In this document: in pieces, positions 1 to 64,000 of the stretch | How the letters are laid out: each line of letters begins with the position of its first letter | How positions within the stretch are numbered: the stretch's first letter is position 1 | Source of the DNA: Octopus bimaculoides | Lineage: Eukaryota | DNA length: 64,000 bases | NCBI RefSeq assembly: GCF_001194135.2 | Contig: NC_068981.1 | Span: 199,746,515-199,810,514 of the forward strand | Direction: 5' to 3' | The notes under the pieces: generated by a model | What the model was told of the DNA's origin: nothing | The model's database searches: none | Seen by the model: only the letters and a program-made list of their open reading frames with translations | Made by a program: the position numbers and the translations under genes

Positions 1-1496
1 AATTGTTATTGAGTAGCTTTAAGTCAGTTCTGATCCAGCAGCAATCTTATGGCCCACTAGCAGTGGGTCCTTTCTTAGAATTAGTTAAGTTTCATAATTT
101 GCTATTTGCCAAAATATTCACAAATTATTGAACTGTTTGCAAATTTGACCAAAAAAAAAAATCTTATTATATTTCATAATTTTAGAAAATGTTCTTTCTG
201 AGAAACGTGTTGTATATTTTTTGATCCCAGCAACAAAATCATTTTGACCACAGATTCTAGCTAGTACTCAATCTCAGTTAAGTGAAGCCTTACCAACTGT
301 ATGGGTTACAAAATATGTCATTTTTTTTTTTTTACTTGGAAGTAAATTCTTGCTCACATCTAAACTTTGTCTTGAATTCAGTTTAAATCTAAACAAGGAA
401 ATTTCTAAACGATCCTTCAAGAATACTGCTGAGGTCATAATAGCTGACAGCATTTACCTTTGATTTTTCATTTGTTAACGAAACACACTTCTTTATGCTG
501 ATGTATTCTTTTAAATAAATTTTAGGGCACAATCTCATTAAGTTAATAATGATGAGATTTTAATCACTGGATAGAAACTAACACATTACATCGAACCCTA
601 TCATAAAAATTAAAGTGAAAGAAATCAATACATGCATGGGTCAGACAGAAGAATTCATTGCGGAAAGTTTTCTATGGCCCGATGCCCTTCCTGTTGCCCA
701 CTCTCGCCTATTTCCAAGCAAATTTGGTTTACAGCTGTTTCCAGTAGTCATTATAAGTACATTGATCAATTGAGGCAAATTGAACGACCTAAGAAAATTA
801 ATACAACTTTCATCGGAGCCATTTCGAGATATAACAAGCAGAGCACTTGAGGAATGGCTATTGTGGGAGTGGGGGAATGGGGTGGATGAGGATGTTCATG
901 CAGAATAGAGAACAGGGAAAGACAGGTTACAAAGGGGCTGGAAGCAAGTAAGGTCTCTTAGTAGAAGTAGGGGCATTGTATTGCCAAACTTTGGTCAGTA
1001 GCAAATAGTTGAAAAATCCACATCATATGTTATGTGTAGCTGAAAGAACTCAGATCCAAGAACTGTAAGTCACTGTTGAACCTTAGAGTCAAAATTTTCA
1101 ACAGTTGTAAGCATATGCCCTAAGTTCCTCTTGGAGAATTGGGAAGTACCCCCCCCCCCCCAACTAGATTAAATAACTGTAATATAACCTAAACCACTAT
1201 TTTTTTTCAGCCTTATATTTTATGGTCTAAGGGAAATAACTCTTATTCCTCTTTCGTTTCTTTCTGATTGCTTTCCCATTTGTGCTTTTGCAACCTCCCA
1301 CTTTTTATATATTCTTGCTTCTTGCCTTTTCTCTCGTCCCATTTTTAGTTTGTTCTGCCACGTGGGCAGTTTCTGATGATCGTGCTAGGACACCAGACAT
1401 GTTATAAAAATGTTTGGCATGTTCTCAGCATACGAAACTAATAGTAAGTAGCACATAAAAGCATATACTGTGTTTATTAAATAATACATACATACT

Positions 1497-1532
<36 letters not shown>

Positions 1533-1535
<3 letters not shown>

Positions 1536-1785
1536 GGTGGTTGTCTACTCCTTACACAGAGTTTGACCACCTCCTTCACCTACACCTTAGCCCTTTCATG
1601 GCGTCTGATGTGGCTTTTTAAACCAATGTTTTGAAAAAACACAGATTGCACCTCTGATTTGTACTACCAATACCTGCAGATAAGTTCTGTTCATTGTGGA
1701 TCCTAACATGTCTTTTAAGACCCCCATTCGATTTGCAAGCCCTCTGGCACACACCACATTCAAACGTGTGCACAGACATATAGTC
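1533..1785 (-). mobile_element. 3' end of a non-LTR retrotransposon (RTE-like) ORF2 with C-terminal C2H2-type fingers, ending at a (TA)n tract
   Basis: Minus strand reads FECGVCQRACKSNGGLKRHVRIH...RCNLCFFKT../GLKSHIRRHERAKV* (one frameshift), then a short UTR and (TA)n at about 1499-1532. Confidence 0.55.
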
Positions 1786-1794
1786 AGAATAGTT

Positions 1795-3300
1795 GGTCGA
1801 AGGTGAGATTTGAGGCCAGCCTAGAGTAACGTGGTGGTGGAATAATACGGTAGACGAAGCCATCAGAGCAAAGAAACAGGCCTGGAAGGGTGGGGGTAGC
1901 AGGGAACCGTACCAGATAGCCAAAAGAGAGGCTGGACAACAGGTACACATAGCCAAGGGTGAAGCAGAAAAGAAGTTTGCCAATGTCCAGCGACTTGAGG
2001 ACCAAAGAACTGAAGTATTCCGGATTGCAAGAAAATTGTGATGTCACAGGAGAGAAATGTGTCCACATGGATGATGGTGCACTTGCTTTTAATGATTCAG
2101 AAAGAAAGATGCTTGGAAAAGCCTTTATGAAAGACTGGTGAACGTGGAGAATGAATGGGAGGAGGAGAGCCTGCAAAATGTTGACCCAGTATCGGGACCA
2201 GCTATCCAAATAGCACCCTGGTAGATAAAGCAATTAAGGATATGAAGCCAGGAAAAGCTCTGGTCCATCAGGAATCACCACTGAGATGCTTAAAACATCC
2301 GGTGGTGTGGGTTATGGCCTAGTCACCCGTATTGTAAACCAGGCAGTTCATGATGGAGTCCTACACAAATGACTGGAGTAACAGCACCATAGTCAACTGC
2401 TACAAAGGTAAAGGTGATGCTTTAGATAGAAATAACTACAGGGGTATCAAACTTCTGGATCAGGTGATGAAGGTCACAGAGAGGGTCATAGCCCAACTAG
2501 TTAGGGAGACAGTCTGCTTAGATGCAGTTCAGTTTTGTGCCAGGTAGAAGCACCACTGATGCTATATTCCTGGCACAGCAACTGCAGGAGACATACCTAG
2601 CCAAAGATAAACCCCTATATTTGGCTTTTGTGAAGTTGAAGAAAGCCTTTGACAGAGTCCCCGATCCCTTATCTAGTAGGTGATGTGGAAACGGGATTGA
2701 CGAATGGTTAATAAGGCCCTATACAGAGATGCCGTCAATAGGGTTAGGATTAGAAATGAGTATAGTGAAAAATTCCAGGTAGAAGTAGGAGTCCACCAAG
2801 GATCAGCCCTCAGCCCCCTCCCTCCAGGCAATAACAGAGGAATTCAAAACAGGTTGCCCCTGGGAATTCCTCTATGCTGATGACCTGGCCCTCTGAGCAG
2901 AATCACTACCAGAACTAGAGAAGAAACTTCAAATGTGGAAGCAAGGTTTAGAATCGAAAGACCTTAGAGTCAATGTTGTAAAGACCAAAGTTCTAGTAAG
3001 TAGGAAGGCGAACACATCACACACCTCTTCAGGTAGATGACCCTACTCAATCTGTAGAAAAGGTGTAGGTAGAAACTCCATAAGATGTACCCAATGTAAG
3101 CTATGGACACATAAGAGGTGCAGCAACATCAAAGGAAGATTAACCGGGAAGATAGCTTTCGTGTGCGGCAGATGCACAGGAGCAATAAACACCACAGAAG
3201 CTCAGAAAACAGATTTCATCACATGCCTGGGGAGAAACTAGAAGTAGTTGATAGCTTCAGCTACCTAGGTGACCAAGTCTGTAGTGGGGGTGGATGCTTA
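1795..3300 (+). mobile_element. RTE-clade LINE ORF2 relic (reverse transcriptase region), frameshifted
   Basis: Pieces TWWWNN, KAPGPSGITTEMLK, DWSNSTIVNCYKGKGDALDRNNYRGIKLLDQVMKV, KAFDRVP, GVHQGSALSP, LYADDL (2871-2885), LEVVDSFSYLGD; several stops and frameshifts. Confidence 0.9.
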
Positions 3301-3539
3301 GATTTTGTGGGGGAAGACAGATTTGAACAGTCTCAAGTGTAACTGCCTGAAACTCTAAGGATAATCTGGAACTTGACTGATGAGAGAAGGCTGCAAATGA
3401 CTCATCCTTGTTTTCTCCTGTCTGTCTTTTTATTATTTTTCCTGTCCGTCTTCGCATCGTCTATCTGTCCAGATGTTTTATTGTCGTCTCTTGCGTTCTT
3501 GTTCCATTTTTTTGGATATGCGCCAACCAAAAAAACCTT

Positions 3540-4525
3540 TAAAAACACCTGACAAGGGCAGAATACAAATCAGAGAATGAATCAGAATTCTTAGTAAAAG
3601 AATGTGGAACGTGTAACAACATCAACAACTTCAAATACTTGGAAAGTGGTTCCCAAATAAAATTGAAGAGCAGATCCCTTTCCAAAATAAATGCAGATAT
3701 GAATTGCAAAATGCAAAACCTCATATATTGCATTACCTGTCCAAACTGCAAAGAAAATTACATTGGTGAAACAAATAATTCCCTCAGCCAACATGCAAGA
3801 ATCCACAGGCAACATGTCTGACAAGAGGAATTACGCAGGATTCCATTAAGTAAGCATCTGGAAATATGCAGCGACAGAAAATTCAAAACTTTTCTCTTTT
3901 ACAAAAGTGCACGGGACGATCCAAAATACAAAAAGCAATGGAACTACATTTCATCAAAACAATCTCTCCAAAATTGAATGTTTGAAAGAAAAGCAGAGAC
4001 AGTAAATTTTGTAAGTGTTATGCTAATGTTCTCTAATGCAAAATCATGAAATTGAAAGAGGCGTGATTGAAGTTACGCAATATAAACATGGACATGTTCC
4101 CAACCACACACACTTCATCAAGGGATTCTCCCTAAAATTGAATGTTTGAAGGTAAAGTGGAGAACTTGAATTCTTTATTCCAAATGTGGCTCATCTCTAC
4201 AAATATTCAGATATATATGTGTGTAGCATCGGAACTTTAGATTTCTGGATTTAATTGCGATCCATTTTCCCTTCCTCTAATTTAAACTTTTAGTATAGCG
4301 TTCATAGCCTCTCTCCCTTAATAGCTCCCTGTAAACCAGTGTTCTTGTTTCTAACAGTCATTTACTTAGCTATATAATGTTATAACACGTACGCAACCTT
4401 AGCATTTAGTGCTCGTCTTGCTTTTTGTATGTTTGTTCCCTGAAGATGAATTTATGTGCAATTCCAGCACCTCTTACTTCTTTGGAGTAGAGTGCACATA
4501 TATTTTGAAACATATGTAGGAATTA
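3540..4525 (+). mobile_element. Penelope-like element 3' part (GIY-YIG endonuclease relic plus 3' tail)
   Basis: NCKMQNLIYCITCPNCKENYIGETNNSLSQHARIHRQH (ORF 3639-3821) is a GIY-YIG motif; it ends FIKTISPKLNV*; the terminal piece ctcc-aaaattgaatgtttgaa is repeated at about 4127-4151. Confidence 0.8.
4436..4522 (+). ncRNA. Type I hammerhead ribozyme motif (Penelope-associated, minimal palindromic stem III)
   Basis: TTCC(4436-39)-CTGAAGA(4440-46)-long stem II (4447-60 pairs with 4493-4506)-GAAA(4507-10)-CATATG-TA-GGAA(4519-22); predicted cleavage after GUA at 4518. Confidence 0.7.
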
Positions 4526-4882
4526 AAGGAACTTATTGATTACACGTGTTTTGCTCCATTTATTTTCATTCTTCATATATANNNNNNNNNNNNNNNNNNN
4601 NNNNNNNNNNNNNNNNNNNNNNNNNNNNNNNNNNNNNNNNNNNNNNNNNNNNNNNNNNNNNNNNNNNNNNNNNNNNNNNNNNNNNNNNNNNNNNNNNNNN
4701 NNNNNNNNNNNNNNNNNNNNNNNNNNNNNNNNNNNNNNNNNNNNNNNNNNNNNNNNNNNNNNNNNNNNNNNNNNNNNNNNNNNNNNNNNNNNNNNNNNNN
4801 NNNNNNNNNNNNNNNNNNNNNNNNNNNNNNNNNNNNNNNNNNNNNNNNNNNNNNNNNNNNNNNNNNNNNNNNNNNNNNNNNN

Positions 4883-4920
<38 letters not shown>

Positions 4921-5289
4921 GTATACATATATCATCAGTAGTTCATATATCCCAAAAAGAAGTATACTCTAAAGCAGTAATATATTTTTTTAAGAAGTTA
5001 GATGTTGTGGCCGGCCATAGAGTGACCATTGATTTTGCACCTATAAAGTCCTTAACAGTACAGGTAATCCATCAGGCTCAATTGATCAAAGGCGCATAAC
5101 CTCTCTACAACTGGAGGAAGAAATATGTCAGTTTTGTAAACAAAAAATATTTGACTGTGCATGGATGCTGCGGGTGGGATGGGGTTATTTCTCTTGCACC
5201 AGATCTGGTTATATTCGAAGAAGCTGCAGCAGGGCCTATTCAATGAATGGGGAATTCCAAGCCTGTAGAAGAAAATGTTTCAGATTTTT

Positions 5290-5590
5290 TCGAGCGGGAT
5301 CGTTGCTGGTGCCCCTGGGCTGGCTCTTGTGCGGGTGACACATGAGGTTTCTCGAGCGAGATGAGCGTGGCCTTTGCCAGTACCGCCTGACTGGCCTTCG
5401 TGCGGGTGACACGTAAAAGCACCCACTACACTCTCTGAGTGGTTGGCGTTAGGAAGGGCATCCAGCTGTAGAAACTCTGCCAAATCAGACTGGAGCCTGG
5501 TGTTGCCATCCGGTTTCACCAGTCCTCAGTCAAATCGTCCAACCCATGCTAGCATGGAAAGCGGACGTTAAACGATGATGATGATGATGA
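5290..5590 (+). mobile_element. RTE LINE 3' UTR/tail (young subfamily) ending in (GAT)n
   Basis: ...ttaggaagggcatccagctgtagaaactctgcc...ccatgctagcatggaaagcggacgttaaacgatgatgat; the same tail follows the ORF2 stop at 23128-23130. Re-read after the gap at 5784-5970 (probable assembly overlap). Confidence 0.8.
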
Positions 5591-6214
5591 CATTGANNNN
5601 NNNNNNNNNNNNNNNNNNNNNNNNNNNNNNNNNNNNNNNNNNNNNNNNNNNNNNNNNNNNNNNNNNNNNNNNNNNNNNNNNNNNNNNNNNNNNNNNNNNN
5701 NNNNNNNNNNNNNNNNNNNNNNNNNNNNNNNNNNNNNNNNNNNNNNNNNNNNNNNNNNNNNNNNNNNNNNNNNNNNNNNNNNNGTGGGTGACACGTAAAA
5801 GCACTCACTACACTCTCTGAGTGGTTGGCGTTAGGAAGGGCATCCAGCTGTAGAAACTCTGCCAAATCAGACTGGAGCCTGGTGTTGCCATCCGGTTTCA
5901 CCAGTCCTCAGTCAAATCGTCCAACCCATGCTAGCATGGAAAGCGGACGTTAAACGATGATGATGATGATGACATTGACTAAAAACTTCTTTCATGAAGA
6001 CTTTTAGAAAGGTCCCCAGGTTGAGCAAGTTTTTTAGGATTTTTGCTCTCTCGCTGCCAAGCCAAGCTTATATTGTTTGCTCCCATCTATATAAGTCCCT
6101 GGTTGTTGGAAGAGCTTCCATTTCATAATGTATGAGCTTCTTACCTATTTTAAGCGCCACATGAGGCTGCCAGGGATGCAATGTTGCACAGCATCACATC
6201 CCTGAGTGCAAACA

Positions 6215-6825
6215 GGCAGTGAAACATAGGCTGTGACTGAAGAGAACATGCGAAGGCTTGAAAGAAATGAAGCTAGTATGCTTCACTGGATGTGCAATGC
6301 CAGTGTGCATTTATGACTGAGTGTAAATGTCTTGAGAGAAAAATTGGGTATAAGAGATATTAGATATGGTGTGCAAGAGAGAAGACTACGTTGCTATAAT
6401 CATGCCATGCATATAGATGAGAACAGCAACATAAAGAAGTGCCCATCTTGAGCTGTGAAGGGAACCTGAAGAAGAGGTAGACATGGGATGAGGGTTGAAG
6501 CATGATCTTGAGATGCTGAGTCTCACAGAGGCAATAAGAGATTGACCCTTAATAATTTGCTGTGCCTGAGAAGACACATCAAGTCAAGTGAAATTATAGT
6601 CATGGCCAGTGCTTATAACCCATAAAAGGCACTTGAGCCAGTGACAAGTAAAAGGCACCTACTACACTCTTGGAGTGGTTGGTGTTAGAAAGGGCATTCC
6701 ACCATAGAAACCAAGCCAAACCAGACTGGAGTCTGGTACAGCTCTCCGGCTTAACAGTTCCAGTCAAACTATCTAACCCATGCCAACTAAGAAAAATGAT
6801 GCTAAATGATGATGATGATGATACA
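6215..6825 (+). mobile_element. 5'-truncated RTE LINE (ORF2 C-terminus plus 3' UTR), old copy
   Basis: GSET.AVTEENMRRLERNEASMLHWMCN...LREKLGIRDIRYGVQERRL, followed by a diverged 3' UTR and (GAT)n. Confidence 0.8.
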
Positions 6826-6845
6826 TACATACATATATATATATA

Positions 6846-7697
6846 CAGAGTGTGGTGAATAAACTGTCATCTAAATTACACAAAAATGAAAATAACATTG
6901 ACATCTCATTTTAACAGATATATTTAGCAAAATTGTGTAAAAATACCTTGAAATACGAAAGAGTAAATTTATTCAATAAAATTGCCATTGGCTTCAACCA
7001 TGGTTTCCAGACTTCTTTCGAATCTCGTGCAACTCTTCTGGACAGTCTCCTTGTTTAAGCTGGTGAATGCTGCCATAATCCTTGCCTTCAGTTCATCTTT
7101 GGTGTTACAAGGAGTTTTGTTGGTCTCTCGCTCAACTACACCCCACACAAAATAATCAAGAAGATTACAGTCAGGGAAGTTAGGTGGCCAGATGTTAGGG
7201 GTGATGGTGTCACAGAAATTGTCTGACAGCCAAGACTGGATTCTCCTGCTTGTGTGGCATGGTGCAGAGTCCTGTTGCCAGACACAGGGTCTTCCAGCAG
7301 CCACCCTCTTGACCCAGGACAGCACTACCTCATACAGGCCTGTGTTGAGTCTGAGGCCATGTGGGAAAATAAATGGACACATAACGTAACCATCACTAGT
7401 GATTGCCCTAAACACCATGATGTTGACTGAATGTTTGATTTCTATCACTCTCGGTACATATGTCCTCAGATGGCATTGTCGTCAGATTGAGACCCAAACA
7501 CTCTGAAATGTTTGTATTGGAGCTTATGGTGCAAATGCCAAATAGTCATTTCCAAATTTCTGGCATAGTGAATAGTGTCATGGTGGTGTTTTTCTCACAG
7601 ATGGTGCCCAACTGACCCTACTATAGTTAACAAAATTAAAAACAAACAATGCACATGCACAAAATTAAAAATGGCAACAATTTACCCATCAGCCTTG
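6846..7697 (-). mobile_element. Internally deleted Tc1/mariner-superfamily transposon, DD37D (maT-type) transposase C-terminus
   Basis: ORF 6969-7448: WQQDSAPCHTS...WPPNFPDCNLLDYFVWG with 37 residues between the second and third Asp; begins ta|cagagtgtggtgaataa at about 6846; right TIR degenerate. Confidence 0.8.
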
Positions 7698-7950
7698 TGA
7701 GTGGATTTGGTTGGCAGAAACTGAAAGAAGCCCATCATATGTGTGTGTGTGTGTGTGTGTTTTTCCCCCTCCCCATCGCTTGACAACTAATGTTGCTGTG
7801 TTTACGTCCCTGTAACTTTCTTGTTCGGCAAAAGAGACCAACAGAATAAGTACTAGGCTTACAAAGAATAAGTCCTGGGGTCAATTTCTTTGAATAAAGG
7901 CAGTGCTCCAGCATGGCCACAGTCAAATGACCGAAACAAATAAAAGAATA
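7690..7950 (+). mobile_element. tRNA-derived SINE family with central (TG)/(TA) microsatellite, 3' half
   Basis: gccttgtgagtggatttgg...aaactgaaagaagccc...(tg)n...ctccagcatggccacagtcaaatgaccgaaac; homologous copies at 14250-14600, 47195-47330, 55955-56166 and 57276-57435. Confidence 0.7.
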
Positions 7951-7962
7951 TANNNNNNNNNN

Positions 7963-8014
<52 letters not shown>

Positions 8015-8015
<1 letters not shown>

Positions 8016-8510
8016 CAGTGGCATGTAAGAGTATTCATTTCACTCCCGGAGTGGTTGGTGTTAGGAAGAGCATCCAGCTGTAGAAACCATGCCACATCAG
8101 CCTGGAACCTGGTGCAGCTCTCTGGCTCATCAGCTCCAAAACCATCTAATCCATGCCAGCATGGAGAGCAGACATTCAATGATGATGATAATATATACAT
8201 AGATATAGATATACACATATCAGTGTGCATGTATGACAAAGTGCAAATGTGCTGAGAGAAAAGTTGGCAGAAGAGGAATCAGATACAGCACGCAAGAGAG
8301 AAGACTGCATTGGTTTGGACATGTGATGCGTAGAAATGAAGACAGCTGTATAAAGTGTCAATCACTGAAAGTGGAGTGTACCTGTGAAAGATAGAAACCC
8401 AGGGAAATATGGAGTGGCGTAAAGAGAGCTGATTTGAAGATGTTGGGCTTCACAGAGGAGATGACAATGGACCAAGATGTCGGGTGGTGTGAAGTTCTAC
8501 ACAGCTCAGC
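8015..8510 (+). mobile_element. Old RTE 3' tail followed by an RTE ORF2 C-terminal fragment
   Basis: Tail to gatgatgat at about 8190, then LREKL...QERRLHWFGHVMR..EDSCIK.C homology. Confidence 0.6.
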
Positions 8511-9629
8511 GAAACTGAGTTCTGGAACTGCTGTGTGTTCCATCCACATGCAACATTAAATTTTTCACACATCCTACTCCAATAAACCAAATTACTTCTC
8601 TTCATCCCCTCTCCACTTCTTCACACACTATGTGTATCTCTCCCACCCCACTCCTGTTCTCCCTGCCCTGTCTACGTTCATGTGAACTCTGTACTCATGC
8701 AACTGAGCAGTGCTCTACAAAGCCATTAATATTCTCATCCTTGTACCTCAAGAGTATGCTCCAGCACATTGCCACCATATCTCCTTCACTCCCACTCATT
8801 CTTGTTCTCTCCCATTCTCACTTGCTTTGCCTCTCTCTCCCTCTCACTGCAATAACCAGGTATCCCTCCCCTCTACGGTCAGACATCTGTTTTTGTCTCT
8901 CTGTCATACTCTAACCTCTCATCACCTGGCAAAAAGCCACCTCCTTCAATATCTTTGCCTTGCAAGTTATTTGGTGGTCTTGCTGGTGCCACATAAAAAG
9001 TATCCAATCCACTCTGTAAATTGGTTGGCATTAGGAAGGTCATCCAGCTGTAGAAACTATGCCAAACCAGCCCTCTTTACACTTTTATGGAACATCCCCC
9101 TCTATCACTTCTACTACTTATACCCCCCCCACACACACACACACTTCCCTATGGGTAGACCTGCTGCTAATTCTCACTCTGACTCTTTCTGTCTTTCTCT
9201 CTCCCACCTGATCCTGCTCGGGTAGTCAAGTATCTCCTCTATAATAAGTCAACTATCTTTGTCTCTTTATCATATTCCAATCTCTCACCTGACACACAGT
9301 CACTTTGCTCAGTTCCACTCCCTCTCTCAGCTATTTGGTGACTCCACTGGTGCTGGTGCCATATAAAAAGCATCTGTTTTGGCTCACTATAAAAAATACT
9401 CATATAAATGCTTATTGAAAGGCTTTAGGATATCGTTTTTGCTGCAATACGCAGATCCTCTCAAGCACAGCAAAATGCCAATCATCTCAGTCCTTTGTCC
9501 TCTGTAAGACCCCAACATCTTGGGATCAGCCTTCAATACTGCATCCCATATCTTCCTGTGTCTCCCTTTTCCATGAGTTTCATCCACTTGCACCTTATTA
9601 TTAGCATAATTATAGATAAGGTAACAAGC

Positions 9630-10100
9630 TGGCAGAATCATTAGTGCACTGGACACAATGCTTCATGACATTTCATCTGTCACGAGTTCAAATTCTGCCG
9701 AGGTTGACTTTGCCTTTCATCAGTTTGGAGTTGATAAAATAAAAACCAGTTGAACATTGGGATTAATGTTGCTGATTAATCCCCGCTCACCCCAAAATTT
9801 CAGGTCTTGTACCTAGAAAAGATTATTATTATAAATAGAAAAATAATAAGAAGTAAAACAGAAAGTAGGCTGAAATGTAAAGAGATTGTAAGCTTATAGA
9901 AATTAACAAAGTAGAACTGTGAAATATTAATTATTGCTCAACTTCTGATGTTGATACAGTGCAGCCATGAGTGTGTGTTTAAAAAGTTTGCTTCCTAACC
10001 CATGGTTCCGGGTTCAATCTCCTTGCATGGCATCTTTGGCAAGTGTCTTCCACTATAGCCCTGGGTCAACCAAAGCTTTGTGATTACATTTCGTTAATGG
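9630..10100 (+). mobile_element. Two adjacent SINE heads (tRNA-like A/B boxes)
   Basis: ggcagaatcattagtgcac...gagttcaaattctgccgagg (9631-9700) and aagtttgcttcctaacccatggttccgggttcaatc...ggcaagtgtcttc (about 9985-10080). Confidence 0.55.
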
Positions 10101-11308
10101 AGATGACAAAGGACCAAGACGATTGCTGATTCACTGTACTCAAGAAAACCTGTCCAACACAACAAAAATAACATTCTAAGAGCATTCTGGTTAGGCTTCT
10201 AACCCATTTTACCCCACCAAGCATTCTTCACACGTTGTTCCCCTCACACCCAGCCCTTCATCATTCCGCTATATAAGGCACTACCTGAAGGCTGTAACCA
10301 CCTCAGAGTAGTATGGACACTCATGACGCCTTCCCATTACCCCTCCCCCCAATACTATTTCACTAATCATCTTTCATCTCTCTGCTCCGTTCCATTAAAC
10401 ATCTCATACCTGCTTTCATTCTCCTCAGCACCCTTGCATCTATGCCATCACACCCCACACACTATAGCTCCTCCTCTACATCTCCTTCCATTTCCACTTC
10501 ATAATCTTCCCCTCAACCTTCTGTTCTCTCCCTCCTGAGCCACTTCCATCTCTTCTCTACACACGTCCCATTAACCAAACCTCTTTTACTTTCATCTCCT
10601 ACCACCTCTTACTTTCCCCTCACCTATTGTTTCTATCCTTTCTTAGACTCACCTTCTTGCATCCTGAGAGTTTGCTCTTACACTGCATCACACACATCTT
10701 TATCCTCTTCCAACTACTTTGACACTCCTATATAATGTGGTAGCCACATACCCCCCCCCCCTCATGCTTGTCCCTCTATCATACTTTAGTCTTGGCATAA
10801 ACTCATCTCGTCACTGCCTTTAACACTCCCCTCATTAAGTAGGATGAGTTCCCCTCCGCCCACTTTTTCTTGCTCTCTGTTTGTCTTGTGAGTTACTCAA
10901 CAAAATCGCTTGTGCCAGTGGTACGAAAAGGACCTTTTCTGTTGCTGTCACCGATCTTAATTTTTTAAAATTTTATATTAATTGTTTTCAAATTTGGTGT
11001 ACTGATGTAGTTTTGTATGCTAACTATGGAAAAGAAATTTACTTTTGTCATAAATTTATAAATAAAAATTAAGAGATTTTTAAAGCTTGCCAATTTTGGG
11101 TAATTTTAGCCAATTGAAAGCCACAGACACATTGGTGCCTGTTTCCATTGTAACAAGCCAAGGTGCTGTCTGATTAAAACGTCTATTTTCTGTGACAAGT
11201 ACCTATTTCCTGAATGTTTCCCTGTTATTCTAATACTAGAAATGACTATTCCAAAAAGTCTGGGAATAAACTGATATACTATGAAATGTGGGAAGAGAAA
11301 ACAGAAAT

Positions 11309-12030
11309 ATCATCATCATCATCATTTAACATCCACTTTCTATGCTGGCATGGGTTGGACGGTTTGACTGAGGTTTGGAAAGCCAGTGGCTGCACCAGGA
11401 TCCAGTCTGGTCTGGCAATGTTTCTACAGCTGGATGCCCTTCCTAACGCCAACCACTCTGAGAGTGTAGTAGGTGCTTTTTATGTGCCACCAGCACAGGG
11501 GCCAGTAAGGCAGTCCTGGCAGTGATCATGTTCAGATGGTGCATTTTATGTGCCACTGGCACAAGAGCCAGTCAGGTGGACCTGATATTGACCACGTTCG
11601 GATAGTGATTTTTACGTGCCATCAGCATGAGAGCCAGCCAGGGGGCACCTGCCCAAGCTACGATATTGGTTTTACTTGACTCAAATGGTCTTCTCAAGCA
11701 TATCATATCGCCCGATGCATCAGGAGTATTCTTAACAGGGCTGGACATGCGTGGCTGCAATCTCACTTTAGTTGCTTGGTCTTCTCAATCGTAACGTATC
11801 TCTAAAGGTCCCAGTCTCCTGTCATTGCCTCTGTGAGGCCCAATGTTCGAAGGTCATACTTCACCACCTCATCCCAAGTCTTCTTGGGTCTACCTCTTCT
11901 ACAGGTTCCTTCAACAGTTAGAGAGTGGCACTTCCTCACATAGCTGTCTTCATTCATACATAACACATCGCCATGCCAGCACAGTCGCCTCTCTTGCACA
12001 CCACATCTGATGCTTCTTATGCCCAACTTT
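11309..12030 (-). mobile_element. 5'-truncated RTE LINE (ORF2 C-terminus plus 3' UTR)
   Basis: ORF 11802-12026: GIRSIRCGVQERRLCWHGDVLCMNEDSYVRKCHSLTVEGTCRRGRPKKTWDEVVKYDLRTLGLTEAM, then UTR and (CAT)n at 11309. Confidence 0.85.
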
Positions 12031-12146
12031 ACTCAGGACACAATTTGATTACAGTAAAAAAAATTAAGAGAGAAGGTAAAAGATGAAGAAAGCAAAGAAA
12101 TAGACACATCTTCTTGCAATCTACAACAGAACAATGAACAGACATT

Positions 12147-12312
12147 CATCATCATCATCATCATCGTTTAACGTCCGCTTTCCATGCTAGCATGGGTTGG
12201 ACGATTTGACTGAGGACTGGTGAAACCGGATGGCAACACCAGGCTCCAGTCTGATTTGGCAGAGTTTCTACAGCTGGATGCCCTTCCTAACGCCAACCAC
12301 TCAGAGAGTGTA
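12147..12312 (-). mobile_element. RTE 3' tail, young subfamily, strongly 5'-truncated
   Basis: Identical by eye to the copies at 5425-5590 and 63768-63930. Confidence 0.85.
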
Positions 12313-14249
12313 AATAAACTTTACCTTGTTTCGAGAGGTTAACATAAATAGATCAGTATATACAGATGTCTTCATTATATAGAATAACAGTAAAAAAAAA
12401 AAAGGTATAGAATAAATGTAAAACTCAATAATAAATCAATATTAAAATGAAATAATTTAGCAATTTCTGTATTTATTGGACAAATACATATTGGAAATTG
12501 CTATTAGCAATAACAAAAATATAAATTGAATAACAAATTTCTGCTTGGAAACCATATTATTAAGATAAAGAAACAAGGATGCTGCAATTGGGTGAAATCT
12601 TTAATATATCTTTATTGAGGGAGAAAAATCAGTTAGTTGTAAAGAGACAACTTTAGCATCATATTATATAAAACGATGTTTAATCAGCAGCCACTGTAGT
12701 CACATTCAATGAGAGGACAGTACAAATGATGACCTATTCATAATGATGGAAATAACACTGCTTTGCAATGTTTTAACTTCCGTGTAATTGTCTTAATTTG
12801 AATATAAAGTTAACAGCACTTGAGATATAATTCTAGAAGATCCTTTAAAGATGGCTATTTCAATATCAAACAGAGTATCTAACATGTCCTACAAGAAGAA
12901 TGAAGCTCAGAAATGGAAAGAAACTGCAACTTCAAAAGGAATTCTAATATTTTTACAAATAAACTTTTCAAGTATTTTTTCAGAGATTGTATTAAAAAAA
13001 ACAAAAAAACAACCAGGGTTGTGCTGAGAAATATAACATGAACATTTCTATATTTTGATTGTTTTACATTTATTTTTCATTAGTTTAATGCCATTGTTAA
13101 GTGAGTTACAGGGATTCTAGTTTTTACTGTTTTATATATGTTGTGTACTTTATATATATTCATATCATCATCATTTAACATGTTTTCTGTGCTGACAAGG
13201 GTAGGACAGTTTGACAGGATCTGGCAAGCCACCGCACTTCATGTGTTCCAGTGTCAGTTTTGCTATGATGCCCTTCCAAACACCAACCATTTCACAGTGT
13301 GTACAAAGTAATTTTTTCATGCTACGAACACCAGTGAAGTGGCTAATTTGAAAGAGAAAAAGAACAAGTTTGTGCGTTTGTTTTGCTATGTATGATAACT
13401 GCTTCTATATCGTTTTCTGTAGTTCACATATTCCTGTATCACATTCTTTCTCCCTCTCAGTTTCAGTTAGGGTTAGGGGCATTTGTTGTAAAACAGTTTT
13501 TTTAAACTATTACTGATAATGCAATACAAAAACAGAAGCCAGGGCTTCTATCAACTATTCTTTTGTGACTGTATGGCAGCCCCTTCCATTTCTGGCAAGA
13601 TAGAGGTATGACGCACTTTCCCAGTTCCTTGATGCATTCCAAAGTAAGGCAGCATTGTACTTTGCAATACACCTTTCCAAGAGTTAACCTCAATCAAGTT
13701 CTTTTGGGTTCATAACATTACCAAAACAGTTGCTGTTGTTAATACCATTAAGCTCTTTATTTCAATAGAGCTGTACTGGATTCTTTGTGCTTAGTCATAC
13801 AATAACACATGTGTAAGATGTCTGAAATATTCTGCCTGTTTAATTTTCAAATTTTTAAATCTATCTCTTTACATAGTTTCTCCTACTACACTAGCAACTA
13901 CTTTTTTACTGCTCTATTATATGAAGAAGCCATGATGAAAAAATATTAAAATGTTCAAAAAAAAAAAAAACATTCTTTTCAGCCCAAGTGGTAGACATAC
14001 AAATGTTCCAAAGCCTTTTCTCAACAAAATAATCCAATAATCATATTAAAAAATTTTTTTTTACATGAAATAAAATTGGTAGTAATCCAATTTTCATGAA
14101 GCTTCAAAACAGAATAGTTTCTATGATAGGCAAAAGGCCACACATTTGTGGATGGGGGCAAGTGGGATAAGCAATTATATCGATCCGAGTACTTGACTGG
14201 TATTTTACCAGATCATCGCAGGATCTGGATATAGAATCTAAAGGGACAT

Positions 14250-14600
14250 AAACACATGGTCAAGGGTTCAGTTACACTGTGTGGTACCATGAGCAAGTGT
14301 CTTCTACTATAGTCTAGAGCTGACCAAAGACTTGTGAGTGGATTTGGAAGACAGAAACTGAAAGAACCCTGTCATGTTTGTGTGTGTGCCTGTCTACCAC
14401 CGCTTGGCAGCCAGTATTGGTGTTTACATTCCTATAACTTAGCAGTTCAGGAAAAGAGACTGATAGAATAAATACCAGGGTAAAAAAAAAAAAAAAAACA
14501 AGTACTGGAGTGGATTCATTTAGCTAAAAAATTCTTCAAGGTGGTACCCCAGCATGGCCACAGGCTAATGACTGTAACAAGTAAAAAATAAAAGATAAAT
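14250..14600 (+). mobile_element. tRNA-derived SINE, near full length, diverged
   Basis: catggtcaagggttcagttacactgtgtgg...gagcaagtgtcttctactatag...gatttggaagacagaaactgaaag...ccagcatggccacag. Confidence 0.7.
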
Positions 14601-14669
14601 CCCAAAGTCTATTCAAATGTCTACTCATCAATGTTATTTCAGTTTACAGTCACAAAATGATAAATTTTG

Positions 14670-16514
14670 TTATGTTTCACAATTGAAAAGTTTCACTCCA
14701 GTGTGTATTTGTTTGTGTGCTTTTAAGAGATTGTTAGTGATAAAAGATTTCCCACACAGATCACAATAATAAGGTCTTTCTCCAGTGTGGATTCTTTTAT
14801 GGACTAAAAGACTGCAATTGACAGAGAAAGATTTGCCACAAATGTCACAGTGAAATGGTTTTTCTCCAGTGTGGCTACGTATATGGATAACAAGACTTGA
14901 ATTATTAATGAAATATTTACCACATATCCCACAATGAAACAATTTCTCTCCACTGTGTATCCTTTTGTGACTGGTTAAATAGCTATTATCGACAAAAGAT
15001 TTACCACATATATCACAATGATATGGTTGTTCTCCAGTGTGTATCCGTGTATGTCTTTTTAATTTACTGTTAGAGACAAAAGACTTGTCACATATTCCAC
15101 AGTGATAAGGTTTTTCTCCTGTGTGACTTCGTATGTGAATAACAAGACTTGAATTTTGAATGAAAGATTTGCCACATATATCACAATAAAATGATTTTTC
15201 ACCAGTGTGGATTCTCTTGTGTTTCCTTAAATCACTGTTATAAACGAAAAATTTCCCACATATATCACAGTGGAAAGGTTTTATTCCAGTGTGTATTTCT
15301 TTGTGTCTGGCTAAATTACTGTCAGAGACTAAATACTTGCCACATATATCACAGTGAAATGGTTTTTCTCCAGTGTGACTTCGGATATGGATAATTAATT
15401 TTGCATTATTCATGAAGGATTTTCCACAGATTTCACAGTGGTATGGTTTCTCTCCACTGTGTAATCTTTTGTGTGTTGTTAAATAGCTGTTATCAACAAA
15501 ATACTTCCCACATATATCACACTGATACGGTTTCTCTCCAGTATGACTACGAATGTGTATAACAAGTTTTGAATTACTCATCAATGATTTCCCGCATATC
15601 TGACAGTGGTAGGTTTTCTCTCCAGTGTGGATTCTTCTGTGTTTTGCCAAACTACTATTATCAATAAAAGATTTCTCACATAACCCACAGTGATAGGGTC
15701 TTTCTCCAGTGTGGATTCTTTTGTGTTTTGTTAAATCACTTTTGCAAATAAAAGATTTTCCACATGTTTCACACTGAAACGGTTTCTCTCCAGTGTGGAT
15801 TCTCTTATGACTTGTTAAATAACTATTATCAAAAAAAGATTTGCCACATATATCACAGTGATAAGGTTTTTCTCCAGTGTGACTGCGTATATGGATGACA
15901 AGATTTGATTTATTAATAAAAGATTTCCCACAGATTTCACAACAGTATGGCCTTTCTCCAGTGTGGATTCTATTATGCCTTGACAAACTACTATTGTCGA
16001 CAAAAGATTTCCCACATATATCACAGTGATAAGGTTTCTCGCCAGTATGAATTCTTTTGTGTCTTGTTATTTTACTGAGTGAAACAAAACATTTCCCACA
16101 TACATCACAATGGTAGGATTTCTCTTCAGTGTGGATTCTCTTGTGTCTTCTTAACTTGCTGTTCGACACGTAAGACTTCCCACATACTTCACAGTGAAAT
16201 GGTTTTTCTCCAGCGTGGATTATTTTGTGACGTTTTAACTTATTGCAATTTACAAAATACTTCCCACAGATTTCACAGTTAAAGAGTTTTCCTTTGTCAT
16301 GTATTTCTTTGTGTGTAAAGACTTCCTCTTCTGAAGAAAATGTCTCCTTACAAATCTCACAGCAATATTCAGTTAAGTTTTTGTCTGGCGATGTTTGTTT
16401 AGTAAATGTTTCACTAGATAAAGATTTCTCACCACTGCATGTTTCTGTTACTGAATCGATATTGTTAAAAACAGGTGCGTTATTAAAAGTGTCCAAGGGA
16501 TTAACGTCTTCCAT
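14670..16514 (-). CDS. Poly-C2H2 zinc-finger protein, 614 aa, 20 fingers, MEDVNPL-leader subfamily (paralogue A)
   Basis: Uninterrupted ORF; about 50-aa leader, then 20 C-x2-C-x12-H-x3-H units with TGEKP-type linkers; an in-frame TAA 24 nt upstream of the ATG supports this start; no KRAB/BTB/SCAN domain recognisable. Confidence 0.95.
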
Positions 16515-16541
16515 ATTAAATTCTTTGAGAAGTCTTTAAAA

Positions 16542-16644
16542 CTGAGAAATGCCAATTAATATATGATAAGGTACAGCTTCTTGTTTCTGATAGGATTGCT
16601 TGCATGTGCAGAAAATAGGCAAAGCAGATATATTTTCTACTTAC
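16542..16644 (-). other. Predicted 5'UTR intron of paralogue A (103 nt)
   Basis: Donor ATG|GTAAGT (G at 16644) and acceptor TTTCTCAG| ending 27 nt before the ATG; the same -27 acceptor occurs in the other two paralogues. Confidence 0.5.
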
Positions 16645-17299
16645 CATTTAAATACTTGTGGCATACGCGGTCCTCTCCACATCTGCTGTTGTAGACAAAA
16701 TACTTCTTTCTCTATGTTAAAAAATGTGGAGAGGGTTAATGGATAATAAGTGGGGGAAATAAATTAAAATAATAATAAAGAGAGAACGAGGATCCATAAA
16801 GAAGTGATAGAAGAGATTATGGTGAAAATAATGTTTTTTTCTGTAATAGTTTGTAAAGGAAAGGTTTTCATTAAACAAGGAAAACAAAAACCTGATGTTG
16901 TAAATAGAAAAAAGGTGTGTGTGTGTGTGTGTGTTCAATACAGGATGTTTGTATATATATATATATATTTATATATGTGTGTGTGTGTGCATGGAGAGTC
17001 AATAAATCAGTATTCACGAATAGTGAAAGAGTAGAGAAAACGTTCTGTGGTAGCAATACAAATATAATCCGCGATCTTCAGTTAAAAAGTTTCTGCTTCT
17101 CAGTTGTTGGGGATCCTTTGTTCCCTGTAAAATAGGGAGGCAAATAATTTAAGGTTGGACTAGTTTCTAACGAAATAAGATATTTAATCTGGCAGATGTA
17201 AGAAAAGCGGATCTTAAAGATGTTATCCACAAACATTAATATTCATCTTAACACCAGATAATTACTAGACATGATGCAGTCTTAATGAACTGAACTAAT

Positions 17300-17385
17300 T
17301 ACACCAGCGGTGCTATGGAAAATGATTCCCTTGTGTGAATGATACCGGCGTCATAACTTAAAAGTCCCCGACATAATTTAAGATA
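17300..17385 (-). promoter_or_regulatory. Conserved upstream block shared by the three MEDVNPL paralogues
   Basis: ggggacttttaa-gttatgacgccggtatc...aagggaa...gcaccgct aligns with 35339-35415 (-) and 53888-53960 (+). Confidence 0.55.
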
Positions 17386-17924
17386 ACCAGAATTACCTTC
17401 AATTGTATCCGTTGTGGTAGTGGTGGTGGTGGGGTTCTCCGTCGTTCGACGATGAGGACTCAGTTGCTCGCTTAATTGAACTACGTGGCCTGAACGAACG
17501 TTTAATTGGCTAAGTATTCCTTAGACATGTTTAGCTTGAACGTAATAATGAGCGTTGGGCCTCAGGGAGGCAAAGTGGTCGAGTTCCTTCAAGCGTTACA
17601 TCTACACACTACATTTGGTTGTGGGCCACATCATACCGATGTGATTCTACATGTTCTATATCCGTTACGTCATACATCATTTCGCTGCATTGCACAAACT
17701 CGTGAAAACAATTACGGCCTTCACCAAACGCCTGCTGCAGCTCTTACAAGCTATCCTAGACATGTAAGATTCATGTTGTTAATATTCTGTTTAAACTGCT
17801 GCAGATTAACATGAGCAGAGAGAAGCTTCCGGAGAAATGATGTTCTGTGATTGAAGGAGTGGTTAGCATGAGGGGAAAGAGTGGTTGGGTGCACCAAATG
17901 TGTCAAGAGGAGAGATAAGTGGGA

Positions 17925-18285
17925 CATCATCATCATCATCGTTTAACGTCCGCTTTCCATGCTAGCATGGGTTGGACGATTTGACTGAGGACTGGTGAAA
18001 CCAGATGGCTGCACCAGGCTCCAATCTGATTTCGCAAAGTTTCTACAGCTGGATGCCCTTCCTAACGCCAACCACTCCAAGAGTGTAGTGGGTGCTTTTA
18101 CGTGCCACTGGCACGAAGGCCAGTCAGGTAGTACTGGCAACGGCCACGCTCAAAATTGTGTATTTTATGTGCCACCTGCACAGGAGCCAGTTCGGCGGCA
18201 CTGGCAACGATCTCGCTCGAATGTCTTTACACGTGCCATCCGGCACAAGTGCCAGGAAGGCGATGCTGGGCACAGGTGCCATTGA
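17925..18285 (-). mobile_element. RTE 3' UTR/tail
   Basis: (CAT)n-cgtttaacgtccgctttccatgctagcatgg...; contains GCCAGT..ACTGGC subrepeats. Confidence 0.85.
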
Positions 18286-18649
18286 CGGTGAAGCCAGTCA
18301 GCTCTGAAGAACAGAGGTCAAGGTAGTAATGGTAGAAAAGATAGAGATAGAGATAGCATGCTTATGAACTAGAAGCTGGAGTAGTATGTCTGTTAGTGAT
18401 GGAGTGTTAATCAACCAAGTAGCCCTCCTCTGGATGCAGTCCAGAATGTCAGTATGGGTAGCAGTAGCACTATCCCACTATGGGTTTCATTTGAAAATTG
18501 TTAGTATCTGTTATGGGCTGAAATATCTTTCAGTTCAAAATAGAAGGACTGGTCTTTCAGATGTAGCTCTAGCTATATCAAGATGTGCTTTTGTCTTCAG
18601 TAATATTGAAGCTCAGCATTTGGGGTGACTACGGGGGCTTTAGCTGTCT

Positions 18650-19560
18650 GTCACTCATGATTAGGAGTGTGCACATTCCAACATGAAATGCTCAAGTTCC
18701 ATCTAGATTTTATAAAACAAAGTCTCTTTGTTTTTCGAGCGCAGAGTGGACATCCATCAGTCATGCTAAACTGACCAGATATAGAAAAACAGGCAATTTT
18801 TGGTTCACCTTTTCTAGAACCTCCCCAGCCTCCAGGTGAGCAGTGCCCTCTCCAAAAGGGGCTGCTCAGACACCCATGCAGCAACTGAATCCTATTACTG
18901 TCTTGGGCAACAAGGAGATGACTTTATATCTAGCATAGGCCGCCTATGTGCTTCCAACCTGTCAGGTCTTCATGCTTCACCACCTTTCCATCACCGCAGG
19001 ACTTCTGAATAAAAATAAAATAGATATATATGAAAACTGAATATATACTAAAAATAAAATAAATATATATAGGGAAAGAAAAAAAAACAGCACATATCAA
19101 GAAGAGGTCAGAAATGTTTGTGCAGAGTTTTAGGTCCAATAAGGCTTGCACAACACCTCATAGACCCTCTCTGTTTTATTGACATTATCCAGAGCAAGAT
19201 GTCTGATACCAATATGAGTCGCAGGTTCAGGGATGTGGGAGTTCCATGATCACTAGCACAAATCAAAGATTCCCAAAATGTCCAATGCCATTCCCTGCAT
19301 ATCTGGTTTTATATCAGAATGACCTTCTCCTAGAGACATGCTTCAACAGAAGCTGAGGGTTGCCTCACTCCCAGTGGAATTTCAGGATTTCTGCATACCC
19401 GTGCTATTGCTAGATAGCCATTGAGCCTGCACTAGATTCATCCGACCTTTCAACAGATCTTGTTTCTAATCCTGCAGAGTTTCCAGCAACCCTCCTCATC
19501 AGGGTAGCCTAGTGGGGGTGTCGGTTGAGTTGCAGGCAACCCGACCATGCAACAGGTTGT
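18650..19560 (-). mobile_element. RTE-type LINE 5' UTR and start of the APE endonuclease domain, decayed
   Basis: Minus-strand ORF 18651-18884 ends RWNLSISCWNVHT (APE domain I motif xSWNV); upstream is a GC-richer UTR with ggagaaggtcattctgatataaaacc. Confidence 0.5.
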
Positions 19561-20039
19561 ACTGGATTCCATGTTACCAGTAACACTTATGAATGCCTCA
19601 TAAGTCAGGAAAAAGATGTATTCGTCTATCTGTTAACAGAGTGGGTATATTATCTGAAATGTACAGTATTGTATATCCATCATGGCTAATCTTACCAATT
19701 GGCTTTGTGCTAGGAGTGTTAGGTAACAATCCAATTAAATAGCCCTACACTCATCAAAGGAATGAATTATATGGAATGAATTATAGCAACTGGTCTCTAT
19801 TGTTGGAGGTGAAAAGACATCCAGTTTGCAGCTGCTGTGAGAAGATGATGAAACGAAACAAGCAGGGGATTTAGTTAAGAGTTATGTCCCTTGGTACACC
19901 ACTGAGTCGGTTATGCTGTAAGTTGGTAATGAGCTATTATAAAACAATTATAAATAAGGACAAAAGAAAAAAAAAAAATTATATACTAGGAGAAGGTCAC
20001 TCTGATATAAAACCAGATATGCAGGGAATGGCATTGGAC

Positions 20040-20245
20040 ATAGTTGTATATGAGGCAGAGATAACAGGCATAGAACCAAGTGGGCAACCAAAGGTGCGAA
20101 AGTGTGTTGGAGCAACTGAAGGCCTCTTCAGAACCCACTTTGACAACCACAAGTCTTCCTTCAGCATCCCGGAGAGACACAATGTCACAACCCAGGCCAA
20201 GCACATTTGGTCTTTGAAACAAAACACCACTGAATACAACATAAA
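20040..20245 (+). mobile_element. Penelope-like GIY-YIG endonuclease fragment
   Basis: IVVYEAEITG...KCVGATEGLFRTHFDNHKSSFS...TTQAKHIWSLKQNTTEYNIK matches the V(I)Y..YIG.T...R..NH.SSF..HIW.LK pattern of PLE endonucleases. Confidence 0.7.
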
Positions 20246-20306
20246 GCCATATTATTGTGATATGTGTGGAAAATTGTTTCTCAGTACAAGTTATTTAACA
20301 AGACAC
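20246..20306 (+). pseudogene. Isolated single C2H2 finger fragment
   Basis: KPYYCDMCGKLFLSTSYLTRH, with codon style like the cluster ZNF genes. Confidence 0.7.
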
Positions 20307-20311
20307 TGTAG

Positions 20312-22300
20312 GCACATTTGTGGGTTAGATTTTGTCTTTGTGTACTTTTAATCACCCGTGGTACTCCAGACCAGCACCTCCAACACTTAACCCGGCTGTT
20401 CATGTGCCTATGTTCCTATGACGTGAAAATCAATCCAGCTAAGTGTGTCTTTGGTTCTACCAGACTGGAATTCTTGGGACACCTAATCAATGCTGATGGT
20501 ATTTATCTACTTCCCTATAAAGTGAAAGTCATCAAACGCTTGTTTCCTCCTGTTTCCTTAAAACAGCTCAGAAATGTTATTGGTGTAATTAATTATTATC
20601 ATCATCGTTTCATTCCTAAATGTGAAGAGAAGTTGCTTCCTTTGACCCAGCACTTGAAAGATCAATGAAAGAAAGACGCACAGATAACGCTGTCTCCTAC
20701 AGCCATCCAAGCTTTTGAATCTGTCAAAGCTGACCTTGCTCAAGCATCCTTCCTCACTCATCCTATTCCGGATGCAAAATTATCACTTACTGTCGATGCA
20801 TCATCATCTGCTAAAAGTGCAGTTTTAGAGCAATCTGTAAACAGCCAAAGCCAGCTATTAGTCTTTTTCTTGTGCCAGCTGAAAAATGCTGAAATGAGAT
20901 AGAGTGTATTTGGTAAAGAACTTTTAGCAATTTACCTGGCATTGAAGCATTTCTCTTATTTTTTGAAGGTAGAGACTTCACGATTTTCTCTGACCACAAA
21001 CTGCTAATGTTTGCTCTCTTTGCAAAAGTGGACTGGTATTTGCCCAGAGAAACAAGGCAATTGGATTATATATCACAGTTCACTGGTGACATTCACCACA
21101 TCGCTGGCATTAACAACATCCTCGCCGACATCTTATGTCACCTGCCTAAAGGTGCATTTTGTCTCCTACTTCGATTGATTTGGTTGAACCAAACTCTCTC
21201 CTTGGATTCTCTGGACATTTCCTCACCACAGTTTTCCTGCTGCAAATTTGAACACCTGCCCCTGCCTTTTTCTGAAGGAATCATTCTCTGTGATGTTTCT
21301 ACCTGGTCACCATGACCCCTCATTCCTGAATGCCACCATCATGCTGTTTTTGAAGCACTGTATTCATTATCACACCCTGACATTGCAGCCACAGTAAAGC
21401 TTGTCTCGGACCACTTTTTCTGGCTGAATATGCGACGGTCTATTACTGCCTGGTCACGTACCTGTCTACCATGTCAGCATTCCAAGGTGCATCATTACAT
21501 GAGAGCACATCTTGGACAGTTCCAGCCAACCGGACACCAGGTTCCATCACATACACATTGACCTGGTTGGTCCTTGGCCAGTCAGTTGCAGATTTACTTA
21601 TATATTGACCTGCATCGACCATTTCTCCAGATGGTCTGAAGCCATCCCTCTCATGGACATTTCTGGGAAACTGTCACCAGAGCACTCGTCCCTGGGTGGA
21701 TATCTCACTTCAGAGTACCCTGATTGTGAACGCCAATTTGAAGCTTACCTGTTCCGTAAGCTTTTGAGATTGCTCAGAGTTCAGCACACCCACACCGCCA
21801 GTTACAATCCCCCCCTGAATGGAATGGTGGGAAGACTCTACTGACAGCTCAAAGCCACTATTCACACAGCTCCTGGCCCTCGTTGTTGGTCTGAGTTTCT
21901 CTCCATTGTTCTGCTAGGGTGCTGCTCAGCTGTCAAGGAGGATTTTGGTCATCCTCCGCTGAGCTCCTGTGTGGCACCACCTTAGCACTTTCTGGACAAA
22001 TGTTGGCGGCCGTCGACTTACCGAATGTAGACCCCACATCTTACGTCATGTGACTCAGGTCATTCTTTGCTGACCGGCCACTGATGCTCCCTCCTGACCA
22101 GTCTATTTCCTCTGCAGTACCTCCAGATATTTCTACCTGGACTCATGTGTTTGTAAGAGATGATGCCATCAAGGGACCACTTGCACCTTCCTACACTGGA
22201 CCCTATCGTGTTCTTAAAAGCACACCCACCAAAACTGTTCACTGTGGACACTCACGGTAAAAAAGAGACTGTCTCTATCGACAGAGTAAAAAAAAGCCTT
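20312..22300 (+). mobile_element. Ty3/Gypsy LTR retrotransposon pol relic (RT C-half, RNase H, integrase), 5'-deleted
   Basis: GLDFVFVY[DD deleted]LITRG..HLQHL..KINPAKCVFG..LEFLGH; VDASS..YS.FGKELLAIY..F.L..SDHK; HPDI..T..LV..HFFW, CLPCQ..K, FHHIHIDLVGP, LTCIDHFSRWSEAIP, YNPPLNGMV, GPLAPSYTGPYRV. Confidence 0.9.
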
Positions 22301-22499
22301 TTCTGAAACATTTATGCCACACCCATCATCCCACAAACACTGCCACCCCCAACCCCACCAGCACCTCCTCCACTCACCAAAACACCAACTAAACAAACAC
22401 ATTCTGGCAGATCGATTCATTGGCCAAAGAAATTACCCCAGACTATTGATATATCTTAACTTTGCCTTGCAAGAGACTGTTCTGGAAAGTAGACTTACG

Positions 22500-23614
22500 C
22501 CATTAGAGGCACTGCATTCACATTTTTTCTCTTTCTGTATCATTGTACATACATGCTTTGTCCTACTTGATTGGACACCTTTCTTTGCTGAACGTTTTTC
22601 CTTGTATTGTATTTTTTTTTTTCAATTGTTCCTACAACTATTTTTGCCATGGTTCATTCTTTTGTGCCCTCCTAGTACACTCCGACTACACTACTATTTA
22701 TCAACCGCTTCTGGCCTAATTAGAAGCCTCTGTAGGTGCATTACCCCACTCAACAGCAAGTCAAACCAGCTGACTAGATACAGAGGGCGTTATGTAACAT
22801 TAAGGTTCAAATACATAACCTCATCTCTCCCCCTTTTCTGCACTAACACGCAAGCTATGAGGATGCAACTTGACTGGCTCTATCTTATGCCACAGGCCAG
22901 CTTGCAGATAGGAGCATAGCACAGAAGACCATGGCCTTTACACACCAATCATTCTATTTACCATTCCATTGTATATATATGAGGGAACCCGTGGAAGAGG
23001 TAGGCCCAGGAAGACCTGGGCTGAGGTGGTGAGGCAAGACCTTCGTACATTGGGCCTCACCGAGGCGATTACTACTGACCGAGACCTTTGGAAATGTGCT
23101 GTGCGTGAGAAGACCCGGCAAGCCAAGTAAGATCGTTGCCAGTGCCCCGGGACTGGTTCTTGTGCGGGTGGCACATGAGATGCACCATTTTGAGCGTGGC
23201 CGTTGCCAGTACCGCCTGACTGGCTCCTGTAGGATTTTCGAGCGAGATCGTTGCCAGTGCCCCTGGACTGGCTTGTGCGGGNNNNNNNNNNNNNNNNNNN
23301 NNNNNNNNNNNNNNNNNNNNNNNNNNNNNNNNNNNNNNNNNNNNNNNNNNNNNNNNNNNNNNNNNNNNNNNNNNNNNNNNNNNNNNNNNNNNNNNNNNNN
23401 NNNNNNNNNNNNNNNNNNNNNNNNNNNNNNNNNNNNNNNNNNNNNNNNNNNNNNNNNNNNNNNNNNNNNNNNNNNNNNNNNNNNNNNNNNNNNNNNNNNN
23501 NNNNNNNNNNNNNNNNNNNNNNNNNNNNNNNNNNNNNNNNNNNNNNNNNNNNNNNNNNNNNNNNNNNNNNNNNNNNNNNNNNNNNNNNNNNNNNNNNNNN
23601 NNNNNNNNNNNNNN

Positions 23615-23683
<69 letters not shown>

Positions 23684-23802
23684 GTGGCCACAATAAACGT
23701 GCTTAGAGTTACAACCTTGCTTGTATGTTATTCATCTGGGTTTACTACCAGCGAGATTACAGCCTTCTGAGAGTCATATTAGGTGGCCCAACGATGACCT
23801 AC
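22500..23802 (+). repeat. Probable Gypsy 3' LTR, interrupted by an RTE insertion, (TA)n and a gap
   Basis: Lies after the integrase; the distal part carries AATAAA (23692-23697) and ends in ...cctaca next to ZNF coding sequence. No second LTR is present to confirm the boundaries. Confidence 0.35.
22982..23281 (+). mobile_element. RTE LINE ORF2 C-terminus joined to its 3' UTR subrepeats
   Basis: GTRGRGRPRKTWAEVVRQDLRTLGLTEAITTDRDLWKCAVREKTRQAK* followed directly by the gttgccagt.. subrepeats; this links the abundant (GAT)n-tailed repeat to the RTE LINE. Confidence 0.85.
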
Positions 23803-24445
23803 ACCATCTAAAACACAAAAGAATACACACTGGAGAGAAATCATATCACTGTGATATCTATGGGAAATTCTTTGTCAATAAGAGTGATTTGACTAGTCAC
23901 AGAAAAAAAAACAAAAAAAAACACAGTGGTGAAAAAGCCTATAATTGTAGATTGTGTGGTAAATCATTCTCTGATAATTGTTATCTTGATATCCACATGC
24001 GTAGCACCACAGGGGAAAAGCCATACCATTGTGAAACATGTGGAACATCATTCTCTGTAAACTGTAGTTTTGTTATCCACATGTGTAGCCACACTGAAGA
24101 AAAATCCTTCCATTGTGAAATGTGGAAAATTATTCACTGTAAATTCTTGTCTAGTGATTCATGAAAGAATCCACACTGAGAAAAAACCTTATCATTGTGA
24201 AATTTATGGAAAATCATTCTCTGATTATTCCAGTCTTGTAGTTCATCAAAGAGTACATACTGAAGAAAACCTCTATCAATGTAGAATCTGTGGTAAATCA
24301 TTCTCTGATAATTCAAATTTTGTAGTTCATAAAAGAATCCACACTGGAGAGAAACCCTGTCATTGTGAAATATGTTGAAAATTTGTTGTCTATAACACTC
24401 TCCTAAAAAGGCACAAAAAAATACACAATGGAGGGAAGTCTTAAA
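23803..24445 (+). pseudogene. C2H2 zinc-finger pseudogene (about 7 fingers; 5' part lost)
   Basis: Cys to Tyr changes (CDIY, CEIY), His loss (RSTT), an A-run insertion at about 23902-23921, a frameshift at tgtgaaatgtgg (about 24114-24125) and a stop at 24376-24378; fingers SVNCS, VNSCLV and SDYSSLVV match the paralogues. Confidence 0.85.
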
Positions 24446-27094
24446 AAGAGAAATATGGAAAACTAACCTCTTGTAAACCTAACCTTCTAACTCACCAACA
24501 AGTACATATTAAAAATCCTTAATCACGGTGATTCTTTCAATTTTCATCTTGTAGTTTACAAATGTTATTTGAGAGAAAGCCTTTCACTGGATAACAAAGT
24601 CGAAAAATACTTTGACACAAAACTTTGTCAAAATGAGAAATCTTTGACAATTGCGTACTGGGGTTGATCTAATTGACTAGACCCTCCCCCAAAATTTCAG
24701 GCATTGTGCCTAGAATAGAAAAGAATATTAAAAGTAACTTGTTACAAGTGTGGGTCTGTGGATTCTACCAAACTGGATATTTATAACAATGTATACTCTT
24801 GGCACTTCATTAGAATGTGCCATAAAGTGAAAATTTTCTCCATACATGGCCTGAAAAGATCACATCATGTATGTAGCTCAGGTATATATATGAAACAATA
24901 TACCTTCCATAGTGTTGACAGCAGTGACACTCTTCTCCAATTCTCTCATTCACTCAGACTGATTTCTATTTTTCAGGATTGTTTTAAGACTTAGATCAAG
25001 TTTGTTCCACAACTATCTCATCACTACTTCTCTCTTAGCATTTAAAATTTCTTTGCTGAATCTGTTCATATTTTGTAATCAGTTTTCTCAAGAATGATTC
25101 TATTTTTCTTAACCTCTTTCTCTCTCTCTCTGAATATCTGCACTAAGAATCAGTGAGTGGTGGTCACCAGCTGACTTTGCATTAGAAGAGGGGTCAGCAA
25201 ACCCCAAGTGGGGTAAAAATGAAATTCTTGGGGGTAACAAGGACTCCTTAGACAAGTAAAATTATATAAAAAATGTGTTCCTCATTAAAACAGAAATGTT
25301 TCTTCTGGTAACACTGCATCTGTCCAATGAAATGGATGTGTAATTAGATCCAATAAACCTTTAGAATCCAAAGAATCTCTGATTTTCTTCCTTTCAAATC
25401 TAGCAGTTAACATCAGCATAAATATATTTTGAGGGAATTGGTTAAAAAAGTTCCCTGATCCCTGCATTTAAAGATCCAAGGAAATAAATAGGTGGTAGTG
25501 TTTTATTTGAGATGTGTTGTTGAAAATAAGAAGATTTTGGCAAATTTAAGTGAGACTCAAACAAGAAATGATAGAACTGAATAGGTTTGTTTCTAAAGTG
25601 AGTCTTTATAATATTTAAGATGTATGTTTTTGTTGTTTATCAGTCTTTCTAGTGATGTTAGATGATGTAGTCTTGTGCAGTTTGTGAGAGGGGGGGGGGG
25701 GTTAATGGTATGATGGTTTGTGCGCTTTTTGATCAGTTCATTTACATGGAAGATTTGTAATGTATAAATATATCTTGTTAGTGTGAATCAGGAAGTGTGA
25801 CAGGAAAGGGTGGTAATGTCATTGACATAGAATACTTTGGAAAAAAGTGAAGACTGTTGAAGAGACGAGGAAAGAAAGATATTTTGTGATCCTTTAAATG
25901 GGGCTCATATGTCACAAAAGTATCATCTTAATACACCCACATGTATACAGATGATAACATCCTACATTCTCCTGTAATGTTTCCTGCATAAAAGTAACCT
26001 ACATGCCATCTTGATATTTCATACCAGACATACCCCCACTTTAATGTGTAGAAACCTTGAAACACTTCAATTGGAACATGACTTGGTTTTATATAACAGC
26101 ACCATAATACAGTCAGGGCATGTCTCAAAAAACAATCGCACTGACAACACTGCACTTATTTTACTAACAAAAAGCCTACACATATACAATCATGTATGTA
26201 TATAGAGTGGGCTGTCACTACCGATTCCACTTGCACAGCATTATTTAGCTGAATGTTATAGTTGAAGAACTTTACCAAAGTTGTAAGACAGTGACATACA
26301 ACCTGAAACTATATGGTTACCAAGGTAACTTTCTATTCCAGCAGTCATGCCTGTGCCTAGTCAAAGATATCAGAAAGACATAAAAAAATGCTAAGTGTTT
26401 CTATTAAGCATGAAGGAAAACATTTTCCAATCTGGAATAAAATCCCTGTTGTTTTTTATATTTTAGTAACATTTTCAATTTCATCATAAGAACTCTTTTT
26501 TATTTATCTTAGAATTCTTAAGGTAACAATTTTAGTTTTCTGTAGAATTGACAGTCGGTAGACGTATACTTGCTTGCACACATCTACTTAGATGTATATG
26601 TCAAGTGATATTTGCTTCTTCTTGGTGTATTCCAGAAGTTTTGAAACATTTTGGGGAGTGCCATCTATATTTATTAATTTCAAAGAAGTACAAAACTCTA
26701 ATCTCCTTCAAACTAGGATCCCACCCCCTGACTTGAATGCTCTTGTTGTAGTACTCCAGTCTCTTTGTGAAGACCCCATGAAAGTCCTCCAAAATGAAAG
26801 TCCTGTCACAGACTCCTTCATCTTCTCAATGTCTTCAAAATGACTGCCCCCAAGGTTCTTCTCCAGCTTGGAGAACAATCAAAAGTTACTTGGACCAAGG
26901 TCTGGACTGTAGGCATGAGAGTGAGGGACAGTTTTGATGCCCATCTCTGTCAAGGAGTTGTTTACAAGGATGGAATTGTGAACTGGTGCAGCTGCCTCTG
27001 ACCCAAATGAAAGATAGCTCTGGCCTTTTGTGATAATATTTCTTCTTGAACTTTCTCAAAGTGGATGTAGATGATGCTCTTGCTGTCAAAAATA

Positions 27095-27770
27095 GGGATC
27101 ATCATGAGTTTCCCAGTGGACTTGCTTTGCCTGACCTTCTTGGGTTTGGGTGGGGATCCAGAATGCTTCCATTGGGCACTCTGTCTTTCTTGATCTCTGG
27201 ATCATAACAGTAGATCTAACTTTTATCACAGATCATCAGAGACTCAAGTACTTTTGGATTGGAAGTAATGAGTTCAATCATCTCTTTACTATCACCAACG
27301 CATCTTTCCTTCTGTTTGTCAATGAGCACTCTGGCAACAAACTTTTCACAAATTCTGCACATGTTCAGATCTTCATGAATAATTCTGTGTACAGTTGTCA
27401 CACCAATTCCAAACTGTGCTTATCGTCATTATACATACACAACAGTCTTCATCCAGCAAATTGCAAATTTTCTCAACCAGCTCTGGTGTTCTAATGTTCC
27501 TCTCCCTCCCAAACTTCTCATCTCGACTCTACTGTCCTTGAACCTCTTGTGCCAATGAAAAACAGATGTTCAGCTCGTGCAAGTTAATTGATAAGCAGTC
27601 TGTAGCATTTTTGCCAAATTTAACACAAAACTTTATTATTGCATAGTGAGCTTCCAAATTGTCTTCACGTTCCAATTGCATTCTGTAAATTAGCCGTGAC
27701 AAGCAGTGTTTAGTGCGATGTGTTCAAAGTGATGTTATAGCTGTCTCCTGCAATCTGGAATAAGAAGAAG
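27095..27770 (-). mobile_element. mariner-type transposase N-terminal relic
   Basis: VHRIIHEDLNM.RIC.KFV.RVL...QKE..V...KEM.E....PK.LES..ICDKS, then frameshifted YDPE.KRQS..W..SG(S)P..KK.RQSKS.GK homology. Confidence 0.7.
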
Positions 27771-28663
27771 TTGGCAGATCATCTTATTAGAGATATAGAA
27801 GTGATATGCTAAACTTACAATAATCTAAGAGTTATAACTGCCTCTCCCCAAAAAGACTCAAACCTTTTTGAATAATCCTTGTATACAAGATAATTTTACC
27901 ATCCCTGGTTGGAAAGGTGAGTCTTCTTTGTCATTTTCTCCATGAGATCTTCTTTGTCTCCCTGTTTCACTAGTTCTAGTCATTTTTACAACACCAAACT
28001 TGTTTATCCATATACCTTCATAACACTTGTTTATCCATATGCCTCCATATACATCATATAATGCAGTCTTCTCTTGCACATAACACTTGATTTCTCATGT
28101 ATATTTTTGCTCATTTGTGCTCTGCCATCCATACACAACAGTATTACACATTCAGCAGATCATGCCCGCTACATTTCTTTCTTGCCTTCATAGATCCTCT
28201 GTGTTTAAGACAATACAGTGTTGCACTTCATGTACACCCTGAAGGAAAAACTCTTTGCTACCCCAGCAGAGGTAGTAGATCCCTGAGCTTTTCTACTTGT
28301 CTATCTTCTTTTATCACGTTTGGTGTGTCTAACTTCCCAGGTGTGGCAGTAATCAGTGAGCTCAGAACTTCTTCCCACAACATTGGCTCTCTGGGACACT
28401 CTCTCCTTCATTATATTTTTTCTTGTAGTTGTTGAGTTGCAAAGCTTCAAGGAGAACAGTAAAGGCATCATTTCTGCTGATCTAAAAAGGCCTGAAAAAG
28501 CCATGGGCACTGCCCCTTCCTCAAGACACAGCAAGTAAAAGAAAATACATTTTGGGACAAAATTAGAAGTAAAACTTGTTTTAAATTTGAAATTTTCCTA
28601 TCAGAAATACAAATAACAAATGTCAACCCCACAAAATCAGCAACAACCCAAAATCATTGACAT

Positions 28664-28908
28664 GGATCTATGAAGGCAAGAAAGAAATGTAGCGGGCATG
28701 ATCTGCTGAATGTGTAATACTGTTGTGTATGGATGGCAGAGCACAAATGAGCAAAAATATACATGAGAAATCAAGTGTTATGTGCAAGAGAAGACTGCAT
28801 TATATGATGTATATGGAGGCATATGGATAAACAAGTGTTATGAAGGTATATGGATAAACAAGTTCGGTGTTGTAAAAATGACTAGAACTAGTGAAACAGG
28901 GAGACAAA
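28664..28908 (-). repeat. 245-bp inverted duplicate of 27953-28197, flanked by a 17-bp direct repeat
   Basis: One mismatch seen (ccaaac/ccgaac); AAAATCATTGACATGGA at 28650-28666 and 28906-28922. Confidence 0.9.
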
Positions 28909-29034
28909 ATCATTGACATGGACTATGAATATGAAACTAGTCCATGGTTTTAACTCTATGGAGTCAGCATTAAAGGTTGTGTAGTTGAGATTTCTGGCAC
29001 TTAAAAAGCACCATCGGATTGTGGTTGATGCCAG

Positions 29035-29935
29035 CTCCTCAGGCCCCTGTGCTGGTGGCATGTAAAAAGCACCCACTACATTTTCGGAGTGGTTGGCATT
29101 GGGAAGGGCATCCAGCTGTAAAAACTCTGCCAGATCAGATTGGGGCCTGGTGCAACCTTCTGGCTTCCCAGACCCCAGTCGAACCGTCCAACCCATGCCA
29201 GCATGGAAAATGGACGTTAAACGATGATGATGATGACACATTTAGAACAGCTATGGATATAGTCATCTAAATCAGATGAATAAGCAGGCTTCCAAGCTTC
29301 ATGTTTCAGATGATGCCATGAAGCAGTAATGCCATAAGTGGTGACATCCTCATAAATACCTTCTCCAGTGCTATTTTTCATCTATCTCACAGCAGTGTTG
29401 GAAGTTGCCTTTGAGGAAGTTCCAGGGGGAATTTACATCTAGATGCTGCATGATGTTGATCTCTTCAATGCTGCACAGTGTAAAGCCAAGACTGCACAAC
29501 AGTTCAGCTTAAAGATCAATATCAGAAAAGCTGAATGCCTTTACCAACCTCTGGAGAACCTAAATTACTATTGCACATGAAGGGCTGACCCCATGCAAAA
29601 CATTCGAATACCTAGGCAATACCATATCAGATAATGCACAAGTGGACCAGGAAATCATATACAGAATGAACAGAGCTAGTGCTTCATCTGACAGGCTGCA
29701 GGAGATGCTGTGGAAAAATAGGCATGTTTCTATATATGTCAAATGTAAGGTGTACCAGACTATGTTTCCTTTTCTGCTGTATGGAACTTGAAACCTGGAC
29801 AATTTATAAAGCACAAGTAGACAAATTACATGCATATATGATGAGACCGCTATAACCAATCATGAATATCACACTCTTTGCCAATATCAGGAATGAAGAG
29901 ATCCTCCACCCATGCTGGCCTGCCTCCTGCAATGG
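29035..29935 (+). mobile_element. RTE 3' tail (29035-29236) followed by a BovB-like RTE RT C-terminal fragment (about 29290-29935)
   Basis: Tail ends gatgatgatgac; the fragment reads FEYLGNTISDNAQVDQEIIYRMNRASAS..RLQEMLWKNRHVSIYVKCKVYQ. Confidence 0.7.
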
Positions 29936-30599
29936 AAATCATCATCATCGNNNNNNNNNNNNNNNNNNNNNNNNNNNNNNNNNNNNNNNNNNNNNNNNNN
30001 NNNNNNNNNNNNNNNNNNNNNNNNNNNNNNNNNNNNNNNNNNNNNNNNNNGGAGCTGGCCAGGCAGAAGACTGCACCAGGCTTCTGTGTCTATTTTGGCA
30101 GGGTTTTTACGGGTGGATTCCCTCCCAAACACCAACTACCCTGCAAAGTGAACCGAGTGCTTTTTTGCATGATGTTGGTTGGGCCACAAATACAGGATGG
30201 AAACAACAAACTCCCCAGCCAAATCTTTAACTCCTAACTATGTAAGGGGAAAAGAAACCATGGAAGACCTAGGCTGAGCTTCAAAGGTACTGCAAAAAGA
30301 AACAAGAAGCCATGAACAGTCACAGATATTAGCTGAATAAATATCATGAGATGGTAGTCTACAATTTAACAACATTTAAATAGTTAGATTCAGTAGAAGT
30401 TAAATTTCTTGATAAATATAGCACTGGGTAGTTAGATATTTTGTTTTGCACAAATCTGCACCCAGTTCGGAAATTTCTGAGTATCTCAGGAAATAACTGT
30501 AAAAATTTAATCAATCCTAAAAAGGACTATATGTCTTATTAGATGGTGGACAAACATGAGATATTTTCTGAATCTTTAAGTTCACTACATCCTGGGTTG

Positions 30600-30815
30600 T
30601 TGCCCTGCCAGTACCTCCTGACTGGCCTTCGTACCCGTGGCACGTAAAAGCATCCACTACACTCTCTGAGTGGTTGGTGTTAGGAAGGGCATCCAGCTGT
30701 AGAAACTCTGCCAAATCAGATTGGTGTAGCCATCTGGTTTCACCAGTCCTCAGTCAAATCGTCCAACCCATGCTAGCATGGAAAGTGGATGTTAAACGAC
30801 GATGATGATGATGAT
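30600..30815 (+). mobile_element. RTE 3' tail
   Basis: Same family as 5290-5590, ending (GAT)n. Confidence 0.8.
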
Positions 30816-30919
30816 AGTGGAACACTGAGATCATGAACCAGACAATCAAAGAAGCCATGTGTCTCTGTCTGTTAAAAGCAGAGGTTACTGGAATGTTATA
30901 ACAATCTAACCACCATCCG

Positions 30920-32160
30920 CATTTAATGTCCATTTTCCATGCTGGCATGGGGTGGACAGTTTGACAGGAGATGACAAGCTGAAGGGCTGTTCAGGCTCCA
31001 TGTCTGTATTGGCATGATTTTTACGGCTGGATGCCCTTCCAAACTCCAACCCCTTTACAGAGTGCATTGGGTACTTCTATGCAATACCAGCATAGGATTT
31101 TTTTTACATGGCACCAGCACTTACAAGTTCATAAGATTAGGAATACTCAGCTGGAGAGGGTTGCAGGCAATGGGGCCAGTATGCCAAGGACAACCACGCT
31201 TTTACTTAGCTTGATGTGTCCTTTCAAGCACAGCAAACCGCCCAGAGTTTCAGTCCTGTTATCCACTCTGAGTCTCAACATCTGTAGATCCTTTCTCACT
31301 TCGTCCCATATCTTCCTGGGTCTACATCTTCCATATGTTCCCTCTACATATTAGAGATTGGCATCTCTTGATGCAATTCTCTTCATTCATATGCATTACA
31401 TGGCCATACCAGTGCTTTTTTCTCTTGCACACAACATTTGATGCTACATCTACTAAGTTCGTCTTTAAAATCACACTATCGTATAATTCACACTGACATT
31501 TCCCATCCAACAGAGCATACTGGCTTCATTTTTTTTCAAGTTCCCGCATATTCTCAGTCATGGCCCATATCTCACTGCCATTTAGCATAGCTGTTCTTAC
31601 ACAAGCATCATACAATCAGCCTTTTATTCTGAGGGAGAGGCCCTTTTTTACCAACAGAGGTAGTAGTTCTCTGAGCTATGCCCAGCCTATTCTTATTCTA
31701 GCAACTATGCTTTTGGAACGACTTCCATCACTGCTAACTTGGTCACCTAATTTACAGAAACTGTCTACTATTTCTGGGGATACCTCCTGACATATGAGGG
31801 AGTCTATTTTTTGTATATTCCTGGTGTTTAATCTAACTACCCACCTGCTACACACTCAAAGACCACTTTCTCCATTAGTCATCCAGTGATACCACTGCAC
31901 CTCTTACGTGTCCATAGCTTGCACTGGGTACATTTTATGGCGTTTCTCCCAACACTTTTTCTACATATCAAGCAGGGCCATCTCCCTGAAAGGTTCTGTG
32001 TCCTACATCAATATTTTGGTCTTTGCGAAATTAACTCTAAAGCCCTTTGATTCCAGACCTTGCTTCCATACCTGAAATTTCTTATTGTAGTTCTGATAGT
32101 GATTCAGTAATGAGAACAGGGTCTTTGGCATAGAGGGGCTTTCAAGGGCAGCCAGTCTTA
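30920..32160 (-). mobile_element. RTE LINE 3' third (RT C-terminus, PHD-like insert, 3' UTR), decayed
   Basis: Minus strand: LYAKD..LITESL..KFQVWKQGLESKGL.VN..KT; ICRK.VGRNAIKCTQCKLWT.KRC; SRVASIRIGWA.LRELLPLL; HWYGHVMHMNEENCIKRC. Confidence 0.8.
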
Positions 32161-33973
32161 AGTTCCTCTGTTATAGCTTGGAGGATGATGATAAACAAGA
32201 GGGGGGGGACTAAGAACCGATCCCTGACGGACTCCTACTTGTACACTAACCTCCTTGCTATACTCATTGGCAACTCTCATCTGTACATGGCTTGTACAGC
32301 TCTCACCAACCACTCATCTATCCCTAGCTTCCACATTGCCCACCAGATAAGGGAGCAGGGACCTCTGTCTCCATGTCAACAAAAGCCAGAAACAGGTTTT
32401 TTTTGGGGGGGTGGGGAAGTATTTCTCCTGCAGTTGTTTCACCAGGAAGATAGCATCCATATTGAGAGAACCATGTGTCACACAATATGGAAGCTATTTA
32501 AAGTAAGTTTGTAAAGTGTTTTTTTTTTTCAAGTAGTGTATAATAAATATAAAAACTAGGGTAGAGGCTAAAACCAGAAAATATCAACACACATAGGAAT
32601 AAAATTTCTGTTTTGTGTGTGAGAGTGATTTAGCTGCTACTTCTAGCAGGTTGTATGAGTAAATAAAGACTTCAACTTTTGGTACAAATGAAGAGATGTA
32701 GGTGTAGCAGGTGAGGGTTGTAGACAGTGTGTCTTGTTGAGAGAAACAGGAACCATTATAGTAAAGTATTGCAGCATGTTTGTAATTAGAAGGTTTCTAT
32801 TAATGCTGATATATTTTGTATTGACATGAAAATGATCAGGACTGTATTTTCTCAAACCCTGTCCCCAGATCCCTATGACAAACCAGTGTTAATAACCAAC
32901 TGAAGTTGTTTCCTAAAAGCTTATCTCTCTTGTTACATCCTGAAACATAAGTTTCTGACTTTTAACCTCTCCAAAAGTCACTTAGATATTAGGATGCTTC
33001 AACGCAAAGAATCTTCCATTATGCAAACATCCTATCACAAACATTTCAAAGTGGACAATCTATTTTTTTGCTATCTATTTAACACAAGGTTTCTCTCTCT
33101 CTCGTTACTCACACAAAATCTTCAATAGGTAACAGGACAAGAAGCATTTTCCATTCACAAAAATACTTCTATGCTATATGTGCTGCAATTAATATATAAA
33201 ATTACATACAGAAACACTTTTATCAAATGGTATTTTGTTACAAATAGTATGTTTAATGGTGAACCATCTTTGAGAAAGATAATTTCAAGTCTAGAAAATA
33301 CCATCCAAGAAATCTTGTAGTTAAAAGATTTTAATGTGAAATTTAAGAGATCCTTAAAATAGAAATTTAATTTACATATGAGGGGGAAAATTTTATCATA
33401 AATTTAAGTGATAAGATTTTTACATAAATTTTTAATTCGTTTGTTCTTATTTTCAACAAATCATCTCAATAAAAATTTTCTCATGTAAATATTTACTTCT
33501 TTAAAAACATGGCTTTTAAATAATTTTGTACAACTTTCACATCTGTAAAGTTTTACCCTTTAGTTTTTCCATAATGAGACTGAGTCTCTGGTAGGAACAT
33601 TAACCGCAAATAACAGTAAATGGATCTTTTTCCATGATGAATTTATGGATTGTAGGACAAGAACACAAATTTCCAACATATTTCACGTTAATAATTTTTT
33701 ACTCTTGCCTTTTCACAAGTGCAACACAAATATACACTTCACATTCAATGATTCCCCTAAATATAATCATAGTGTCAAGGTATGTATTTGTTTTCAATTA
33801 CGAGTTTATTATCCACAAAGAAAATTTCCTCGTGTTTCGGTGAAAAGGTTTCTTTCAAACGAGAGCACACGTACAGACACGATGAGAAAATTCAAAAAGA
33901 ATGATATCCGAAGTATTTCAACATAAACTCCAAATGTGTACTAGAAGGTGGACTGTAAGTTTAGACTGACAAA

Positions 33974-35215
33974 TTAAGACTTTACTCTTGTGTGTATTCG
34001 TTCGTGTCTTTTTAAGAGACTGTTAGTGATGAAAGATTTCTCACATATTTTACAATGGTAAGGTTTTTTACCAGTGTGGATTCTTCTGTGAACTACAAGA
34101 TTAGAATCATCAGAGAATGATTTACCACATATTTCACAATGGAAAGGTTTTTCTCCAGTGTGGCAACGCATGTGGATAACAAGACTACAATTAACAGAGA
34201 ATGATTTACCACATATTTCACAATGGTATGGTTTTTCCCCAGTATGACTACGTATATGGATTTCAAGATTAGAATTATCAGAGAACGATTTCCCACATAT
34301 TTCACAATGGAAAGGTTTTTCTCCAGTATGTATTCTTTGGTGACTTGTCAAATCACTACTATTCACAAAAGATTTCTTGCATACTTCGCACTGGTAAGGT
34401 TTTTCCCCACTGTGTATCCTTTTGTGACTGGTTATATAGCTATTATCAACAAACGATTTTCCACATATATCACAGTGATATGGTTTCTCTCCAGTGTGTA
34501 TTCTTTTGTGTCTTGTTAAACTACTATTATTGATAAAGGATTTGCCACATATGTCACAGTGGAAGGGTTTTTCTCCGGTGTGACTACGTATGTGTACCAC
34601 AAGACTCGAATTATCAGAGAAGCATTTCTCGCATATTTCACAGTGGAAAGGTTTTTCTCCAGTGTGACAACGTATGTGGCTAACGAGACTTGAATTCTGA
34701 GTGAATGATTTACCACAGATTTCGCAATGATAAGGTTTTTCGCCAGTGTGAATTCTTTTGTGAACTACAAGATAGGAATTATCAGTGAATGATTTACCAC
34801 ATACATCACAATAACAGGGTTTTTCTCCAGTGTGAATGATTCTGTGTTTTTTAAGTTTAGAATTAACAGAGAATGTTTTCCCACATATTTCACAGTTGTA
34901 AGGTTTTTCTCCACTGTGGATTCTTTTGTGCGTTGTTAAGACACTGTAATAATCAAAAGATTTCCAACATATTTCACAACGATACAGTTTTCGCTTTTCG
35001 TGTATTTCTTTGTGTGTGAAAAATTCCTGTTCTGAAGAAAATGTTTTCTCACAAATCTCACAGCAATATTCAGGAACATTTCTGTTTGGCGATGTTTGTT
35101 TAGTAAATGTTTCACAAGATAAAGATTTCTCACCACTCTGTATTTCTGTTACTGAATCGATATTGTTAAAAACAGGTGCGTTATTAAAAGTGTCCAAGGG
35201 ATTAACGTCTTCCAT
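33974..35215 (-). CDS. Poly-C2H2 zinc-finger protein, 413 aa, 13 fingers, MEDVNPL-leader subfamily (paralogue B)
   Basis: Intact ORF; start placed at the MEDVNPL ATG (35215) by homology rather than the upstream TTG; candidate AATAAA on the minus strand at 33805-33810. Confidence 0.95.
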
Positions 35216-35242
35216 ATTAAATAATTTGAGAAGTCTTTCAAA

Positions 35243-35368
35243 CTGAGAAATTCCTGTCAATGTAGACTGCTACGATTCTGTTTACATGATAAAATGACGT
35301 TAATTAAGGCAGATGACGTAATTAAACTAATTGCAAAATAGCGGTGTCATTGATAATTTTTCCCTTAC
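35243..35368 (-). other. Predicted 5'UTR intron of paralogue B (126 nt)
   Basis: Donor GAG|GTAAGG (G at 35368), acceptor TTTCTCAG| 27 nt before the ATG. Confidence 0.55.
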
Positions 35369-35560
35369 CTCAAGGATACCGGTGACACATATTAAAAGTC
35401 CCCTAATGTAATTTAATACATTCAGATTCGGTCAATTATCGTAATTTATTCCGCCACTTGTATCCATCCATTGTAAATGAAATATTGACCAGCTAAATAA
35501 CTATGACATATCAACTGGAGAGTCAATACGACGTTGTTCGAACTGCTAGAAAGTGTGGCT
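35339..35560 (-). promoter_or_regulatory. Conserved upstream block of paralogue B
   Basis: ggggacttttaatatgtgtcaccggtatccttgag, and further upstream ctttctagcagttcg..ttgactctc, both aligning to 53765-53960 (+). Confidence 0.55.
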
Positions 35561-36082
35561 AAACTCTCTTAAAAAATAAGCAGGAATGTCATTTATTTTG
35601 AACAGCATAGATAGACATATACATATAAATATAGGCATAACTGCCTAATCGGCATACTCAACTATACTTATACCTAATCTGGAAGTTATGAGGCAACAAA
35701 GTCGGTGGATGGGTACACATCTGTAGTTATGTCTAAATATGTTCATACACACTTGTATGTATGTATGTCTCTTCTATTTTTTAATTATCATAAATCTTCC
35801 ACGAAGGAGGGAGCCGGTTTCCAACAAAGATACAAGGTTCCATCTTTGGGGTGTAGTTTAACACAGACAAATTCATATTTGGAACTTGAGAAAAGTCTTG
35901 CATATTTTTACTGTTCCACTCATAGATTGCGCTTGTAATGTACGAATTAACCGGTCGATTTCTCTTTCTGAAAATCCCAGTTTACCCAGATTCTCCTTTA
36001 AGTATTTACAAACAAAACCTAGTCCTCCAATTATTATTGGTATGAATATGAATTCATAGTCTGGATATAGAAGCTGGAGGTT

Positions 36083-36300
36083 TCAAAGCAGTTCTCCATA
36101 GATATCCTCTTTTTCTTTGATCTTCAGTGATATTTGTATCGCATATAATACATTTTCATCTGTGCCTCGGTACTTGTAACGTTGTTTGTGTAGAATGGAG
36201 GAGACAGAGAGACCGTTGATGCACAGGTTTGGGGTTTGAGGGACTGACTTCCCTCGTTCTATGACCAAATATGAACATTTCTTTTGGCCAAATTCCATGC
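36083..36300 (-). mobile_element. Non-LTR retrotransposon RT fragment (R4/NeSL-like)
   Basis: MEFGQKKCSYLVIERGK...INGLSVSSIL..QRYKY.G resembles the GMEFG..KC...I.RGK..YKYLG RT thumb motif. Confidence 0.45.
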
Positions 36301-36819
36301 CTGTATCAGCTGAAAATCTTACTAATTCCAGTCGCAGTATATCATCGTTTTAATGTCCAGCTTAAAAACTGAAAAATTCCTGTTAAGAATTATTATGTTC
36401 AAACAGAACGCACTCCGTACTACTCCAATGTAGTTATGATATTAAACTAATGCAGTAACTAACATGGACGATCAACGCTGTCACTGACAGTTCATTATTT
36501 ATTCAAATATGTTTAGTCCACTTTCAGTCATGTGGGGGTGTACAAGATTCTCCCATAACAGTATCCCAGCTCCAACTTCCCACTGAAGTCTTGCAGTGAC
36601 AGGTGAATGGCGAAAATGTCAGGTGGAGGTAGCCACTGGAAGTCAATGTCACGAACCTGAATGTAGGTGGCCGGGGACTTTGGTCGTTCTTCGAAATCGG
36701 GGCAGCGGAAGACTTCAGCAACTCAGGCGACTGAGTAGCCTTTTTAGGAATGCACTGCTCACCCTAGAAAAGGTGACTTAAAGACAGCCTGCCCTACGCC
36801 GTCTGGCCAGTTTACAGCA

Positions 36820-37651
36820 GTTGGCAGATTACTCACTTGCAGTTGGGTCCACCTGAAAAAGAGAAACTCATCATTGGGACTTGGAACGTGTGTACCCTTC
36901 TAGATAATGACAATGTCTCAAGACCCCAGAGAAGGATAGCTTTTGTAGCCAATGAACATCGAGGTACAACATCGATACCATTGCGTTGAGTAAAACCAAA
37001 CTGGCTGAAGAGTGTTTGGTGACTGGATCCAATGGATACACCATTTTCTGGGAAGGAAAGGCTCAGAACGAAGACTGCGTCCACGGGGTTGATCTTGCCA
37101 CCAGGACCAAACTCCTCAAACTGGCATCAATGAAAAGCTGAGGAAGATCTGCTTCCCATCAGCAACAGCCCGTTCATCACTATCATGATCATCTACGCCC
37201 CCCCCCCCAATGACACACACGGAGGAAGCCAAAACGTAGTTATGCACCGCCTGGACACTCTAATACGCACCATGATGCCTGCCACAGACAAGCTCATCTT
37301 GCCGGGTGATGGCAATGAATGGAGGAGAGGGATCAGGAGGCACACAGTGGAGGCAAGATAAACAGTAACAGACGAAGTGTGCAGAACTGATCATCACAAA
37401 CACAGTCTTTAGGCAGAGGCTGATAAATACAAGAATACATGGATGCACCACCGATCCAAACAGTGGTATCCCATAGACTACATCATCATCCGTCAGCGAG
37501 ACAGTAGTGATGTCTTCACCACCAGGGCAATGTGCGACTTTTACTTCCTCTAAGCGATCGAGTTCGGTCGTCTTCTCGGGGCCATCAGAGAACGCGCCGA
37601 CGACGGCGCGGAACGCCGCCGCGCGTAAGCGAAATCGTCGGACCTCACCGG

Positions 37652-37694
<43 letters not shown>

Positions 37695-39380
37695 GATCGA
37701 CGCGGGCTGATGACCCGCGCCTACCGGGAATTCCTCGTTCACGGGGTTGGTTCCAGGCCCCGATCCCTATCACGGGAGGTGGTTCAGAGGTTTCCCGACC
37801 CTNNNNNNNNNNNNNNNNNNNNNNNNNNNNNNNNNNNNNNNNNNNNNNNNNNNNNNNNNNNNNNNNNNNNNNNNNNNNNNNNNNNNNNNNNNNNNNNNNN
37901 NNNNNNNNNNNNNNNNNNNNNNNNNNNNNNNNNNNNNNNNNNNNNNNNNNNNNNNNNNNNNNNNNNNNNNNNNNNNNNNNNNNNNNNNNNNNNNNNNNNN
38001 NNNNNNNNNNNNNNNNNNNNNNNNNNNNNNNNNNNNNNNNNNNNNNNNNNNNNNNNNNNNNNNNNNNNNNNNNNNNNNNNNNNNNNNNNNNNNNNNNNNN
38101 NNNNNNNNNNNNNNNNNNNNNNNNNNNNNNNNNNNNNNNNNNNNNNNNNNNNNNNNNNNNNNNNNNNNNNNNNNNNNNNNNNNNNNNNNNNNNNNNNNNN
38201 NNNNNNNNNNNNNNNNNNNNNNNNNNNNNNNNNNNNNNNNNNNNNNNNNNNNNNNNNNNNNNNNNNNNNNNNNNNNNNNNNNNNNNNNNNNNNNNNNNNN
38301 NNNNNNNNNNNNNNNNNNNNNNNNNNNNNNNNNNNNNNNNNNNNNNNNNNNNNNNNNNNNNNNNNNNNNNNNNNNNNNNNNNNNNNNNNNNNNNNNNNNN
38401 NNNNNNNNNNNNNNNNNNNNNNNNNNNNNNNNNNNNNNNNNNNNNNNNNNNNNNNNNNNNNNNNNNNNNNNNNNNNNNNNNNNNNNNNNNNNNNNNNNNN
38501 NNNNNNNNNNNNNNNNNNNNNNNNNNNNNNNNNNNNNNNNNNNNNNNNNNNNNNNNNNNNNNNNNNNNNNNNNNNNNNNNNNNNNNNNNNNNNNNNNNNN
38601 NNNCCCCCCCCAAGAAGAGGCATTATAAAGACCGATTTGACGCAAACAATGAAGCTATCCAAGCCCTGCTGAAAGAGAAGAGAGCCACTTACATCAACTG
38701 GCAGAACCATCCTAGCTGTGTCTCACGACATGACAGGTTCAAGGAATTCAAGGTCAAAGCTTAGTGTGAACTCCGCACTATGCAAGAATCTTGGTGGGAG
38801 AAGAAAGCTAATGAGTTGCAGCTCTATGCTGATATGAACAACTCCAAGCAGCTGTTTAACGTCACCTGGCACCAGGAAGACATGCCAACAGACCTGCGAG
38901 ATGCCGTCACAGTCGCTCTATATAAGAACAAACGAACCAGGAAAGACTGCGACAACTCTCTACTCTCCATAGCAGGTAAGATCCTCCTCAGCAGACTCAC
39001 TGCCAACATCTCCAAAAGCAACCTGCCCGAGGCCCAATGCGGTTTCTGCTCTGGCCGCAGCACCATAGACATGGTGTTTGCTGTGCGACAAGTGCAGAAG
39101 TGAATTGAACAACAGATGGATCTGTATGCCCTGTTCATTGATCTGACCAAGATGTTTCACACAGTCAACTGGGAAGCCTTGTGGATCATCTTCAGCAAGC
39201 TGGGTTGCCTACAAAAATTCACAACCCTGGTCATGCTCTTCCACAACATGAAGGGACAGGTCCTTTCAAACGGAGATAACACAAACTCCTCCAACATTTC
39301 TAATGGAGTCAAATAGGGCTGTGTCCTCTTCAAGCAGGTCCTCCTCTGTGAAGAAACTTGACCTGAGTGTGTACATCAAA
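36820..39380 (+). mobile_element. BovB-like RTE LINE relic (APE endonuclease to RT), interrupted by an 18S fragment and an 800-nt gap
   Basis: LIIGTWNVCTLLDNDNVSRPQRR.A...RYNID.IAL; WMH..SK.W..IDYIIIRQRD..DV.TTRAMC (to 37534); after the gap FDANNEAIQALL..WWEKKANELQLYAD, LPEAQCGF..GRSTIDMVF..RQVQ, LFIDLTK.F.TVN.EALW. Confidence 0.85.
37535..37802 (-). rRNA. 18S rRNA 3'-domain fragment (dispersed copy or pseudogene; runs into a gap)
   Basis: Contains the universal GACGGGCGGTGTGTACAAAGGGCAGGGAC site and cgacttttacttcctctaag (reverse complement of the helix-44 end); GC-shifted substitutions relative to typical metazoan 18S; lacks roughly the last 40 nt of 18S. Confidence 0.9.
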
Positions 39381-39714
39381 TAACAAAGGGATTTGCATTA
39401 TCATATATCCACGTTCCTTCCTTTTTGCATGAGTGAAAGGAATAAAACACCTTTATGCATTTTTTGAATGAATTTTCTTTTAATCACAGAGTCCTTAGCA
39501 TTGAAACTTTAGGTCAATTAGATATAACATTACACTATTTATAAACCTACAGGAGGTTGGAGGATAAAAGAATATATAATGAAAGTATCTCTTTAAGAGA
39601 ATGTCATTACTAGTGTGAAAGAGAGATGGAGAGATTAAAGATTTCACATATAGGTGAAAATATTCAGAATTTATTTTTCGTGTTCCTTTGAAAAGAGGAA
39701 GTGCAGTCCGTTAT

Positions 39715-41010
39715 CATCATTTAACATTCGTTTTCCATGCTGGCATGGGTTGGATGACTTGACAGGAAGTGGCATTTCTAGGGGCCGTACCAGGTTCCAT
39801 AGTCCATTTTGGTTTCTACAGCTGGATGCTCTTCCTATCGCCAACTACTCCACAAAGTTTACTGGATGATTTTTGTGGCATCAGCACCCACACCAATGCT
39901 TTCCTACATGGCACCTTGGTTTCTGGATCTCAATTCAGTTGTGGCACGTGGGTTTTCTCGATACAACAATATGCCACATATCTTAGTCCTGTTATCTCCT
40001 TCGATCCAGGTCATCCTGGATCTCCCTATTCCACTTTATGAAACTCTTTTCATCCATCTACATCACATGACCAAACCAGTGCAGTCTCCTCTCTTGCACA
40101 CTACATCTAATTCCTCTTATAACCAAATTCTCTCTCAATACACCATTTCTGTTGCATATGCACACTGACATCACAGATCCAGGGGAGCATATCAGTTTCC
40201 TTCCTTTCCAGTCCTCGCATATCCCCTGCATTAAGGGCCCCATTTCATTACCATGGAGCACTACTGTTTGTAGACATGAATCATAAATGTTCCCTTCACT
40301 CGGAGAGATAAAAGCTTTCTGAACTTTCTCCATCCTATTTTTAGTCTAGCAATTACACTTTCTGTATAACCTCCCCGCATTGCTAATTAGCTCACTTCGG
40401 AAGCAAAAATCACCTACAACTTCCAGAGAGCCACTTGTAACATTTAAGGCTCTTCTGGTCTTTCCAAGCCCATCTCTTCTTTTATAGCCCTATTTCCCTC
40501 ACTGTTCCACCACTATGTCACCCTCAGTCTGGTCTGTTGCCTTCAGTAGATTGTTCCACAGCAATTCCAACTGTAGCTATACCCGAGGCATTTGTCAGAT
40601 GATAGTAAACAATTATTCCCTTCCTTTTTCATTGATGTGTTTGAACAAGGCTCTAGAACTACAAATGAAGTGGAGAGATCTGTTGTGCACATACACATCC
40701 TTTTTGAGTTTGTTTTGCTATGAAGGGCAATTCTTCGTGAGTACTGCATCCCAGAAATCATCTTGATCTTTTATGATCTCCTTGACGAGGCTCAACATAC
40801 TGAGATCAACCTTCAATACTTTATCTTCTTGGGTTTCCCAATTTTCACATTAAGCAATTCTTATACAGCTGCCCATATTCATATGCGTCACATGACCACA
40901 CCAGTACACTATGTGTCTCACATCCAATGGAGCATGCTCACTTCATTTTTTTCTGTATTTTGCAAGTCCTCTGCATGCATGACTGTCACATTACCATGCA
41001 ACCAATCTTT
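39715..41010 (-). mobile_element. Old RTE LINE fragments (3' UTR plus ORF2 C-terminus; two pieces)
   Basis: VLHGNE...LRENLVIRGIRCSVQERRLHWFGHVM (ORF 40058-40333); a second piece MLHGNVTVMHAEDLQNTEKNEVSMLHWM (40918-41010). Confidence 0.7.
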
Positions 41011-41044
41011 TACACCAAGAAACCTTTTATTGCCAACTAAAGTA

Positions 41045-41229
41045 TTGGGTTGTCCGGAAAGTTTGTGCCAATTTTTAATCAACCAAATATGAACCATTTT
41101 GTTGCACAATGCGTCTCCATCTTTCCTTTAACTTGAAAATACCCTCTTCCCAGAATTGAGGTGGTTTCATGGCAAATAAGTTGAAAGGTAAGCTACTATA
41201 AATCGGCACAAACTTTCCAGACAACCCAA
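41045..41229 (-). mobile_element. mariner-derived MITE (185 bp) with TA target duplication
   Basis: ta|TTGGGTTGTCCGGAAAGTTTGTGCC ... GGCACAAACTTTCCAGACAACCCAA|ta; the interior encodes the mariner C-terminus FWEEGIFKLKERWRRIVQQNGSY. Confidence 0.85.
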
Positions 41230-42162
41230 TAATAACTTTCTCCAACCAGTTCTTATTTTTGTGACTATACACCCAGAGCATCCTCATTCACTGCTAATTC
41301 GGTCACCTAAGTAACTGAAACTATTTGTAAGGCATTTGAGAAAATTTATTTTCCCATGTGTTCTGAGTGTTTATTATTCCTGTGCATGTCACAAAACAGT
41401 CAACTTTCTGTTATTCTGCCTGTATGCTCATATTTTGCAGTGAGTACATCTTGTGTGTTCATATTTTGCACCAGGTAAATTGTGTAATTTCTAAATACTT
41501 TATTATATATCAAGCAAGGCTATTTTCCTGAAAGAAATAATCCTGTCAGTGTTCCTACTTATTGAAATTTTGGTTTTAGATGTGTTAACTTTGGTCTCTT
41601 TTGATTCTAGATTTTGCTTTCACACCTGAAGTTTCTTTATTAATTTTATTATAAATTCAACTATAAAAGCATTTGTCAGCATTTAGGAAACGATTTAGGT
41701 ATCTAGTTTTAAACTACTGTGTCATGGCTTAGAAGACTTAAATGAAGAGGAAGGGACTGAGAACTAAACCATGTCTGCAAATTGTTTAATATTATTTTGT
41801 CTTTCTATTAAGGACCAGAAGACATGTCTCTGTGCTGTGCCATATGCCATCATTCTACATTTCATTTAACTAAGAGAAAATATTTGTGACAGGTATGGTA
41901 AAAGCTTCAGACCAGCAGCTAGCTAAAAAGTCATCTTTATTTTGCAGCTCAGAAATAGTCAGTCATCAGGACGCCAACTTCTGGCATGTGTGTATGCACA
42001 CACACACACACGCATGCATGAAGGTGCGTTTGAAAAGTTGAACAACAAAAAGCAGTCACACAGAAGAGAAAAACTTCCTGGCATTGTTTGTATTGAAAAA
42101 ATTTTAAAGACTCATTAACTTTTAAGAAAGTCTTTCTTTAGATACTGTCACTGCACCAAATA

Positions 42163-43490
42163 CTGTAAATCCTCAAGTATAGTCCGCCCTAAGTATAATA
42201 CGCACCCCTTCTCTAATTTGAGTCAAAGAGGTCTATATAACATCCTTGGTTTGTAAACGTATATACGGTAACGTCCTTTATTATTATTGTATATATATAA
42301 CATAATGCAAACATGTAGCTTTTTTGTGCTCTTTGTTTGCAGAAAATAAAGAAATAACAGTAATAACGTCAGTGAAAAATAAATATTAAGTAAATTGCCT
42401 TTCACATAATTTATCACCATCAGTTAGAAAAGCAAAAACATTTATTCAAATCCTTCAAATTCAACGTCACTTTCAGCCTCAAATAACTGTTCCATTTGTT
42501 CCTCCGTAAACATGTCANNNNNNNNNNTCACTTTCAGCCTCAAATAACTGTTCCATTTGTTCCTCCGTAAACATGTCAGCATCATTGTAGTGTAAATCTC
42601 CGTCATCATCAGATTCACTTTCATTTATTCCATCTTTCCACACAACGTCATCCTGAGTACCATCCAGTGCAGACGATATACAACATTTGATAAAACTTTT
42701 CACAACAATCTGGGGGTCAAGTTCATTCCATGCATATCAAAGTCAGGTTGGGAGCGCGAACCCTTCCACCTTTAGTGAATGACTTTTCTCCAGTCGACAT
42801 CCATTCAGTCCATAAATCACGCAATTTGTTTTTAATCGGCTTGTGTCAGCATATGATGTAACTCCAAGTTTAAACGTAGCTGAATAAGATCTCCGAGGCA
42901 TTTTATGGGCCTGTAATGCATAAAATGTTTTATTGGAGATTAATGTTCAGGTTTAAGTCCCGCTTATAAAAAAAACCCTAGTAAAGACCCACAGTAGTTC
43001 AAATATTTAATACTGGTATTTAATTAAGTATCTACTGTTTGCCACGGTAATGATGCAAACTGCCAAACAGCAGGATGAACTATTTAGCGCTAAATTATTA
43101 AGCACAATTCGTGCGTAATTAAGCCAGCAACACCTAGTCGAACAAACACTTCCGCACATGCGTAATACAATAATGGTAATGTTGTTAACTGTTAAATGGG
43201 AATGTAAATTGTTTTTGTTACATGTTATTCCATGTTCTGAATACTTTTATTTCAATAAATGTTGCTTACTGCAAGTTATGGATGATTCTTTTATGACTTC
43301 ATTGCTTTCAGGCTTAGCTTAAGGTATTTTCGCACCCGACATCACAAAATGCGTCTGACTAAACATTGCCGGACAGCAAATATAGACTCAGACATTGCTT
43401 AGAAAATATTTTTCGTTTTTAACCTTGTATATAGTACGCACTAGGGATTTTGACCTTTAAATTTTGGGAAAAAAACTCGAGGATTTACGG
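42163..43490 (-). mobile_element. Internally deleted pogo-family DNA transposon (POGK/BrkDBD-like start)
   Basis: TIRs ta|CTGTAAATCCTCAAGT and ACTCGAGGATTTACGG|ta (differences only at CpG); the minus strand reads MPRRSYSATFKL.V..YA fused to KPIKNKLRDLWTEWM..FTKGGRVRAP..AWNELDPQIVVKSFIKCCISSALDGTQDD. Confidence 0.85.
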
Positions 43491-45064
43491 TATCTTTTTC
43501 AAATACTTTTACATATGGACACATACAAAGGTAGTAACAGTCAATCAGTAGAATATAGATTGACAAAATAAATGGCAGGCTGAAAGAATTACTGGGGGTG
43601 GGGTTAACTCATCACTATTTTTAATTAAAGCCTTCATTCAGAATACATATATCCTAATATATTTCTAGTAGGTAGAAAAGATATCAATTTATCTGACACT
43701 GGGAGTAAAGAACTACAAAATGTATTTTGCATAACAATGCAATATTCTGACACTTGCATTTAATTAATTCTTAATACACAATACAATGTTCTTTGGTAAT
43801 ATTGGTTTCAAGTTTTTGCACAAGACCAGTGATTTTATGGGAGGAATAAGTTGATTACATTGACCCCAATGTTTAACTGGTACTTATTTTATTGATACCA
43901 CAGCCTTAGTGGAATCTGAACTTAGTTCATAAAGAGATGGACAGAATGCCATTAAGCTTTGTGCCTGGTGTGCTGCTAGCTCACAGTTCTTTGTTAATAT
44001 GAAAATTATTTGTTTACAAGCAGAGTTCTGGTGAAAGCAAATCATATAACCATCTGTGACTTCTTTGATATTTTTCTACAACTCCTTTGGATTATATGTT
44101 TACAATATTTAAGATTATGGTTCTGTATAAAAATAAAATAACATAATTTTAAAATAAACTTTCCTCTTCATTTTAGAACGTTTTCAACATTTGTTTGTTT
44201 ATCTTGTTAGAAAAAGAAGACAAGTGTAATTTAACAAACGAAATTTTAAAATTGAAAATGGAAAAGTTATGCATTATTTTGCACATCCATACAGCTTCTT
44301 TCATTTAGTGTGTGTATATACAAATTATGAAAGCCTCTTTTTGTGTGCACATGTATAAATAAACGACAGCTTCTTTTGTTTTCTGTGTGTGTGTGTAGTA
44401 TCAACATATTTACTACAGGAAAACTATGCAGAAATATGGTATAATATTCTCTCATGGATTGCAACAAGTGAAAAATTCTTTCAATAATTTGTAGGATAAA
44501 ATGTCATACCATCAAGTAAGTAATCCACATACAAAGACAAAAGCTTCCTTGATTTATAGACTCACATAAAATGAAAGAAGCTCTCATTTGTCTTGCACTG
44601 TATAGATGCAGGAAAATGTTCCTAATTTTTTCATTTTGAATTTCAAAAATATATTTCACGTATAATGCTTTTATTAAACATACAGTAGTAAGTTCTCTCA
44701 CCAATGGAGATATACTTGTTACATAAAATATATAGCTACGAGGTTGTTATTATACTGTTATATATTCATTGTAATCATCATGTCCTCTTTCCATGCCGGT
44801 ATGGGTTAGACGAGTCATCATAGCCAAAGTCACTGCCCTCTGAAATGGGTCAGAGGACAATGTCTTGCTTGTATGTTCCATTTTTGCAATAGTTTCTATA
44901 ACTAAATGGCCTTCAGAGAACCAATCTGCATGAAAACATTCATGGTTGTACAGGACACTTTTTAGAGAATGACTTCACATTGATATGGTTACTCTTACAC
45001 TTGTAAATGAATGCCTACAAATGTGGTTGTGTGATTTTCATGAGATGATGATTTAGTACAGGTA

Positions 45065-46657
45065 TCAGTCATGCAGCTTTTCTCCTCTATGAATATACTT
45101 GTGTTTAATTAAGTTACAATGTTCAGAAAATGGTTTCTTGCAGATCTCACGGGGATGTGGTTTCTTTCTTGTGTGAACGTATTTGTGTTTAGTTAAATTA
45201 TTGGATACAGAGAATGACTTACCACAACGATGTGGCTTCTCTCCTGTATGAATGCGTTTGTGAGAGGATAAACTGCTTGATTCTGTAAATGTTTTACCAC
45301 AAATATTGCAGCGATATGGTTTCTCTCCCGAATGAACACGTTTATGTTTAACTGCATCACCTTTTTCTCCTCTATGAATCCGTTTATGTCTAGATAAGAC
45401 ACTACTTCCAGAGAATGATTTACCACAAATATCACAATATGACTTCCCTCCTGTATGAATGCATTTATGAGTAGTTAAACGATTTAGCCGAGAAAAGGAT
45501 TCACCACACGTACCACAGTGATATGGTTTTTCTCTTGTATGAATATATTTGTGACTACTTAAGTTGCCCCGTGAAGAGAATGATTTATCACAGATATCAC
45601 AACGATATGGTTTTTCTCCTGTATGAATATATCTGTGATCGGTTAACTCACCACTTACAGAGAATGATTTACCACAAATATCACAATAATATGGTTTTTC
45701 TCCTGTATGAGTTCGTTCATGATTAGTTAAGATACTACGTTGTGAGAATGATTTACCACAGATATCACAATGATATGATTTATCAACTTCATGAACATGT
45801 TTGTGAGTAGACAAACTACTTCCTGTAGAGAATGATTTACCACAGATATCACAGTGATATGGTTTTTCTCCAGTATGAATATATCTGTGAGTTGTTAACA
45901 CACCACTTCCAGAGAATGATTTACCACAAATATCACATTGATATGGTTTTTCTCCTGTATGAGTTCGTTTGTGAATAGTTAAGTTACTACGTTGTGAGAA
46001 TGATTTACCACAGATATCACAATGATATGATTTATCTACATCATGAACATGTTTGTGAGTAGACAAACTACTTCCTGTAGAGAATGATTTACCACAGATA
46101 TTACAGTGATATGGTTTCTCTCCAGTATGAATGCGTTTGTGTGCAAGTACGCTATTTCTACGAGAGAATGACTTACCACAGATATCACAATGGTATGGCT
46201 TCTCTCCTGTATGGGTGCGTTTGTGAGAAGCTAAATTAGTTGCTACAGTAAATGATTTACCACAGATATTGCAGACATATGGCTTTTCTCCTGTATGGGA
46301 TCGTTTGTGAACAGTTAGGTAACTTGCTTGAGAAAATAACTTACCACAGATATCACAATCAAATGTCTTCTCTCCGTGAATTCGTTTGTGAGCAGTTAAG
46401 TTACTTTTTTGTGAGAAAGATTTAGAGCAGACATCACAGTGATAAGGCTTTTCTCCTCTATGAATGCATTTGTGAGCAGTTAAGTTGCTACTTTTAGAGA
46501 TTGATTCACCACAGATATCACAGTAAAATAGTTTTTCTCCTGTGTGAATACGTTTAGTAGTTAGATTACCTTTTATAGCAAATGACTTTTTACAGATATC
46601 AGTATTTGTAGACTGTGCTTTACATCTAATCTTGTTTTTGCTTAAATAATTTTCCAT
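45065..46657 (-). CDS. Poly-C2H2 zinc-finger protein, 530 aa, 15 intact plus 4 degenerate fingers, different subfamily (no MEDVNPL leader)
   Basis: Uninterrupted ORF; includes a 252-bp tandem 3-finger duplication; candidate upstream acceptor attatttcag| at 46960. Confidence 0.9.
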
Positions 46658-48098
46658 AATTTTCCTTTTCTCACCAATGATATACTTTTATTTTTCAAGT
46701 TTTTCTTAGTGCTGTATTTCCACCAGTTCTGATCTTTGATTGTATCATAAGCTGTAACTTCATTGTAAATTTGTCCAAGTGTACTTAGTAAACGTTCCAG
46801 TCAGATAAGTACAGCAACATTGCTAATCTTAGTTCACAGGAAATATCTGACTGCAATTCTTCCAAAGATTTACATCAACACAACTGTATGTGTTTGGTCT
46901 AACATTTTTCTATAGATTTTTAAAAGATGATACTTTTGAAATTCTTCAATTCCAATATTCTGAAATAATAGAAACAATATAAAATATAATGGATATCAAA
47001 ACATTAGAGATTCAACATTGGACATTTTACTAAGTTTCTCATATGAGAAATAGAATAAACCTTGGTTGTTTGATTGATTGAATCACTTGCTAATTAGAAA
47101 GTAAACGAGTATCTCAGACACAAGCACCCTCATCATGACAGTCTGTGATAAGGCTACAATCACACGTACAATTCACCTAACTTTCACACAGTTTCTGTCT
47201 CTCTAATTTCACCCACAAAGTTTGGATCAATCCAAGGCTTACAGTAAAAGACACTTGCCCAAGATGCTATACAGTGGGACAGGATCCAAGACTACAAGAT
47301 TGTGATGTGAACTTGTTAACCATTTGGCCATACTGTGCTTAAAATACTGATAAACTGTAGAAACAAGCATTTACTTCAACTACTGAGTTTTACATTATAA
47401 TTTATTATCAAAATTACATCATCCAACTTTGTGTGAAGTGTATCTATTTAGACTATACCTACACCTTCAGACTGCATGACATTAAATGTTAAACTACAAA
47501 TGTGGGATAGCCCTGGACCGACCCTTACACAACCTGTTTCATCCCTCTTACTACACTGTCCAATCTTTTGTCATTAACCCATTGACACTAATCCCTTCTT
47601 TTTAACATGTCCCTTGCATACTCCTATTATTTTCTTCCAACCAAAAGTGACAACTCTGTTAATCTCTCCACTACCACCTTCTCACAACTATAAATCTGTA
47701 CTTCTCATCACACTTTACCCTCTCTTATTGTGCACACACACACACATTCTCTCCCTCTCCTATTCTCTTTCAGTGATAGGGGTCTTTATAGGCTCCTTAG
47801 TCTTGCAAGATAATCTCATTTATGCTTTACCAATTGTTTTCATAATTGTGATGCTTGTATAATCTGACCCGTGACAAATAATAGGCTGTTCATTTGATGT
47901 CTTTTTATTAAAAATAAAAAATATTATTTATTTTGTTTAGAAAAAACTCTCATAGGATCCACTAGTCACGACTAGCTAAAGCGGATGCGCGAGTACGCGC
48001 ACCGAGACCACTCTCAAAACGAAAGATCGCCCCCTGACCTCCTAATATGCTGCAAACTCCTTATTTTTGTTCGGAAAAGGTGGGGAAACCGGACCCCC

Positions 48099-49203
48099 GG
48101 TACTATCCAAGAAGAGTGGTCCCGGTGCGCATCCGCGCTAGCTAGTCGTGACTAGTCGATCCTACGACTACCTAGCGCGAGTGCGCGTCATGCGCAAAAC
48201 ATGTCTGAGGGTTTTTTCTAAACAAAGTAAAAAAATTATACACTACCTGTTTTTGGTAAAGAGTCCATTAAAAAGTCGGGCACTATCATGCTATTAGCTG
48301 TCAGAAGTGAAAGTGCTCACTGCTAGTGAAGTATCTGTCTGTCTGCCTGCATGCCTGTCGATTCTTTGGCTACTGACAGCTAATACCATGACTGGCCGGA
48401 GCGAGCTATCTGTCTGTCTGTCTCTCTATCTATCTATCTATTTATCTATTACTCGAAAGTTCGCGCGTCCGCGCTAGCTAGTCGTGAGCTGAAAACACAA
48501 ATTTAATATAAAAACATATTTCCTGAAATTGCAAATTATTTAAAATATAAAAATATAATTTTCAACAGAGAGAATTTATCAAAATAGAAAACAAATGAAG
48601 TTTGAAGTTTAAAAATAATAGGATCGACCACTCACGACTAGCTAGCGCGGACGCGCGAACTTTCGAGTAATAGATAGAGAGAGATAGAGAGACAGACAGA
48701 CATATAGCTCGCTCCGGCCAGTCATGGTATTAGCTGTCAGTAGCCAAAGAATCAACAGGCAGATACTTCACTAGCAGTGAGCACTTTCACTTCTGACAGC
48801 TAATAGCATGATAGTGCCAAAAGTCGGTCTTTTAAAATCGACTGTTGTTCAATGGTATCAGTACAAGTAATTATCTTTTGCGTAACCCCTACCAAATTGG
48901 TGGACTTGGGCACATCGTAGAAATAGATGAATCTATGATGTGCAAATACAATGGAGGATGGGATAGAGGGGATAAAAATAGGTTTTTTAGTCTTTGTACC
49001 TGACCGTTCTTCTGAAACTCTTCTATCACTTATTAAAAAATTTATCAAACCAGGGACGACTATGTTCTGATCGTTGGGGTGCGTACAATGGGACTCTTTA
49101 CCAAAAACAGGTAGTGTATAATTTATTTACTTTGTTTAGAAAAAACCGTCATACATGTTTTATGCGAGTGCGTGCACCGGGACCACTCTTCTTGAAAAGT
49201 ACC
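48099..49203 (+). mobile_element. Internally deleted Merlin (IS1016/IS1595-like) DNA transposon with long TIRs
   Basis: Termini GGTACTATCCAAGAAGAGTGGTCCCGGTGC / GCACCGGGACCACTCTTCTTGAAAAGTACC; the interior 48841-49090 reads TVVQWYQY..YQIGGLGHIVEIDESMM.KYN / GG.DRG...FLVFVPDRSSETLLSLIKKFIKPGTT / SDRWGAYN (Merlin DDE motifs). No TSD found. Confidence 0.85.
48279..48818. mobile_element. Foldback MITE, Merlin-type (540 bp), nested in the Merlin relic
   Basis: GGCAC...GTGCC ends, arms of about 190-210 bp, AT-rich spacer, perfect 8-bp TSD AAAAGTCG (48271-48278 / 48819-48826). Confidence 0.9.
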
Positions 49204-50460
49204 CTCAAAACGAAAGATCGTCGGTCAGGGTGCTTGATTCCACATTAAAAGTTGTTTCTTTTTTCTCTCTTAGTGAAAATCATGCGGGTGAAAGGTTCAA
49301 TATTTACCGAAATCTATAGTTATGCCGACAGAATCATGTTAATGTTTATAATATTACCCGAAAACGAAATATAAAAAAAAGTGCAACGGGTTTTTTAAAA
49401 AATATCGAAGTTATGAGGGGTTTTAGCACGTGCTTCCATGATAATTCCGCCTGAATACCTTCAATTTTTTAATACTTACAGAAATGATTTATAAAGGATG
49501 ATGCTGTAACTCCGTTTGGTTGTCAGTAGTCATGCTGGATAAATAGTTTTCTCTCCTGACATTCCGCGCTCCATTCATGGCACTTCACGTTGAATTCCCC
49601 TTGCAGATTCTTATAAGAAAACAAGCAAGTCACTTACAGGGACCCTAAAACTATACGAGTTTATTCCGGCTCGGAACATGATTAAAATATCTCAGTGGAA
49701 TTTTACAAAGGTTACAAGAAAGGTAATAATAACAGATCTATCTGGAAATATACAATAGGGGTTTTCTTCGGGTAAAATAAAAAAGAGGAAGTTGAGGAAA
49801 TAACCCTTAAAGATAATCATCCATTTGAGATAGGTTAATAGTTGTTATGGAGAACGTGTTGAATGTGGAGGTCTGGCATAAAATGCTGAGTCGCACAAAT
49901 CCAAATCGGAATCAGCTGAAAGTCAACCGTCAACAGGAATCCTTTGTGGCGCGAAGCCAAAGAGCTGCCACCTATAGGGATCGCCTGTAAACACTTAGCT
50001 ACCAAGGGAGGTTACCCAACCGCGCTGTATACGGATTGATGCGAGCACAACTCTCGCTAAACTATTTGTGCTACAGAAGCAATTTTGAAAACCACAACAC
50101 AATCCAAACACAAGCGAAAATCAAGTCTATTGCACATGCGTATAATATAAGAAAACATAACTCTCGTTATATCCCCTTTTCGGTTTCTCCGTCAAAAACT
50201 ACGTGTACTCCATCCCATGCAGCTGTGGTAGGTTATACAAAGGCGAAACATGCCGTCCCTTCAAAATAAGGGTAGATGAACATAGCAAAGCTTGACACGA
50301 GGAGATATTGATAAATCGGGTATAGCTGATCATGTATGGAAAAATGGAGACCACCTCCCCTTTGTGGGATGAAGTTAAAAAAAAATAGACAGAGAACACC
50401 ACTGGAAAATACGATATTAGATTTTCACTCCATAATTGCCCACGGGTATAAGGCGTAGTG

Positions 50461-50795
50461 TGGAGGCGCAATGGCCCAGTGGTTAGGGCAGCGGACTCGC
50501 GGTTTCGATTCCCAGACCGGGCGTTGTGAGTGTTTATTTAGTGAAAACACCTAAAGCTCCACGAGGCTCCGGCAGGGGATGGTGGCGAACCCTGCTGTAC
50601 TCTTTCTTCCTGTTTCTGTTGTACCTGTATTTCAAAGGGTCGGCTTTGTCACGCTGAATATCCCTGAGAACCACGTTAAGGATACACGTGTCTGTGGAGT
50701 GCTCAGCCACTTGCACGTTAATTTCACGAGCAGGCTGTTCCGTTGATCGGATCAACTGGAACCCTCGACGTCGTAAGCAACGGAGTGCCAACAAC
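50461..50795 (+). mobile_element. tRNA-derived SINE, near full length, ending in (CAA)n
   Basis: Head ggcgcaatggcccagtggttaggg...ggtttcgattccc; flanked by an 11-bp TSD AAGGCGTAGTG (50450-50460 / 50796-50806). Confidence 0.85.
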
Positions 50796-50796
50796 A

Positions 50797-50865
50797 AGGC
50801 GTAGTGGTTAAGAGCGCGGGCGACTAACCCCAAGATTCCGAGTTCGATTCCAGACAGTGACCTGA
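50797..50865 (+). promoter_or_regulatory. tRNA-like Pol III internal promoter (A and B boxes), not a complete tRNA
   Basis: A box GGCGTAGTGG, anticodon-like arm GGG-cgactaa-CCC, B box GAGTTCGATTCC; no acceptor-stem partner. Confidence 0.6.
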
Positions 50866-50935
50866 ATAATAATAATTTCAAAAAATACCTTAGGTTCAAA
50901 ATAATATCACAAAATACATTAGGTTCGAAATTTCC

Positions 50936-50976
50936 CTGATGAAGGCTAGAGGGTATATCAGCCGAAACGTTGTGTT
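50936..50976 (+). ncRNA. Hammerhead ribozyme core (type I, minimal; stem I not formed in this copy)
   Basis: CTGATGA-A-GGCT(loop)AGCC-GAAA-CGTT with palindromic AACGTT stem III; the downstream GTGTT lacks a complementary upstream strand. Confidence 0.5.
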
Positions 50977-51555
50977 AACAAACGAGATGAGGACAAATAT
51001 CTGTCAAATGGGCTTCATTGGCACGCAAACAACACTGGAAAATACGAAAACTAAAATAAGCAGCACATATGCTAGGACACAACAACCTCTTATTTTCTCT
51101 TATTCCTTTCTGTTGAAGAGCATATGTTCGAAACATAAATGCGTAAAACTAATACATTTGGTTGTTGTTCATACACCTGTCTTTGTCTTTTGTTTCTCTA
51201 TAAATTTCAACTACATACAAAAATACTCTGCTAAAGTTGTCGTATTTGTGTAATTCTAACCAATCAATGACGTGTAATTACTGCTGCTGTTTGCGAACAA
51301 CAACTTCCGGGTCCATTGAGAAAACGATGAATGTTCGACAACAAAAATTTGAATTGAAAATCTCCCCTAACAAAACCCTTCTTTAATAACCAAAGATGTT
51401 TTTATAGCAACATAGGTTTGCTGTATCAGGGTTGATTTGAGGCTAAATAACAACAGAATTATTTCTAAGACAGACCAACGACGGCGCCTTTATGTGGTTG
51501 CATGACCTGCGAGAAAAAGTAGCCAAACTCTTTTCATATACAGAATAGAAAAATC

Positions 51556-52131
51556 GGCACTATCATGCTATTAGTTGTCAGAAGTGAAAGTGCTCACTGC
51601 CTGCTAGTGAAGTATCTGCCTGTTGCTGGCCTGTCGATTCTTTGGCTACTGACAGCTAATACCATGACTGGCCGGAGCGAGCTATATGTCTGTCTGTCTG
51701 TCTGTCTCTCTATCTATCTATTTATCTATTACTCGAAAGTTCGCGCGTCCGCGCTAGCTAGTCGTGAGTAGAAAATACAAATTTAATATAAAAACATATT
51801 TCCTGAAATTGCAAATTATTTAAAATATAAAAATATAATTTTCAACAGAGAGAATTTATCAAAATAGAAAACAAATGAAGTTTGAAGTTTAAAAATAATA
51901 GGATCGACCACTCACGACTAGCTAGCGCGGACGCGCGAACTTTCGAGTAATAGATAGATAGATAGAGAGAGAGACAGACAGACAGACATATAGCTCGCTC
52001 CGGCCAGTCATGGTATTAGCTGTCAGTAGCCAAAGAATCGACAGGCCAGCAACAGGCATGCAGGCAGACAGACAGATACTTCACTAGCATTGAGCACTTT
52101 CACTTCTGACAGCTAATAGCATGATAGTGCC
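51556..52131. mobile_element. Second copy of the Merlin-type foldback MITE (576 bp)
   Basis: Same arms and near-identical spacer as 48279-48818; its own perfect 8-bp TSD GAAAAATC (51548-51555 / 52132-52139). Confidence 0.92.
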
Positions 52132-53764
52132 GAAAAATCTCTATCCTGTGATATACACGTAAGAGTCCATCATGTTTGGGAAGAAAGACGGAATGGTCAC
52201 AATTGGGATGTCTTTGATCATATCTGTTTAATCAGATCCAACTCGGGATTAAACGACAAGTGACGAAGGGAACGAGACGAGGCAACGAGAGAGCCTTTAC
52301 CTGGTCTCTCGAGTTGCTAGACGAAAAGACAAAAAGGAAAATGAAATTTCCGTCTTCAAAAAAAAAAAAAATGCAAGTTTATATTATTTTATAATGTTTG
52401 CTTAGGAATTCATTACTTCTAGAAAAGAATAAGACAAAATGGTCATGGCTGGAGCGCCTTTTCTCACAGATCCATTACAATCAGAGCTATCCTGTGGTTA
52501 AAACAATATTCTTCACTGAATGATGAAGCAGCTAAAGTTAAGAAAAGTTGAAAGAACAAAAGACAGCAAGTATCCATATTCCAAATATAAGGATTCCCTT
52601 GACTGGTGTAATTTATTCAGATTTTCGTATGAAATAAATAGAAAATGTTATGGGAACTCGGTACATATTATAGGTATAAAAACCTATGTAGCTATAGAAA
52701 CATCTCTGGTTATCAAAGAAAGGTTTTTGTCAGGGTTTTCTCAATGGACCTGGAAGTTGTTCGCAAACAGCAGCAGTAATTTTCTTCAGCTGAATACACG
52801 TCATTGATTGGTTAAAATTACTCAAATACGACAACTTTAACACGAAATAACTTCTAAAATACAAAATTTTGTCAAAAGCGTTAAGAGTAAATCCTGTTCT
52901 ATGTGATACATTCTACCGAAGTTTCAAAATGTTTAGTTAAAAAGAGTTAATTTAAAAATTTGGCCGTCAGATTGAAAAGATCCCAAGATTCTTCAGTGGT
53001 TGGCACGGCGTCAACTAATTTATACACGTGCAAAAATTGCAATTCGCAATGTTACCTTATTTGTTGTTTAACAGTAAGTTGACTTATGTTCTTTTACTTG
53101 TTATCTCCTTAATTCTTATTTACTTTTTTAATATCTCAACTTCCTGTCCATCACAAAATCGCAGACTACACCATACACGTGAACACAAAAACACAAAATT
53201 CACTTGTGAAGTTGTGAAAAACACTCGCCACCCTGCCTGACGAAGGTCACTTACTGCTAGTTCTCACTACGTACGCAATCATGTGCTGCCATTTGTTGGC
53301 GCGCTACAGAACTAGTTAGGGAAACTTTTTGATACTACCTCGTACATTCATTCACAAATGTTTATATATAGCCGTGTATATAAAGCCGATGACATAAATA
53401 TGTTAATGATCTTTATTTTATTTTTAGATCAAATAAATAATCTTTTATTACATATATAACACATATGTATATGATACAGAGATAGTACAAAAGAAAGATA
53501 AAGAAAAAGGAACACAAAACAAAAAGGGGGAGAAAGAATTGTAAATTCTCGATCTTTCGTGTGTGTTAATTCTTTTTTTATGTGGATTATTTGGAATGAA
53601 TAGTTAAGCCAAGTAAGTGATGTTGTTTGGTCTCAGTTTATCCCGATTGTGAAGTTTACGATGAAGAGAGTGGCAGCCGTTTTTTCTTTTTCTTTTGCAT
53701 TTTTAAAACTATAATGTATCTTTCCTATTATACGTCAACAGTTTTCTTTGTGGGGAAATTAGCT

Positions 53765-53960
53765 GCCCTTTCTAGCAGGTCGCCCAATTATGTTGACACT
53801 CTCACTAATACGTGTTACTTAAATGATTCGATTGAAGGAAGAATCTCATATAACTTCTATTATTTTGAATGCGTTAACGAATGCCTAAAATTGTGTTAGG
53901 GACTTTTACCATATGTCACCGGTGTCATTGAGATGGAGAAAATTTTCAATGACACCACTG
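53765..53960 (+). promoter_or_regulatory. Conserved upstream block of paralogue C
   Basis: tagggacttttaccatatgtcaccggtgtcattgag...tcaatgacaccact; 11-bp inverted repeat 53921-53931 / 53946-53956. Confidence 0.55.
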
Positions 53961-53961
53961 A

Positions 53962-54094
53962 GTAAGTATCTTCATTATTTAGTTAATTTACGTCATGTGT
54001 AGTAATTATTCGAATTATTTCATGTAAACACAGTTCCGTACTATCTGAGACGAGAAACAGAATCCTAATCGATAGCATTCAAAAGCATTTTCAG
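53962..54094 (+). other. Predicted 5'UTR intron of paralogue C (133 nt)
   Basis: Donor TGA|GTAAGT at 53962, acceptor TTTTCAG| at 54094, 27 nt before the MEDVNPL ATG. Confidence 0.5.
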
Positions 54095-54121
54095 TTTTTG
54101 ATGCTTCCTAAATTATTTAAT

Positions 54122-55210
54122 ATGGAAGACGTTAATCCCTTGGACACTTTTAATAACGCACCTGTTTTCAACAATATCGATTCAGTAACAGAAATACACA
54201 GTGGTGAGAAATCTTTATCTTGTGAAACATTTACTAAACAAATATCACCAGACAGAAATATTCCTGAATATTGTTGTGAGGTTTGTAAGAAAACATTTTC
54301 TTCAGAACAGGAATTCTTTACACACAAAGAAATACACGACAGAGGAAAACCCTTCCACTGTGAAATATGTGGGAAAGCTTTTGATTATAATAGTTATTTA
54401 ACGAAGCACAAAAGAATCCACACTGGCGAAAAACCGTTTCACTGTGAAATATGCAGGAAATCTTTTGTTAGTAATTCGAATCTTCTTATACACAAACGTA
54501 GTCACAGTGGAGAAAAACCTTATCATTGTGATATATGTGGGAAATCATTTATGATAAACAGTTATTTAACAACACACAAAAGAATCCACACTGGAGAGAA
54601 ACCTTGCCGTTGCGAAATCTGTGGGAAATCTTTCTCTGATTATTCTAGTCTTATAGTTCACAAACGCAGTCACACTGGAGAAAAACCCTATCACTGTGAT
54701 GTATGTGGCAAATCGTTTGTCTCCAGCAGTAATTTAACTAAACATAAAATAATACACACTGGAGAAAAACCGTTTCACTGTGAAATATGTGGGAAATCTT
54801 TCACTCAGAATTCAAGTCTTGTAATTCACGTCCGTAGTCACACTGGAGAACAACCATATCACTGTGAAATTTGTGGGAAATCTTTTGGAAATAATCGTGA
54901 TTTAAAAAGTCATGAACGAATACATACTGGTGAAAAGCCGTACAATTGTGAAATATGCGGGAAATCATTTTCCGTTAATTCTTGTCTTGTGGTTCACAAA
55001 AGAATCCACACTGGAGAAAAACCTTATCGTTGTGATATATGTGGAAAATCGTTCTCTGATTATTCCAGTCTTGTAGTTCACAAAAGAATCCATACTGGTG
55101 AAAAGCCATATCAATGTGGAGTATGTGGTAAATCATTTATCACGAATGGTCACTTAAAAACACACACACAAATACACAGTGGTGAAAAGTCTTTTAACTG
55201 TGAAATGTAA
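54122..55210 (+). CDS. Poly-C2H2 zinc-finger protein, 362 aa, 11 fingers, MEDVNPL-leader subfamily (paralogue C)
   Basis: Intact ORF; an alternative in-frame ATG at 54101 would add 7 aa; candidate AATAAA at 55365-55370. Confidence 0.95.
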   Translation: MEDVNPLDTFNNAPVFNNIDSVTEIHSGEKSLSCETFTKQISPDRNIPEYCCEVCKKTFSSEQEFFTHKEIHDRGKPFHCEICGKAFDYNSYLTKHKRIHTGEKPFHCEICRKSFVSNSNLLIHKRSHSGEKPYHCDICGKSFMINSYLTTHKRIHTGEKPCRCEICGKSFSDYSSLIVHKRSHTGEKPYHCDVCGKSFVSSSNLTKHKIIHTGEKPFHCEICGKSFTQNSSLVIHVRSHTGEQPYHCEICGKSFGNNRDLKSHERIHTGEKPYNCEICGKSFSVNSCLVVHKRIHTGEKPYRCDICGKSFSDYSSLVVHKRIHTGEKPYQCGVCGKSFITNGHLKTHTQIHSGEKSFNCEM

Positions 55211-55238
55211 GAAAGTTTTGTAAATCTAAATCTACAAG

Positions 55239-55291
<53 letters not shown>

Positions 55292-55954
55292 NNNNNNNNN
55301 NNNNNNNNNNNNNNNNNNNNNNNNNTTTCAATTCTTATCTTTAGTTTACAAATATAATGTCATTAATAAATCCTTATTTTTGGATAATAGAGTTATTGTT
55401 GAATAGCACAAAGTTTTATCAAAATGAGAAATCTTTCACACTGAAATCCATGTGAAGTAAATCTATATTTATATTGCACTGGTGAATTTTGACTACAGTA
55501 AAAAAAATTATCATTGTGAAATATGTTGGAAAACATTCTCTGAGTTCTAGTGCTGTAATCCATAAATTCACTCTGGAGAAAGATCTATTTATTGTTATTT
55601 GTCTTTAATGTACCTAACAGAGACCCAGTTTTATAGATTATGACTGGAAAAACACAAAGGTAAAACTTTATAGATATGAAATTGGTGCAAAATTATTGCC
55701 ATTTAAAATGTTAAGAAAACAAGAAAATATTCAAAAGATTTGTTGAAAATATTCTCTATAAATAAAAAAACGAACAAATAATTGAGAAGTTCATGTAAAT
55801 CTTGTCATTATAGTTTAGGACAAATTATTCACATTTATATATAAAGTGAACTCTTATTTTAGAAAATATTAATTTCAAAAGATAATCTTATAATTATAAT
55901 AGATGCTTATGGGTATTTTCTGATATTATTAGTTTCCAAATTTGATTTTCCACT

Positions 55955-57435
55955 CTTTTACTTGTTTCAGTCATTTGACTGCAGCCATGCTGGAGCAGTG
56001 CTTTTAGTCGAGCACATCGACCCCAGGACTTATTCTATCAGTCTCTTTTTGTCGAACCACTAAGTTACGGGGACATAAACACACCATCATCGGTTGTCAA
56101 GCGATGTTAGGGGGACAAACACAGACACACAAACATACACACACACACACATACATATATATATATACTAGCAGAAACACCCGGCATTGCCCGGGTTAAA
56201 GAGAATAATGAAATTTAAAAACGCTGTCTAGACTACGCAACCCTCAACTGTTAGTAGCTACGATACCATATTTCTACATTAATAACTCTCCAATCCATGC
56301 CAGCATGGAACATAGACATTAAGCGGAATGCCAGTCTCTCATCTGGGAAGGCCTTGAAATCAATGTTACCAACTGGGGACTATGTGTGTCGCAGTGATAA
56401 TAAAAAGACTCAAGGGTCTGCAACGAAATAATTTTACTCAACACTTTGCAAGTGAATCAGTGGAGGCAAAGATGCGTCTCATTTACTTGACAATTTATGC
56501 ACCACATTGCAGAAATCACAATGTAAGTATATCTGAAAGGNNNNNNNNNNNNNNNNNNNNNNNNNNNNNNNNNNNNNNNNNNNNNNNNNNNNNNNNNNNN
56601 NNNNNNNNNNNNNNNNNNNNNNNNNNNNNNNNNNNNNNNNNNNNNNNNNNNNNNNNNNNNNNNNNNNNNNNNNNNNNNNNNNNNNNNNNNNNNNNNNNNN
56701 NNNNNNNNNNNNNNNNNNNNNNNNNNNNNNNNNNNNNNNNNNNNNNNNNNNNNNNNNNNNNNNNNNNNNNNNNNNNNNNNNNNNNNNNNNNNNNNNNNNN
56801 NNNNNNNNNNNNNNNNNNNNNNNNNNNNNNNNNNNNNNNNNNNNNNNNNNNNNNNNNNNNNNNNNNNNNNNNNNNNNNNNNNNNNNNNNNNNNNNNNNNN
56901 NNNNNNNNNNNNNNNNNNNNNNNNNNNNNNNNNNNNNNNNNNNNNNNNNNNNNNNNNNNNNNNNNNNNNNNNNNNNNNNNNNNNNNNNNNNNNNNNNNNN
57001 NNNNNNNNNNNNNNNNNNNNNNNNNNNNNNNNNNNNNNNNNNNNNNNNNNNNNNNNNNNACGTAATACTTAAATAGTGGAGGAGATATTATGTTGCCGTG
57101 GGCTTGAACTCTGCAAGAAGTTAAAAAATTTTTTTGACTAAAACACAACTGGAACCCTAAGTAAGGCATCTGTAAAATTTGAATGAAATTGGTTGCGTAG
57201 TTCTCGAGTTTTAGGGATTCACACACACACACGGACAGACAGACAGACACACATTCTCATTTTTATATATATAGATATATATACGACAGGCTTCTTTCAG
57301 TTTCCGTCTACCAAATCCACTCACAAGGCTTTGGTTAGCCCGAGGCTATAGTAGAAGACACTTGCCCAAGGTGCCATGCAGTGGGAATGAACCCAGAGCC
57401 ATGTGGTTGGCAAGCAAGCTACTTACCACACAGCC
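55955..57435 (-). mobile_element. tRNA-derived SINE split at its (TA)n by a Helitron
   Basis: The 3' half at 55955-56166 and the 5' half at 57276-57435 rejoin into one SINE. Confidence 0.8.
56168..57275 (-). mobile_element. Non-autonomous Helitron (about 1.1 kb including a gap)
   Basis: Minus strand: A|TC 5' end at 57275; 3' hairpin CCCGG/CCGGG (56180-56195) 8 nt before CTAG|T at 56168; no TSD; internal (GACA)n. Confidence 0.75.
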
Positions 57436-58917
57436 TAATATTTTACAACAAAATTTTCTTTAATAATATTGACTTTGTATGTAATTTACACAAAAATCAA
57501 GGTGGTGGGTCCCCATATCTTGTTACACATCAGGCAGTTAAAGCATTCCACAAACTTTGTTGTAATGACAGGGCTTTTATGAAGAGTTCGAAATCTGCAC
57601 TTATTTGGGTATTTTTGGTCTTTTGCTCGTTTATGTTGACAGCCATGTTTGGTGGTTTCTTTTTGTTTATTTGTTGTTACTGTTAAGGTGAAGTCTACTA
57701 GGACCATTACCAAAAATGTTGAATAGATGTTACCAGAACTACAAAAATCAAGTCTGAGAGATTATCATCTTTAAACCATCTTGCAACACCAATCCTTAGT
57801 TAGCTCCAGCTAAAATAGTAAGTGAATTACAATAGATGAAGTTGGTCTCTGTTATACTTTGCTGAGGGTCTACAAACCAGCTGTTGTAGCCAATTGTACG
57901 ATATTTGATGTGCTCTTAAATCTTGAATGGTGATAATAACCAACCAAATTGGTTTTCAGTATAAAAAGTAACTTGTACCAAGTGTGTCTGTGAAACTGGA
58001 TATTTGTAATAATGTATACTCCTAACACTTCATTCATTAGAATGTACCATAAAGTGAAAGTTTGCTCTGTATATGGCCTGAAAAGATCAGATCATTTATA
58101 TAACTCAGTTATATTTTTGAAACACCTTCCACAGTCTTCACAGCAGTGACACCCTTCTCCAATTCTCTCATTCAGGATTGTTTCAATAACTATCATATGA
58201 CTACTTCTCTCTTAGCATTTAGAATTTCTTTGCTGAATCTGTTCATATTTGGTAATTAGTTTTCTTAACCTCTTTCTCTCTTTGAATATCTGCACTGAGA
58301 ATCAGTGAGTGGTGGTCACCAGCTGACTTTGCAAAAGATCCACATCACTGGTTGATGTCAAAGAGATAACTGAGTGCGTAGTAGTGTATTGTCTGGGATG
58401 TGTTGTTGAAAATAAGAAGATTTTGGCAAATTTAAGTGAGATTCAAACAAGGAATGACAGAACTGAATAGATGTATTTCTATAGTGAGTCTTTATAATGA
58501 TTAAGATGTGTATTTTTGTTGTTTATCATTCTTCCTAGTGATGTTAGTTGACGTAATCTAATGTTGTATTTGAGAGAAGGATTAGTGATATGACGGTGTT
58601 ATTTATCAGCCAATGCATGCAAATAGAAGAAGTAAATAATTTGTTTTAAAATATATTTTGAAACATTCTTTTCTTCTCTAAATTATGATTAACATATTTC
58701 CTCTTTTTCACTCTGGTGTTCCTCCACAATCCTGGGGCTTACTTCTCAAATTAAGTTTCTTTGCTTTCAGTAATTTCTCCTTTTATTCATCTATATATGT
58801 TATACATGTGTATATTTCCTATTAAGATTATATACATTATGAAAACTTCAGAGAAGGAAACTTATATAATTTTCCTTCCCTCATTTAATAGTCACAATTT
58901 ATTCATATTTATTCTGT

Positions 58918-58952
<35 letters not shown>
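58918..58952. repeat. (GTA)n microsatellite
   Basis: tagtagtag... read directly. Confidence 0.95.
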
Positions 58953-58953
<1 letters not shown>

Positions 58954-59519
58954 CAGCCTGTTAAACTCCCCCTTTAAAAAATTTTCTTTCTTTCTTCTCA
59001 GCACTATGCTTAATGTATTTCCTCTCTCTCTCTCTCTCTCTCTGCTGTCCTCACAAAACTTGAAGTTTGCTTGTTTGGGATGTGACTGCCCTTACCTGCT
59101 CTGACCACAAATACTAATCCATAACAAACCTCCACCTCTTACTTTCTGTAAATATCTGCGTGTCCCCGCCTCCCAGCTGCTATCCCCCATTGCACCAGGT
59201 CCCTGCTAGCAACACTTGTAAAAGTCATAGCAAACACATGCTACAATGGTACTCTTAATGACATTAGGAGTCTTTATATATTTATTTATTGATTAATAAT
59301 AGCTTGACCAGCATATGAGTAAGTATTGCAGATTGAATGAATGATGGTAAATTTAATGAAAGGGAAAAAGTTACCGTGTGTATAAATCTAGTGACTGTTG
59401 GGCAATGCATAGACCAACTTTTCTTACTTCCCACGGGTACCAAGGTAGTCAGACTAAAAGGTACCAACTATGAAGCAGATTTACCACCAAAGCCACACCT
59501 CCTCTTTCTGTAATTTCTA

Positions 59520-60330
59520 AAACTTTAGGCCAGCATCAGATGTGATGTGCAAGAGAGATGACTATGCAGGTATGGTCATATGTTGCGTATAGATGAGGGC
59601 AGCTGTGTGAAGAAGTTTCACACCCTAACTGGAGGGAACCTGTGGAAAAGGTAGACCCAGAAAGACCTAGGATGAGATGATGACTGGCTCCTGTGTTGGT
59701 GGCACATAAAAAGCACCCACTACACTCTTGGAGTGGTTGGCATTAGGAAGGGCATCCAGCTGTAGAAACATTGCCAAAATAGATTGGAGCCTGGTACAAC
59801 CTCTTGGCTTGCTAGTCCTCAGTTAAACCATCGAACCCATGCCAGGATGGAATGCAGACGTTAAATGATGATGATGAAAGATAGGTCTGGTGAGATTGTG
59901 GAACTGTTGGAGCGAAGATGAATGGTTGTGTACTGGAGGTAAGGTGAAAGGGATCTTCAACCAAACTCTACATGGGTAAGAAACAACAGTACAAATTCTT
60001 CTGGGTGAATAATAGTGATAGCAGGGATATGTTACTGTTAGCTGAGAGTTGGATAGAAAAAGCAGTCGAGGTAGTTAGGGTGTGTGATAAAATAATTAGG
60101 TTGGGACTACAGGCAATTCAATTGTCTTGGAATGTGCTCCATAGATGGGACTGCTAGAAGAACAGAAGGACTGTTTCTATATGGAACTCTTCTGCAGACT
60201 ACCTCAGGTAGCTTATTGTGGATGGTGACTTCAGTGGACATACTAGCCAGCATGTTGATGACTTCTGCTACATACATGGAGGCTATGATTCAGGATTGGG
60301 AAATGAAGAGGGTGTAAGGCCCATGGACTG
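59520..60330 (+). mobile_element. RTE LINE 3' end (59520-59880) followed by an APE-domain fragment of another copy
   Basis: QERRL..YGHMLRIDEGSCVKK..GTCGKGRPRKT; then YKFFWVN..D....LAESWIEK.VEV.RVCD.II and GDFSGH..QH...HGGY. Confidence 0.7.
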
Positions 60331-61529
60331 GTCAGTTATCTCATCACTTATCAATCTGTTGAATACTCAAGTGAGATTACATTACACTCACACAAAGAAA
60401 TGCATCACAAGGTAAATACCAAAACTTCCCCAGCAACAAATGCACTATGCAACATAGGCAACTTCAGTATCAAAGCTAGGTGAATGCAGAAATAAAATAC
60501 AACTTGGAGAAGGAAGATATGGAAATTAAAAGATCCAGTAAATGGGAATAGATTGAGGGGAAATTCTTACTGATACCTATCACTGTAAGAAAAACTTACC
60601 CTATTGTCATCTATGCTATAGGTATGTGTTTCTGAGAAATAATCTGGTTAGGGCTTCAGATAAACATGGTTAGAGTAAAGTCTCAACCAAACCAAAAGTG
60701 ACTGGTGGTGGAATGATACGGCTGATATAATGGGTAAAGGGCAAGAGATTTGAAAAATCTAGAAGGAAAGTAGTTTACCAAATGGCTAGAAAGTGACAGA
60801 CACACTTGGCTAAAGGTGAAGTAGAAAGGAAGAAATGTGCAAATGTTTTGTGATGCAAAGATCAGAGAACTATTGATTGCAAGACAATCAGAGAGAACTT
60901 AGATGTCAACAGGGCAAATTATCATTTAACATCTATGTTCCATACTGGCATGGGTTGGACAGTTTGGCAGGAATTGATGTGTCCATCTTGCTTCAATGCT
61001 TTGCTGGGATTTTTACAGCTGGATGCCCTTCCTAACACCAACTGCTTTACAATATGGAGTTGGTGCTTGTTTGGGCCACCTGCATGATTGAGGTTGCCAT
61101 GCAGTTCATAAGAGGTCTATGACCGCTGGAGTAGGCGAGGCATCAGCTGTATGCTAGATGAGGGGATTACTTTCTGCAGAGGAGTATGCAGGGACGGGGG
61201 NNNNNNNNNNNNNNNNNNNNNNNNNNNNNNNNNNNNNNNNNNNGGGGGGGGGGGGGGTGTACAAAGAGAGAAAATGATCAGGAGGAGCTGCAAGACAGAT
61301 AACAGTGAAAAGGTGCTTAGGTTGCCCCACAAGGCATATACTGATGGGAAATGGGTTGTTTGTGAATGAGGGAAGGGCAGACTGCCAAAATAGGTAGAGT
61401 TGAAAAAAAGATGAGGCAAGTTATGAACTGAGGATGATATGGGGAGCAGTGAGTAGTAAAGATGATACAGTTGCTTGTCTGAGGGAGGGGGAAGAGATAG
61501 ACATAGTGTATCAGTGGAAGGAGTCAAAA

Positions 61530-62660
61530 TCTAGCTCTTCCAGAACTCAGTTTTATTGAGGATGGGTTTTTTGAGAACCTCATATTGCCAGAGATCTTGG
61601 TCTGTTGTTATCTCATCTGTCATGTTCAAGGTCCATTTCATCCCATGTCTTCCTCTTCTGCAGGTTCCAGTTACATTAATCGAACGGAACATCTTTATGC
61701 AGCTCTCCGTAATCATACACATCACACAACCATACCATCTCAAGCTTTATTCTTGAACATAACATCTGATACTTCTTATAGCCTGTTTTATACTTAGCAC
61801 TTTTCTCCTAATTCTTACATTGTTCAGCTAATGGAGCTTGCTCACTTCATTTCTTTCCAGTCTTGTCAAATCCTCTGCATTCAAGGCCCATGCCTCACTA
61901 CCATGCAGCATTGCACTTCTAACACAGACGTTATACAATCTACCCTTTGTTGTCAGCAGTGGTAGTAGCTCTCTGAACTTCCTGCGGCCAGTTCTTATTC
62001 TAGCAACTGTACTTTCAGAGCAACTACCACCCATACTAATTGCATTTCCTAGGTAACAAAAGCTATCAACTACTACTAATGAGCCATTTGCACATTTAAG
62101 AGACTTAAGGCTCCTCAATTCCTCTTCCCTGCCTGGAATTTCTTTTCTAATTCCATTGCCATTGCTATTGATGACATGAAACTGACTTGGAGGTGCTATT
62201 AATGAGAGACTTCTCAACAAGAATGGTCTTTTCCTTTAGAGTGTAGGGCAAGTTGTATGATGCTTATGTAAAATCTGTAATATTGCATGGTAGTGAAACA
62301 TGGGCCATGAATGCAGAGAACTTGAGCTACTAGAAAGAAATGAAGTGAGCATGTTCTGTTGGTTATGCATTATAAGTGTGCATGAATGATATAGTACAAA
62401 TGTGCTGACAAAAACTGGGCATGAAAGAAATCAAATGTGGTGGGTAAAAAAGATTGTACTGGTACGGACATGTGCATGAATGAGGGCATCTGTATAAAGA
62501 AGTGTTGATCACTTAATGTAGAGGGAACTTGTGAAAGAGGGAGACCCAGAAGGACATGAGACAAGGTGGTGAAAGCTGATCTCAGGACCATGAAACTTGT
62601 TGAGGTGATTACAAGGGACTGGCATGACTTGTAATATATGATTCCCAAGAAAAGCTGCAC
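61530..62660. mobile_element. Two RTE ORF2 C-terminal fragments in opposite orientation (61530-62200 minus; 62220-62660 plus)
   Basis: VVDSFCYLGNAISMGGSCSESTVARIRTG.RKFRELLPLL..AMLHGSEAWAL; plus-strand LRV*GKLYDAYVKSVILHGSETWAM. Confidence 0.8.
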
Positions 62661-62690
62661 CTTTGGTGGAACTGGGTTCTGTTAGCACTT

Positions 62691-62727
<37 letters not shown>

Positions 62728-63767
62728 GCACAACCATACCTTTCAACCGATTTCCTTTTTCCTCAAGCCTCCCCACCACCACCACCAATCTCTTTTTTAA
62801 ATACCACTTGATCATCCCATCCCTGATTCTAAAATGTGAGTATTCATACTGGTCCTTTACAAGAAACCTGTTCTGCTCTGGCCCATTCTCTCATGCTTTT
62901 ACCCCTTGTTTCCTAGGATAAAGTTGCTCCCTTGGGGTTTGTAATGTTGCAAGCTGCATGTCAACCTTACTTGTGCTAGTAGCATGTAAAAACACCCAAT
63001 ATCTTCAAATAGTTGCATGTACTGAATCTCACAATGCAAAGATTCAAAGTAAACAAATTACAGTATCTTTGTGTGTACAAATAGGAAATATTGTTGAGTA
63101 TGTTGGTAATCAAAACACTCTTAACCTCCACTACAAAATGAAAGCAATCCAATATATTAAACAAAATTGAGCTTGAAGAAAATAACACTCATAAAGTCTA
63201 CAGAATTTTTATTCAGAAATTTCAATCCTGCTAGAACATCATTCAAAGTACAAAGAATGGCACTTTATATCACACTGTTTGCAAGTTTTCATGTATCCCA
63301 AAAGCACCTGAACTTTGACAAAAGGATATCTACCAATTTGCAGAATCCTTTACTATGATGGTTCTGTAAGCAGCACTTTTATAGTGAAAAACCTTCATAT
63401 TTGCTACTTTCTTTCACCTCCACGATGACTCTCCCTCGGTAAATCTCCTAAGCCATCCTTTTCTACATCACCATGCACACTTACACACCATGTTCTAAAG
63501 CAATTCCAGTTGCTTCAACAAGATCTAGATAACATTCATTTTGTATATCACAGTGTGATATACAAACAAGGTGGCCCAGATCCTCACTAAATTTATCCTC
63601 ATTAAATTCAATCTTTCTATTTTTACTGAAACGTATCTTAATGTTTGGAAACATATTACGGTATGTTCCATTCAGAAGAAGTGCAGCCACTCTAACCCAG
63701 CTATCATCCTGTTTCACTTCAAACATCTGAAACGGGATAAAGGCAGCCTTTATCCACTGACATCTCT

Positions 63768-64000
63768 ATCATCATCATCATCGTTTAACGTCCGCTTTCC
63801 ATGCTAGCATGGGTTGGACGATTTGACTGAGGACTGGTGAAACCGGATGGCAACACCAGGCTCCAGTCTGATTTGGCAGAGTTTCTACAGCTGGATGCCC
63901 TTCCTAACGCCAACCACTCAGAGAGTGTAGTGGGTGCTTTTACGTGTCACCCGCACGAAAACGGCCACGCTCGAAATGGTGTCTTTTATGTGCCACCCGC
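63768..64000 (-). mobile_element. RTE 3' tail, young subfamily (continues past the window end)
   Basis: (ATC)n-gtttaacgtccgctttccatgctagcatgg..., identical to 12147-12312 over the shared length. Confidence 0.9.

Follow-up and report, generated by a model that had tools for sequence, protein, structure and literature searches.

Why do three otherwise diverged zinc-finger genes of an octopus open with almost the same 73 nucleotides? The genes lie in the window analyzed here, a stretch of 64,000 nucleotides of Octopus bimaculoides DNA at approximately 199.75 to 199.81 Mb of record CM046601.1. An initial annotation had proposed that the shared leader encodes a lineage-specific effector motif or acts as an RNA- or DNA-level element, and it had named gene conversion as the alternative. 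The expansion of C2H2 zinc-finger (ZNF) genes in octopus is among the largest outside vertebrates, and no effector domain for these proteins was found in the literature searched or in Pfam. A module common to a subfamily of them in at least two Octopus species offers a concrete handle on how these factors act; a nucleotide-level element would have been the greater surprise.

Three tandem paralogues close to a chromosome end

Gene A (positions 14670 to 16514, minus strand) is a single-exon open reading frame of 614 amino acids with 20 C2H2 fingers. Gene B (33974 to 35215, minus strand) codes for 413 amino acids with 13 fingers, and gene C (54122 to 55210, plus strand), whose orientation is inverted relative to A and B, codes for 362 amino acids with 11 fingers. 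These finger numbers, obtained by a pattern search, agree with those first reported. All three products are C2H2 poly-zinc-finger proteins, with tandem C-x2-C-x12-H-x3-H fingers, TGEKP-type linkers, and Pfam zf-C2H2 and zf-H2C2_2 matches at E values down to 1e-155. Proteins A and B exactly match annotated products of the O. bimaculoides assembly GCA_001194135.2 (chromosome record CM046601.1), in line with the cephalopod origin assumed in the initial annotation. They are located at approximately 199.75 to 199.79 Mb of this 199.87-Mb record, placing the locus close to the chromosome end. Exact look-ups of protein C and of proteins P0004 and P0006 returned no matching record, and no orthologues of A, B, or C in other species were found in the protein index. 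A, B, and C are tandem paralogues in an Octopus-lineage C2H2 zinc-finger subfamily.

An acceptor sequence (polypyrimidine-AG, cattTCTCAG) is found 27 nt upstream of the ATG in each of the three genes, and GTAAGT- or GTAAGG-type donors are present 100 to 130 nt farther upstream. These consensus signals suggest that each gene has a short noncoding first exon followed by a short intron. In gene A, the predicted intron would occupy positions 16542 to 16644 (minus strand), 5′ of the coding exon, with a GTAAGT donor and a tttctcAG acceptor. The acceptor context cattTCTcag was seen again in relatives.

The leader lies at the floor of a longer block of low divergence

The leader comprises codons 1 to 24 and the first base of codon 25, and it reads ATGGAAGACG...ACAGAAA in all three genes. 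As initially annotated, it is identical at 73 of 73 bases between A (16442 to 16514, minus strand) and B (35143 to 35215, minus strand), and the sole change in C (54122 to 54194, plus strand) is a synonymous one at base 48 (TTT to TTC, Phe). No fourth copy was found in the window, either by tblastn or by an approximate-match search that tolerated as many as 12 substitutions. The exact match between A and B extends over 80 nt (-7 to +73), reaching 7 nt upstream of the leader to position 16521 in A and including the Kozak-proximal TTTAAT, and the second-longest exact A-B run is 29 nt. An overlapping reading frame was excluded by direct reading, since frame +2 meets a TAA within the leader. A hidden splice donor at the GGTGAG located 3′ of the leader was also rejected, as the GT is absent from two related loci (L005 and L004).

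Rather than standing alone as an island, the leader forms the floor of a trough of approximately 240 nt that extends from the predicted acceptor to the end of the first finger, called finger 0 here. In gene A, this low-divergence block (16299 to 16541, minus strand) consists of the 27 nt of predicted 5′ UTR, the leader, a linker (codons 25 to 49), and finger 0 (codons 50 to 72). The divergence profile places the block of B at 35000 to 35242 (minus strand) and that of C at 54095 to 54337 (plus strand), the latter being B-like from approximately -11, with a 27-nt UTR that is 26 to 30% diverged. Codons 25 to 72 of A and B differ at 19 nucleotides and, in the translations, at 11 residues. The 27-nt upstream stretch differs at three (A-B), eight (A-C), and seven (B-C) sites, so that the divergence initially described for both neighbors of the leader was borne out.

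We calculated silent divergence (pS) by the Nei-Gojobori method along the three genes. For the pairs of A, B, and C, pS was 0 to 0.07 in the leader, 0.06 to 0.16 in the linker, 0.26 to 0.35 in finger 0, 0.42 to 0.47 in finger 1, and 0.50 to 0.62 over fingers 1 and 2. Pooled pS of reciprocal-best fingers was 0.49 to 0.52, despite a choice of pairs that is biased to similarity. Third-position differences followed the same course, with 0 to 1 of 24 in the leader, 2 to 5 of 24 in codons 25 to 72, and 6 to 14 of 24 past codon 73. The last fingers, which are positionally orthologous, are 74 to 77% identical among the three genes. Alignments of the flanks of A with those of B and C did not exceed the level of shuffled sequence, and the flanks of B and C are 67 to 77% identical. 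Thus, pS stays between 0 and 0.35 over the whole block versus approximately 0.5 in the best-matched fingers, with unalignable or much-diverged flanks, a pattern expected of gene conversion. The lowering of divergence within the block extends alike to silent, replacement, and (for A and B) UTR sites.

In the linker, replacement divergence (pN) is about the same as pS among the three genes (0.07 to 0.16), and identity is 85 to 93%, so that this segment looks neutral but young. As the linker is also the segment with the fastest replacement change across the family (see below), protein-level selection cannot explain its similarity here. By the standard of the finger arrays, each pair should show approximately 7 differences at the 14.3 silent sites of the leader; the observed 0 to 1 is far beyond chance. 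Compared with codons 25 to 72 on the three-gene tree, the leader was expected to carry 3.5 to 4.7 silent changes and had 1 (Poisson P = 0.14 to 0.05), whereas 8.4 replacement changes were expected and none was observed (P = 2e-4). The replacement deficit is significant and the silent one is not, indicating that what sets the leader apart from its neighbors is mainly conservation of the protein and that its silent similarity belongs to the whole block.

Relatives elsewhere in Octopus carry diverged leaders

A profile of residues 1 to 50 was searched against 1.84 billion representative proteins. Seven other proteins matched the whole N-terminal region, six of them from residue 1 and one from residue 107, and all matches with a named source come from Octopus. 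The relatives are A0A0L8GTW0 and XP_052833736.1 of O. bimaculoides, XP_029645730.2 and XP_029652431.1 of O. sinensis, one UniParc entry, and records from the Logan assembly SRR11869391 and an ENA assembly. Their leaders are homologous yet diverged (e.g., MEGVNRLDASDNTVFNDVDSVTQT and MENVDRLNTSNTIVLNDTDTVRET). We define an Octopus N-terminal module subfamily by a start of the form ME[DNGH]V.., a linker containing (G/D)E(K/E)xL..E(T/V)F(T/M)KQ, and a first finger of the form (E/D)YxCxxCxKxFSSEHE(V/L)FxHxxxH, and A, B, C, and their relatives share these traits. A word-indexed protein search with the 72-residue N-terminus gave no candidates, and the same type of search with a 10-sequence alignment returned only three short Logan or ENA fragments. 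Two metagenome matches to a degenerate leader pattern were discarded as chance hits, located in bacterial contigs of 53 to 54% GC.

Six DNA loci, L001 to L005 and L007, share this layout and have a similar acceptor context. The O. sinensis locus L007 consists of two tandem copies (L007a and L007b) 10.8 kb apart, whose leaders are 83% identical and differ at 6 of 22 residues. In addition, the annotated Octopus protein P0006 contains two N-terminal modules that share 69 of their 72 residues and precede fingers that have diverged. It offers a parallel to the trio and is in keeping with recent exchange.

We aligned by codons the three genes with O. bimaculoides L005, O. sinensis L004 and L007a/b, and Logan L001. 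Between the trio and these relatives, nucleotide identity, pS, and pN were 0.68 to 0.72, 0.47 to 0.67, and 0.21 to 0.26 in the leader; 0.58 to 0.75, 0.09 to 0.62, and 0.28 to 0.42 in the linker; and 0.70 to 0.83, 0.09 to 0.75, and 0.10 to 0.21 in finger 0, respectively. Nucleotide identity of the leader was 0.61 to 0.73 from relative to relative. In all comparisons outside the trio, the leader had a pS of 0.46 to 0.76, i.e., near saturation, and a pN of 0.21 to 0.34, no better than its flanks. The best-conserved segment of the family is not the leader but finger 0, with a pN of 0.10 to 0.26 versus 0.17 to 0.52 for finger 1; the linker, at 0.28 to 0.46, is the fastest segment at replacement sites. 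The amino acid identity of the leader to that of distant members is approximately 45 to 60%. Nevertheless, its pN/pS ratio of approximately 0.4 across the family and its near-invariant positions (M1, E2, V4, L7, V15, and V22) show that moderate purifying selection acts on the leader peptide.

Organization of the N-terminal module

The proteins start with the leader (residues 1 to 24), followed by the linker (25 to 49), finger 0 (50 to 72), and then an ordinary finger array. The leader is acidic and hydrophobic, with the consensus ME[DN]V[ND]xL[DE]...V[FL]N[DN]xD[ST]V[TR][EQ], and the linker is the fast-evolving part of the module. Finger 0 is canonical yet family specific. It reads EYCCEICxKTFSSExExFTHKEIH in A, B, and C, and it is unusually conserved, with the family consensus EYxCxxCxKxFSSEhExFxHkEIH.

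Full-length Pfam scans of A, B, and C matched C2H2 families only, with no KRAB, SCAN, BTB, or ZAD domain, and no family matched residues 1 to 50 at E values up to 10. The peptide is thus none of these known effector domains, as first noted. Among short linear motifs, the CtBP-binding motif is PxDLS and the EH1 motif is FxIxxIL. The leader has PLDTF in place of the former, with a P6 that other family members do not keep; the latter does not fit the leader, and both candidates were rejected.

In an AlphaFold2 model built from the 10-sequence alignment, residues 1 to 48 had pLDDT values of at most approximately 51 and lacked secondary structure, and the only confident beta-beta-alpha finger of the N terminus was at residues 50 to 74, corresponding to finger 0. 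The leader peptide is therefore predicted to be disordered. An origin of the leader and linker from a decayed finger is suggestive and no more: hhalign aligned residues 21 to 43 with the end of a finger helix, a TGEKP linker, and a hairpin (probability 8%, P = 0.004), and tblastn gave a match to the C terminus of C itself (E = 0.008).

The initial suggestion of a lineage-specific effector motif held in part. The N-terminal region does recur in other Octopus ZNFs, and a role of the protein segment is plausible, if modest.

The proposed RNA- or DNA-level element

We then turned to the nucleotide level. The leader RNA is less stably folded than 198 of 200 dinucleotide shuffles (z = +1.78), and its 148-nt contexts gave folding z scores of -0.04 to +1.59. 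Rfam had no match in the window. Nothing supports a structured RNA or a local substrate of ADAR at the leader.

The initial annotation had stated beforehand that its proposal would fall if, in other species and in distant paralogues, the segment had gathered silent and replacement changes like its flanks. This is what we observed for the leaders of distant paralogues and of O. sinensis, and the nucleotide-element reading is refuted on those terms. The three CpGs, correctly counted at the outset, are not retained in more distant family members either. The near-saturated pS outside the trio, together with the nonsignificant silent deficit within it, is not what a conserved nucleotide-level element should show, and such an element is not supported by these comparisons.

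Probable conversion and selection, and the rival explanations

The explanation that we favor, with some reserve, combines local gene conversion among tandem paralogues with purifying selection that acts on an N-terminal peptide restricted to the lineage. In the coding exon, the 5′ portion, from approximately -27 or -11 to +216, would have a common ancestry much younger than that of the finger arrays and flanks. The most likely cause would be ectopic gene conversion or another non-allelic exchange between neighboring copies, which reduces silent, replacement, and UTR divergence together. Inside this block, the leader peptide may additionally be under purifying selection, or the leader may be the core of the latest A-B tract (-7 to +73). 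Either would have kept it free of the replacement changes that the adjoining linker gathered. We infer both the conversion origin of the young block and a function of the peptide from these patterns.

Several observations are consistent with exchange. The odd one out among the three genes is C in the 27-nt UTR and A in positions +74 to +216, with counts (A/B/C) of 2/1/6 and 13/5/4, respectively (Fisher P = 0.015, chi-square P = 0.03). Relative branch lengths thus switch across the leader, albeit on few sites. An upstream motif pair, GTCACCGGT...TCAATGACACC, is present in B, C, and several relatives and is missing in A; despite this, A matches B from the acceptor onward. Gene conversion, the alternative named in the initial annotation, gains from this switch and from the block-wide drop in silent and replacement divergence. 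There are also counterpoints. Random tracts should not share edges, and yet the trough begins and ends at almost the same points in each of the three pairs (approximately -7/-11 on the 5′ side, +73/+78 for the 3′ side of the leader, and a step at approximately codons 72 to 75 for the block), so that selection or homology-limited tracts must be invoked under conversion. Moreover, tandem position does not always homogenize, as the diverged L007a/b pair illustrates. A GENECONV-type test is powerless here, with only one polymorphic site inside the leader.

The coincident edges are what one would expect if selection had acted without conversion, holding the leader strongly, and the whole 5′ block more weakly, at both the peptide and the nucleotide levels. 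Examples of such nucleotide roles are translation initiation from an open, unstructured region, an enhancer or transcription factor site in the exon immediately 3′ of the promoter, and an exonic splicing signal by the acceptor. The leader is indeed significantly less diverged than the adjoining block (no A-B difference versus 9.7 expected), it is unusually unstructured, as start-proximal mRNA should be, and the identical run takes in the Kozak-proximal bases. We nevertheless regard selection without conversion as unlikely: it leaves unexplained why a neutral-looking linker and the A-B UTR are 3 to 5 times less diverged than fingers and flanks, and the saturated silent sites and lost CpGs of distant members, like the nonsignificant local silent deficit, argue against nucleotide-level constraint. 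Slightly less probable still is the converse reading, that conversion did everything and the leader is simply the latest short tract (approximately 80 nt, A-B) in an older converted block, its peptide without special constraint. The inclusion of seven noncoding bases in the exact A-B run, the predicted disorder of residues 1 to 48, and a B-C leader that differs at 1 of 73 sites, much like the next 48 nt (1 of 48), are in its favor. It would need at least two tracts with nearly equal edges to give C a single leader change next to so diverged a UTR, and the pN/pS ratio and near-invariant positions of the leader point to some constraint on the peptide.

A constraint from A-to-I editing, in which the leader would sit in an ADAR substrate duplex with silent change suppressed around recoding sites, is very improbable. 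Cephalopod A-to-I recoding sites have conserved flanks, and the organism is an octopus; nothing beyond this general knowledge speaks for the editing link drawn initially. The leader folds worse than nearly all of its shuffles and is not conserved in other family members. The sole long-range helix, 12 bp between the UTR and codons 28 to 32, is present in A and B but absent in C. No complementary partner of the leader was found above shuffled leaders within -1.5/+3 kb (4.5 kb, transcript sense) in any of the three genes.

The near-identity of the 73 nt is probably an ordinary outcome for a tandem family, through local sequence exchange and ordinary purifying selection. A stronger reading is possible but doubtful in our view, namely, that the module of approximately 72 residues is an octopod-specific ZNF effector module with the leader as a cofactor-recruiting short linear motif, the invariance in the cluster reflecting function and not only conversion. 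The interest that remains lies in this candidate role of the module as a genuine effector domain.

Comparison with known systems

The N-terminal module of these octopus ZNFs appears undescribed, as no description was found in the literature searched. A recent survey of the C2H2 expansions of cephalopods (PMC12513265) contains none of the terms N-terminal, motif, effector, and gene conversion.

Short converted regions have been detected with GENECONV among paralogous poly-ZF genes in many sequence sets (Emerson & Thomas 2009, PMC2604467). The octopus block of approximately 240 nt, with a divergence 3 to 8 times below that of the remaining gene, resembles such regions. It differs from them in being limited to the non-array 5′ end, with edges common to all three copies, and conversion is deduced here from divergence profiles, not from formal testing or orthologue comparisons. 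Finger 0, a conserved, family-specific first finger at the N terminus that evolves unlike the DNA-reading array, recalls the dimerization fingers of the IMZF type (PMC12774644). Unlike these, it connects to the array through a normal linker of 7 residues instead of being separated by at least 100 residues, it has no CGx-Phi motif, and no extra beta-strand is predicted.

Like the KRAB, SCAN, BTB, and ZAD domains, the octopus region precedes the C2H2 fingers in genes that expanded in tandem, and it has changed less than the fast-evolving fingers. In contrast to them, it has no Pfam match up to an E value of 10, is much shorter and predicted to be disordered, and lies in the same exon as the fingers. 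The nearest analogue is the FiNZ domain of cyprinid ZNFs, an N-terminal, lineage-restricted, glutamate-rich stretch of 28 residues unlike known domains (10.1101/2022.11.29.518450). The likeness is conceptual, drawn from that paper's description for another taxon with no sequence relationship claimed, and the functions of both are putative. FiNZ is also described as highly conserved across its family, whereas the octopus leader is only moderately so. Nevertheless, both are short (28 residues versus approximately 24 to 50 here), acidic, lineage-restricted, and N-terminal, both resemble no known domain, and both head massively expanded, clustered poly-ZNF families. If the effector-module reading is true, the octopus module would have a role comparable to that of KRAB, ZAD, or FiNZ.

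A conserved bipartite motif upstream of B, C and several relatives

A motif in two parts, GTCACCGGT followed after a gap of 20-30 nt by TCAATGACACC, was found 110-210 nt 5′ of the ATG in genes B (35343-35386, minus strand) and C (53915-53956, plus strand) of the window, and in several more remote members of the family that come from other species and samples (L007, 20661-20669; L002, 181-189; L001, 1454-1462; L003, about 159-200). It was not found in gene A, at loci L004 and L005 or in L007a, one of the tandem copies at the O. sinensis locus L007. By chance alone, the window should contain no such pair. The conservation of the motif across the family exceeds that of the leader itself, and it may serve as an element of the promoter or of the first exon.

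Evolution of the linker

We measured silent (pS) and replacement (pN) divergence between A, B and C and their distant relatives L001, L004, L005 and L007. In the linker (codons 25-49; A, 16368-16441; B, 35069-35142; C, 54195-54268), pN was at least as high as pS, as exemplified by C versus L001 (pS 0.09, pN 0.30). In the same comparisons, pS was well above pN in the leader and the fingers. The high pN of the linker relative to its pS could reflect diversifying selection. It could also stem from a mild constraint on the nucleotide sequence, and the recurrence of GGTGAGAAA and GAAACATTTACTAAACAA in this segment is in keeping with that explanation, or it could be small-sample noise.

Finger arrays and other ZNF sequences of the window, and public gene models

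Higher-order periodicities are superposed on the 84-nt unit of the finger arrays (14742-16279, 34030-34930, 45395-46550 and 54342-55138). The period is 252 nt in A, B and the fourth ZNF open reading frame, D, and 168/336 nt in C, which indicates that the arrays grew through the duplication of blocks of two to four fingers. D (45065-46657, minus strand; 530 aa) comes from a subfamily other than that of A, B and C; it is devoid of the N-terminal module, and several of its fingers are irregular. A finger-repeat fragment without an open reading frame (23810-24440, plus strand) is probably a pseudogene.

Two public gene models of the Octopus family look wrong. P0006 (UniParc UPI00071E07E3) fuses two adjacent genes, yielding a single protein with two N-terminal modules. 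P0014 (XP_052833736.1; L005, 10001-21333) runs through the predicted acceptor, and 106 extra residues precede the MENVNHLD start.

Repeated elements

A short interspersed repeat, about 160-300 nt in length, also occurs in the window. Four copies are 100% identical over 162-164 nt (12149-12312, 5427-5590, 5809-5972 and 63768-63929); the repeat also lies at 17925-18221, 11309-11637, 30606-30814, 28995-29236 and 59681-59877, and many copies share 75-95% identity. Copies with 91-93% identity are present at the O. sinensis locus L004. The repeat had no match in Rfam; it looks like a SINE-like element that was active recently. Another element, of about 580 nt (51554-52133), is 79% identical to its own reverse complement, indicating a foldback or palindromic structure, and a second copy 3 kb away (48271-48822) is 89.5% identical to it.

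Possible finger origin of the N-terminal module

Residues 21-43, spanning the end of the leader and the linker, weakly resemble the helix end of a finger, a TGEKP linker and a beta-hairpin, with loss of the CxxC. The hhalign comparison of this stretch with an ordinary finger gave P = 0.004 and a probability of 8%, and tblastn matched the N-terminal region to HSGEKSFNCEM at the C-terminus of C itself (55148-55204; E = 0.008). Judging from these sequence similarities, the N-terminal module may be a decayed finger.

Follow-up and report, generated by a model that had tools for sequence, protein, structure and literature searches.

We describe a single recent in-frame tandem duplication of three zinc fingers in a poly-C2H2 ORF of Octopus bimaculoides, in which the two copies have diverged preferentially at the positions of the recognition helix that are predicted to contact DNA bases. 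The heterogeneity of rate between these contact sites and the framework of the fingers is firmly shown. An in-frame 252-bp duplication with a conserved framework and diverged contact residues very probably constitutes standard array diversification. There is already ample documentation of this pattern in poly-ZNF genes, and the octopus locus is a new but ordinary example of it, being mainly confirmatory.

The duplicated block, its host ORF and the cluster

The host of the duplication was located by an ORF call and a finger regular expression within the window, that is, the whole stretch of 64,000 nucleotides that was analysed:

45065-46657, minus strand: poly-C2H2 zinc-finger ORF

Its 530-aa product contains 15 intact C-X2-C-X12-H-X3-H fingers, as matched by the regular expression, in addition to degenerate ones. 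Repeated C2H2 motifs together with conserved Phe/Leu core residues identify it as Krueppel-type, and HTGEKPY is the majority linker between its fingers, in keeping with the TGEKP(Y/F) consensus. Pfam returned PF00096 (268.7 bits) and PF13465 (356.9 bits), both far over their cut-offs, and only C2H2 families were matched in the 530 aa; no Pfam match was obtained for KRAB (PF01352), SCAN, BTB, ZAD or SET, nor for any other effector or repressor domain. KRAB is generally considered to be restricted to vertebrates. An identical ORF appears in the Octopus bimaculoides assembly GCA_001194135.2, where it lies on chromosome CM046601.1 at about 199.79 of 199.87 Mb, near the chromosome end. The first-pass annotation, which took the host for a non-KRAB invertebrate ZNF, was correct on this point. 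The ORF is probably the exon that carries the finger array of a poly-C2H2 zinc-finger gene, putatively specific to the octopus lineage. Helix positions -1, 2, 3 and 6 are predicted to mediate sequence-specific DNA binding, from homology to solved DNA complexes, the closest by sequence being those of ZNF568, PRDM9 (5v3g, 5egb) and the designed protein Aart; the Zif268 complex is also homologous.

The window as a whole is a tandem ZNF gene cluster with 62 intact fingers and at least four ORFs. DNA identity between the 530-aa ORF and the neighbouring ZNF ORFs is only about 67-72%, and it therefore belongs to a different subfamily. Three intact poly-ZNF ORFs make up the other subfamily, which is recognized by a shared N-terminus:

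14670-16514, minus strand: intact poly-ZNF ORF
33974-35260, minus strand: intact poly-ZNF ORF
54098-55210, plus strand: intact poly-ZNF ORF

The N-terminus of these three ORFs is 84-88% identical (...SGEKSLS..ETFTKQ), and Pfam recognizes only C2H2 fingers in them. By analogy of position, it may be a lineage-specific module equivalent to KRAB or FiNZ. When this N-terminal domain was searched with tblastn as a candidate for the 530-aa ORF, it matched the three neighbour genes only and nothing upstream of the ORF. Disrupted ZNF arrays at 23721-24507 and 19884-20351, both on the plus strand, carry internal stops ('CEIC*KF') and mutated Cys ('CDIYGKFF') and are pseudogenised members of the cluster.

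Other features of the window were also recorded. A 159-aa ORF at 6969-7448 (minus strand) has a weak DDE_3 match (E = 0.0036, 17.6 bits, under the cut-off); it resembles the C-terminal part of a Tc1/mariner-type transposase and is probably a TE remnant. By eye, a 130-aa ORF at 61828-62220 (minus strand; …LYNVCVRSAMLHGSEAWALNAEDLTRLERNE…) resembles the LINE region downstream of the reverse-transcriptase domain, with no Pfam match. About 1.3 kb upstream of the 530-aa ORF, at 47950-49200, lies a dense nest of inverted repeats with arms of 30-84 nt that are 89-98% complementary, which looks like foldback or MITE-like nested insertions. Finally, (TA)n/(TATA)n microsatellites at 4536-4941 and 22938-23770 flank two of the N runs, and these gaps fall at microsatellites.

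Within the 530-aa ORF, two adjacent three-finger blocks stand out:

45866-46117, minus strand: block A, the upstream copy (aa 181-264, fingers 6-8), with helices TGSSLST, QRSNLTI and GSGVLTT and a net charge of +5
45614-45865, minus strand: block B, the downstream copy (aa 265-348, fingers 9-11), with helices TGSSLST, QRSILTN and VSGELTD and a net charge of 0

The blocks align without gaps and differ at 15 of 252 nt (94.0% DNA identity), with differences in 9 of 84 amino acids and synonymous differences at four codons. An identity profile at a lag of 252 nt reaches 0.88 or more only at ORF nt ~526-800 and falls to 0.6-0.8 on either side. DNA identity between the finger pairs 6/9, 7/10 and 8/11 is 0.96, 0.95 and 0.90, while every other pair in the gene lies between 0.60 and 0.82. 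Since high identity is confined to one unit and the other pairs are only 60-82% identical, this is one discrete recent duplication, beyond the general periodicity of the fingers. TRF independently reports a 252-bp period in the ORF. A tandem duplication of this length, joining aa 181-264 to aa 265-348 with nine amino-acid differences, had been proposed from a first inspection of the sequence, and the gapless alignment, the lag profile and TRF all bear it out. The nearest N runs are at 42518 and 55292.

Zinc ligands, hydrophobic core and TGEKPY linkers are all intact in both blocks. An acidic, atypical linker follows fingers 6 and 9, where HDVDKSY and HEVDKSY (46040-46054 and 45788-45802, minus strand) stand instead of HTGEKPY; it was retained in both copies and may interrupt contiguous wrapping of the DNA, splitting the array into sub-arrays that bind separately. 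We also looked for gene-conversion tracts between the blocks and found no sign of them, the four synonymous differences being spread evenly (block codons 27, 49, 75 and 82).

Divergence at the base-contacting positions

The amino-acid differences from block A to block B are N186D, D206E, N225I, I228N, K230E, Q240Y, G250V, V253E and T256D. With helix numbering in which the first zinc-binding His is +7, five of them occupy contact positions: N225I (+3), I228N (+6), G250V (-1), V253E (+3) and T256D (+6). The earlier count of five among nine differences at -1, +3 or +6, which are only 9 of the 84 sites, is thus exact and corresponds to the helix pairs QRSNLTI vs QRSILTN and GSGVLTT vs VSGELTD. Codon mapping places the changed residues as follows:

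45890-45985, minus strand: span of the five differing contact codons in block A (N225 45983-45985; I228 45974-45976; G250 45908-45910; V253 45899-45901; T256 45890-45892)
45638-45733, minus strand: span of the matching contact codons in block B (I309 45731-45733; N312 45722-45724; V334 45656-45658; E337 45647-45649; D340 45638-45640)

Fingers 6 and 9 keep the same helix residues (TGSSLST). Four changes lie outside the contact positions: N186D falls between the two Cys, D206E within the atypical linker, K230E directly after the first His and Q240Y directly before the first Cys. Each of the five contact changes is radical, and five of the six underlying nucleotide changes are transversions. The window being genomic DNA, RNA editing was ruled out as a source of the differences.

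Fingers 7 and 10 show a reciprocal swap between +3 and +6, from N..I to I..N (45974-45985 vs 45722-45733, minus strand), produced by one A/T transversion at the second position of each codon, the two being independent (AAC to ATC and ATT to AAT). This swap may be a coincidence or a re-positioned contact of Asn with adenine.

Under a uniform null, the concentration of changes at -1, 3 and 6 has a hypergeometric P of 4.3e-4, or 2.4e-3 when +2 is added. A uniform null is nevertheless wrong for zinc fingers, because ligands, core and linker are not free to change. Empirical nulls were then drawn from the 62 intact fingers of the window. In these fingers, positions -1, +3 and +6 hold 21% of the pairwise amino-acid variability, and among 45 other finger pairs at least 80% identical in DNA they carry 22.6% of 270 differences. 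Under such family-typical shares, five or more contact changes among nine have P = 0.024-0.033, a range to be read with the null pairs being non-independent. The enrichment at contact positions (56% vs about 22%) is real but modest.

Codon-level tests were carried out on one sequence pair with 15 substitutions. For the whole block, the Nei-Gojobori method gave dN 0.057 and dS 0.082 (ratio 0.69), and dN/dS across the 75 non-contact codons was 0.30 (NG86). The nine contact codons accumulated six nonsynonymous changes over 21.0 nonsynonymous sites (dN 0.36) and no synonymous change. The ratio of contact dN to block dS is 4.4, with P = 0.03 when nonsynonymous changes at contact codons were set against the synonymous changes of the block in a one-sided Fisher test; nonsynonymous changes at contact vs non-contact codons differ with P = 2e-4. 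We also fitted a maximum-likelihood codon model of the GY94 type (F3x4), with branch length and kappa shared between site classes, and obtained an omega of 0.20 for the background and 2.57 for the contact class. Two omegas fit better than one (2dlnL = 14.35, P = 1.5e-4). When the contact omega was compared with 1, the likelihood-ratio test gave 2dlnL = 1.84 (two-sided P = 0.17, one-sided 0.087), and widening the contact class with +2 lowered omega to 1.60 (P = 0.49 against omega = 1 by the same kind of test). A conditional binomial test, in which six of ten putatively neutral events fall on contact nonsynonymous opportunity, gave P = 0.018-0.26 and an implied omega of 1.8-4.6, both depending on the codon-frequency model and kappa; with the mutational opportunity of GY94-F3x4, P was 0.13-0.26.

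Specificity residues thus changed at or above the neutral rate, and point estimates in every model suggest an omega above 1 at the contact sites. The framework, with omega about 0.2-0.3, has been under purifying selection since the duplication (omega_bg < 1 tested alone: P = 0.08). Adaptive retargeting of the array, the interpretation initially offered for this block, is therefore only partly sustained: contact sites did evolve faster than the rest of the block (P = 1.5e-4), but an omega above 1 is not established either by likelihood (P = 0.17) or by counts (P = 0.018-0.26).

Array growth, relaxed constraint and selection

According to the standard path of array diversification, the three-finger duplication would have arisen when finger repeats with their 84-bp periodicity underwent unequal crossing-over or replication slippage. 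TRF periods of 252, 168 and 336 bp are also found in the neighbouring ZNF arrays, and block duplication consequently looks like the normal growth mode of the cluster. After the duplication (dS ~0.08), the Cys/His ligands, hydrophobic core and linkers of the framework were held at an omega of about 0.2-0.3, while in the second and third fingers of the block the base-reading positions (-1, +3 and +6) changed at the synonymous rate or faster (omega ~2-4). The potential recognition site of the array would thereby lengthen by about 9 bp. In two of the new fingers the preferred triplet would now differ from that of the parent finger, the 6/9 pair being presumably unchanged. By the canonical recognition code, the preference would presumably go roughly from nAA to A(T)A between fingers 7 and 10, and roughly from TTn to CCn between fingers 8 and 11.

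The contact changes may have been driven by positive selection or by relaxed constraint, both of which would be ordinary diversification of a poly-ZNF array, and evidence from the rest of the ORF bears on the choice. Signs of decay are found at both ends of the array:

46580-46630, minus strand: degenerate first finger (...TTKRIH), which on sequence inspection has lost the C-X2-C spacing and the first His
45119-45370, minus strand: C-terminal region in which three fingers have collapsed or degenerated in frame (45332-45370, 45203-45238 and 45119-45157)
44958-45025, minus strand: finger-like relics (HICRHSFTS, NVKSFSKK) past the stop codon, each in a frame of its own

The ATG of the ORF lies inside degenerate finger sequence and an in-frame stop is found 11 codons upstream of it. 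Judging from the relics after the stop, the array was once longer. The deletions that removed or truncated fingers within the ORF are all in frame.

The two copies are also asymmetric. The fingers of block B are the least basic of the gene, with no net charge against +5 in block A. A Lys is present at the K230 position in nine of nine other fingers and is replaced by Glu in block B, and V253E and T256D put acidic residues on the recognition helix. Compared with the other nine fingers, K230, N225, G250 and V253 look weakly ancestral and N186 derived in block A, so that most contact changes would have occurred in block B, which would be, tentatively, the more derived copy; the older 252-bp units of the array are too distant (60-82% identity) to serve as outgroups. 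Protein searches with the full-length 530-aa ORF returned nothing over 57% identity. With the 168-aa duplicated region as query the best match was an O. vulgaris fragment (64%) with unrelated helices; matches in the word-index searches apparently reach up to ~1.75x the query length, as inferred from the lengths listed. An exhaustive search of cluster representatives, dominated by giant ZNFs, gave 54% at best, and an exact-sequence cluster look-up showed that the ORF is absent from the protein collection, where no annotated protein matches it. As no orthologue, allele or close paralogue was found in these searches, the changes are neither polarised nor replicated.

Relaxed constraint is a serious explanation, falling just short of probable. 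Here the redundancy of the block would let the surface residues of the helix drift neutrally while the fold residues are constrained or not yet hit, and the downstream copy may lose affinity for DNA. This reading is consistent with a contact omega of 1 not being rejected and with the contact positions being the most variable ones across all fingers of the cluster. It also agrees with the loss of positive charge in block B and the acidic shift brought by K230E, V253E and T256D, with the collapse of neighbouring fingers through in-frame deletions, with the relics past the stop and with the lack of a matching annotated protein in the collection. Against it stand the contact omega estimates, all of them over 1, the enrichment above the family-typical share (nominal P ~0.03), and the intact zinc ligands, core and TGEKPY linkers of both blocks.

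A possible but rather doubtful explanation is that positive selection moved the specificity residues of one copy and retargeted the protein to new DNA, for example an evolving TE, as a KRAB-independent analogue of the arms race between KZNFs and TEs in vertebrates. The size of the contact omega (1.8-4.6), the Fisher test and the radical nature of all five contact changes, with transversions prevailing, speak for it, as does the 56% share of amino-acid changes on contact sites against the 21-23% typical of the cluster (P ~0.03). Nevertheless, the case was picked by eye and nominal P values near 0.03 are therefore not compelling. The likelihood test of a contact omega of 1 is not significant (one-sided P = 0.087), and the GY94-F3x4 binomial gives P = 0.13-0.26. 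Decay at both array ends also argues against positive selection; decay and asymmetry fit relaxed constraint at least as well as adaptive retargeting. As regards TEs, the predicted motifs of octopus ZNF ORFs are enriched genome-wide in TE consensus sequences generally (Wells et al., 2023, PMC10547256), but a repressor domain is not present in the ORF. It seems unlikely that the locus captures positive selection still acting on the base-contacting residues shortly after a block of fingers was duplicated within the gene, here a ZNF of a mollusc without a KRAB-like domain.

That the whole ORF is a dead, neutrally evolving pseudogene, with the contact pattern arising by chance, is very improbable. 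The degenerate terminal fingers, the out-of-frame relics after the stop, the missing N-terminal domain and the absence from protein databases would agree with it. However, 530 codons have remained open in DNA of 33% GC, and every finger deletion inside the ORF preserved the frame. The substitutions are not uniform (hypergeometric P = 4.3e-4, LRT P = 1.5e-4), and a fully neutral pseudogene is therefore rejected. Purifying selection on the framework (omega ~0.2-0.3, with omega_bg < 1 alone at only P = 0.08) implies that, during some or all of the period after the duplication, the array served as functional coding sequence. An assembly artefact, in which two alleles or a collapsed paralogue were stitched in tandem, is hardly credible despite the many N gaps and repeats of the window, since the copies differ by 6%, far over allelic divergence, lie exactly in frame and register within a 12.7-kb gap-free stretch, and belong to an ORF recorded identically for two samples of the contig.

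Under standard array diversification, the locus is an example of octopus ZNF arrays being enlarged by block duplication, with divergence at specificity residues coming afterwards. Were the divergence adaptive, the genome-wide correlations of ZNF and TE expansion outside vertebrates would be joined by an example from a single locus, and the two three-finger blocks differing at five contact residues would be a natural experiment suited to binding assays. Should a young octopus TE family (SINE or LINE) turn out to match the new fingers, this would constitute a single-locus, KRAB-independent ZNF-TE arms race in an invertebrate.

Comparison with other zinc-finger systems

The octopus genome paper is said to have described an expansion of C2H2 genes in cephalopods. 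The 530-aa ORF fits such an expansion, as it belongs to an Octopus bimaculoides ZNF cluster and lies beside three or more intact ZNF genes as well as several relics; these neighbours differ in belonging to another subfamily with a shared N-terminus that the ORF lacks. Cephalopod C2H2 expansions have been described and a TE arms race in cephalopods was called an open question (Holzinger et al., 2025, PMC12513265).

In mammalian KRAB-ZNF paralogues, arrays also grow by in-frame finger units, and duplicates differ preferentially at DNA-contacting helix positions with a conserved framework (Emerson and Thomas, 2009, PMC2604467; Nowick et al., 2011, PMC3126818). Finger duplication within arrays has been called 'a common path for divergence', and positive selection is often seen at the contact residues of the duplicates (Nowick et al., 2011, PMC3126818). 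In contrast, the octopus ORF has no KRAB, SCAN or BTB, its host is a mollusc, and positive selection is not statistically established in the octopus pair.

The minisatellite of PRDM9 shows a likeness of another kind, with finger repeats highly similar in DNA and differences concentrated at -1, +3 and +6. PRDM9 contains a PR/SET domain, and concerted evolution has kept nearly all of its fingers almost identical, whereas the octopus ORF has no PR/SET, only fingers 6-8/9-11 are at least 90% identical, the others remain at 60-82%, and array-wide homogenisation is not seen.

Outside tetrapods, the FiNZ-ZNFs are also lineage-specific clustered poly-ZNF genes whose contact residues are the most variable. 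Base-contacting residues are likewise the most variable positions in octopus ZNFs, and in the same study positive selection was shown with PAML only for the zebrafish FiNZ-ZNFs (Wells et al., 2023, PMC10547256). FiNZ-ZNFs differ from the octopus ORF in having a defining N-terminal domain and PAML support across clades of at least ten paralogues, while the ORF, known here from sequence alone, has no N-terminal domain and offers one pairwise comparison of two finger blocks.

What the first reader, a model, noticed from the sequence alone, without database searches (positions are those of the whole stretch)
48279..52131. Young Merlin-type foldback MITE family: two independent insertions 2.7 kb apart
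Seen: 540-bp and 576-bp elements with GGCAC termini, about 200-bp arms containing (TCTG)/(TCTA) microsatellites, and near-identical spacers, each with its own perfect 8-bp TSD (AAAAGTCG; GAAAAATC). One sits inside a Merlin relic. Inference: recent mobilisation in trans by an active Merlin transposase, with local hopping into a ZNF promoter region. I do not recognise this family, and it may be undescribed.
Basis: partly seen in the sequence, partly recalled or inferred. Interest (0 to 1): 0.7.

Follow-up and report, generated by a model that had tools for sequence, protein, structure and literature searches.

The report
Young Merlin-type MITE pair in octopus
Two copies of one small, non-coding "jumping gene" with long inverted ends sit 2.7 kb apart between zinc-finger genes of the octopus Octopus bimaculoides; they are real and fairly recent insertions, but they are an ordinary example of a known transposon type.

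Summary
Elements at 48279-48818 (540 bp) and 51556-52131 (576 bp) begin GGCACTATCATG and end CATGATAGTGCC. Each has its own perfect 8-bp target-site duplication (AAAAGTCG; GAAAAATC) and unrelated flanks. An unbiased scan found 959 inverted-repeat candidates in the window, and only these two have a perfect 8-bp duplication.

The window is Octopus bimaculoides, near the end of chromosome CM046601.1, in a C2H2 zinc-finger gene cluster. The copies differ by about 1.2% outside microsatellites, which suggests roughly 1-3 million years.

An 8-bp duplication, 5'-GG termini and roughly 190-220-nt arms fit the published definition of the Merlin superfamily. Copy 1 does sit inside a deleted Merlin element (IS1595-type DDE remnant). 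That element shares a 38-41-nt GC-rich module with the MITE but has different termini (GGCGATC...).

These points could not be tested with the tools available:
- an autonomous partner with matching termini
- genome copy number
- insertion polymorphism
- local hopping
- any promoter effect
- whether the family is already catalogued

Verdict: a real, young, Merlin-type long-TIR MITE in a genome already reported as Merlin-rich. It is a new member of a known kind at most, and of low interest.

The parts
48271..48278 (.). Left target-site duplication of copy e1 (AAAAGTCG)
   Evidence: Direct reading. Identical to 48819-48826.
48279..48818 (+). MITE copy e1, 540 bp. Left arm 48279-48488, AT-rich spacer 48489-48630, right arm 48631-48818.
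   Evidence: Termini are GGCAC...GTGCC.
48819..48826 (.). Right target-site duplication of e1 (AAAAGTCG)
51548..51555 (.). Left target-site duplication of copy e2 (GAAAAATC)
51556..52131 (+). MITE copy e2, 576 bp, same orientation as e1. Left arm 51556-51769, spacer 51770-51909, right arm 51910-52131.
   Evidence: As single-stranded DNA it folds into one long hairpin: dG -260 kcal/mol, z = -38.6 against shuffles.
52132..52139 (.). Right target-site duplication of e2 (GAAAAATC)
48287..48304 (+). Terminal 18-nt motif CATGsTATTAGCTGTCAG. It occurs four times per element, outer and inner, and the inner copy is inverted relative to the outer one. Other copies: 48373-48390(-), 48723-48740(+), 48793-48810(-), 51564-51581(+), 51649-51666(-), 52009-52026(+), 52106-52123(-). 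Inferred to be transposase-binding sites.
   Evidence: 8 matches in the window, 0.01 expected by chance. All eight lie inside e1 and e2.
48463..48487 (-). GC-rich module X (TCACGACTAGCTAGCGCGGAyGCGC) at the inner end of each arm. Other copies: 48632-48656(+), 51743-51767(-), 51912-51936(+). It is also present in the ends of the host Merlin relic at 47966-47990(+) and 48127-48151(-).
   Evidence: 6 matches, 0 expected; local alignment score 32-34 against a shuffle maximum of 14-17.
47924..49230 (+). Host element of e1: an internally deleted Merlin element. Right end 49091-49222, followed by GGTCAGGG (49223-49230). Partial left end 48099-48266. An extra inverted copy of the left end at 47924-48031, followed by CCCTGACC (48032-48039). 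Frameshifted DDE remnant 48823-49067.
   Evidence: 71-nt, 96% inverted repeat 48196-48266 / 49091-49161. (Pfam PF12762 DDE_Tnp_IS1595, E = 6.7e-6, 26.6 bits against a cut-off of 27). (86% identity to O. bimaculoides ISXO2-like proteins). (tblastn).

Best explanation
e1 and e2 are two separate insertions of one non-autonomous cut-and-paste DNA transposon family (a long-TIR, hairpin-forming MITE) in the Octopus bimaculoides genome. The family most likely belongs to the Merlin (IS1595/IS1016-like) superfamily.

Mechanism (inferred from what is known of DDE transposases, not shown here):
- A Merlin transposase encoded elsewhere in the genome binds the terminal GGCAC... repeats, possibly also the inner copies of the 18-nt motif.
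- It excises the element and inserts it with an 8-bp staggered cut.
- Repair of the cut produces the 8-bp duplications.

The two copies come from closely related source copies and inserted within the last few million years. One landed in an older, deleted Merlin element. The other landed in an older inverted-repeat structure. Both lie in the 7.4-kb spacer between two divergently oriented C2H2 zinc-finger genes. No function for the host is implied.
For: Shown:
- Exact boundaries, two different perfect 8-bp duplications and unrelated flanks.
- Only these 2 of 959 inverted-terminus candidates in the window have an 8-bp duplication.
- 5'-GG...CC-3' termini and arms of 188-222 nt, within the published Merlin range: TIR 24-462 bp, conserved 5'-GG, 8- or 9-bp duplications (PMC8101967; PMC10045372).
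- JC distance 0.012 between the copies outside microsatellites. With the 0.0036 substitutions/site/My quoted for this species in PMC13282606, that is about 1.7 My per lineage.
- The genome is O. bimaculoides. It was reported with 191 Merlin sequences, more than any other animal species for which that paper quotes a count (PMC8101967).
- In O. vulgaris, 18 Merlin families were reported and 2 had 'recently active' insertions (PMC13282606).
- A 38-41-nt module is shared at 85-92% identity with the ends of a bona fide Merlin relic that itself shows GG termini and an 8-bp duplication.
- There is no coding capacity. The ORFs are at most 68 aa and have no protein relatives.
Against: - No autonomous Merlin with GGCACTATCATG... 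termini was found or could be searched for.
- The only Merlin element in the window has different termini (GGCGATCTTTCG...). Apart from module X it shows no similarity to the MITE arms or spacer.
- Superfamily assignment from duplication length and two terminal bases is conventional but not proof. MuDR/Mutator elements can make 4-10-bp duplications, and by my recollection they often have long inverted ends.
- Only two copies were seen, so the duplication length rests on n = 2.
- Module X could be an independent small palindromic repeat present in both elements rather than a sign of common descent.
Confidence: 0.72

Rival explanations
1. The family is a MITE derived from a Mutator-like (MuDR/MULE) element, mobilised by a MULE transposase. 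The 8-bp duplication lies at the short end of the MULE range.
For: - MuDR/IS256-type elements make 4-10-bp duplications (PMC10045372).
- Long inverted ends of 100-500 nt and G-rich first bases are common in MULEs (my own knowledge).
- In O. vulgaris, Mutator families are more numerous (55 families, 13.9 Mb) than Merlin families (18 families, 2.2 Mb) (supplement of PMC13282606).
Against: - Both copies have exactly 8 bp. By my recollection 9-10 bp is the usual MULE length.
- The shared module X links the family to a Merlin relic, not to a MULE.
- No MULE sequence lies nearby.
Confidence: 0.12
2. The family is a hAT- or P-type MITE. Both superfamilies make 8-bp duplications.
For: The duplications are 8 bp. 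hAT is abundant in octopus: 134 families in O. vulgaris.
Against: - The termini are GGCAC. The usual hAT termini are YARNG (CAG/TAG) and the P terminus is CATG... (my own knowledge).
- Neither duplication fits the hAT nTnnnnAn pattern.
- By my recollection such long arms are unusual for hAT MITEs.
Confidence: 0.06
3. The two copies are one insertion plus a local segmental duplication or gene conversion, not two transposition events.
For: They lie 2.7 kb apart, in the same orientation, and are 98.8% identical outside microsatellites.
Against: - The flanks share no similarity right up to the termini.
- Each copy has its own, different, perfect 8-bp duplication.
- The two copies sit in two different older repeats.
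Confidence: 0.01

Closest known systems
Merlin superfamily MITEs (non-autonomous Merlin elements, Feschotte 2004, as summarised in PMC8101967; Merlin MITEs are also a class in iMITEdb, PMC5199201)
   Same: - 8-bp target-site duplication and 5'-GG termini.
- Inverted ends within the 24-462-bp range.
- Small size: the mean Merlin MITE is about 383 bp in insects.
- No coding capacity.
- The host genome is rich in Merlin transposase sequences.
   Different: - The arms are very long relative to the element (about 75% of its length) and carry tetranucleotide microsatellites.
- Each arm carries a second, inverted copy of the terminal motif.
- No matching autonomous element has been identified.
The deleted Merlin element at 47924-49230 in the same window (relatives: O. 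bimaculoides 'ISXO2-like transposase domain-containing proteins', P0001-P0010)
   Same: - GG termini and an 8-bp duplication (GGTCAGGG).
- The 38-41-nt GC-rich module X lies in the subterminal region.
   Different: - The terminal sequence differs: GGCGATCTTTCG... against GGCACTATCATG....
- No other similarity was found.
- It keeps a frameshifted DDE remnant, which the MITE lacks.
Foldback (FB-type) elements of Drosophila and other animals
   Same: Long inverted arms containing short tandem repeats, and a very stable single-strand hairpin.
   Different: - By my recollection FB arms are built almost wholly of tandem repeat arrays, vary greatly in length, and give 9-bp duplications.
- Here the arms are mostly unique sequence with short microsatellites, and the duplication is 8 bp.

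Membership tests
MITE / non-autonomous TIR transposon | Terminal inverted repeats, with target-site duplications that differ between copies | tested here: met
MITE / non-autonomous TIR transposon | Small size and no transposase gene | tested here: met
   The elements are 540 and 576 bp. Their ORFs are at most 68 aa and have no relatives.
MITE / non-autonomous TIR transposon | Many copies in the genome | not testable with these tools
   Only the 64-kb window is readable, and it holds two copies. A metagenome scan found 0 hits.
Merlin superfamily | 8- or 9-bp target-site duplication | tested here: met
   8 bp in both copies. Definition taken from PMC8101967.
Merlin superfamily | Termini begin 5'-GG | tested here: met
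   GGCAC...GTGCC in both copies
Merlin superfamily | Inverted-end length within the known range (24-462 bp) | tested here: met
   Arms are 188-222 nt
Merlin superfamily | An autonomous relative with the same termini that encodes a DDE_Tnp_IS1595 transposase | not testable with these tools
   - No intact Merlin gene is in the window.
- The octopus Merlin proteins in the database carry no contigs.
- The adjacent Merlin relic has different termini.
Merlin superfamily | Sequence homology to a Merlin element | tested here: inconclusive
   Only a 38-41-nt module (85-92% identity) is shared with the host Merlin relic. The arms and spacer show no significant similarity.
hAT | 8-bp duplication with YARNG termini | tested here: not met
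   The duplication length fits, but the termini are GGCAC. The terminal consensus is from my own knowledge.
Mutator/MuDR | Duplication usually 9-10 bp (range 4-10), with long inverted ends | tested here: inconclusive
   8 bp is within the range quoted in PMC10045372 and the arms are long, but n = 2 and no MULE partner was seen.

The most novel reading that the evidence does not exclude
A Merlin transposase is still active in O. bimaculoides. It moves this MITE preferentially over short distances within the zinc-finger gene clusters, so the family would be a current source of regulatory and structural variation in the expanded octopus ZNF arrays. The doubled, oppositely oriented terminal motif in each arm would be a so far undescribed arrangement of Merlin transposase-binding sites.
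Probability: 0.1. Interest if true: 0.4.

Novelty: new member of a known kind. Interest (0 to 1): 0.15.

Why it matters
It matters little beyond annotation. If the family is missing from repeat libraries, adding its consensus would improve masking of the octopus genome.

A roughly 1%-diverged Merlin-type MITE would also hint that a Merlin transposase was active in the O. bimaculoides lineage within the last few million years. That fits the 'recently active' Merlin families reported for O. vulgaris.

The very stable hairpin could make such sites fragile or hard to assemble. Nothing here bears on a long-standing open question.

Tried and rejected
1. More copies through proteins. The longest ORF of the element (68 aa) has no relatives in the protein collection, so copies cannot be traced that way.
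2. Other copies of the host Merlin family, or an autonomous Merlin with flanks. The octopus Merlin proteins (P0001-P0010) are UniRef-only. P0003 is not on record on any contig. The profile search returned no octopus protein with a contig.
3. An exact-match scan of JGI metagenome contigs with the 25-nt terminus found 0 hits. Bacterial and viral collections were not scanned because they are irrelevant.
4. Rfam and tRNA scans of the region found nothing relevant.
5. Segmental duplication was rejected because the flanks are unrelated and the duplications differ.
6. Extended homology between the MITE arms or spacer and the host Merlin ends was rejected. Scores fell within the shuffle range, except for module X.
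7. A 9-bp duplication reading was rejected because it fails for e2.
Full report
**Where the window comes from**

A 614-aa zinc-finger ORF of the window (14670-16514, minus strand) is encoded on CM046601.1 of assembly GCA_001194135.2. It lies at about 199.76 Mb of a 199.87-Mb chromosome. GCA_001194135 is Octopus bimaculoides (PMC8967140). The nearest relatives of the transposase remnant in the region are UniRef proteins of O. bimaculoides. The window carries several long C2H2 zinc-finger ORFs, assembly gaps (2338 N) and 37% G+C. It is therefore a eukaryotic ZNF gene cluster near a chromosome end.

**The observation**

- e1 is 48279-48818 (540 bp), with AAAAGTCG on both sides.
- e2 is 51556-52131 (576 bp), with GAAAAATC on both sides.
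- Both start GGCACTATCATG and end CATGATAGTGCC.

When the two copies are aligned with 16 nt of flank, similarity stops exactly at these termini. A 9-bp reading of the duplication works for e1 but fails for e2, so the duplication is 8 bp.

In a whole-window scan, 959 pairs had a 14-nt inverted terminus (at most 1 mismatch, 80-3000 bp apart). Only these two have a perfect 8-bp duplication, and none has a 5-, 7-, 9- or 10-bp one. About 0.03 would be expected by chance. The only other blastn matches to the element in the window are short (29-41 nt) stretches in the ends of the element that hosts e1, so there are exactly two copies here.

**Anatomy**

- Each element is one long inverted repeat with an AT-rich spacer of about 140 bp. 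Arms are 48279-48488 / 48631-48818 in e1, and 51556-51769 / 51910-52131 in e2.
- Arm-to-arm differences are almost all indels in microsatellite-like tracts: (TCTG)n/(TCTA)n, confirmed by TRF, and a CCTG-rich stretch.
- As single-stranded DNA, e2 folds into one hairpin of -260 kcal/mol, against -62 ± 5 for shuffles (z = -38.6).
- The 18-nt motif CATGsTATTAGCTGTCAG occurs four times per element. One copy is at each tip. A second copy, inverted relative to the outer one, lies about 95-120 nt inward. There are 8 matches in the window against 0.01 expected. The outer ~120 nt of each arm is thus itself a small palindrome bounded by GGC.../...GCC. I read these motifs as candidate transposase-binding sites. 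That is an inference.
- At the inner end of each arm lies a GC-rich module (X, TCACGACTAGCTAGCGCGGAyGCGC and neighbours).
- The element has no coding capacity. Its longest ORF (68 aa) has no relative in the protein collection.

**Two events, and their age**

The flanks are unrelated and the duplications differ, so these are two insertions and not a local duplication. The two copies lie in the same orientation. Outside microsatellite zones they differ at 5 of about 421 aligned sites (JC 0.012). With the neutral rate of 0.0036 per site per My quoted for O. bimaculoides in PMC13282606, this is about 1.7 My per lineage. That is far younger than the 25- and 56-My repeat bursts reported for the species, but it is not evidence of present activity.

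One 11-nt indel (TGCTGGCCTGT) is present in both arms of e2 and absent from both arms of e1. This suggests either different source copies or homogenisation between the arms.

**The element that hosts e1**

With e1 removed, 48196-48266 and 49091-49161 form a 71-nt, 96% inverted repeat. The sequence between them translates, across frameshifts, to an IS1595/Merlin DDE fragment:
- Pfam PF12762, E = 6.7e-6, 26.6 bits, just under the cut-off of 27.
- 86% identity to about 100-aa 'ISXO2-like transposase domain' proteins of O. bimaculoides.
- A tblastn match to the 202-aa P0008.

It is an internally deleted member of a multi-copy family.

Its right end runs to ...GAAAGATCGTC (49222) and is followed by GGTCAGGG. 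A further copy of the end, in the same orientation, lies at 47924-48031 (...GAAAGATCGCC) and is followed by CCCTGACC, the exact reverse complement. I read this as the true left terminus (5'-GGCGATCTTTCG) with its 8-bp duplication, present as an inverted duplicate. That gives this Merlin element GG termini and an 8-bp duplication too.

Its termini are unlike those of the MITE. Local alignments of the MITE arm and spacer against the three host ends score within the shuffle range. The exception is module X (38-41 nt, 85-92% identity, score 32-34 against a shuffle maximum of 14-17). X is present in two of the three host ends and missing from the third. Whether it marks common descent or a small independent palindromic repeat is open.

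**Classification**

The literature defines Merlin by three features: inverted ends of 24-462 bp, a conserved 5'-GG, and 8- or 9-bp duplications (PMC8101967; PMC10045372). All three were tested here and met.

The fourth and decisive criterion is an autonomous element with the same termini that encodes a DDE_Tnp_IS1595 transposase. It could not be tested:
- The window holds no intact Merlin gene.
- The octopus Merlin proteins in the database have no contigs.
- No tool reads the rest of the octopus genome.

The context favours Merlin. O. bimaculoides was reported with 191 Merlin sequences, more than any other animal species for which that paper quotes a count (PMC8101967). O. vulgaris has 18 Merlin families, two of them with insertions at most 2% diverged (PMC13282606).

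Rivals:
- A MULE-derived MITE. MuDR makes 4-10-bp duplications, has long ends by my recollection, and has more families in octopus. Weight about 0.12.
- hAT or P. The duplication length fits but the termini do not. Weight about 0.06.

I put Merlin at about 0.7.

**Claims that go beyond the evidence**

- 'Local hopping'. The chance of a second copy within 3 kb depends on the copy number N, roughly N x 2.4e-6 for a 2.5-Gb genome. N is unknown, and the scan is biased towards windows where two copies happen to lie together.
- 'ZNF promoter region'. The only upstream sequence conserved among the paralogous ZNF genes is 53879-54030. I read it as a probable 5' exon with a splice donor, matching 35279-35423 and 17258-17382. 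It lies 1.75 kb downstream of e2. e1 is 1.6 kb from the start of the opposite-strand ZNF ORF (45065-46657). Both elements lie in the 7.4-kb spacer between divergent ZNF genes, but no regulatory overlap is shown.
- 'Undescribed'. This cannot be judged without Dfam, Repbase or the published octopus repeat libraries. The supplement of the O. vulgaris repeat paper holds only summary tables.

**Verdict**

This is a real, cleanly bounded, relatively young long-TIR MITE family with Merlin hallmarks, in a genome already known to be Merlin-rich. At most it is a new member of a known kind, and it is of low interest.

Noticed in passing
window 47924-48266 and 49091-49230: The Merlin relic that hosts e1 has three end copies.
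- The extra one (47924-48031) is in the orientation of the right end. It is followed by CCCTGACC, the exact reverse complement of the GGTCAGGG that follows the right end (49223-49230).
- This looks like an inverted duplication of the left terminus together with its 8-bp target-site duplication and about 45 bp of flank. The result is a palindrome whose centre has been partly deleted.
   Followed up: partly
window 47950-47990, 48127-48186, and the inner arms of e1 and e2: A GC-rich module of about 40 nt (TAGGATCsACyAsTCACGACTAGCTAgcGCGGAyGCGCGA) is shared by the MITE and by two of the three ends of the Merlin relic. At 48127-48186 it forms a small hairpin of its own. Whether it is a Merlin subterminal module or a tiny independent palindromic repeat is not resolved.
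   Followed up: partly
window 51229-51419 and 52680-52842: e2 sits between two older inverted-repeat arms (111 nt at 81% and 48 nt at 90% identity), about 1 kb apart once e2 is removed. The arms contain CCAAT-, TGACGTG- and CTTCCGG-like motifs. No other copy exists in the window. This is either an unidentified older transposon or a palindromic regulatory region.
   Followed up: partly
window 53879-54030 (also 35279-35423 and 17258-17382, minus strand): A block of about 150 nt is conserved (69-70% identity) upstream of three paralogous ZNF ORFs that share the N-terminus [24 protein letters not shown]. It ends in a GTAAGT splice-donor-like site, and a ttttcag acceptor-like site lies just before the ORF. 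It is probably a shared 5' exon and proximal promoter.
   Followed up: partly
window 50170-50370 and 50440-50870: Between the two MITE copies lie two other repeat remnants.
- A stretch that translates to a GIY-YIG-like fragment, as found in Penelope-like elements.
- Two tRNA-like SINE head sequences (about 50456-50530 and 50798-50866). ARAGORN does not call them as tRNA genes.
   Followed up: no
window 6969-7448 (minus strand): A 159-aa ORF with a weak DDE_3 match (E = 0.0036). I read it as the C-terminal remnant of a Tc1/mariner-type transposase.
   Followed up: no
window 20318-21844: ORFs that resemble reverse-transcriptase and integrase fragments of an LTR retrotransposon, lying among the ZNF genes. 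They were not searched against any library.
   Followed up: no
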